A stretch of DNA of 64,000 nt, from the NCBI GenBank assembly GCA_037379345.1, contig CM074515.1, forward strand, positions 26,288,001 to 26,352,000, read 5' to 3'. The stretch's first letter is position 1. Each line of letters begins with the position of its first letter. Shown piece after piece: positions 1-64,000 of the stretch. The position numbers and the translations under genes are program-made. This stretch comes from Perna viridis (taxonomy: Eukaryota). Under the pieces are notes generated by a model that saw only the letters and a list, made by a program, of their open reading frames with translations, had not been told where the DNA came from and did no database searches.

Positions 1-911
1 ATACTTGGATATTGTGCAGGAATTTCAGTTACATTAATATTAGAGACTTTAAAATCTTTGGAATGTTTGACAAAAACATGGATAAATTAATATATATACT
101 CAAAAGAATTATTTTTGAAAAAAACCAAGTGCCAGCTTCAAGAATTATTTTGGTATTCTGGAGGACTACCTTGGGAATTTGAGATTAGCGGTAAATTGAA
201 TCACAATTTACTATTACAGTACTGTCATAAACAGTAAGGTTTCAGAACTATGACAGTACTGTTACAATACTGCAATGAATAGTACTGTGTCAACAGTCAA
301 TGCAACAGTACAATTTCAGTACAAAATAGAAATGTATAAGCCTAACGTTTGTAGATTGTTGGTAGTGTTTTTCATGTGATTTATTTAAAAAAAATCTTTC
401 TCAAGTTATTTTGTGGTCGCAATGTTTCAAGGACTTCGATGTTCTCTAATTTCAGCTCAATTTCCATACTTTTTGACTTGCTTGAGAATAAATTTCCTCT
501 CTAGAGACTATATTGTTCTTGGCAGATGATTGTTTCCAATTCTATTGTTGTGTTATAAAAATTAACTGGTTTGCTGTATGATTTTACACAAAAATTGTTT
601 TGGAAAGTTGCCAAGTTAATGTGCATATGAAGGTATAAGGTCAATAGAACAATTTTACACTGTGTTTCATGCCCAGGTATGTTTCTATAATCTCATTAGT
701 TGAATTTTCAATATTAAAATGCTCAGCGAGCCTCAAACTTTATAAATTTGAAACTAATCTATTTCTGTTGTAGAAGTGCCATTAACCACATGATGCAGTG
801 TACGATTCTATATACTTACATTACTTAAATTATCTTCTCCCATTATTAGAGGAAGAAATTTATTGTCAACTTACCTCTTTCATTCAAAAATGTTCATGAT
901 GTTATTTTTAG

Positions 912-3900
912 CTCACTACAAATCACAAGCAGCAATTGATGAAATGGTAAAAGATGCAGAAAAATATCCTGATTTAAGCGATGCCTATTTACAGAAAGCT
1001 GAAGTTTATAGGACAGAACGTGGAAAGGTCGAGAATAAGGATAATGTGATAAATGTTCTTGATGATATAGACAGGAAATGTGACGAATTGGAAAACTGTC
1101 TTAAAAGGTCAAAAGGTTTGTACAAAACTCAGTATTCTTATAATGTTGTGATTACATCAAATTTTGGAGGTCATAGGTTCAATCTCCCACCACATCACAT
1201 GAAGTACTAAAATTATGAGTCAATGCTTCTCTGCCAAGTACAGTAGCAGCAAAATGTAGGAGAAATTGATGGATTGGCTTGGAGTCAGAATAATGTATCT
1301 GCTTTGGTTGACATGTCTACCTGTGGGCTGTTGCTTCTTTTTCTTTTTAACTCTTATAGTAAGCTAAAAGAATATAAGTCCAGTGCTGTATTCGCTAGTA
1401 CAAATCAGAGTTCGATTGATTAAACATTTTCTTCCTGAAATGCCTGAAATATCTACCATACTTGGTTAGAAATGAAGCATTTCACCCTAATGTTAATCAG
1501 CGTTCTCCCCAGGATTTTTGGATAGTGCATGTGACATGACATTAATACATATAGGTCCTGTGTCTAAACTGTATTAACAGTTATAGTGTTTGACTATGAT
1601 GGTCATTGATGTGTCTCCATGTCATTGATGTGTCTCCATGTCATTGTTTGACTTTTAAGTCTATCATAAAGAAGTGTCATTGTTCTGTTAACACAGATTT
1701 TATTACTTTTGTTGTTGGGGCCTTCCAGAGCTTATTTGAAGGTGTGTTTACACATGTTGAAGACCTTTTGGTTTAATGATCTCTGTAAGTATTTATTATT
1801 TTTATTAAGGTTATAAGACGGTGCATTTGCTGTGTTTCGCAATATCTGTTCCTTTTTCTATAGGAATAAAACCACAATTAATCAATGTATTTTCCAGATG
1901 TCTTTGTAATGGATGGTTATACGTTGTCGTTCTATGAATCAGTCTTTTATTTTTCACTGTTTAAATTAATTTTTAATAAGATCAGAACACTTGCCATTAT
2001 TATCATATAGTAGTAGAGGTGTCCGTTTGTCAATATTTCCTTCCGTACTTCCTTCCATTACACTTGGGGGATCCATCTCTTATCTGCTACTCCTCCTTCT
2101 TTACCACTAAATGGAATTGAATGAAACTTTTACAGTTTCTTTATTACAATACATGTTCCCATTTTTCACCTCCTATTTAAAATTTTGATGAGAATGAATT
2201 TGTGGGTTTCACATAGCAAAACATGGACTTTGTCATTTGTGAACATGGGGACATGGAGGAACCAGCTCTTTTCTGTTACTCCTTCTACACCACTGAATGG
2301 AATTGAATGAAACTTTCACAGAATCTTTATTACATATTCCCATTGCACTCCTTATATTTTTTATTTTGACATAAATCAGTATAGAGGTCAAAAGGTGCAC
2401 ATTATCAAATAGGCTCACAGTTTTTCTAGTTTTAGCTAGTATACATGTGTGAGCATGTGTTTTGAAATATATGGTTTTGTGCTTCCTGACTATTTCAAAT
2501 CTTATTCAATTATGTTCTTATTATCAATTTAGATCAAAGATCAGTATTGATATAGCAATCACCAGGGCCTTTAGATTTGTAAAGCTTGACAGCATCTGTA
2601 ATTATCTTACACAACCACAGGAAAATTGTCCCATTGGCATACCCCATTAAGGTTCAAATGCAAGTAGTAAGGTCCACTTTATAAGTATTTCTAATATATC
2701 AAATTGATTCTACGTTACTTACGCCAGTAAACTAAACCAATAAGCAACTTTTACCATGAACTGAGTATGATTGATCCAATTAAAAAATAGTTGATATCTA
2801 ACATTTTATCAGCACTTATTGTCACTGTTGATATATCTGATATCTAACATCTTATCAGCACTTATTGTCACTGTTGATATATCTGATATCTAACATCTTA
2901 TCAGCACTTATTGTCATTGTTGATATATCTATATATTCAAGTTGCCTACAAATGCTTTATTCTTAGACACATAATAAACAATTTGATGTTCAGCTAGAAA
3001 TGAAAACTTTACAAGGTTATAAATAGTCATCAATCATAGAAATTGAAATATATAGAGGAATGATGAGTAACTGGGCTGAATAATGATTGGAAGAGCTGTC
3101 TGCAGGCATTGGTGGATCCAAATATTTACAAGACAAGGAGCAGTGATTCAGATCAAGAAAATTATATAAAGAAATGGCTCCAATTTATTGTCACTCACTT
3201 TTTTTTTCAATTTAAATGACGGGTAGCATAATCCCCAAAACCATCTTATTGTATTACCTACTGGATTGTGTATTTTTATTTTGGTAACCACCTCATAATA
3301 CGGAAAATTTGGATATGACAAATAAAAATAAAAACTTTGCGTGGACGATGGCATAGAAATTTCAATAATGCATTTCTTGGGAATAGTGTCAGTCTGTGGT
3401 CTGGTGATATTGCTTTTTGTAATAATCATTCTATTTCTCTATTTCACTGTGTGTTATGATAATAGAGCTGTAGGTACTGGTATTCTAGGACATGGTTTCA
3501 CAAAGCACTAATAAGACTTATTTACTTTTAAATCCTAAATGTACATGTAAATCCTTAACAAAATAATGCAACTTAAATGCAAGTAAGTCTTACCTAAGCT
3601 TTGTAAAAGGATGTCCTGGCCCCAGGGCTTTAAAAGTGCATGGCTTTCCAGCACCAGGCATAATTATTGAAATAATATTCTTAGATGTAGGTGTTAGTAT
3701 TAATGTATGTGTATCTGGAACTAGATGCCCAGAAACTGTGCACTTTTAAAGGACACATAAGTATTTATGTGATAACTTGTTGCAGTTGAACTGTATATCT
3801 GATCAACTGATAAATGTAGCTTCATGTAGTTAATAGGGACATGAATCTAATGACATGATTTATTTCAATGATTGTGGCTTAAGTTCGAATGTATGTACAC

Positions 3901-4737
3901 TACAGACAGTTTCTACCTGGAGGACGATAAATTGAATTCTGTGACTTGAAAATTTAGAAATTAGAAAAGGACATCAGGTAGTTTGTAGTTCAATTATGCA
4001 GTATGTTGGAGTGTTTTATGTTCATTCTTATAGTAATCCATGTAAACCGATATCGAACCTGAATATTGTATTACGGAAACTGCTGCACTGCTACAATGCA
4101 TCATTAATTATGGTGTGTGAGTTTTTAATGTCCTTCATAATCAGAATGGTGAATTTAAATATAAATCAAAGAGTTCAATGTTGACTTCTTGCAAAAATAA
4201 GCTTGACTGTGTTTAAACATATTTGAATTTGATCATCTTTCTTTCCATTTATCTCAAATTTTTTCTTTGATTTGATGATTATTTGAGGCGTATTAGAAGC
4301 ATAGATATTCAAAAAGTTAATTTAAATTAATTCAGTACACAAGAACTTTGATTTTTGAATTTGCTTTGATGTGAACAAAAATTCCATATTCAAATTTATT
4401 TTTTTCTGCAGACAGTGTATCAGAAGGATCAGATTACTGGCTGACAGGTTCCCAGTTCACGGCTGCTGATGTTGTCCTGGTTGTTTTTATTGATAGAATG
4501 AGTTTGCTTGGATTAACAGAACGTTACTTCAACATGGATGGTAGGCCACTTCTGTATGACTTTATACAGAGAGTTGGGCAAAAGAAATCTGTTCAGATGT
4601 TAAGAGCAGAGTTTAACAAATCAAAATCAGCATTTTTGTGGCTTAAAGTTAAATCAGCTCTTCCATTTGTCGCTAGTTTGACAACTCTTGGTGTTGCTGC
4701 TGGTGTAGGGTTATGGCTTTTAAAGAAGAAATTGTGA
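912..4737 (+). CDS. GDAP1: GDAP1-like (GST-family, tail-anchored) gene, last two coding exons 912-1115 and 4412-4737; earlier exons lie upstream of the window
   Basis: Splice sites ttttag|ct at 911/912, aag|gtttgt at 1115 and ctgcag|ac at 4411/4412 join in phase 1. The translation ...VLDDIDRKCDELENCLK...DYWLTGSQFTAADVVLVVFIDRMSLLGL...RPLLYDFIQRVGQKKS... fits the GDAP1 GST-C region. It ends in a hydrophobic helix followed by KKKL, a tail anchor. Confidence 0.85.
1270..1410 (+). mobile_element. Decayed SINE-like dispersed repeat (other copies about 32930-33040 and 33670-33790)
   Basis: The three loci share a ...gagtcagaataatgt...gacat..tacctgtggg...cagcatgttgg..ta core. Classification as a SINE is from recollection of bivalve repeats. 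Confidence 0.5.
2792..2929. repeat. Tandem repeat, 46-bp unit x3
   Basis: tgatatctaacatYttatcagcacttattgtcaYtgttgatatatc starting at 2792, 2838 and 2884. Confidence 0.95.
3487..3617. mobile_element. Degenerate MITE with imperfect terminal inverted repeats
   Basis: aggacat..tttcacaaagc..taagactta versus taagtctta..gctttgtaaaa..atgtcct. Confidence 0.55.
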
Positions 4738-5313
4738 AATCATGACAGACTTAATTTAAAGTAGCTACATGTATGTATATCAGTAACATAATTGAACTTA
4801 TATATTTTAAAGGAACTCTCTAATGGTGGCTTTTCATGTGCCAAAAATTGATTTTTTTTTTTAAATGGTTAACTAAATTTTGTAGTTTATGCAAAACAGA
4901 ACAGCATTTTGTAAATTCTTATTTCCTTTTTTATTATTTACAAATGAAATATATTTACCAATATTTCATGTAGCACATGGTTTCATATTGTTGCTGGCAA
5001 AATTGACTAGAACTTTCTACTATTAGCATTAATAAACTACAAGATAAACATGAACGTTTCCTACTGCTGCTTATAATGAAAAGATGTAAAATTGTATAGG
5101 ACCAGGTTAACTACACTGTATATAGGACCAAATATGTATTGGACCATTCCATTACATTGTTAAACAGGCATGTCTCCATGAGTAATATTTATTGAATATG
5201 AAATAGAAAATGCCCAATCAATAAAATAATTTTGTTTTAATTTACTCATACAGTTATGCAGGAATAGTATGATATTAAAGTCTTTTGAATAAAAGAATTT
5301 ATGCTGATTTATA

Positions 5314-5511
5314 CAGTGAAACATGTCTAAACCAAACCCTGGTTAAACTGGTAACCTGTTCTGGTTCAACTGGTAACCTGTGTAAACCAATCATCATATG
5401 AAGTCCTTTTGTATCAGTTTCAATATTTTTTAACTTGTTTAAAGCAAATATCTGCCTGGACCAAACAAACATCTCTGTCTAAAAGAGGTTTGGTTAAGAC
5501 AGTTTTCACTG
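5314..5511. mobile_element. Tc1/mariner-type MITE (TA target site)
   Basis: ta|cagtgaaacatgtctaaaccaaacc ... ggtttggttaagacagttttcactg|ta. A related, more decayed copy lies at about 30331-30496. Confidence 0.7.
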
Positions 5512-6240
5512 TATGTAGATATTATTATATTTTGAAAATTTATTAATATATATTAACATTGATAAGGTTAAATTAAATGCATTATCATCGTTGAATGGAA
5601 GAATTTCTGTGATGCAATTCTATAATTATAATTAAACAGAATGAATTTTATACTTTATACTTCTACATTTTTTTTCTTTGTTCACACAAAATTTCTTGGA
5701 GTTTATGTTTTATTTCGAGGAATATCTTATTCAAATTTTATAGTGCCACCTGCAGAACAGAACTGTTTTGGTCTGTTGGTTGCTACCTTTTTGGGGAAAA
5801 AGATTAAGAAGAATATCTTCCTTCTGCCATGAAATGGCAGAGTTTTGAATGCTTTCTTCATCATTTGTATCAGTTTATTTTGCAATTAACAATTTATTGT
5901 TCTCATATTACACCAAAGCACATAAACTATATAGTCAACTATTGCTTTCCTATTTCACTGATATTGACAAACTAGTCAGTTTACTTGTTACCTCCAATTT
6001 TTTATTCATATGGTTCATATGGTTTAATATTCTTATGCAATATCATTTGTATTTTGTTAATGCTAGTACTTCAAACTGCACAACTGAATAAAAATGATAG
6101 ATATATGTCTACATCTCGCTGTTGGTTAGTTTTGCCTACAAGTTTCACCACCACAAAAAATGCAATGAAATAGAAATACATCATATAAAACCTGTGGTAA
6201 TGTAAAAAGAACAACCCAACAAGATTTATTTTATTCAGAA

Positions 6241-8872
6241 CTAAGATCTATTTTTCATGAAGGTATAACCTAATCCAAAAGCAGTACCAACTACAGCTGT
6301 ACCTATAACATAAGGAATTATCCTTTTAAGCCCTGACCACAATGCAAATGTTACCATTTTTTGCATTTCTTTCCTTCGCATCTTGACAGATTTTCTTGCA
6401 TGTGCTCTTTGGTGATAAATGTATAAGAGAGGTCTGTTTGGTTTTCCAAAAAATCTGTCCTCCAATCGAAGAAGTGTCATTCTTTCCATAAAAACTACAA
6501 GATTGATATCAGCAACAGTGAAATATGCACCTGTTAACCAATAATCTTGTCCAGTTTTGGAAGACACTAACTACAATGATGATGAGGAAACGGATTAGGT
6601 AATAGAGGTGCCCAAGAAAATCTTCTAGTCATTAAAACAATTACCATTAGAGTTAATTGTTAAAATGATGAAATCCGGGACAGATCAAGAGATTTTAAAA
6701 GGAATTACAGGCTATTATTTGCTCATTTTTGTCAACTATTTGCATGAAATAAACCAAATTACATTTCTTATGCTGAAGCGTAAAAAAATTAAGAACTTTT
6801 GTCCAACATCACTTTTCTGAGCTTCTTACTTTGGAGTTTTATTCCCTTAAAATTTTATGTCCCCCCTTTATCTTACCTTGAAGTTCTTTTAATGTGTCCT
6901 CCAAATCGGCACACCTCTTCTCAATATCATCAAGACAATCTCTTACTTTGCTTTCTTTAAAGCTTCAAACAATGATGATTTTGTTTTTGAGGCTTTTTCA
7001 AGGATTACTGCCCGTAATTCGGGAATTTCATTCGCTTTCCTCTCCAGTTCTTTTACAGGTTCCATTTTTCCAACCTTTTCTGTAGATACATGTAATACAA
7101 CCAAACATTGTTGTGATATGATATATTTTAATCAGTTCAGATGCATTTTTTTGTTGTTGTTGGTTTTTTTGTTAACCATGTTATGTATAACCTATTCAAA
7201 AACTAGAAACATTTTGTTTGGGATTATTTTAATCTTGCGGAGTGCGGATCAATTGACGTTAATGACGTCACAATACCAAAGTAAGTTATACAAAAACAGA
7301 CATATACAACAAAGAACATAAAGTAACTAAAATCATACATACAAAGTAACAAAAGCAAATGAGCAACTCGGACTCCACTAAAAACTGGGAGCATGGACCA
7401 GGTACACCGGTAGGGTAAGCATCCTCTGCTTTTCTAGAAGCACCCGCCGAGTTGCTCACAAAAAGTCAAGTCCATGGTAGACAAACGAGGAAAGGACAAT
7501 TATGACTTGTTGAAATCAGTTTTCACAGTGCAGATGGATACACCATAACGATCCACGAGTTCATGATGACGACCATAAAACTTCTGTAGTGATGACTTCA
7601 ATCGGGTAGCATCATAATCCTGTTCCAGAAGCCTATTTGTTAGAGTTCTAGCGCGATACAAAAAGTCTGCGTAGTTTCGGCAAGCTCTGGCATACGAGTT
7701 GTGATATGAACACTCCATACGCAGGTGCTGATGGGATGTTGCCACAGATGAAAGGAAAGTTGACAATTATGAATGAAAAGTCATCACGTTTGTCGTAAAG
7801 TTTGGTCAATAGTTTTCCTTTACCATCGATTTCTAAGTGTAGGTTAAGATATGAGGCTGACTTCGCAGTGTCTGCAGTATCTTTTATCTCAAGTTCTTTG
7901 GGGTAGATGCGATGTATCAAATCCCCGAAATTAGGTTTGTTTAAAGATAATACGTCATCTATATAGCGGAAACTGAGCCAAACGATATTTTTTTCTTTCG
8001 GATTAGATCAGCTATAAAGTCAGCCTCATAAGAGTGAAGAAATAGGTCAGCAAGTAAAGGAGCACAATTAATTCCCATTGGAATGCCGACCGTTTGTTGA
8101 AAAACATGTCCACTACACTGGACAAATATAATGTCGATTAAAACTTGCATTTTGTAAACATCTACCTCTGTATATTTGAAAGATGATTTGGAATTATTTC
8201 TTACAAAGTATGAGAAATCGCCACCAAGAACTATATATTTGTATCTAGGTGTACCATCTTATTTAAAAAAACAACGACGTATAATGTTTTTAAGTCGAGA
8301 TTTTAACTGAGTATGGGGAATAGAAGTATACATTCTTGAAAAATCATAGGTTTTATGCTATTATATATATTCAGATAATAGTCGTTGAACTGATTGTCTC
8401 CAAAAGATCTTTCGAATTTTTCAGGATCCACGTTGAATTAATACCACTACGGGAGTAACAAGTGTTGTGGTAGGACTGCAAACCCTCTTTGACAGTTGTG
8501 AGTATAGAATTTAAAAGTTTTGACAGAGGTTTGGTGGTACATTTTGCAGATCCAGCTATGAAACATTGTTTGTATGGATTCTTGTGGGGTTAAGAATCCA
8601 GTACATAGACGGTAAATCACAATCATCGTCCTTGGTAGAGACCAAAAGAGGATAGCACAGTTTTATGGTTTTCCACAGTCTCTTCTTTGGAGAGTGTGGT
8701 AGCAGCATAGGTCTTATCACTGCTATTATAGTCTACGTCTACCTCTGATAATAAACATTGGACGTAAAACGTTTTGCAGACAAAAAAAAAAAGAAAAGAA
8801 AACAGCTATGATCACCTTGTGCGAATAATAGGACGAATAAAAATAATACAAAGTGAAGGTACGAGTCGCCAT
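6241..8872 (-). pseudogene. GDAP1-like paralog, probably disabled: exon 1 8872-8816, penultimate exon 7079-6877, last exon 6566-6241; middle exons absent
   Basis: Exon 1 reads MATRTFTLYYFYSSYYSHK|gt, like the GDAP1 N-terminal LYHWxxSFSSQK motif. The last exon VSSKTGQDYWLTGAYFTVADINLVVFMERM...TM-KNRS is colinear with the + copy. The penultimate exon is 203 nt versus 204 nt in the + copy and is frameshifted. The space between exon 1 and that exon is almost entirely retroelement. Confidence 0.75.
7293..8781 (-). mobile_element. Penelope-like retroelement (probably Naiad-type), 5'-truncated, frameshifted reverse transcriptase
   Basis: RT motifs QQTVGIPMGINCAPLLADLFL, FRYIDD, SASYLNLHL and LYDKRDDFSF..VNFPF..GNIPSAPAYGVFISQL. 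The RT ends without a C-terminal GIY-YIG domain, consistent with the N-terminal-endonuclease clade. Multiple frameshifts. Confidence 0.85.
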
Positions 8873-9849
8873 CTTTACTTCAGTCTACAGTAAACAAATA
8901 ACCCAATACTGTGTATATACATCCATATACCTTTACTATGATATAGCCGTCCGTGCGAGAGCCGACAGGGTAGTCAAGGGCGTTAAAGACCTACTTATTT
9001 AGACTATGATATACCAGAATATACACTACCGGTGTTTAATATCTATTTATTTAACTATTTATTGATATAGCTATAGAAATAATAGCGTTTATATGAAATT
9101 GATCTGTGAAGAAAAAAAAACACTGTTAGTCTTGAGATTAGGCCGTCAAATTGTTTTTTTTTCCAAATACCATTTCAAACAATATATGATGTTAGCATAT
9201 TGGCCCTGTTATAGGTTTGAGTTCTCTCATATTGGTCGAGGCGGTTGTATTGGTCCCGAGGCATCGCCGAGGGCCAATACGGCTGTCGAGGCCAATATGA
9301 TCGACCGAAACCTGTAACAGGGCCCATATGAAATTACATATCTATTGACAATTTTAATAACCAACTCAACTAGATGATTTGTAGAACAGTTGTTTTCGTG
9401 TTTTACCAAAAACATGTAGGTTTATTTGCATTAATCAACCCTATAAATATCCTTTTTGTATAAAATGGAAGATTTTTTTGAGTTTCTGCAGCTTTTAGTC
9501 CTGATGATCAAAGTTCATAAATCCAATTCTAACTCAAAATGGCGGTGTCAAACGACCAGAAGTTATGATGCCGTATTGGCCCTGGTTTGATCCATATTGG
9601 CCCTCTTTTTTCATATTGGCTCCGTATAGATGTCCGGTTTGAATTCATATCAATTGGTCAGTTTTTTTTTTTTTTACATATTTTGACGTATTTTAGGTAG
9701 TTGGTTAATAAAGTACTTAATAAAGAACTCGCTTAACATTATAATTGGTGCACAACGGTATTCCATATTGTGACGTTTTAGCTACTCTGACAACGTGACG
9801 GGAAGAACACTCAATAAAATGGAGCGAAAGCAAACGTCCCCGGGCTGAT

Positions 9850-12800
9850 ATGGAGAAAAGTCAGTACTGCACATGTGAAACATGTGTAACGCTATCCAAA
9901 CACGGAACTGGTAGGGATAATATTGAGAATCTGATGAGAGAAATTCAAAACGTGAAGACTGAAAATGACTTTTTGAAAGAATACCTTGTTACAGTCAGAA
10001 ACAACGCAACTCTGAAAACTGCCAACGCCCTAACGTCTATTTTGGTGTGGTCTGATAGACAACTATGCCAAAGATTCAAAGGTCTGTATTTCATTGGACA
10101 GAGTTTGTACTTACCACTTATACAGTGCGTTGATTTCACGCATCATTGGTTTACAGTTGTTGATACAAGACTGTTTATTTTAGTCTTGAACATCTTGGAA
10201 ATCCATAGGTGCCAACGTCGCCTGACAAGTCATCATTGATGGATTAGAATGCGACAGAGGCACTCGTAGGATTATGATGATGATTCTGGTAGGGTCAGAT
10301 CCACTTTCTTTTCTTTTCTCGGTTGAATGTAAGCATGGCCCAAAACATCGTAATTTTTTAGACTTTGTTTTGTTTTCACTATTTTTTTTTTTCAAATTGC
10401 AACACATTTTCTGGTTCAAAGCATTCTTTTTGCACATAAAATTCAGTTTGTGAATACATGGGTTCTGCGATTTTCGCCTCTTGTAATGCTCTCGAATTGG
10501 GCTCAAAATTTTCTGTTGGCTTGTCAGATTTATTCTGGTCAAACAAATATCTGTTGTAATGCTTTTTAATGCTTTCCAGATGTTTTCACAAATCTAGGAA
10601 CGGAAAGTATTCAACAAGGCAATAGTGTATTTTCATCAATGTCAGCCCCAAAAACGTCAGAGCAAAGTCATATTTCAGCATCCTACAGAAATGAAGCGGC
10701 CGTGCTGATTCCTCGTAAGAAAATACCCTCGCCGATTCAGCAACATGCACAATCCAATCGACCACCCTCACCAAGTATTGTAAGTTACAGCAATCAACAA
10801 AACATATCAATACCAAGTGCACAATATGAACCAAGACCCTTTTCGTCCTATACTGGTATTAGTGGACAAAGATCGCCAACTGTTACTTATCAGCAGACTG
10901 CAGAAGACCATGCATTTAGACCAGTCTCCTCTCCGCCTCAAACGGATCGATGGAATCAAGTAGTTGCCAAATCTGGGGTCTGTTCTCCTTCGCCAATTCA
11001 ACAAAGCAATGTGAAAATGGGAAATGTTGTCTCCCAAGCTGTGGAATACAACAGAAAGTCGCAGATAGCCAATCAATCGACTCTCACCAACCAACAAACT
11101 GTGGCGGATAATGTGTTTCGACCAGTCTCACCACCTCGTTCGGAGCAATGGAGTCAGTCGATTAACAATGTGAAGGTTCATTCACCATCACCAAATCAAC
11201 AAAGAGAAGTAGTATCTGAAGCTGTGAATTACAACCAACAACCTCAAATAGTAAACTTTTCACCGCAACATGTAAACCACACATATAGTGGACAGCGATC
11301 TCCAATTCACCATCATACTGCAAGGCCCGCGGCTTTGAGTTTGAGTGATCCATATCAACACGCCTATCATTCAACTTCGACAAAAACCACAAAGATAGTC
11401 TCTCCAACATTTGGACAAAGCACTAGACAAATGTCGCCATCATTACAAGGTTCCCCTGAGTTTGGGGGTTCGTACAGACAACCCTCACCAACCAATTCAA
11501 GTTCTCCTGTAAGGTTGTCCTTCCAACAAACATCTGTAAACAGTCCTACTTCGTATCAAAGTGCTCTTGGTGCAAAAAGATCTGAAATGATCTCCGATGA
11601 TTGGAAAACACTCGTCTATCAGCCACCTGAAATGATAGTATCAAACCGCAGTGGGCATAAGGCTGATGTCAGTGGTTTGTCAGGTAAAAAGTCCATGAGT
11701 GAGGGTTACGGAAGCCACATAGAGACTGAACAGTATGATTCTTATTTAAGCGATGGAAGGGCCAGAATTGGAGACCCAGTTTATACATCGACCCCAAACA
11801 AAACCAGTTCTAAAGGTTTTAACGTCATACAAGGTGAGGTATTTTATGCGGTAATAAAAAAATATCAGCTCAATGTTCATTTAAAAGGATTGCAGTAATA
11901 GCAAATAACGACCTGATCATGATATACCACTAACCAAATTAATTTGTAGTACTGGATTACATTCTTTTGATTACCGCTATAACCTTGGTTCCTTTGATTA
12001 CTTTTTGTAAATAGCTATCCATTTTCTCCCTTTGCAACGTTTAAAAGGTCATATTTTTTAGGTCAAAATAGAAAAGAATTTAGTAAAATAAGTCAAACTG
12101 AGCAAATATCCACAATTATAGTTAATTAGTGTTTTCAGAAGCATTTTGTCTCAACAACAAAAACATTTTGCCAATATCAGAATACTTCAAATTTCTGAAA
12201 AGAAATGTAGAAAATAAATAACACCCCTAAAGAAAGAGTAATCAAGGGAACCAAGGTTATAGCGGTATTCAAAAGAATGTAATCCAGGGACAAAGACCAG
12301 ACATGGAAAAAAGACATACACAACAAAGAACATAAAGTAACTAAAATCATACGAAGTAACAAAAGCAAATGAGCAACTCGGACTACACTAAAAACTGGGA
12401 GCATGGACCAGGTGCACCGGTAAGGTAAGCATCCTCTGCTTTTCTAGAAACACCCATCACACATAAAAACACACAATGAGAGATAATAAATGCAATACCA
12501 TTTAATTTATCAATTTGCATATCCTAGTCGCATTAATAGGATAGACACAGATTAGACCAAAGACGAAATTAAAAAAAAATACTATGATAATTTCCAATGC
12601 AACAGTCAAAATTAGACTGAATGTGCCAAAATAACCTTGTGGGAAAATCATCAAAGTAATTGCAAGTAACTAAAATATTAGCAGGTCTATAAAACAAGCT
12701 GTAGTGTTTGCTTGCCTTGCCAGGTTGTTATCATGTTAGCCACACAAGAAGTTGGCATATCTAATCTACCCATTTGACATGTTTTTTTTTCTGTTTTTTT

Positions 12801-13802
12801 TTATTTCAGATGCTAGTAATACATTTGACGAAATGAGGTCATCCGAGAAAATTCTGTCAAATCAAATTCCAATGCCAAGTATGTGCATGTACTCGAAATT
12901 TCAATTTTTTTATTTTTATATATTCGTGTATATTGCATACCTTATTCGTTGATACTCATACATTTCTGGACACACAAGACATACGTGTAACTCTGCAAAG
13001 AGATTACAAGACACTCAGTATACTGATTGCTAGACAAAACTAATTCCAACGCAATATTGACGAAAAAAACCAAAAAAAAACCAAAACAAAAACAAAAACA
13101 AAAACAAAAATAAAAACAAAAACTAAATGAAAATGAAAACAAACCAAAACAAAAACACCGATCCAAAAAGATATCTACTTTCAATTCAATATCATTCATG
13201 AATCGTCCATTTTTTTTTCAGGTACATCGATACTGTGCAGGCCTATAGATTCCGTTATTGGTCTCAATCCAATATATTCAGAACAACGTCGTCTCAAAGT
13301 ATCCCAAATTCGTCCGAACAAAAGAATCATCGGAGAAGTAGCATTCCAGCTCGACAGAAGGATCTTAGAGTATGTATTTGCGTGGAAATATACCCTTGAA
13401 AATTCTCAGGACAAGAGACGGAGGTTCTATGGTTTCACGGTCAATAACATTGGAGCAATGATCAGAAAAGAAGCCGTCTACAGAGACGGAAAATTTAATG
13501 CGAAGAAAGAACTCGAAATGAGATATCGTTTTGACTATATTGTAAAAAGCTTGTCAAAATTTGGATATAGACTCGAGAAGCATTCAGTATTGTCTCAAGA
13601 TCTTGTCAACCGTTATGGACTTCTCAGTGGCCCACCAGATCGTAAGACGTCTAGAGAAATGGGTCTTAGCGATCCAGTGGTACTAAGGGTTATATTGAGT
13701 CATGTAGTGAAGGATAATAGTCTTCTACATGATATTTTGATCCTGCTCGATTGTTTATGTCTCCTTGCCCACGAAGATAAGAGACCAATTTTTCTTTATT
13801 AA
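9850..13802 (+). CDS. SPATC1L: Speriolin-like protein (SPATC1/SPATC1L family), 4 exons: 9850-10081, 10580-11833, 12810-12878, 13222-13802 (711 aa)
   Basis: Three GT-AG introns, all phase 1, join into one open frame. N-terminal coiled coil (NIENLMREIQNVKTENDFLKE), S/P/Q-rich middle, and a C-terminal IIGEVAFQLDRRILEYVF...RRFYGFTVNNI...LVNRYGLL...LLDCLCLLAHED region typical of Speriolin_C. AATAAA at 13844. Confidence 0.85.
11952..12003 (+). mobile_element. Penelope-like element extreme 3' fragment
   Basis: Reverse complement of about 12234-12287. Confidence 0.75.
12233..12455 (-). mobile_element. Penelope-like element 3' terminal fragment
   Basis: Near-identical to 16835-17060. Confidence 0.85.
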
Positions 13803-15400
13803 CCAATTATTGAAATGTTTATGCTGTAAAATCCAAGATGATTAATAAAACAAACTTTTCAAAATTGTAAATATCACATATTAACAAAAGCAATACAATG
13901 TCATTTGTAAATTGGTAATCCAGTATATCGAATCTACTAAACATAAGTGCATATACTGTACAATTATGCTATTACTATGATTGTCAAATTATTATGAAAC
14001 CTTCTCTGTCAAGATTTTGGTGAAAACGGTATTTACTATCTTTATAAAGGTTATACGATTGTGCATTCGTGGCGTTTCACAATATCTGTTCCTTTTCCTA
14101 GCGTACAATATAACTCAAGAGGAAATAGCTATTCAGAAAAAAAGTGAACCATATATGCATGTTTATAAACTCAGGTAGATTTGGGGCTAATATCAAAGTT
14201 TTCTTTCAACAACAAAACTGACTTATTAAAGCTTGTGGTATGTAGAGGTTAACAAAGCAAGGCTATAGTTGAAATATAATTTCTAAAAATGGACAATAAA
14301 AAAACACAAAAGGGGGACAGAAAATAGCTCATCTTTCCAATAACCGAAATATTAAAAGTATATAACTAGAAATATTTTTCATATTTGTATTATACAGAGA
14401 GAATAGATAAACTAAGACTGAAGCTGACCAAATTAGTCTGTCTTTGTTTCAGTATGATGACAGTTTTGTGCCTTTCGTCACAAATGGCGCAATGTTCCCT
14501 AATGCCAGCACTCCACAGTATTGTAGAACTGCCTAATTTTGGTCTTGTAATCTGATGCTTTGTAACATTTATCATTTTAAAAAAATTGTCAAGCAAGCCA
14601 AGGCCTGCAGAATGCAGTAAAACATTTCTCGAAAAAAATTACCCACAGCAAATAGAAACCATGCAAAAATATGTGAAAACTAGCGAAAAAGTTGATAAAA
14701 TCAGGTTTAAAAATATCAAATTTCCCGCAAAATATCTGAAATTTTTATTTTATGCCCTGAAACTGTCCAAAAATTTTCCTGGGAAAACTCCTTCCTCATA
14801 TGGGCATCGCCAGTTAGATTTTTAGCTATGTCACTTTGTAATCCACTTATCAAATTTAGCATGGTAAAAAAATTGACATACTTTTACAATGAAGTCAAAT
14901 TGTCATTGGAAAAAAGCCCCTTCAACACTGAAAATATATGAAACATTGCAAAATACTGTTAAAAGTCCCCTTTTTCAGAAAATGTTTTAACAACAATAGA
15001 TTCTTCATTTTTAATCACTATAGCAACCACCGGTTTCCATTAATGTCACCCTAGCCAAAAGTGCGAAACTAAACTAAACTGTGGAGTGCTCAGAGTTTGA
15101 CATTGACTTTTCGTGATAGGTAGCCCACAGGACGATGTGATAATCAGGTAGCCCTCAAAATTATTTTGTGGTCCTGTTCTTAGGACTAATGAAATTTTAA
15201 GAACTAATTGAGGTAGCCCAAAGGACTACCTATTGATATTTCAAGGCAGTCCTCCTAGAAATTAGGTATACACAGGGCTACCGGACTACTGTTAGTGGTT
15301 AGTGTCGAACCCTGGTGCTGGCTTAAGACAAACACCAATACACCAATACACCAATACAAATTTGTATTTATTATTTTGTTTTGTTTTTTTTTTTTTTTTT

Positions 15401-15498
15401 TGTTCTTTATTGTGTTTGTCTGTTTTCCATGTCTGGTCTTTGTCCCTGGATTACATTCTTTGATTTCCGCTAGAATCTTGGTTCCATTGATTACTCTC
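15401..15498 (+). mobile_element. Penelope-like element 3' fragment
   Basis: tgtctgttttccatgtctggtctttgtccctggattacattc... is the reverse complement of the family 3' end. Confidence 0.8.
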
Positions 15499-16834
15499 TC
15501 TAAAAACTCCATAAATTAAATGTGGGTTAATTTAGATAGTCTACAAAGAAATAAGAGAATTTTCTTTTTGAGTCCGCCAAAATACATAGCGGCACCGGAA
15601 GAACTTGTCATGTGTCATCCTATCCGGTTTTGTGAAAAGCATCCCATGGTGTACTTGTGAAGAATAGTTACTACATTTACTAAAATGAATAATGAGTATA
15701 ACAAATGTTAAAGTTTCAATTATTTTTTGAAGTCGCATAAAAAAGTGATGGTGCGTTGCTTTCAAAATATTCATTTAGATGTCGGATGTTTTCTTCTATT
15801 GACTTCCGGCAACAATCAGAATCAGTTATCTCCCTTGAAATTGGATTGTTGGGCTAGTTGACATTTCAAAATATTCGGTGGGTATTCCAGTTTGCATTCT
15901 GTTAACGTGTTATCGTATTGATTTTATGCAATATTGTTTTCGTTTGTCCTTGGCGAATTATGTCTCTTATGCACAAGTTACATCCAATCGATAGAAAGAG
16001 TTGCTATGAATGCATAATGTAATGATCCGCCGATCATCTTGTGATAAAATGGGCGTTGTTGAGCTACTTTTCTCTAAGATGTCAGTCAGTTTTGTTGAAA
16101 AGCTTGTTCATGCATACATAAGTTTTTCACTTATAGATTGGTTTTCACTAGTTTATGTCATGTTTCCATCTACCCAATCACATTCCACCTTGTTTATTTT
16201 TAACTGTGACAGCAAGTGGGGTGACCATATCACATGTAAGTGTCCCCTCTGTCTTTAAATACATATGTATAGTAGCCAAATTTCTAAAGGAAAAATAAAT
16301 GATAATAAAAAGTTTGATTTAATTTTGTCAAGGTAGGTAAAACTAGTAAAATATAGGCTATGATGATTTTTTAAATGTCATTTCACTAAATATAATGCAT
16401 ATACATGTATTTACATATTTTCATCTTACTACTCTTAAGATTTCTCAGTGACTAAGTCTTCATCTAGCTAAATTATCTTTTATCATTTTCTATCACATCA
16501 CAGGATCCTAAACTGTAGTATTTAAAGGGAGTAAGTTTCTTATACATGTAGCATAATCAATTAAAACAGGGTGATACATGTAGATTACATGCAAGTCTTT
16601 TCTTTGGTGCATGTTCATATTCTTAATTCATACTACTTCATGCACATGCAATTAGATCTTTGTCATTGTAAATTTTGTCATGTTCAGGTCCAAAAGGGTG
16701 AACCAGATTTCAGATTTCAGATTTCAACAAAAACGGAGTAACATTAATTATTGAAAAGTTCTTATTTATCAAAAAATGAAAGAGTGAAATTAATACATTT
16801 GTACAGTAGTTTATAATTATAAAGCCCCCAAGTT

Positions 16835-17434
16835 AAAGAGTAATCAAGGGAACCAAGGTTATAGCGGTAATCAAAAGAATGTATTCCAGGGACAAAGACC
16901 AGACATGGAAAACAGACATACACAACAAAGAACATAACGTAACTAAAATCATACATACAAAGTAACAAAAGCAAACGAGCAACTTGGACTCCACTAAAAA
17001 CTGGGAGCATGGACCAGGTGCACCGGTAGGGTAAGCGTTCTCTGCTTTTCTAGAAACACCCGCCGAGTTGCTCATAAAAAGTCAAGTCCGAGGTAGACAA
17101 ACGAGGAAAGGAAAACTGTGACCCATTGAATAAGTCAGTTTTCATGATGCTGATGGATACACCATAACGATCCACGAGTTCATGATGACGACCATAAAAC
17201 TTCTGTAGTGATGACTTCAATCTTGTAGCAACATAACCCTGTTGCAGAAGCCTATTTATTAGAGTTCTAGCACAATACAAAAAGTCTGCGTAGTTTCGGC
17301 AAGCTCTGGCATAACGTATGAGTTGTGATATGAACACTCCATATGCAGGAGCCGAAGGGATGTTGCCACAGATGAAAGGAAAGTTGACAATTCTGAATGA
17401 AAAGTCATCACGTTTGTCGTAAAGTTTGGTCAAT
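16835..17434 (-). mobile_element. Penelope-like element 3' fragment (RT C-terminus plus 3' tail)
   Basis: TKLYDKRDDFSFRIVNFPF...SLQKFYGRHHELVDRY; near-identical to 7293-7810. Confidence 0.88.
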
Positions 17435-20400
17435 ATTTAAAGTTTTGCATATTTCTATCCTAGCTTTGCACATTCAAGTGCCTTCTGTTTTGAGAATTTG
17501 CTCCTCCATCTTAATTTTCTATCTGGAACACTCTAATGCTTGAATTCCTTTTTATAAAAACTCAATTTATGACAGGGATATTTGTAATTTTAACCTTGTA
17601 CATGTAAGATTTCCTAATTATCTCCAACATGGATTAGATTTCAAGATAAACCACAATGTTTGTGACATCATGATAAAACTTTTTATGATGCCTTGTTAAT
17701 TCATGTACATATAGTACTGTACAGAGAAATACAATGTAACAACAAGCAAAGCTTTGAAAATAGAAATACATGTACTTAAATTTATTGTTGTACATGTACA
17801 TGTATCAGAAATATAGTTTTAAAAAGGATAAAGTGATCATTCACCTTCTGAAAATGAAAGACAAAAAATCTTTGACATTCACAGGTTTTTAATGTTATAA
17901 ACTCAGCAGAGCCTGTTTGGACTTGAAATCTTAACTTTTGGTATTTGATGTTACATTGTCTGGCACTCTTGGAGTTTATCATCTCACACAGGCCACTTCG
18001 ACTTACATGTATTATTAAAGGGAGAACATAGTGGGTAGCCTAACACAGTGGACTGGAGTGACACAACAAATACAGAGCTGTTTGGGAAGACACGATGAAC
18101 ACAATGGTTATCTGAACACAATGGACTGCAGACTTTGATATGCCTGTGTTCCTTTGTATCTACATTAAGATTGACTTCATAGTGCCACATTCGTTCTGTC
18201 TTCCCAAACAGTTCTGTGTTCATTGTGTTGCTCCAATTTGTTATGTTAGTTGTTAATAGGAGTTAATTGAAACCTGCATGATGGTTAATACTTATGGAAA
18301 ACATTTCTTTATGGACAGGGAAAATTTGTGTTACTTATATCATATGCTGTAGGGATTAATTTTAGTTGTTACTTTTGGACCATATTGCAATGCTACTTAA
18401 ATAGCTTAGAGGTACATGTACAATGTACATACATACAAAACAAAATGTACATGTAGTCTGCACTGTAGATATGAAATGCATTTCCATTCTCGATAGCAGC
18501 ATGTATCATACATGTAATTTTTCATGCATTTGTATGTATTGATCCTATTAATTTGGAGGAAGCCACATGTACATGTAGGAAAAGAAATGAATTTTTATGT
18601 GTAATGTTCAAGTACAAGTATTAAAATTTAATTATTTTCACTCTATTAATCAGGTGAATAAAATAGAATTGGTTTAACATACACATTTTGTGTATGTGTA
18701 CAATGTAAGTTCAAAACAAAGAATATTTTTTGTCAGATGTAATTCAGGACCAAATATGCAGATATAAAAAAGCTCTTTATTAATTTGCTTTCTTGAGATG
18801 ACAACTTAATCACATATGTGACCTTTATCTGATGATGAAGAATGCAACTTTAATTCTTTATAACTACCTACAGGGGATTTTGTTTATGGTTGAATGATCA
18901 AAGATAATACACATTGATGTTTGTATGGTACATTTTTGTAGTGAGGGTTGCTTTCAGAGAACTATATTGGCGGACATCATATTGGGCAAAAATGACATTA
19001 TATTTTTCACATGTACAACATGTGTGGTATTTTGTTTACAGCTAAGGTTTCTTTCATAGTTGAATGATCAAATGTGATACATATTGATGTTTGTAAGGTT
19101 GTGTATGTTGGTTCAGTGAACAATACTGTTCAACATCATATTGGGCAAAAATGTATTTTTACATGTACAGGTACATATATGTTGTATTCAGCTCAAATGT
19201 GATATTCATTTTGTATGTGTATGATACTGATTAGAATGGCAAGCAAAGCATATGTAATTATTGAGAACCATTCAAGTCCATCCTTCACAAATTTGGTTTC
19301 TATATGATAACTCAAGAACTATTGGTTTGAATCTTTTTGAACTTTAATTATACATGTCATGTTTGATTATTGTGTTTCACATCTACAAAAGATTTACAGC
19401 TATAGAGTTTTGGCCTCTTCCCCCTAGAAAATTTAGGTTTAGAGAAGGGGGTATCTACGACCAACAGTTAAAAGTCAGGTTTTTCTTGTTTTATTAAAAT
19501 GGTTTTACATGTATTTTATTTCCACATGTTTATATCATTAAAAATTATTTTGATATACAAAAATGAATACATGTTAATATTTTTTTTAATTCATCATCAA
19601 ATTTGAATTACAAAAAAATGTACCAGTACAAAATATGAAGTGTCCAGTCATTGTACATAAACCTTTAGGCTTTACTTTCAATGAATTATTAGTCAGAGCA
19701 TATGTTTAAGTAAATACATGTACATTTACCTGCTAGAAGATGTATGAACTTGTCTAGCATGTTTGCATGTATATTTCCTGTAATGTTTAATTACAAAAAG
19801 AATTTCTAACACTGTGTACAACAGCACATTCTTTTCTGTATACCTGTACATGTAATTAACTTCAAAGTTAAAAATATAGTATAAGTACATGTACATGTAA
19901 CTGTTAGTTAGAAAGAATGGATAACTGAAATACATGTATAATCACAAATGCTAGATAAACAGTAAATTGAATAAATCCATTTGATTTGATAATTCTGTGC
20001 ACCAGCTGTGAAATCCTCTGGCATTAATTCTTGACAGGATATTATAATGTATACATACAGTTGTACATGTACAGTGTGTTAATTGCAAAATGCTACTGTT
20101 TAAATGCAGTCAAATTTTTAGCCTTGCTAGACAATTGTACTTGTCCAAACTCATTGAACTTGAAATTATTTGGTCTTTAGTACGCTCCCGAAGGGAGCGT
20201 TTATGGTTGTATTATCAACTTGGTTCTGTATACTTATGGCAAGAAAAAGCATCAATATCTGGTTTGTACCTGCATTTTCAGGAGCTGAAAACAGCATAAT
20301 GGCAGCTTCATTTGCGTATACTTGTGTATGTGTGATTGAGCGCCAAACCAGTCTCGGAAAATATTTGCTAGTTTCGATAATTAAATACAAATCGAATCAT

Positions 20401-21472
20401 AGTTTTTCCAAGATAGGGTTGGCCTTATAGTCTGCAGTATGGCTCCCGGATGTTTACAAAAATTACGTCATCAATATTACCCATAATTCTCAAGTCATAA
20501 AAATTGCGAAACGAAAACGAACCAAAACGAAACGAAAATAATTGATAAAAGAAATAATTGAAATAAAACAATTTGATAAAATGAATCAAATTATTATGAA
20601 AACATAATTAAACTGTACTAAATGAAACAGAATGCAGTGAAACTAAATACAATAAAAGAAATATTTTAAGATATTTTGCAAATTTTAAGAACCATAATGT
20701 TAACCAGTGCCAGACAATTCGACCCAAAGACATTTCGGACCACGAAAACCAATAGTTCTTTATGAATGCTGGACATTTCGGCCAATAGACATATCAGACC
20801 ATGACAATAAGTATAATGCTTTAGGGCAAATATATATCATTACAAAATTTACCATACTTGAAGGTACATGTATAACATATCAAATAAGAGCTGACAAAAA
20901 ATTTGTTTTTATTAATGTTTCTTCGGGAGCATTGAAATTTTAGGCTTCACCTTCGTCATATTATTTGGTGATCATATTAACTACAGTGTACAACAATAAT
21001 GTACATATATGTAAAATTGAATACTTTACATGAACAAAAAATGTATAACTGTACATGTACACCCTGCAGATCATCATTGTAAAATGAACATTGATACCAA
21101 AGTAATTACATTAGTCATGATGGTGATGATGAAACAATTAGTAAGGGTACAATTTTTGTGTATGTACTTTGGTGGCTCATACTGAAAAGATATTGACCAA
21201 AGGCTTGTAGACCAGTAAAGGCTTTCATATATTCATTTATGCATGTCAATTTAATGCAACTGTTTAGTTTATAATTATCCTTGTATCATAGTATTTCCAT
21301 ATTTGGTTTGGTGAAGTCATCCTAAAACAGCATTGAATTGAATACTTGTCTAAACCAAATATAATTCAGAGCTTTGTCATTTCAGTTAATATTCATTGTA
21401 AACCTTAGGTAACCAAACACTTGCCAGAATTTAGTTGACTGTGGATGGTTACATTATAATTGATACTACATA

Positions 21473-21783
21473 CAAATGTATGATATTGCCCAGGCTATGA
21501 ACTGTTCCTTAAGACTGATTTCACTGTGCAAATGTATGATATTGCCCAGGCTATGAACTGTTCCTTTAGACCAGTTTCACTGTGCAAATGTATGATATTG
21601 CCCAGGCTGTGAACTGTTCCTTTAGACCAATTTCACTGTGCAAATGTATGATATTGCCCAGGCTGTGAACTTTTCCTTAAGACTGATTTCACTGTGCAAA
21701 TGTATGATACAAAACAGTATTATCCTGGCTTTGACCTGTTCCTTAAAAGGACATATTTAACTGTACAAATCTTTGATATTGCC
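21473..21783. repeat. Minisatellite, 56-bp unit x4 plus a degenerate copy
   Basis: caaatgtatgatattgcccaggctRtgaactgttcctt...tttcactgtg at 21473, 21529, 21585 and 21641. Confidence 0.95.
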
Positions 21784-24069
21784 ATGTTGTGGTCAGGTAC
21801 ATGTAATTCTCATGCCATGCTTTAGAATTCATGGAATGATTAGTACAAAATGGTTCTAATTTATATTGTTGAGATTAATCTTAGAAACTGATATTTTTAC
21901 TTTGGTTAAGTCCCCTTTCTGATGTTTTTAAGCAGTGATGTTTTGCTTACATCATAGGTTGAAGCTAGAGGATAATTACTCATTGACTTAAACTGTTGTA
22001 CCTTATATTTGAAACTTTTAAGATATCCAGTTGAGTTACCAATGTGCAGGAACAATCACATGTCTGTTAAATTGAGGGATGTTGCATGGACATGACAGTA
22101 ATGTTTAAATTGTATGATTTAAAATAATATTTTTATACCCTGCCACAAGAAGTATAATGTGATACTCTCTGGAAAGTTATGTATTTATTTGTCCAGCCCA
22201 ACAGTTTTCAGATGATAACTTAGAATGATATCGAATGAAGATATTGAAGGATCTTTTTCAAACCTTTTATACAGTAGTTACATGCACTGAGCACAGGTTA
22301 AGTTCAAATTTCAGATTGATCCGATTATTTACAAAAAAGTTATGGCAATTTTTAAGTTGTTTTTACCCTAAATTTTTTTAGCAACATGGCAGGGTATCAT
22401 TTTATGTCCCTTTAGATGCCCTATCTTTTTATACAAGTTAAAATTTCTTCAGACTTCTTATGCTACATGAACATATTTTAGATGACGTTCTTATCATAGA
22501 ATTTTGTCCAATTAACATGATGTTTGATGTCAGAGATTGTCACAGGGCAATTTGTAACTATTGTTGTGGAGTAGTTACAAGTGTTTGAGGCTTGTTTTCA
22601 TGTACAATTACATGGAGGGATTTTCCAAGCCTTTTTAAGTGTAAGGAAGTTGGGTTGTCATATAATTATACAGGTCAGTTTGGTACAAGTAATTACAGAG
22701 GCTGATCTCACTTCCAAAATTTTGTCACCAGAATAATCGCCAGCTACAGATATTAATTATGTACCAGTGTCCTTGCTTGATAAAATAAAGAGCTTCAGTG
22801 TCCTTATCTTTACATGCATCTTCAGGATTGTGATACAGTACCAGTATACATTTATGATTTGTCAAATTATTCTATACAGTCAAAGATACACAGGCTAGTT
22901 ATACATGTAGTTACAATGTATTGCGTAAAATGCATTTACTATTTTTTAGAAGCAATTCAAGTTGTATCAATTTTCACTTAAAAAATGTGAGGGTATCTGT
23001 AATCACCAGGATGTCTGGTATTTTCATGTATGGAAAATATGAAAAATATGAAATATTGTCATGAAGTATTATTCATAATACAAGGAGTTCAGAACTTAAT
23101 ATTATTTTTAGAATGTGATTACACATATATTGGTCCTGTAACAGTTTCTATGTAAAGGTATTGACAGTAAATAATGTAAAAAGTTTATAAATTAAGTTAA
23201 TAAAGATTTAAATAAGAAATTAGACAATTCACACTGTAGAGGTGCTTCTTAGTTAAGGACAATTGACAGGTATTTGCAGATGCTTTGGGACATTTCTTAA
23301 TAGGTTTTGGGAGAATTTTGTAAAAGATTTAAGTGTTTTTATTATGATTGGATTTTAAGGAATTTCAAGTATTGCTATTCAGTTATAGTTTAGATTCTGT
23401 AGTTTACTTTTTAGTATATTATTGTATTATCTTAAACATGACCAATTTTGGAACGGTTATTTTGTCATATGGCTTATATTTGAATATGGTGACTTATCAA
23501 TATTGTTGTAACTGTTATCTTTAAAATTTGACTTATGCATTTGACTTTAATAATAGTAATTTGGAAAACCTCTTGCTTGCCTTATGTCATTAATTAGTGA
23601 GGTAGAACTCCCCAAATTTAAGACTTGGTACATTGATGTTACTACCCTTACATATGAGTACCAAATACCGTGTTATATATTCATTTATGAAGTACCCTAA
23701 GATATTAGTTTGTTTTACCTGCTGCAACTCTAAGAAATTTTAGTAGGTACTGGCAATGTACTTCAATTTGACTAGGACAGGTAACTTGCACATGTGATTC
23801 TTTTAGTTGATTTTTGAAATTTTCTGGATAAGTTTAGGGTGATTTACATTGAATTTTTAAGTTGCTAAAATTGTTAGTGACTTCTTGTACTCGTAATTTC
23901 AGTACTTAATATTCGCATACCATTTGCATAATTATATATTTATATTCCACATTATGCTGCAGATCTGTGCAGTGTTTACTGTCATAGCGTCATTCTAGTT
24001 TCATACAAGATAAAATTGTATCTTTTAAATATAATTGGCGTAAGTTCTACATGTTTCTTGCTTGTATGG

Positions 24070-24720
24070 AGAACAGGGAGTTTACATGAAATGATCAGTT
24101 AGTATTGAACATTACCCAGTTTTCGATTCAGGCACAGAGGCTCATTACAAGACTATATAGGACATATACATAAGCAGGGCCCCGATGTCTATGAACATTC
24201 ATTGCCAGTTGTTTAATCTGGTTCCTAATCTGGTTCTCTGGTCAATATAAAATGTGACCCAAAGATCGCTAAAATGTACTACCTGTTTAAAAAAAAATAT
24301 GATACACCCTTCTGTGTTTTTTGCTTGTACAAGAACCAGAAGTTTACATTCAAAAATGAAATGATCAGTTAGATAGCAATTAATTTATGTAATATTACCC
24401 AGTTTCCGGTTCAAACACAGGGGCTCGTTACAATTTACTATATAGGTCATATACATTATCAGGACCCTGATAACTATATAAAGCTGTTGCCAGTTGTTTT
24501 ATCTGGTTCCGATTGTTTTGACTGAAAACATTTGGGTCATCACGATTATAAAAGAGTACGCAGTCATATCTAGGGAACCAAGATTCTAGCAGAAGTCACC
24601 TGATTTTAGAGAATATTGCATTAGTGCCATTATGGATGTTGAAAGTAAGCCAAAATCAGTGGCAGAGAATTTTTTTTATGATTAGCGACTTTGAAGACTC
24701 CAGTCTTTGATTATCATTAG
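24070..24720 (+). repeat. Unclassified dispersed repeat, internally duplicated, with another copy at about 52360-52930
   Basis: Shared blocks such as gtttacat..aaatgat..ttag.attgaacattaccca, gttcctaatctggttctc.ggtcaatat and gactttgaagact.cagtctttgatt. Confidence 0.7.
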
Positions 24721-26194
24721 AAATTCATTTAATCATCATATAATTGTACCAGTCAATATTCAATATTTGGAATCAAATTTTGTGATTAATCCATACAACA
24801 GAAACCACAAACATTTCCCTAGAACAAAAAAATTCTTTCAGTAAAAATACTTTTAAAATAAAGAATAATGCTATGCATGTACTTTTAGATATAGAAATAT
24901 ATCATGGGATTTAGAAAATTGTTCAATTTTATTGAAAATCAATAAATAAGATAAATTTTACATCCAAATAAAGATAAAACCTGCATATTTATAATAGTTT
25001 AAGTGAACTGTTTAGCTTAAACAGTATTTGATATTATACTTGAAAAGAAATTTATTGATTGAATTGAAAGTAACCTTTGGTCCCTGGCCTTATTGGTTAC
25101 ATTTACATTTCAGATGTTATTAATAAGGAATTGGTTTGAAATTTGTTTTATGGAAAGTAAATTAGAATGATATGTACATGTATAACACTTGTTAAGCTAC
25201 ATTTATGTCACAAAACTTGGAAGTTACTTGGGAGAACACATTCATGTATATTGAATTATGTGCCAGTAATTGAATGATTTTTTTATACCCTGTATGATGA
25301 GTAGAATGTATAGTGACCCTCATTTCCATTTTCTAAACTTTTTGAAGTTACTTGACCAACATTTCTGAAACTTTAAGGAGGTAGACTTAGGGTAAGGGGC
25401 ATAACTCATAAAATCAGTGATAAATGTATGTTAGTATTGTATTCAATTTCACTAAAGCCTTTCAAGCTTTCCTTTGAAGCAGAATAAAATGAATCCAAGT
25501 TACATAAGATTAATGTAAGATGCTGAATACAAAAAGTTCCAATGATTTTTAAGAGTTGTGTCCCTTATCCTAGGTCCACCGTCTGAAACAAAGTGTTGTG
25601 ACTATAAATTACAGAAAAAGTAGAAACAGAGAATGTGTCAAAAATACAGTCAAAGGTCATCTACAGGTCATTTCAATTAATGATAAGGAATTCCAATATA
25701 CTACCATTGGCTTGTGAATGTTATTCCTTTGGCAGTTTATTGACCTTTTTCTACTCTAAAACTTTGCCTGTTAGGGTATCTGTGATCACATGATCAACTT
25801 CGATTAGTTTCTAGATAAAAACTTATTAAATATCCTCCTACATGTATTGTAGCATTTTTATATGTTTTGATTTTTTACAATTTCATTTGATACAGATGTA
25901 TTATTGATCACATAGCCTTTGTAATATATGTTCATCTTTCTTTACTTAGGTTATTGTGACTTATAATCAATAACTTATTGACATTGACCTAAAAAGTGGC
26001 CAAAGTGAAGGATCTATGATCTAATAATATATACATGTTTGTAAACAAATTAGAAAAAAAGACCTCATCCTTTGAAGGCATAGTTGTCAACTTTATCTTG
26101 TAGTAAGATATTTGGCATGGGTATAAGTATGTAAAAAAATAGATGGGGCAAAGCAGGTTGTACATTTGCGGTCTGTTGGTCATTCAGGATTTAA

Positions 26195-26516
26195 GAGGCT
26201 GTCCATGTAAAAATCAGGCAGATCCTATGATATTGGTGGAACAGGGTAAATTTTATCCTACTGAATATTGTGTTCCAATATATAAATGAGTGTATCATAT
26301 GTATGTATGACAGTGAAAGTAATTATAAAAGTTCCCTATCAAAGCAACCATTCATTCATATCATTTTTCCTCATTTCATGAGATATTAGAATTATAACAA
26401 TTGATAAGTCAAAAACCAATTTCCAGGTTTGAGAAAGGATGTGAATAGGTGAACATTTTTTGAAAACAAAATTTGGCACGTGCCACCTACTGCCTGGTTT
26501 TTGCATGGACTCCCTA
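26195..26516. mobile_element. TTAA-flanked MITE
   Basis: Inverted arms gtccatgtaaaaatcaggcag / ctgcctggtttttgcatggac lie just inside TTAA sites. Confidence 0.55.
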
Positions 26517-28574
26517 TTAAAAAATGTATATTCTAGTAAGTCTCCAATAGGTTTGTTGGTTCTATGATTAAGTACATTGTATTATGAAATTTGGTACACA
26601 TGCTTATTGTGCAATGTATATTGTAATATGGACTAATATTTGCCATTTTATAGTTCTGCTGAGAATGAAAAATAACTTAACGCATGAGATTATCATTTTT
26701 TACACTACAGGTCGAAAAATTATCAAATTTGCTGGAAACTGGAGAACTGCTTTATCATAATTAGTTAAGCAAAAGCCCAATACCACACCCTAATTGGTAT
26801 ACAATAAAAATGTTTACTTTTTGAAACATATGTATGATAAACAGAATATAATGTGGGTTTTTATATTGTATACCATAACACCTTGACCCATAAATGTATG
26901 AACCCTCTTGAGAGCTCTCCTCCTACTATCAGATACAATTTTTATATGTAGCCAACTAGTATATACATGTAAATTTGTTTTGCCAGGTTTTGAAATGAGC
27001 AGGCGGCCCACTCACCAATGGCCCCTGAATTTGGTGTTGGTTTCTACTGTGATCGTATAGAATTATACATATTGGCTACCAAAGTTAAAGCTGTAGGCTA
27101 CCAGGCAAACATTTTAGGTTAAAATTTGTATTGCATATTTAAAAGTGGGAGGAAGCCAATGTGCTCTAGGGTTCATATGGGTGTCTTCGGGGTGTTATGG
27201 TATGTGATATAAAAAAATAACATATGGGTGATAATCTATATATTCCCACTTTAACAATAAATCGTAATTTTATATTTGTTATAAGTGTTTTGTTTTAAAA
27301 CAGGTATCATATGCAAGCTACCTTGTGACTTGCATAACAATTTAAATTTTGCAGAGTTCTCTAACTGATGTGAAAATGATAAAAAAGGGGGAAAAAATAG
27401 TGAAATAAAGATACTTCCTTAGGATTCACAGAGTATTACAGACTATTGTTGTTATTTGTTATGAGAGATAAGAAGTACAATAACTCAGTCAGGTAAAATG
27501 AAACGATTTAAATAAGATTTTATTGCTGTGAATGAAGTTGATGAATGGCAAGAATCTTAAGTATTGCTTGACTTAGGAATCATGCTGATGTTTTATTATG
27601 TTAATTGGCAGGATTTTAGCATGCAGTGTTCGAAATCAGAAGTTGTGTTAAGGGATTTTTAACCAATCATAGTGAAAATTAACTACCAGTAGTCTATGAG
27701 TAGCTTCATATTTATACCCCCACAAACAAAATTTTGGGGGTGGGTATTTAGAAATGATCCTGTCTGTCAGTCTGTTCCACATTCCTTGTAAGGGCAATGC
27801 CTCCTGAACCACTCAAGGGATTTGGATGAAACTTTATAGGAAGGTTGGGCATCATGTGTAGATGACTAGATGTGCATTGGGGCAGGGGACTGCAAAGGGA
27901 GAAAGTTGAACTTACAGGTTATACTTTTGACTGCATTTGAAGGGGGTTATAGCACACAGCATTTCTACTTTATTATGTTTAAGTGTGTCAGAAAGTTGAC
28001 TTCAAATTTAAAAGTTAAATTTGGAGGTTTAAGGTTTGAAAATGTAAATAGAAACTTAAATTCCGTTGATGATACATGTACATGTAAATGTATGTTCCTG
28101 TCAAAAGGATGTATTAAGAAATTAACTGTATATATTCCTACTGAATGTATCAACCCTATGAAGAAAATGTACAGTTATGCTTGTTATATTGAATAAAATT
28201 ATGTGGCCTACAATTAACTTTCAATTGTATTACATTTAGCAGCCAGGATTTTCCAGGAAGTCTGTTTTAAATACTTTAAGCAAATTTATATTGTAATTCT
28301 ATTTAGGAGTGATTGTGTGAGGAGAAAATATTATTTCCTGTTTCTATTAAGTATTTTTAGCTTCATGTAGAAAATGAAGACGTTTCTAACAGGATGTATG
28401 TTCTTGTTGTAAAGAAATACATGCATGTACATACATTGTACCATACATTTGATGAAGGTAAATTGTGGATGGAAACCTCTGTAGTTTTGATATGTTGATT
28501 CTCACTTAAATAGTGATAAAAGTACATGTAGTATGGAACTTTTGTCTTGACAAAACAAAATGGGAATTCAATTA

Positions 28575-28807
28575 TACTTCACAAAAAATGTTAAGGGTCA
28601 CTTAATTTTTTTTCTAATATTCAAAATTTGGATTTTCACCATTACGACAGTGATTTTAAACGTTATTAAACTGTCATTTGTTTTTAAGAAGTTTGTTTTT
28701 ATTGTTATAGTGATTAATTTATAGAATTTTTTACATATATGCTGATAATAATAAAATTAAATTTATTGAATTTTCTATAGTGGCCCTTAACTTTTTTTTG
28801 TGGAGTA
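28575..28807. mobile_element. Tc1-like MITE
   Basis: tacttcacaaaaaatgttaagggtcact / agtggcccttaacttttttttgtggagta, TA flanks. Confidence 0.65.
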
Positions 28808-31800
28808 TATTTTAAACTTGGTCACTTACACAGTTCTGGTGATAATGATGTAGAGTTTTACTCACAAAGAGCCCTATAGACTTAAATATATATATATATA
28901 AGGAAGTAGTGGCTGTACATTATAATATTTCCATAACTTACTGAAGTGACTACTAACTTTTTCAGTTACACTGTGAATTCTGGTATGTAACTATTCCTTA
29001 CCTTTTTCTCGGTTGTTAAGTCTTGTGCCATAAATGTTAACATTTTAAAAACCATTCAGGTTTATGTACATGTATATCTGTAAAGAATTTGGTTTCTAAT
29101 TTTAAATTGAAACTTAGGTTATTTTAGGAATATTTAGAATAGTGGGATTGCATTTGCACAAATTATGTTTCCACTACCTAGAAATTTAAATTAGAAAAAG
29201 CCAGGGTCTCTTCTTCTGTTCACTTTTGTTGCTGTTTATGAATATTCAATTCATCCTATGATATCAGTAAAAAATTACGTAATGTACAAGTCCTTTTAAA
29301 AACCATGCAGGGTAAAACAGTCTACTAGTAACAAAGTTTTAAGTACAAGTGAATGACATGCTTTTATTCAGAGTTTAACTTGATTGTATTGTGTTAGTTT
29401 ATAAAAAACTGTCAACTTATTTTTCAGTATTTGTTCATACTTTGTGTGTACAAAATAAAAAAAAAAATTCAACACTGTATTGTTGTACCGTTTTAAACCA
29501 GTCACTAATACTGCTGAAGTTGTAAAAATACTTTCAATATCTCCACTTGGTTGGGGTTATATACATTTACTGATGTAGGGATATCCATGTCTGTCAATTC
29601 ATCCTTCTGCTACCCTACCATTGAACCAAATGTTTTCAAACTTAAAAACAAGGTGGACTTTAAAACAATAAGTGTATACTGTATTTACTGTTCAGGATTT
29701 ATGGCTATTTTCCACTTGGAAAATTAAATTTGTTTTTGCTTCAAGGATTTTTTTAGTAAATTTAATTGATCCCCACCTTAAATGCAGTTATTGATTATAA
29801 TCTATTAAACTTTGCATGATCCTTGAGTACATATGTACTAAAGATATTAAACATTAGATGTATTATTGTATTATTTATTGTATTATTTCGTAAGATTAGA
29901 AAATTGTCTTGCTCATTTCTAGAACATAATTCATAGCACCATCTTCATCTCTGTAAATAGAATGCCTTAACAGTTGTTCAGTGTAGAATACAAACACTTC
30001 ATCTGCACTGCTGCTTTTAATCCCCATCATAATTCTTTTTGTCATAATAAATGCACTTCATGTCATGAGGATAATTTTTTGTCAGACAGAGAGTTATTAG
30101 CTTCAGTGTATAACATCACAAGATATTTCCATTGTTGCCAATTCATGTCAGAAATTAATGCAAGCCTTGAAGTGACTGTTTAGATGAATAGAAATTACAT
30201 ATCCTTCACATACATGTATATCTGCAATGTTATTTCTGGATACATGTAGTCTATATGTATGTTGTGTTATTAATGAACAGGTATACAGTAATTATAGTTG
30301 TAGATTTATCATCAGTTTTTGGAGAATGTATAGTGAAGTCTGTCAAAACTAAACAGAAGATTTGTTCAGATTAGACAGGTATTCAGTTTTCACAGGTTAG
30401 AATGTGGTGGAACTGATGTAAAAAAGAATTTAAAAGGGTGTCTTGTCTAGACAGGTTTCTGGTTTGTTCAGGGTTTGGTTAGACAAGTTTTACTGGACAC
30501 ACCATCAACTTTGTATATGTATATGCCCTTGCTTTCTTTTTGGTTACATTAATTTAGCTGGTGTGTACAGTGCTCTAGAATTATTTGAAATTTTCTGCTT
30601 TCCACAGGAAACTTTGGCATGAAAATGAACTTCTCATAAATTATAATACAACGGCCTTCAGTATTTCTGTAATACCTTCTTTGGACAAATTTTTACTTGT
30701 CATGGGAGTTGTAGAGTCATGATGTATTGAACCACTGAAGAAAATGTGTGAATCAGTTCTGATTTCTTTGTCAATGATAATGATCAATCTAAATTTGTTG
30801 TCATGGTAACTGAATCTTTTGATTCTCCAATAAAATATTCATGACCTAGTGCACTAAGTGTACTTAGATCTGGATCCTGTGACAGTGACAAAATCATATG
30901 ATATTCCCATAAATTATTCATGCTATGATATATGATACATTGTATACCCAGATTAGAGTCCTTTGGAAAAAAATCAGGAAATCAAAAATGAAATATTTGA
31001 TACACTTTAATAATAGAAAAACAAAATATTTAATTTAATAGTTAATGCATTGCCTTAGATGTTAAATATTAAATCTTAACTGTCATTACTATTTACATGC
31101 AATTGTTTTTCAGACGAAGTCCCTATATACATATGTGTGCATAAAATCTATAAACATGCATTGTACTACATGTAGTACATTGTACATGAGAACAGGACAA
31201 AAAATGAATTAAAATCACCTACAATACAACTTAAACTTTACATTGATTTGACAATTCCTGATATTATGTCTGTATTGAGATTTTTAAATCTGATTAGATA
31301 ATTAAAGTTAGTTATTGTCAATTTAAATTGATTGTTTTGTATTCATGCACTTAAAAAGCAGTTTGAAATTTCTTCCTTCTTTATTTGGCTGCCCAATCTC
31401 AAAATAATATTATAGTCATGTATACTGGTAAATATTTAATGTCATATGTCTGGTACACTCTCAATTTTGGTGCATATATTGATCCTCTTGTCTGTAAGTT
31501 TGTTCATTACACTTTTGGCTTCAGGATTATTATTAAGGAACTAAACAACCAGATTTGTTCAGCTGAAACACAATTTTGAGACTATTAAAAACAGGTCAAA
31601 TTTTTAAGTTATATGTTTAATCTACAGTTTAGGGGCCCATTTTCACTTCAAATGTTTTCAGACTGAATTTTTAAGTTCAATTATTATTTTGATTTTGTCA
31701 ATTTTCACCAAAATGTGATTTGGATTTTTGCCATTTTAAGAAAAGTGCTGTTCATGCAAGCACCCAAGTTTCTTATCTTACAAACTTTGATTATTGCTTT

Positions 31801-31935
31801 TGTAAGTTATTTTTTGCAGTCACAAGACATGACAAGACATTTAAAATTAACAGTACCTGAGGAAACACTGAACTTATGATTTTCTTTAACTTTGTAGCCA
31901 TTTGAGATAAGAAGCAAATTTATCCAAAGGCAAAG

Positions 31936-34900
31936 ATGGATAGCCAGTATAATGTGGACTCCACACAACAAACCACAACTAGTTCCAGTCAGGATGTTGG
32001 ACTAGACAAGATTTATATGAAATCAATAGATTCCATCTTAAAAATTGCTGAAATGGTAATTTGACTGTAGATGCAGTGACTTTTAAGGTTCATTATTACC
32101 TTTCGAAAATTGGCCTCAATTTCACCACTAATTTCTGTCTGACTACAGACAACCCTATGTATGTAGAAGAATTTTAAGGCATAGCATCCCCTACATATGA
32201 GAAAGTTGCATTCATTTTATGTAAAATTATATCAAAAACTGGCCTGACCTTTACTGTTTTAATTTTATCAATTCTGCAGAGAGGGCAAAAATGAACTAAG
32301 TTTAGATAATGTTATGAGATGTTCCCTGTGTATTAAAGGTAAACTGTATTCACATTGGCATGCTGGTTGACAGAAGGACAATAGCCACCTATACACAAAA
32401 GGTGACTTAAACTGTGTTAATGAGTGTACCATATCTAGTAAATCTCAGGTGTTCGTTTATTATTGCACTCTCTGCAGAATTGAAAAAATCAACCCTGTTT
32501 TTGATTTAATTTTACATAAACTTGATGTAAATTTTTCGTATCTAAGAGATGCCACGCCTTAATTTTTTGCTAGATGCACGAGGCCATTTTGTCAGAAAGT
32601 GATGATGAACCTTAAGGAATTATTCAAATATTCTGGACTTCGATTTTACATTTTTAATACTTGTGATAATCTATCTCCACCAGCAAGATTAATTTAGATG
32701 CAGAATATTACTTTAAGAATATCTTAAAAATGATTTCTAGTAGATTTGCTTATACATGTAATATCTTTAAAATTTTAACCTATTTCAAGTTTATATTTAT
32801 TTGCCAAATCACCATAACTAGATAACTAATGTCTGTTTATATGATGAATTATGCCTCTTCCATAGAACACTTTAAAATGGTAGTTCCTGTACCTCTCTTT
32901 ATCATGTGACATATGATAGAAAGAGAGTGAGGGATGGTTTGCTCAGAGTCAGAATGATAAGTAGGTGGCATGCCTTGATGTTGCTTCTTTGAGCTAGCAC
33001 ATGAATTACTTGGCTCAGCATGTTGGTCTAATAGAAATGAGGATTTTAACTTTATAAAATATCTGTCAATGAACATTTAACTGTGATCATTCAATTAACC
33101 TTGAGTTACGAAAATGACAAAGGCCTTACTGGGATCGTTTAAGATAGTACCGGTACAAGTTTTTATATGGTACTTTAAGTATGAGGTAGCCTCTAGTAGG
33201 ACATACTCTGACTGAGTTCTTCTGTCAGGTATCTCTAAGACTGGGCTTTGCTACCTCTATCTACTAACAGACATACTAACAGAATCATGTAAGGGGCAGT
33301 CATGCAAGATCCGTAAGGATAGTCAAGACTGTAAAAACCCCCACAGAAGAATGTATCTTAGTAGTATGCATTTACATTTTACATCTTCTTAAAATAGTAT
33401 TTTGGTAATATTTTTCAGGTTTTAAGTCTGATTGTATTCATCTGTGTGACATCTCACCCAGGCTACAGCTATATTGGTGGAGGATGGGTCCAGTTTGTCA
33501 GTATATCCTGTCTAATCACTGTGTTGATACTGTGGATCTTCTTCATGCTTAGGATCATTTATAAACTTCCAGGACCATGGCAGCTGATTGTAAGTTTGAT
33601 CTGGGTGCCTATTAAATTGATCAAAGTTATTATACCCTACACTTTGTGGAAGGTATATAGTGATCAAGATGTCTCAGAGTCAGAATAATGTGTCTGTGTT
33701 TGATGACATACTTACCTGTGGGAGTCACTTCGCTTGTTCAGTCAATAAAAAAGAACAGCTCAGCATGTTGGACTACTAAAAAACAGGGTCTTTTCCATGA
33801 ATCATGCATTCTTTTTATGAAATATTTGCCATGGGATGTTAAGCCACAATGAATCAATCCATAGTAGAGTGGTGAAACTTTGCATAAATATCATTTACCA
33901 TTGGTATGTACATTATGTATGTTGCAATGAATGCCCTAATCTGTAGGTCAAATTCTAGGTTTATATATCAAAAGCCTTTACGAATGACTATCTTTTATTT
34001 GGTCTACATGTATATTCACCAGAGTTACAATTAATGTCCCTATCTGTCAAGAAACTCAAATCAGACAACACAGTCCTTAGAGAAGTTTTCATCTTCAGGT
34101 CTCCCTAACAACTTCTAATGTTTCCACTACTTTACATGTTAAAATAGTAATTTTCAAAGTTTCTCTGTAATTTCCCAGGGCAAATGATGCCTTAAAAGTT
34201 CATACCATTGTGAAGAGTGAAGAACAAGGGTTTCAAAATCACTATACTTATGGTAAAATGATTGTAGAAAGTTTTTCTTAAAATTAATTGGAATAAAAAT
34301 ACTGAAAATTCACAATTTGTACTTTTTCTTCTAACTGATAGCATGGAAGCAAATTACTCACACGTTAAAAATATTCATATACTTTAATTTTAAAGTACCC
34401 CTTCTCAGCTTTATTTTGGCTACTTTTGATCAACTTATACATAATTTGGATAGATATAGGTTCAGTTTGTTTTGGTACTGCATAGAGTGGTGGCCATATG
34501 ACCTGAAAATGGTAATTGAGACTCCATATCCTTTAGTTTCATAAGTTATTATACCCCTAGGGATTTTTTAGATGATTTTAAATTATAAGTCTGTCTATTT
34601 GCCTGCCCATCTATCTTGTTAGTGTAAGTCCTCCTGAAGCACTGAATGGATTTTCATAATTCCTGCGAATTTCAAAGGATGATTAGGAATCATATGTAGA
34701 TACACATGAATTTGCCTGCAAGGTGAGATAATCTAACATAAGGATTTTGAGATATTCACGAAAAGAGAGAAAAAAATGTTAGGTGTCATGCAAAGATGTC
34801 TGTGAAAAAAAAGATACTAGTAAGTGCTTTCAGATGCCTGCAATGGGAAATAATCAAATATCAAGACTGATATTTAAGGAGTCCATGTTGACCAAGGGGC

Positions 34901-37900
34901 CCAAGGGGTTATTCTTTTTGGTAGCTTGCTCACAATATGTCTTTTTTTTCTACAGGAAGTACACTTATAGATCTCAATAATCAACTTTCAATTTCAGATC
35001 CTGATATACCACATCGTATATACTTTATTTTATATTATATCGTTCCTGGTTTGTGCTATTCAAGGTGGAAAGTACCAAGAAAGTGATGGGTTAATTGCAG
35101 GAGCAGTAAGTTCTTGCGTTTCTCATCTAGGATGGATAACACATGCTATTAATTTTTTTTTTGCTTGTAATAAAGTGTTACTACAGTAATTATTTTGATT
35201 TCTATTTTCAGCTTGAACAAATAACCCATGTGGCTTATTTAGACTAATCCTAACAATAAGGTTTTATTTATTTTCAGATTATGATATACTATATAGTATA
35301 TGTTGTGTTTTATCTTATTTCTTTCCTGGTTTGTGCCATACAAGCCGGGAATTGGTATCCAAATGGTGGTTTAATCGCAGGAGCTGTAAGTCTATGTAAT
35401 TTTTCATATCCCTTGCAAAGTTACCAATTTTTTGCATGGGTAGTTTCACCTTTCAAGTTTGCTTACAAAGAATCAATGTTCGAGACTTTACTTTAACCTC
35501 CCCCTGCCAGTCTGCAAGCTGACTTTTTAGTTGGACAAAAGTTTTCTAGTTTAAAGATACTTTTTTTAAAGATTTTACATATTATGGAGAAAATGCTTGT
35601 CCTTTGACAATTTCTAGAAAACCAAAATATTTTAACAATATACTAGCTCTACGTTTATGATCAATTCCATAATTACCAAATCATGCAGTGCTACAGCTTG
35701 ATCAAGCAGTGTGGTAAAAGTTTAGTATTTAGTACAAGTCTTTGTAATAATCAGGCAAATTGTGAAAAATTAGAAACATGCATGTCAAGAACTAAACCAT
35801 CTGACAGTATACTTTCACTCCAAGGAGTCTTCTATATTTGAAATGACTACTATTTTATCTCTGCTTGACTGAATATGTTTGGAAATTTTTCTTTAGAATG
35901 TTAATAATAGAGATTTTGATAGAGTTAACTGCCCTTGGAATGTTTATTTGCAGTGCATCTCAATGAAATTATAACTGACTTCACCAAATGATATAGAAAT
36001 TCCTTGATTCTGATTGTAGAAATAGTCGTATAATTCAGTTAGGCACTGACCATTTTTATACTGGGGGTATTATTTTGAAAAAAATACATGTATTTGAAAT
36101 TTGAGCCAAAAACATATTTTACTATACCATGGACAGACAAAAAATTTATTCAATATTTCCCCTTTTACTTGACAATGTTGATTTTAAAATAAAATTCTTT
36201 AAATCTGGCTGCTGCAGAAAAAAAATTTCCAACTCAACATCTCAGGCCCACCCACTTCTGGAGAAGAAAATAGTCTTTTCCTTCGAGTTGTAGATTATTT
36301 CTACCTAGTTTAAACCAATGCCTGATTCTTACAGAGGCTGACACTTCAAAAAGTTATATTCAGTTTCATAAAGTCTCAAGCATTGATAGTGCATTTAAAA
36401 AGCCTTGCAAAAACCACCCTCTTGTACTTTTCTGAATATTAAGTCATAGGGCAACCTCCTATATTATTATCATTACTAAATGTGAAACAAGTTCAATAGA
36501 TGAGCATTGAGAAAACTATATATTTTTTTAGAAACTTCATAAAAAATTAAGAACCGGCATATGAAAGTCTACCAGGAAATTCATATGCAGCTATTTATAC
36601 GAATAGAAACAAAAATCATAACAGATGTAATCATATTTCAGAATTTATAATAGATGGACAGATAATAGATATTTTGTATGTATTTATAATACATGTACTA
36701 GGAAGTTTTCTATTCCTTAATATGCCATTATATTCATCTTTTCCTGTTAGAAATAGTGATTTCAAAACTCATTGCTACATTATTACAACTTTAAAGGTCA
36801 ACTTTTTTATAAAGTTAATAAGTTACAATCTGACATACATGGCATGATAAATGTATGTAACAAGAAATACTTTAAACAGTAATTAGTGTATAAAAATGTA
36901 TTTGTATTCAGATTGAACAAAACCAATTTATGTATACATGTGTTTTCTATCTATGAAAAATTTTTTCACTACTTTTTTCCATTTTGTTCAGGACTCATAA
37001 ACACTGCTGGAATCAGGTGAAGACTTAGAGTTGGAAAATTTTTCAATTTAATGCAAAATTTGCACAATGAGGAGAAAATTATAGCTTTGAACTTTCCCAA
37101 ATTTTTATAAATTTCTGGATATGACTTGTCATAAATATTTAATGTCGGTACTCTGTCAGAGAAATAAGTTTTAAAATTACAGCCTTAATATTTATGATTT
37201 ATTAAAGAATAAAAAATAGCAATGAGTTCTGATTTTACTGTAGTTTCTTTCTTTGCTTGTAGTTGTTATATATAGAAAGTTGAAAATATTGCATGCTCTA
37301 TTGTGTTTGTAGATTTTAGTTTGTAGTTTATGGTGTTCTGTATCTTATATCAGTTATAGTATGTCTTGTTCAGTCTAGCAAAGTATCTTATTCTGGAGGT
37401 TTTATCGCTGGTGGTGTAAGTAACTAACGGTTATAACTACTTAACATTCCTAATGAAATAAATTTTAATAATTCACACTGTGAAATAACTTATGTAATTT
37501 TGATCTCAGACTTTCTCCCACCAAAACGTCACACTTTGATATCAAGCCGCCAATCACAGAATTAAAAATTCATGTTGACAATATCGACAAATTATGAAGA
37601 AAATCTATAATCTAAGATAGAATAATCATTTGGTTACTGTGAATAATGATATTTAGATATTCATTCTTTCGAATAATTATATTCCTATCAATAATAACAT
37701 TTACTGTTTGTTTACTAATGAATATATCTTGTAAGATTTATTCTAAACCCACCAAGTTTTCACTACGACTATAATGATAAACAATACTAAAAACTACAGA
37801 CTATACTAGCTAATTAACTATCTGATCCTTTCTCTTTCTTGTGAGGAAAAGGAGTTGTGATGAAAAATAAATTTAAGTGTCAGAATAATCATTTGTCAAG

Positions 37901-51579: not shown

Positions 51580-51728
51580 GGGACAGGAATCAGTGGTTGA
51601 AGGGGTGGGGAACAGTGGTAAAGGGACAGGAAACAGTGGTTGAAGGGGTGGGGAACAGTGGTAAAGAGGACAGGGAACAGTGATTGAAGGGGTGGGGAAC
51701 AGTGGTAAAGGGACAAGGAACAGTGGTT
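51580..51728. repeat. G-rich tandem repeat, unit about 43 bp, x3
   Basis: cagtggttgaaggggtggggaacagtggtaaagggacaggaa repeated. Confidence 0.9.
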
Positions 51729-52489
51729 CCATTATTACGACACTGTTTGTGAGTTACACAGGTGAACATCTGGCAGTTGTGTTGGTTTATTCTAATTTGG
51801 ATAATGCATTTCTGATGCTTTATATACTAGACCATCATCTAAAATGAACTAGCAGTTGATTTATGTGATAATCCTTGAACAGTTGCAAAAGGTACGAATT
51901 TATGTTAGGCCGAATTGACCCATTTGCATTCACAATTTGAGTTGTTTAGCTCCCTGGTGTAAGGTACCCTCATTACTACCCATGCCCTTCTCTTTTTGGT
52001 GAGAATCTCTTCATGGGTTAGGCCGCTTTTGTCTGAATAGACTGACCATGTTAATGTTATTAAATGATACGTTAAACTTGTTAAATGTTTTTTTACTAGA
52101 TAAAGAAACACATTTTATAAACCTTTGTTTTCTTTAGGTTAGTTTTTAAATTTAAGTTGCTAATATTGTTATCAACTTCTTGCATTCTTAATTTCTATAA
52201 ATTTGCGTATGATTTGCAAAAGTTTATATTACTACTCCACATTAATCTGCTTATCAGTGCCATGTTTAATGTCATAACTTCATATTTCAGGCTTTATACG
52301 AGATCAAAATATACCTCTAAAATATCATACGCACGTTCTATGTATAATTTTTGCTTGTATGAGAATGGGAAGTTTACATTAAATGATGATATAATAGGTT
52401 AGCATTGAACATTACCCAATTTCCCATTCAGACACAGCTAGGGGCTCGTTACAATTGAATATATAGGTCATATATACATTATTAGCACC

Positions 52490-52491
<2 letters not shown>

Positions 52492-52576
<85 letters not shown>
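52492..52576. repeat. (AT)n microsatellite
   Basis: About 42 uninterrupted AT units. Confidence 0.98.
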
Positions 52577-52578
<2 letters not shown>

Positions 52579-54839
52579 CCATTGCCATTTCTTTAATATG
52601 TTCCTAATCTGGTTCTCGGGTCAATATCTACTAATTTACATAAAATTACAAGTTACTCTCAAATTTTGAACACCCAAATATTGCTGAAAATTTGAGAGTA
52701 ATTTGTGGAATGAAAACATTACCTGCACTTCCTTGTAACCGATTGTTTTGATCGTAAACCATTCAGGTAATCATGGTTACAAAAGAGTAATCATATCAAG
52801 GGAACCATGATTCTAGTGGAAGTCACTCATTTGTAGAGCATATGGCATTCATGTTGAAAGCAAGCCAAAACCAGTTGCATAAAATATTTGATTATTAGTG
52901 ACTTTGAAGACTTCAGTCTTTGATTTTTATGAATCGTCAGAGTCTCATTAAAAGGGCTGAGTATTGAAAAAAAAATACTGATGTATACAATTGTATACAG
53001 CATATATGTTAACCTTGGAAAATTCATAAACAGGAGGTCTCCGTCTCAAAATTTTCTCAAAGTGAGAGATTTGCTGAGGTTTTGTGTTTGAACATGTTTT
53101 ATGTTCAGCAACAGACCTTATTTGAACTTACACAAATGTATATAGTGGGTTTACCCCATCCTGGCGGTCAAAATATTAAGCCTCCAATAAAAATTCAAAA
53201 AAAAAAATTTATGGACATGTTTTGTTTCTACACACATACCCTGGATATACTTCTATTAAATGTCAAAAAAATATTATGATTGTAAATGCTGACAGACTCA
53301 ACGAATGGATGAATGACAAGTGACATGGGCCACCATTATTGTTTTTGTTTAACCTGGTTCAGGTGCAAAGGTGAAATTCATGGTCATGTGTGCATTTAAT
53401 TATCATCTGATTTTAGTGAGGAATGTCTCCTACAAAGCAGATAATCAGTACAGTTTGTTTATTTTAGGTTGAAAATCGATATTAAAATAGGAATCTTATT
53501 TTGAATTCATACACAGATTTTGTAGGGTGAACAGTAAATCACAATGGTGAATTTATATTCTGAACAATTGACCTTATATGGAATGTTGAGCTGATTTGAG
53601 TATGTTAGTAAACACCTCTTGACCTAACCTTGATGAAGTATGATCCACACTGTCAGGCCTTATTCTTCTTTCACAAAAAATGTCCAAATTTGTGATTGCA
53701 CCAAAAGCAGGCTAAACCACTATATTCAATTTCAATGTGACAATTTCTTGTGACATCTCTGACAGATGACAAGCAATGTTTTCCTCCACTTGAATGATAG
53801 TAAATTAAATTATCTTCTCAGAGGATCGATAGGTTTTGACATGAATTTGTTTTTTTTTAGGATTTTAAGTTGAACATTCATTTTAGATGGTCATGTAAGA
53901 GGGAGACTGTTGAATATTGATTTTTTTTTAAGAAGTATTTCATATTTTACATTACATAAGAGTTCTTAGTAGCCTTAATATTATTTTAATTGCATAAATG
54001 TGCAACAGTTGGACTTATATTAAGAAGTCTTAATTATGTCTTTTAGTTTGGGAATTGCTATGGGAATTTACTGAGCACCTTTCTAGTATAAGACAACTCA
54101 GAAATGGATTTTTTTTCAGTTTTTCCATGATAAGTTTACACAGTAGTATTTTTTCGTTTTGTCAAACTTTATTTAGGAGACAATTGTTTAGGCCATCAAT
54201 TTAATAGTGTTAATTTCAGAGAGTGAGAGAAAAAAGAACAATATGGAAGTTCCTGATTTAGGGTAGGGAGTGTAAACAGTTATATTTCCATAAATTTGTA
54301 AAAGAATGTTGCTTAATAACATGGCACAGCTCTGTAGGTCTTTTCACCTAAGTAGAGGGTTGGACAGCTAAGGAGGTAGAATATAGGGGGTTGGGAGGTG
54401 GGAGAAAATAAATGTAAAATATGTTTCAAAAGGAAGGAAAAAACTACAGTCTAATCAAAAATGTGAATTGTTGCAAATTAATTCCAAAAGATTTTTAAAT
54501 GAAATATATAATTTTTCTCAAATACTGTTAATAGGAAACAGATAGTCTGGATTATCTGTCTTTTTTTTTCTATATCTTTTGAAGAATTTTTTTCAGGGTG
54601 GGTGATTGTGAGGTTGAAGGTGGTACCCCCCTTTTCTACCCCCTCATAGTAAATTTTAACCAAAATTAATTTTGAATAGCAAACCTAGTGCTCAAAGTTA
54701 TATATGGCAGCAAATTGGACTTAAGGGAGATACATGTAATTTAAATGCATTAGGATAGTAATAAACTTGCATCATTGATTTGCCAACTTGAGAAAAATAT
54801 GTTCTGCTTTTTCAGTTGTTTATGTTGGTAACTTAACAA

Positions 54840-55907
54840 ATGGCTGCAGCAATCTTAAGTAACAAGGAACAGACGACTTCAATTCGAGCAAAAGCCCAGA
54901 AGGAAGGTAAGGGGAAGAATGAAAAAGGAACAAAACCCAAAGTGAAAAATGTTTTAATGCCCCTTACACAGAAATCAATACTTAAGCTAGAGCATGATGT
55001 AGAAGATAATATTTCTACTAAGTTAAAAGAATGTTTAGCTAAATTTTCTGTTCCTAAGAAAATTAGCAAAAAACAGACAGATGAAGAAAAGGAAGCCATC
55101 ATAGATAGGAAAAAACTGTTACGTTCGCAGATAGTATTTGGTGTAAATAATGTTACTAAATCTTTAGAGAAGGACCTGTTACGGCTAGTATTAACATGTT
55201 CAACTGCTGATCCACCAATATTGACTAAACATCTGGTTGAATTAGCTACCACAAGAAACTGTGTTGCAATCTGTATGAACAATTTGAATGATATTTTAAT
55301 GAATATAGTTAGCTTTCGATCTGTAGCTATTGGGTTTTTGAAACCAACAGAGAATATGGCAAATGATTTTGGAGACTTTGTTCAGTCTGTTAATTCTGTA
55401 GCACCAAAGTTTTGGCAAGATGGAAATGAAAGCACTGGAATTTTAGTGTCCCAAAATAAGGACCCTGACAGTGAAGTAAAGGTTCGTTCTACAACAGAAA
55501 AAGCAGAGACTTCAAATTTAGAAAACATTAAAACCGAGACTACAAATTCTGAAAAACACAAAAGTATGGAAACCATCGAAAAAGAAGATAGTGACATCTG
55601 TGATGAAAATGAGAGTAACAATTTGGAAAATTTAGCAGACTCAAAACAGGAAAGTGAACCAGAGGACTTCTCTAGATTTTATGTTTTTAAGAAAGACTTA
55701 CCAGCATCATCTCTAGTTCCAGATTTCATTCCATTTATGTCAGATTCTGATGCAGAATCAGAGGAGGAAGTACATGTAGAAACAAAAAGACCCAGGCTTA
55801 TTAAAGAATTGGAGGAGTATAAATCTGTCAATGTAGGGAAAATGAGACACAATGAAAACAAGAACAAATCTAAAAAGAAGAAGCTAAAGAAGAAAAGTCG
55901 AAATTAG
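54840..55907 (+). CDS. RPP38: Ribonuclease P/MRP protein subunit p38-like (L7Ae domain), single coding exon
   Basis: 355-aa ORF with LRSQIVFGVNNVTKSLEKDLLRLVLTC..ADPPILTKHLVELATTRN...SVAIGF (L7Ae/RPP38-type), an acidic linker and a lysine-rich C-terminus. Splice acceptor at 54815 before the ATG; AATAAA at 55911. Confidence 0.85.
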   Translation: MAAAILSNKEQTTSIRAKAQKEGKGKNEKGTKPKVKNVLMPLTQKSILKLEHDVEDNISTKLKECLAKFSVPKKISKKQTDEEKEAIIDRKKLLRSQIVFGVNNVTKSLEKDLLRLVLTCSTADPPILTKHLVELATTRNCVAICMNNLNDILMNIVSFRSVAIGFLKPTENMANDFGDFVQSVNSVAPKFWQDGNESTGILVSQNKDPDSEVKVRSTTEKAETSNLENIKTETTNSEKHKSMETIEKEDSDICDENESNNLENLADSKQESEPEDFSRFYVFKKDLPASSLVPDFIPFMSDSDAESEEEVHVETKRPRLIKELEEYKSVNVGKMRHNENKNKSKKKKLKKKSRN

Positions 55908-57575
55908 TTGAATAAAATAATGCTGTTGTACTACATACCATATTTAATTATACTGTACAGAACCTACCATAATGGTACCTCTCCAGTTCCCCAAAGTTTG
56001 CTGTACTTGTATATTCCTGACACATTTATTCACTATCATGAAATAGAACAAAGCTTTTAAATCTGCTCCATGACCTGTTGTTAATTTAAATTTGTAAAGA
56101 AAAAGAATTATTTTAAGTGCCTTTTATCTTATATAGGAACAAAGATTGGGATTAATCATAACAGTAGATACCAACTATTTTGTCAATATGTTGGGACAAG
56201 TTTTTTTAGTTTTTTTTTTCAATTATGGACAGGAAAAAATGTCCTTCAATTTAACTAATTAGATCTTCAAAGAAAAATTTCTATCTCCCACTGTTGCTGA
56301 AAAAAATATTCTCACTCTTGCATGAAAGAAAAATTCTCTCTTTTTTGAATTTCTAGATATCTATTGATCACATGCAATAGCTTTAGACAATCAAGTATAA
56401 TTGGGTTCATCTATAAAGTGTCCTTGGTAACCAGAAATTGAGGATTACAGATGTTCTTATATTCCTTTTAATGAAATTATTATTTCTCTTTTTTATCAGT
56501 TTAAAAAGTTCAATATATAATACAATTAATGAATTATCCATTTTTCCTTGAAACTGTCATAGCAAAAGGTGAAATTTATTTGGAGTTGTCTAAATACACT
56601 CTTCTCCCATTGTACCTTTTCCTGTGTACTCCCAAAATGAAACATTCTATAGATATTAATAGTTTAAAACCAATGTCTTGTGCTATGCAGATAGTCTCCC
56701 TTTGAATAATAGTTTTACCACTTTTTACCAAAATGTATTGCAAAGTAGAACTAACCCACTGAAGACATTGTTTGACGATGCTACACTTAACCTGTGTCAA
56801 CAACGGTGAAAGCAGTTATAGTTGCTGCTTCACTCCATCCGTCCGCCTGTCACGCTTAATGGGAACGTATTTTGTATAACATTTAACTCAAGAAGTATAT
56901 ATTTAGGTTGCAGACCACCAATTCAACCAATGAGCATTTGCAAAAATAGTCCTACGCAGAAATTACCCCTGTTCCTCATAGTGCTGTGAAAAAAGTTCTC
57001 ATCTTATTTAAAAAATTTAAACAGTTTCTGAAAGGAAAAACATTTCTGTACATTTTATAGGTGCATTTTGCTTCTTGTGATGTGAAGCCTAATCTCCATA
57101 ATGATTTTTAAATATACCCCTATCTTGTAAAAACACTGGGATTTCCCATGCTATTTATAGACCCTTCACTTCCGGTGACCAGTACTGCACTGCAAGTCTG
57201 CTAACCCCACATGCCATTCTGAGGATTGTGAGCTGACATATGTAGAATCATGCTGATATATAGTCCTCTGGCGGTTAAAGTTAAGGTAAAGTCCAGAGAA
57301 GCCATTGAATATTGTGAAATTAGCATAGAAGCCTATGGGAAGTGGAATTAGTGGTTTTTAGCCTATAACCAATATAGGAGGTGGACCCTCCGTTTAGAGA
57401 CATTCGGTAAATCTTGAACAAGTCGGACTTCGCCATTTTTGTCACTTTATATTGTGGACTTGCTTACTTAGTGCAATCTGTATTATTCGAAATTTGCGGT
57501 GTTTACATACACGTTGAAGTCAAGATGTGCATAGTATATAATAAGACAATTTGACAATATTACCATATTTTTTTA

Positions 57576-58293
57576 TTTTTATGCCGCCGCAACGTTCAGT
57601 TGGGGGTTTATTGTAATACCCCTGTCCGTCTGTCCGTCCCGCTCAGGGTATATACTTATTTCACTTAACTCCTTCTGCAGTATTTAGGTTAGGTAGTTGA
57701 TACTTTGCAGAATGATTATATCTGGATTGAAGATGTGCATTATATCAGGTTTTGGTTTCTATCAATATTAAACATTTTATAGATAGTTGGACTTATTCAT
57801 TGTGTCACCATTTTGAGCGAATAAGGTACATGTCTATTCCGGATAACTCCTCCTACAGTATTTAGGTTAGGAAGTTGATACTTTGCAGAATTATTATATA
57901 TGTATTGAAGATGTGCATTATTTCAGGGTTTTCATTTCTATCCATATTTGACATTTTTATGCATAGTGGACTTCTTCATTTTGTCACCATTTTGACCGAA
58001 TAAGGTACATGTCTATTCCGGATATCTCCTCCTACAGTATTTAAGATGGGTAGCAAATAATTTTGAATTATCGTGATGGTTATATACAACTTGTGGAAGA
58101 TCCTACACACAAGAGTGGATCAGTTCGTTCCTGTAGACCAATGCTATCAAATCAGGACATTTTCAACTTCTTTCTCTGATCATAAAACTGTCGCCATTCT
58201 AAAGAATTAAAGCTTGTAAGTATAAATTGACTTTTATACATATCAGAAAATACATGCGGGGGCATCAAATGTGTCTCTCAGACACAAAAATCT
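57576..58293 (+). mobile_element. Helentron-associated non-autonomous element (HINE/DINE-1-like) with about 178-bp central tandem repeats
   Basis: 5' tttttatgccgccgca, a (gtcc)-type microsatellite, repeat units starting near 57668, 57845 and 58024, then a 3' tgcggggggcat inverted copy followed by the hairpin tgtgtc-tctca-gacaca. Similar decayed elements at about 22131-22420, 27710-27965 and from 59816. Confidence 0.7.
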
Positions 58294-61200
58294 TCTCAAA
58301 GAATTTTGACAACCAAACATTATGCGGTAGCTGTGTTAAAATGGAGTGCGGGAGCATCCCTGTGTCTAGTTTTTATGTAACTTCGCCATTTTGTTGTGGA
58401 CGGTACTATACCCACTTAATCTGTAATCCCAAAAAGCATAGGATTAATTTAAATTCAAAAGTATATTTTTTTAACAATATGTAACAATTGAAAGCAAACG
58501 GACAAAAAATCTGCTAAAACGAACTCGGTAACAATTCAACAAAAGCATAACTAGGCGCTGCCAATTCGGAATAATAATTTTTCCAAACTGACGTTGAGAA
58601 ATACGTTTTGTACAATGTAGTCATCAGAAATCATATACATGTACAGAAAAAAATGTCTAAGTCGACCTCATTTGTCCCGATGGACTTATTCATTTTGGAC
58701 GGTGATGAAATACTTCAGTGCTGAAGGTTGACTGGTAAGCTACTTTCTGAATAGGAGTCATGGTTGGAGTAAGAAGGAATGGAATTCCAAACTTTTAAGT
58801 TGTGGTATGGTTGACGCAAGTGAACGACAAATTGTAAGCATATAATAATTTATTCCTTAAATTAGAGAAAAACTCGTTTTGAAGACACAGATGCTCAAAG
58901 TTGTCGAGTTCTGCACATCACAAAGACAAATCCAGGATTTAAAATTTTTGGTTTATAATTATGACCATAAACAAAAGACAAAAATGCATTTTCTCCAATT
59001 TTATGCAATTAATAATCTTCCATTTCAAGGGCACGATTAAACAATAACCAGTACAAGAAGTTTTATTTTGCCTGACCAAGTCCATATGATCCCTAATATT
59101 GCAATTTCTGTTGTTTTATGCGATGTGAATATAGACATATTGCGTTCTCAGTGATGAACACCCATATGTTTAGTTTTCTTTATATGAAATCTTCCAGTCT
59201 ACCGCATGTTGACTTAATTTTTATGTAGACGTAGCGTACGGTGTTGGTGTCATTTTTGGTAAGTAAACGTCGAAATCGGCAAAATTTGAGTCTTTTTTGT
59301 ATTGCGACGTACATCGTTCGATAATTGTTACATGTAAAAAGAAGTGTGCTTATTTAATTTTTTACATAAAAATAACACACACGACATGTTTTATTATTTA
59401 ATTATCCGATTCAATATTTATATTTCGTTCGTTTTGGTCAATTGAAATGATCAGATTACATCCTGAATGGTAAATAGTTTGGCATCAACCATTAAAAAGT
59501 GATTTGAAGGAAATTTCATCCTATGAGAAAATGTTAGGAATTATGAAAACAAATATCGTGATGTGCTAAAAAAAGTAAAACACCTTCACTAAAACAGAAA
59601 GCCAACAAACCTACAAACAAAATAAGTTAGTAGCACCCCCCCCCGGAAATCATATTGTGAAAGCGTATAAAGTGAATCGTTATATAATGTACATGTACTC
59701 GTTTCGAAATTTTATAAGGTGTGTTGCTAAACATAAAACATTTCTAAAAATTTCGAGAAAACAAAACCTTGGCAAATATCCATCTTTGAGAAAATTTGAG
59801 AGCGAAATCTCCCGTTCTTATTATACGACGAAAAAAACTTGCGGTCGTATAATGTTATGGTGCAGTCGTCGTCCGCGTCGTCGTCGTGGTCTGGGGACAC
59901 TCAGTTTCCGTGAGATCACTTTAGTTGTGGTTGTCGAATTGTTCTAAAATGTTGATATGATTTTACCAACAACTAAGAATATTCCTATTTAATTTGGACT
60001 TTGTTGCCCCTGCCGCTTTCGAAAAGGGGACCAAAAAGGGTAAAAATACTTATTTTATTAAAATCCATGTAGATTTTTTTTCGATTTTAAATATTCTATC
60101 TTTAAAGTGTTCTTTATTTATTTAGGCAAAACAAAGGTACAGCATATTTTATGTGCTTTGGACCGTTTTCAAGTTATAGGGGGGTCAAAGTTGGCAACGT
60201 ATAAAAACATTTTTATTATTTTTTTAGGGGCCGAATACAGTTTTAAATGAAGAAATCGATTCAACACAATTTGCCTTTTTGAACAATTTGTTCGAATTTC
60301 GCATGGTGTACGCATGAATAAATAAAATGTACAAATTTTAGATGTTGTGACATTTTGGTTAGACATAGACAAAATGCTGCGCTTAGATACGTGTTCAACC
60401 AAGTACCATTATTTTTAGAATATACTATCTGTAGCATATATACATGTAAAATTCAAACTTTCATAGTTATTAGTTCACTCAAAGCTAACGAAAAAGCTTT
60501 TGATAAAGAATGGGTAGCACGCAACGTGTGAAAAACGTCGGGAAAAAGAGAAGGTGACATCACAACATACGTGCGTATTTATCTACTATTAGACAACAAA
60601 ACTCATTATTTTTTAGAATAAACATGATATTCCGTATACTTACGCAGTCCTTTAAGTGTGAGTATACTTTGATAAAAATACAACTCGTTGTTATATTTTA
60701 CAACCGTAAGCAAGAAAGTAGCCAATGGCCAACGTCGAAAAAATTAAGTTTTTCGGTGTAGTACAGAAACTGAAGTACAGACAAAACGGATTTTATCGAA
60801 AAGTCTGATTGAACATTTTATATATATTTTCGTTGGGGTTATATAATAAATTGTCAGTATAGTTAATAAAAGTCCCGATTTAAAAAAGCTGTTCGCATAA
60901 CTTTTGTCTTCAAATCGGTTTCTTTCCATTTTTACAATGTCCACATCAAAGGGGGGACATTTGTGGTATTGTAATACGCTTTGATCATATCATTACGCCA
61001 TGAAAAATATGACATCGTCTGCACCATAAACTGCTCTTTCCAAAAAAGCTTGTTTTACCAAAATACGCCAAGAAACAAGTTAGATATATTGGTGAAATGG
61101 GAAGCAAGCATTTCTTAATGTTACCCGTCCACATATGAAAATGGACGTTCTTGTGATCGAAAAATGCTTTCCCACCACAAATAACGGCATCTTTCAAAGA

Positions 61201-61922
61201 TTTATGATTGTTATCCTAAAATAACAACCATTGTCGAACATTTTAATATCTATAAAGCATTTTGTAACTCCACATTCTAATAGCAATATTTCGGTTTTCG
61301 TAACCAGCCCCGATTCAATCGAATGTGACACCAACAACGTACGCAACGTCATTGTCTTAATTCACTAGAAGAAATAAAATTACTGCTTGTTCTATATGCA
61401 TTGCCATATAGCTTTGTGGTCTATAGTCTTATACGGAATGTTGTAATCTTTTGTTAAAATGTATTGAAAATCCTCATGGGATCCTTTCAATTTAAACTAA
61501 ACTATAAAACAGCCAGCTTGATTTTCTGCTGCTTTTTAATCATATTTTATTTCAGCTACATTCTACATGGACTATTTTCAATGTTTCCAAGCTTATAAAT
61601 TGCATATTTGTCTTGTCATCATTTTCTAACAGAAACAAATGAATGTCTGGCAAGATGATTTCCCGTTGGACTCCGAGCTAATTCGGTTTGACGATTTATA
61701 AGCTATTTGAATGTAAGTTATATTACACACGGAGGAATAAAATACTTCTTGGGAGCGGGACTCGTTGAAATTGTACGTCTAGGAATACGTGATGTTCTTA
61801 GAATAATCATAGTTTCATTTTGAGTTATCATTTTCTCTGAATAATGTGAGTTATAATGAAGATACATCTTTGCACGTATCTATATCTATCTATCTATCTA
61901 TCTATCTATTGGTGTCTGTTTG

Positions 61923-62101
61923 AAAGAGTAATCAAGGTAACCAAGGTTATAGCGGTAATCAAAAGAATGTAATCCAGGGACAAAGACCAGACATGGAGAA
62001 CAGACATACACAACAAAGAACATAAAGTAACTAAAATCATACATACAAAATAACAAAAGCAAATGTGCAACTCGGACTCCACTAAAAACTGGGAGCATGG
62101 A
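61923..62101 (-). mobile_element. Penelope-like element 3' terminal fragment
   Basis: Near-identical to 16835-17013. Confidence 0.85.
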
Positions 62102-64000
62102 AGTATTGAAATTGGCTTAGTTTGATGTTTTGTTCTTAGTTTTGTGGGGGTACTTTGCCGATAAAGCCATATTTTGCATTTTGATTTCTTTTTGTTTTGA
62201 TGGAGAAGGGATAGGATCAAAATATAAAGCTAGAACTAAAATTAATAGTACAAAACTAGTTTGGTCCATTTTGACATATTACAAACAGCTTGGCATATTT
62301 ATTTACACTAAAATATCCAGGATAGAAGACTTATCCTTCATTTTGTGCGCGATGTATATGGTTTATGCATTGACTGTGAATTTGTATTAAGGTACGTAGA
62401 TCATACTTATTATATGGAACATCCTTTTCTGCCATCTTGCAAAATCATATTTACTTACGTTTTCTAAAAACTAATATTTTTTTGAAATGTTGTAAAAATG
62501 ATATATTTTAATGATTTCAATTAAACGATTTTTTTGTCATTTAGTATTTTTATGGTAAAGTTAAGTATCACTCCAGGTACTAACCACACAAATTATGAAA
62601 GCCTATATATTTTTCTTTTTGATATTTTGTTTAAATTGTTATAGTTAACTGATATTAACATGTGGCTTTTCATATAACCCGCGCTCTTAGGAGATAAAAA
62701 ATATGTAGAACATACTGTAGAATTCAAAATTAAGGGAGATAACCTTCTAAATAACACTAAAATACAATGGAAACTATTGAATTTTTCATGTGGATTATCT
62801 CCTAAGAGCAGACACATTGGAATGAATGACATTACAATTCATCATATAGACACACAAAACAACTTTATAGCAAAAATAAAAATGAATATCGTTTTTGGGG
62901 TGTATCACCTATTACAGAATTTGCATGATTCTTACAAGGACTGCTACTTGAAAACATAATTTTTTTTATAAAGCCTCTTTTAAGGAGAGATAATTAGTGG
63001 AAGAGTTTTTTCTAAGGGGAGAAAATTGGCTTGAAAATATTCTATTTGAATGTGTAGGGAATTATAGTTTTTTAATAATTGCAACAAAAAGAGTTTGGTG
63101 ACCACCAATTTTCATTTTGAAATATGAAAGAAAGTCAGTTAAGCGTTCGATACGTAAAGTTATAAGAAATTTTATCTACATTTTTTTAAGTTATAGCGAA
63201 ATATTGAAAAATCTCTACATAATCATATAAAGTGTAGGATGCACAAACATCTCAAAATCTAGTTTGGCTACCTATTTTTTGTATTAAAATTTAAAGATAC
63301 TTGTTTTAATTATTGAATTCAGAAATTAAACCTACAATGCATCTACGAATGATATGTATATATATATTTGCATTTTGGTTTTATTTTATTGAAAATAAAG
63401 TATAGATTGTCACAAAAAATTCGAATATCATTTATGAGACATGAAAAGAAATTATAATTCAATTCTATATGAGGTCCAGATTTGCTACCGAAAAGTCCCT
63501 CTGTGCATCACCCACCCCGCTCCAGTGAAACCGACCCTGTACCTAATTATATTGCGTCTCCAAATTCAACTGGAATGCCATGGAATCTGCTGTAGTAGTA
63601 ATACTTGTGAAACAGCGTTGATATCACCATACAAAGTAAAGGAATTGTCATTCGTTAACTAACAGATCTTCCGTTCTAAGTCTGTGATTTCGTCTTGATT
63701 AGATAAGTCTGGTAAACGTTCATATAAAATGGAATTAATTGATGGTATCAGTGCCCTTTCAGTCATTACAATCACGCGAAATTCAAATACAATGTAAGTT
63801 CATTAAAGGCGAACTGATAGTCATCCTATCTGATAGTCTTCTATGCTTAACAAACATTTTATGCGACCCAGATGGAATCTTATTTCTCCAATTTGAAGCC
63901 AGTGATTAAAAATACACGTGGCCCTGTGAGAGGTTTTCCGCCATTTTACATTTTCCTAGTTTTTTCTTCTTCAAATTTCATTGGAGAAAACGACTCTTCT

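What the first reader, a model, noticed from the sequence alone, without database searches (positions are those of the whole stretch)
34998..37415. Cassette of three homologous, probably mutually exclusive exons that swaps the second extracellular loop of a MARVEL tetraspan protein
Seen: between constitutive exons 2 and 4 lie three ungapped-homologous phase-0 exons, each with a GTAAGT donor (3A 34998-35105, 3B 35278-35385, 3C about 37313-37415). The TM3 core (Y-x-I-S-x-x-V-C-x-x-Q) and the IAG end are conserved, while the loop differs: GGKYQESDG, AGNWYPNGG, SSKVSYSGG. One exon gives a 185-aa four-helix protein. Known: MARVEL proteins have four TM helices with cytosolic termini, so this loop faces outward. 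Inference: including two exons would add a helix and flip the C-terminus without a frameshift, so an active exclusion mechanism is needed. The cassette would give isoforms with different outer surfaces, a small Dscam-like switch. I do not know of this being described for this family, but I cannot search the literature.
Basis: partly seen in the sequence, partly recalled or inferred. Interest (0 to 1): 0.82.

Follow-up and report, generated by a model that had tools for sequence, protein, structure and literature searches.

The report
Alternative exon-3 cluster in mussel MARVEL gene
A small four-helix membrane protein gene of a mussel carries three tandem copies of the exon for its third helix and outer turn; RNA shows two of them used one at a time, which is a real but ordinary kind of alternative splicing that genome annotation already shows for the same gene in Mytilus.

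Summary
Three homologous phase-0 exons lie between exon 2 (33419-33589) and the last coding exon (44737-44895) of a 185-aa MARVEL-type gene. They are 3A (34998-35105), 3B (35278-35385) and 3C (in frame only from 37320, to 37415). All have AG acceptors and GTAAGT donors.

- **RNA evidence:** in transcript contigs of four public runs, exon 2 is spliced to 3B in all four and to 3A in two. Each 3A or 3B contig carries one copy only. No junction to 3C was listed.
- **3C:** it groups with a "c-type" exon that Mytilus RefSeq models use as isoform X2. In this genome its 5' end is damaged. The ancestral acceptor now gives a frameshift, and only an AG 7 nt downstream keeps the frame, four codons shorter.
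- **Age and selection:** oyster, limpet and three M. trossulus paralogs have a single exon 3, so the cluster is mytilid-specific. The helix part is under purifying selection (pN/pS about 0.2-0.3) and the outer turn is nearly unconstrained (0.6-1.0).
- **Mechanism:** no docking/selector RNA pairing was found, so how the copies exclude each other is unknown.
- **Precedent:** vertebrate MARVELD3 has homologous alternative exons.

The scan has noted other exon pairs of this kind in other genes of this genome. I rate it a new member of a known kind, of modest interest.

The parts
31936..32055 (+). Coding part of the first coding exon (40 aa, Met to ...KIAEM). The exon itself starts at about 31898, after an AG; the donor is GTAATT.
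   Evidence: tblastn of Mytilus homologues, sequence, translation. A 3847-nt transcript contig extends 158 nt upstream of exon 2.
33419..33589 (+). Constitutive exon 2 (57 aa): TM1, the first outer loop, TM2 and the KLPGPW cytosolic turn.
   Evidence: Sequence. Transcript contigs of all four runs cover 33418-33589. 100% identical in protein to the Mytilus orthologue except the last residues.
34998..35105 (+). Exon 3A (36 codons, loop GGKYQESDG), an alternative copy.
   Evidence: GT..AG joint 33589->34998 in runs X6 (depth 37.9) and X10 (14.6). The 166-nt contigs are 28 nt of exon 2, 108 nt of 3A and 30 nt beginning GT.
35278..35385 (+). Exon 3B (36 codons, loop AGNWYPNGG), the default copy.
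   Evidence: GT..AG joint 33589->35278 in all four runs (depth 87, 80, 82, 23). A 3847-nt contig carries exon 1, exon 2, 3B and 3.4 kb downstream.
37320..37415 (+). Exon 3C (32 codons, loop SSKVSYSGG). It is the c-type copy with a shifted acceptor. Its use is not shown.
   Evidence: Translation and in-frame TAG at 37317-19. Groups with the Mytilus X2 exons at 93/93 support. 70% nt identity to M. edulis while the introns are unalignable. No junction listed.
44737..44895 (+). Last coding exon (52 aa plus stop): the rest of TM4 and the cytosolic tail ending ...YETRTQY.
   Evidence: Sequence, tblastn. The tail is conserved across molluscs.
38572..42210 (-). Fragments of a retroelement inside the 7.3-kb intron between 3C and the last exon. 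Not part of the gene's function.
   Evidence: ORFs with an integrase-core hit and a PNMA/gag-like hit. The same intron is about 2.6 kb in M. californianus.

Best explanation
The gene is the only copy in this genome of a small mollusc MARVEL protein that RefSeq calls plasmolipin-like or CMTM-like. In the mussel lineage its third coding exon was duplicated in tandem. That exon codes for most of TM3, a turn of 4-9 residues on the outer face, and the first residues of TM4.

- An old duplication gave an a-type and a c-type copy, which this genome shares with Mytilus.
- This genome has two a-type copies, 3A and 3B, where Mytilus has one. Whether the second arose after the split from Mytilus or was lost there is unresolved.

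The spliceosome joins exon 2 to one copy and that copy to the last exon. 3B is the default. 3A is chosen in a sizeable share of transcripts in some samples. The result is 185-aa isoforms that differ at 12 of 36 positions, half of them in the outer turn: charged K/E/D in 3A, aromatic and uncharged in 3B.

3C is the conserved c-type copy, but its 5' end is shortened. It is at best a minor isoform here.

**Shown:** the exons, their homology, the 3A and 3B junctions, single inclusion in assembled transcripts, conservation, and the pattern of constraint.

**Inferred:** that the choice is regulated by tissue or state; that exclusion is imposed by trans-acting factors or splice-site competition rather than by long-range RNA pairing; and that the isoforms differ in partner or lipid interactions at the outer leaflet.
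For: - Exons and homology.
- Junctions 33589->35278 in 4 of 4 runs and 33589->34998 in 2 of 4, all GT..AG. The 3A and 3B contigs are equal-length 166-nt 'bubble' contigs with the same flanks. No 35105->35278 joint is among those listed.
- MARVEL family: the orthologues pass Pfam PF01284. There are four hydrophobic segments. The AF2 model of the orthologue P0067 has helices 33-53, 56-85, 96-124 and 129-164, and its best fold matches are synaptogyrin and synaptophysin.
- Single gene in the genome.
- M. californianus and M. edulis loci hold an a-type and a c-type exon 1.1 kb apart, used in RefSeq isoforms X1 and X2.
- Oyster, Lottia and three M. trossulus paralogs have one exon 3.
- Exon tree: mytilid copies form one clade (95/91) and 3C groups with the c-type exons (93/93).
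- Nei-Gojobori counts: 3A against 3B gives pN/pS 0.18 for the helix part and 0.85 for the loop. 3C against the Mytilus c-type gives 0.31 for the helix part.
Against: - All RNA evidence comes from assembled contigs of runs whose RNA nature is a guess. Contigs drop rare forms, so rare double inclusion, rare skipping and low-level 3C use cannot be excluded.
- Seven joints were not displayed.
- Absence of 3A from two runs may reflect tissue, depth or genotype.
- No mechanism of exclusion was found. The 172-nt intron between 3A and 3B looks normally spliceable, and double inclusion is in frame, so nonsense-mediated decay cannot police it.
- The window's own joined protein was not scanned against Pfam; the single exons gave no hit.
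Confidence: 0.75

Rival explanations
1. One reading: all three exons, 3C included, are used in a regulated and strictly mutually exclusive way, giving three surface variants.
For: - 3C keeps an open frame of 32 codons, a GTAAGT donor and an AG that restores the frame.
- It is still alignable to Mytilus while the introns are not.
- Its helix part has pN/pS of about 0.31.
- Its Mytilus counterpart is in RefSeq isoform X2 of three species.
Against: - No 3C junction in four runs, and a contig of run X1 runs unbroken across 36957-37600.
- The ancestral acceptor AG at 37311-12 lies upstream of the rescuing AG and gives a frameshift with a stop inside the exon.
- The c-type protein clusters of Mytilus hold only predicted NCBI entries and no transcript-assembly members, whereas the a-type clusters do. 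So it is minor even there.
Confidence: 0.2
2. 3B is the only functional form. 3A inclusion is splicing noise or a difference between individuals, and 3A and 3C are duplicates on their way to decay.
For: 3B is present in all runs and is the deeper form wherever both occur. 3A is absent from the contigs of two runs.
Against: - 3A reaches about 30-40% of the summed depth of the two forms in runs X6 and X10, which come from two studies.
- 3A and 3B differ at 53% of synonymous sites but only 10% of non-synonymous sites in the helix part. Both copies therefore stayed under protein-level selection after duplication.
- Both keep perfect splice sites.
Confidence: 0.1
3. Assembly artefact: 3A and 3B are two haplotypes of one exon placed side by side.
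For: Mussel genomes are highly heterozygous (own knowledge).
Against: - The copies are only 73% identical in DNA.
- They lie 172 nt apart, each with its own splice sites.
- Both are held by independent DNA and RNA runs.
- The Mytilus loci also have a multi-copy cluster.
Confidence: 0.01

Closest known systems
RefSeq isoforms X1/X2 of the Mytilus 'plasmolipin-like / CMTM7- or CMTM8-like' gene (M. californianus XP_052059625 and XP_052059627; M. edulis XP_071175316 and XP_071175320; M. galloprovincialis XP_076110583 and XP_076110585)
   Same: Same gene family, same exon and same phase-0 boundaries. The two isoforms are identical except for the 36-37 residues of exon 3. The window's 3C groups with their X2 exon.
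   Different: There are two copies there and three here. These are automatic annotations, and I found no paper on them. In this genome the c-type copy has a shortened 5' end.
Vertebrate MARVELD3 exons E3a/E3b (Steed et al. 2009; Abascal et al. 2015, PMC4494069)
   Same: A MARVEL-domain protein with homologous, alternatively used exons. In that paper some lineages carry the two exon types in two separate genes instead of one spliced gene. Whether Mytilus paralogs do the same is untested speculation (see the section on the most novel reading).
   Different: There each alternative exon encodes the whole C-terminal half, including the complete four-helix domain. Here an internal 108-nt exon swaps one helix and one turn. 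It is a different subfamily and an independent origin.
Tandem-exon-duplication substitutions in membrane proteins, e.g. sodium-channel exon 5a/5b (PMC12772994, PMC9741552, PMC8373072)
   Same: Equal-length, same-phase tandem copies that encode a membrane helix plus the adjoining loop and are used one at a time.
   Different: Those are ancient and are documented functionally. This one is confined to mussels and its function is untested.
Dscam1 exon clusters with docking-site/selector RNA competition (PMC1397879, PMC4835542)
   Same: A tandem array of alternative exons with single inclusion.
   Different: There are 2-3 copies here rather than dozens. No docking or selector complementarity stood above shuffled controls.

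Membership tests
MARVEL domain proteins (Pfam PF01284) | Match to the MARVEL profile above the curated cut-off | tested here: inconclusive
Single exons of the window gave no hit; pieces of 32-57 aa are too short. The orthologues P0067, P0077 and P0049 and the relatives P0002 and P0028 pass at 37.6-59.1 bits against a cut-off of 32.8. The c-type isoform P0050 scores 32.5, just under it. The window's exon 2 matches these orthologues: 84% identity over residues 42-109 of P0049 in a six-frame match that runs into the intron, and identical residues apart from one near its end by reading.
MARVEL domain proteins (Pfam PF01284) | Four transmembrane helices with a short turn between TM3 and TM4 | tested here: met
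   Kyte-Doolittle scan of the model built from the window: segments at about 33-55, 66-84, 97-115 and 127-145. AF2 model of the orthologue: helices 33-53, 56-85, 96-124 and 129-164.
MARVEL domain proteins (Pfam PF01284) | Fold like solved MARVEL proteins | tested here: met
   The best Foldseek matches of the orthologue model are synaptogyrin 8a6m (E 8.7e-3, TM 0.54/0.63) and synaptophysin 9b8o_U. The match is weak but they are the top two. There was no sequence match to any PDB chain.
MARVEL domain proteins (Pfam PF01284) | Cytosolic N and C termini, so that the TM3-TM4 turn faces outward | not testable with these tools
   This rests on established knowledge of the family (Sanchez-Pulido et al. 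2002, cited in PMC4494069).
Plasmolipin / CMTM subfamily | Orthology to vertebrate PLLP or a given CMTM | not tested
   The names come from RefSeq and vary between species and even between isoforms: plasmolipin-like, CMTM4, CMTM7, CMTM8. No phylogeny with vertebrate members was made.
Mutually exclusive tandem-duplicated exons | Neighbouring exons are homologous, of the same phase and of equal or near-equal length | tested here: met
   3A and 3B are 108 nt each and 3C is 96 nt. All are phase 0. E-values are 1e-13 and 1e-6.
Mutually exclusive tandem-duplicated exons | Each copy is spliced to the same upstream and downstream constitutive exons | tested here: inconclusive
   Met for 3A and 3B upstream (joints to 33589). 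Downstream, both continue with GT and then letters off the stretch, as exon 4 would. Not shown for 3C. Exon 4 lay outside the 4.3 kb that could be laid.
Mutually exclusive tandem-duplicated exons | Only one copy per mRNA | tested here: met
   Every assembled transcript contig holds one copy. No 35105->35278 or 35385->37320 joint is among the 15 listed. Contigs cannot exclude rare co-inclusion.
Mutually exclusive tandem-duplicated exons | Copies kept by selection across species | tested here: met
   The a-type/c-type pair is shared with Mytilus. pN/pS of the helix part is 0.18-0.32. The 3A/3B pair is seen only in this genome.
Docking-site/selector RNA competition (Dscam type) | One intronic site complementary to a site next to each variant, stronger than chance | tested here: not met
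   Best duplexes between the six intron segments have z from -0.86 to +1.08 against shuffles. The 24 inverted repeats in 4.2 kb are short, AT-rich and without pattern. The conserved 15-nt inverted pair of the Mytilus intron is absent here.

The most novel reading that the evidence does not exclude
In mussels the same TM3-plus-outer-turn module may have been multiplied in two interchangeable ways. This genome has alternative exons inside one gene. Mytilus has a tandem array of paralogous genes, and some of those carry a single exon 3 whose loop resembles 3A (KYQE type, P0002) or 3B (N type, P0047 and P0069). That would be a fresh invertebrate case of 'splice isoform separation'. It would point to the nearly unconstrained outer turn as a fast-changing contact surface, for instance with a pathogen, a toxin or a partner protein.
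Probability: 0.15. Interest if true: 0.5.

Novelty: new member of a known kind. Interest (0 to 1): 0.3.

Why it matters
It adds a clean, RNA-supported case of a small tetraspan membrane protein whose third helix and outer turn are swapped by alternative splicing. The cluster is young and lineage-restricted, and it can be compared with tandem gene copies in the sister genus. That makes it a usable model for how exon duplication and gene duplication trade places.

It is also a usable model for how single inclusion is enforced when double inclusion stays in frame, so nonsense-mediated decay cannot police it. It does not open a new kind of mechanism, and nothing is known about what the protein does in molluscs.

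Tried and rejected
- **Pfam on single exons** gave nothing useful.
- **Searching for the first coding exon by an ATG...GTRAG rule** failed because the donor is GTAATT. Homologues found it.
- **A fourth copy:** none in the window and no second gene in the genome.
- **Docking/selector pairing:** inverted repeats and RNAduplex against shuffles (a first run timed out) gave no signal.
- **Steric hindrance:** rejected. The 3A-3B intron is 172 nt. It has branch-point-like CTAAT/CTAAC about 25 nt before the acceptor and several AGs further upstream, so a far-upstream branch point is unlikely.
- **U2/U12 incompatibility:** rejected, because all donors are GTAAGT.
- **Policing by nonsense-mediated decay:** rejected, because all copies are multiples of three.
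- **Conserved intronic elements between this genome and Mytilus:** none beyond about 15 nt at exon edges.
- **P0049 locus look-up** failed, because only one product per gene is on record. P0067 worked.
- **Sequence search of the PDB:** no hit.
- **Organism A's own proteins** are not in the protein collection. I therefore did not spend the third word search on the 3C peptide.
- **Positive selection on the loop:** not supported. pN/pS is at most about 1 on very few sites.

Full report
**1. What is in the sequence**

Reading 34900-35500 and 37200-37500 and translating confirms two 108-nt exons. 3A is 34998-35105 and 3B is 35278-35385. Each follows a pyrimidine tract plus CAG and precedes GTAAGT.

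The third copy ends at 37415, also before GTAAGT. Its frame carries a TAG at 37317-37319. A start at 37313 (after the AG at 37311-12) shifts the frame into a stop inside the exon. Only the AG at 37318-19 gives a productive exon, 37320-37415, with 32 codons.

A tblastn of each exon peptide against the whole window gives 3A-3B at 67% identity (E 1e-13) and 3A/3B-3C at 47-48% (E about 1e-6). There is no further copy.

**2. Gene model**

- The first coding exon was found with Mytilus homologues at 31936-32055. It has 40 codons, a GTAATT donor, and begins at about 31898 after an AG.
- The sum is 185 aa, or 181 aa with 3C.
- I built the joined protein only inside a script from the window file, for a hydropathy scan. 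It shows four hydrophobic segments with one exon 3, five with 3A+3B and three if exon 3 is skipped.
- All searches were exon by exon or with homologues returned by the tools.

**3. Family**

- The single exons are too short for Pfam.
- An HMMER search of exon 2 against 1.8 billion representatives found 41 proteins, mostly 60-210 aa. The full-length ones I scanned match MARVEL PF01284 above threshold.
- A word search gave named relatives. [quoted passage not shown]
- All share the same four coding exons with phase-0 joints and a conserved ...YETRTQY tail.
- An AF2 model of the M. californianus orthologue P0067 has pLDDT 77-93 in the core. It places helices at 33-53, 56-85, 96-124 and 129-164.
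- Exon 3 (residues 100-135) therefore encodes nearly all of TM3, a four-residue turn, and the first turn of TM4.
- Its best fold matches in the PDB are synaptogyrin and synaptophysin, both MARVEL proteins.
- That the turn faces outward follows from the accepted topology of the family and was not tested here.

**4. RNA evidence**

One search for runs and one laying of reads were allowed. The four runs laid come from four studies. They are Logan contigs of about 60-100 Mb, which look like transcriptomes, but their RNA nature is on record only as a guess.

- *3B:* GT..AG joints link 33589 to 35278 in all four runs, at depths 87, 80, 82 and 23.
- *3A:* joints link 33589 to 34998 in two runs, X6 at 38 and X10 at 15.
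- *Bubble contigs:* in X10 the 3A and 3B contigs are both 166 nt, made of 28 nt of exon 2, the 108-nt exon, and 30 nt that begin with GT. This is the shape of a de Bruijn bubble between shared flanks. GT fits the first letters of exon 4 and does not fit 3B (AT) or 3C (TT).
- *Full-length contig:* in X5 a 3847-nt contig carries 158 nt upstream, exon 2, 3B and 3.4 kb downstream with nothing in between.
- *No co-inclusion or 3C junction:* no joint 35105->35278, 35385->37320 or 33589->3C is among the 15 joints listed. Seven weaker ones were not shown.
- *Unspliced 3C:* in X1 a contig of depth 6.8 runs unbroken from 36957 to beyond 37600, across both 3C splice sites.
- *Background depth:* the high depth just after 3C belongs to a repeat.

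The conclusion is that 3A and 3B are both used, one per transcript, with 3B dominant. 3C use is not shown. Contigs cannot show absence.

**5. Comparison with other species**

The window's genome is 723 Mb in 46 contigs and has only this one gene of the type. Exons are about 80% identical in DNA to Mytilus and introns do not align. I take it for a mussel of another genus than Mytilus. I did not try to name it.

- *Mytilus cluster:* in M. californianus (L005) and M. edulis (L006) the orthologous gene has two exon-3 copies 1.1 kb apart, an a-type and a c-type.
- *RefSeq isoforms:* isoforms X1 and X2 of M. californianus, M. edulis and M. galloprovincialis are identical except for this exon. The alternative use is therefore already in public annotation, although the c-type clusters hold only predicted entries.
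- *Single-copy genes:* three tandem M. trossulus paralogs (P0069, P0047 and P0002, within about 80 kb), Ostrea edulis and Lottia gigantea each have a single exon 3.
- *Exon tree:* a tree of 25 exon-3 peptides has few columns and many open forks. It puts all mussel copies in one clade (95/91) and 3C with the Mytilus c-type exons (93/93). 3A and 3B are unresolved among the a-type copies.
- *History:* the a/c duplication predates the split from Mytilus. The 3A/3B duplication is seen only here.
- *3C's damaged end:* where Mytilus c-type exons have 12 nt after the acceptor, the window has 7. That is why the old acceptor is out of frame and the exon is four codons shorter.

**6. Selection**

- Nei-Gojobori counts over whole exons give dN/dS of about 0.2-0.25, both for 3A against 3B and for 3C against the Mytilus c-type exons.
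- When split, the helix codons give pN/pS of 0.18-0.32. The nine loop codons give 0.6-1.0 in the 3A-3B, window-to-Mytilus and c-type comparisons. Two Mytilus paralog pairs ran the other way on very few changes.
- The numbers are small. There is no sign of positive selection, only relaxed constraint on the turn.
- 3C is still alignable at 70% while the neighbouring introns are not. It therefore cannot have been neutral for most of the time since the split.

**7. Mechanism of single inclusion**

- Double inclusion is in frame, so nonsense-mediated decay cannot police it.
- The 172-nt intron between 3A and 3B has an ordinary branch-point region and a strong acceptor, so steric hindrance is unlikely.
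- All donors are U2-type.
- Inverted repeats and best intron-intron duplexes against shuffles (z from -0.9 to +1.1) show no docking/selector design.
- The Mytilus a-c intron holds conserved islands. These include a perfect 15-nt inverted pair (L005 5343-5357 with 5480-5494) and about 125 conserved nt before the c-type exon. Nothing like them is in the window.
- My best guess is competition between the weaker 3A acceptor and the stronger 3B acceptor, modulated by trans-acting factors. This is inference only.

**8. What is known**

The held literature has no paper on alternative exons in plasmolipin- or CMTM-like genes or in this mussel gene. It does describe homologous mutually exclusive exons in vertebrate MARVELD3, which in several lineages were sorted into separate genes (PMC4494069).

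The scan's own notes list many other tandem alternative-exon pairs in other genes of this same genome. These are unchecked by me. They give context only and did not change my scores.

**9. Verdict**

This is a real exon cluster. 3A and 3B are alternative and singly included. 3C is an old copy with a damaged 5' end and no RNA support here. It is a new member of a known kind.

Noticed in passing
window 38572-42210 (- strand): The 7.3-kb intron between 3C and the last exon holds broken ORFs with an integrase-core hit and a PNMA/gag-like hit. These are remains of a retroelement and explain why this intron is about three times longer than in M. californianus.
   Followed up: partly
window 35730-36470 and 37476-37600: Intron stretches with contig depths in the hundreds to thousands and many contigs at 90-95% likeness. 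These are dispersed repeats that blur depth around exon 3C.
   Followed up: no
L005 5293-5372 and 5480-5509; L005 5615-5736: In the Mytilus a-to-c intron, islands stay at 90% identity or more between M. californianus and M. edulis against a 72% background. They include a perfect 15-nt inverted pair and about 125 nt just upstream of the c-type exon. These are candidate splicing control elements.
   Followed up: partly
L011 2828-3024 and L010 2958-3053: M. trossulus paralogs carry partial, stop-containing tandem copies of exon 2 just upstream of the real exon 2. Exon duplication seems frequent in this gene family.
   Followed up: no
window 54840-55907 (+): An ORF of 355 aa with a borderline L7Ae/L30e/Gadd45-family hit (22.6 bits against a cut-off of 22.1). 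It is possibly a single-exon gene.
   Followed up: no
window 10639-11898 (+): An ORF of 419 aa with no Pfam match, in the most GC-rich stretch of the window.
   Followed up: no
window 44866-44892: The cytosolic tail ...TTYETRTQY is almost invariant from limpets to mussels while the Thr/Ser-rich stretch before it varies. It looks like a conserved sorting or binding motif at the C terminus.
   Followed up: no
window 52486-52590: A simple repeat that reads IYIYIY... in translation. It gave spurious weak tblastn matches to the Tyr/Ile-rich exon 3 peptides.
   Followed up: no
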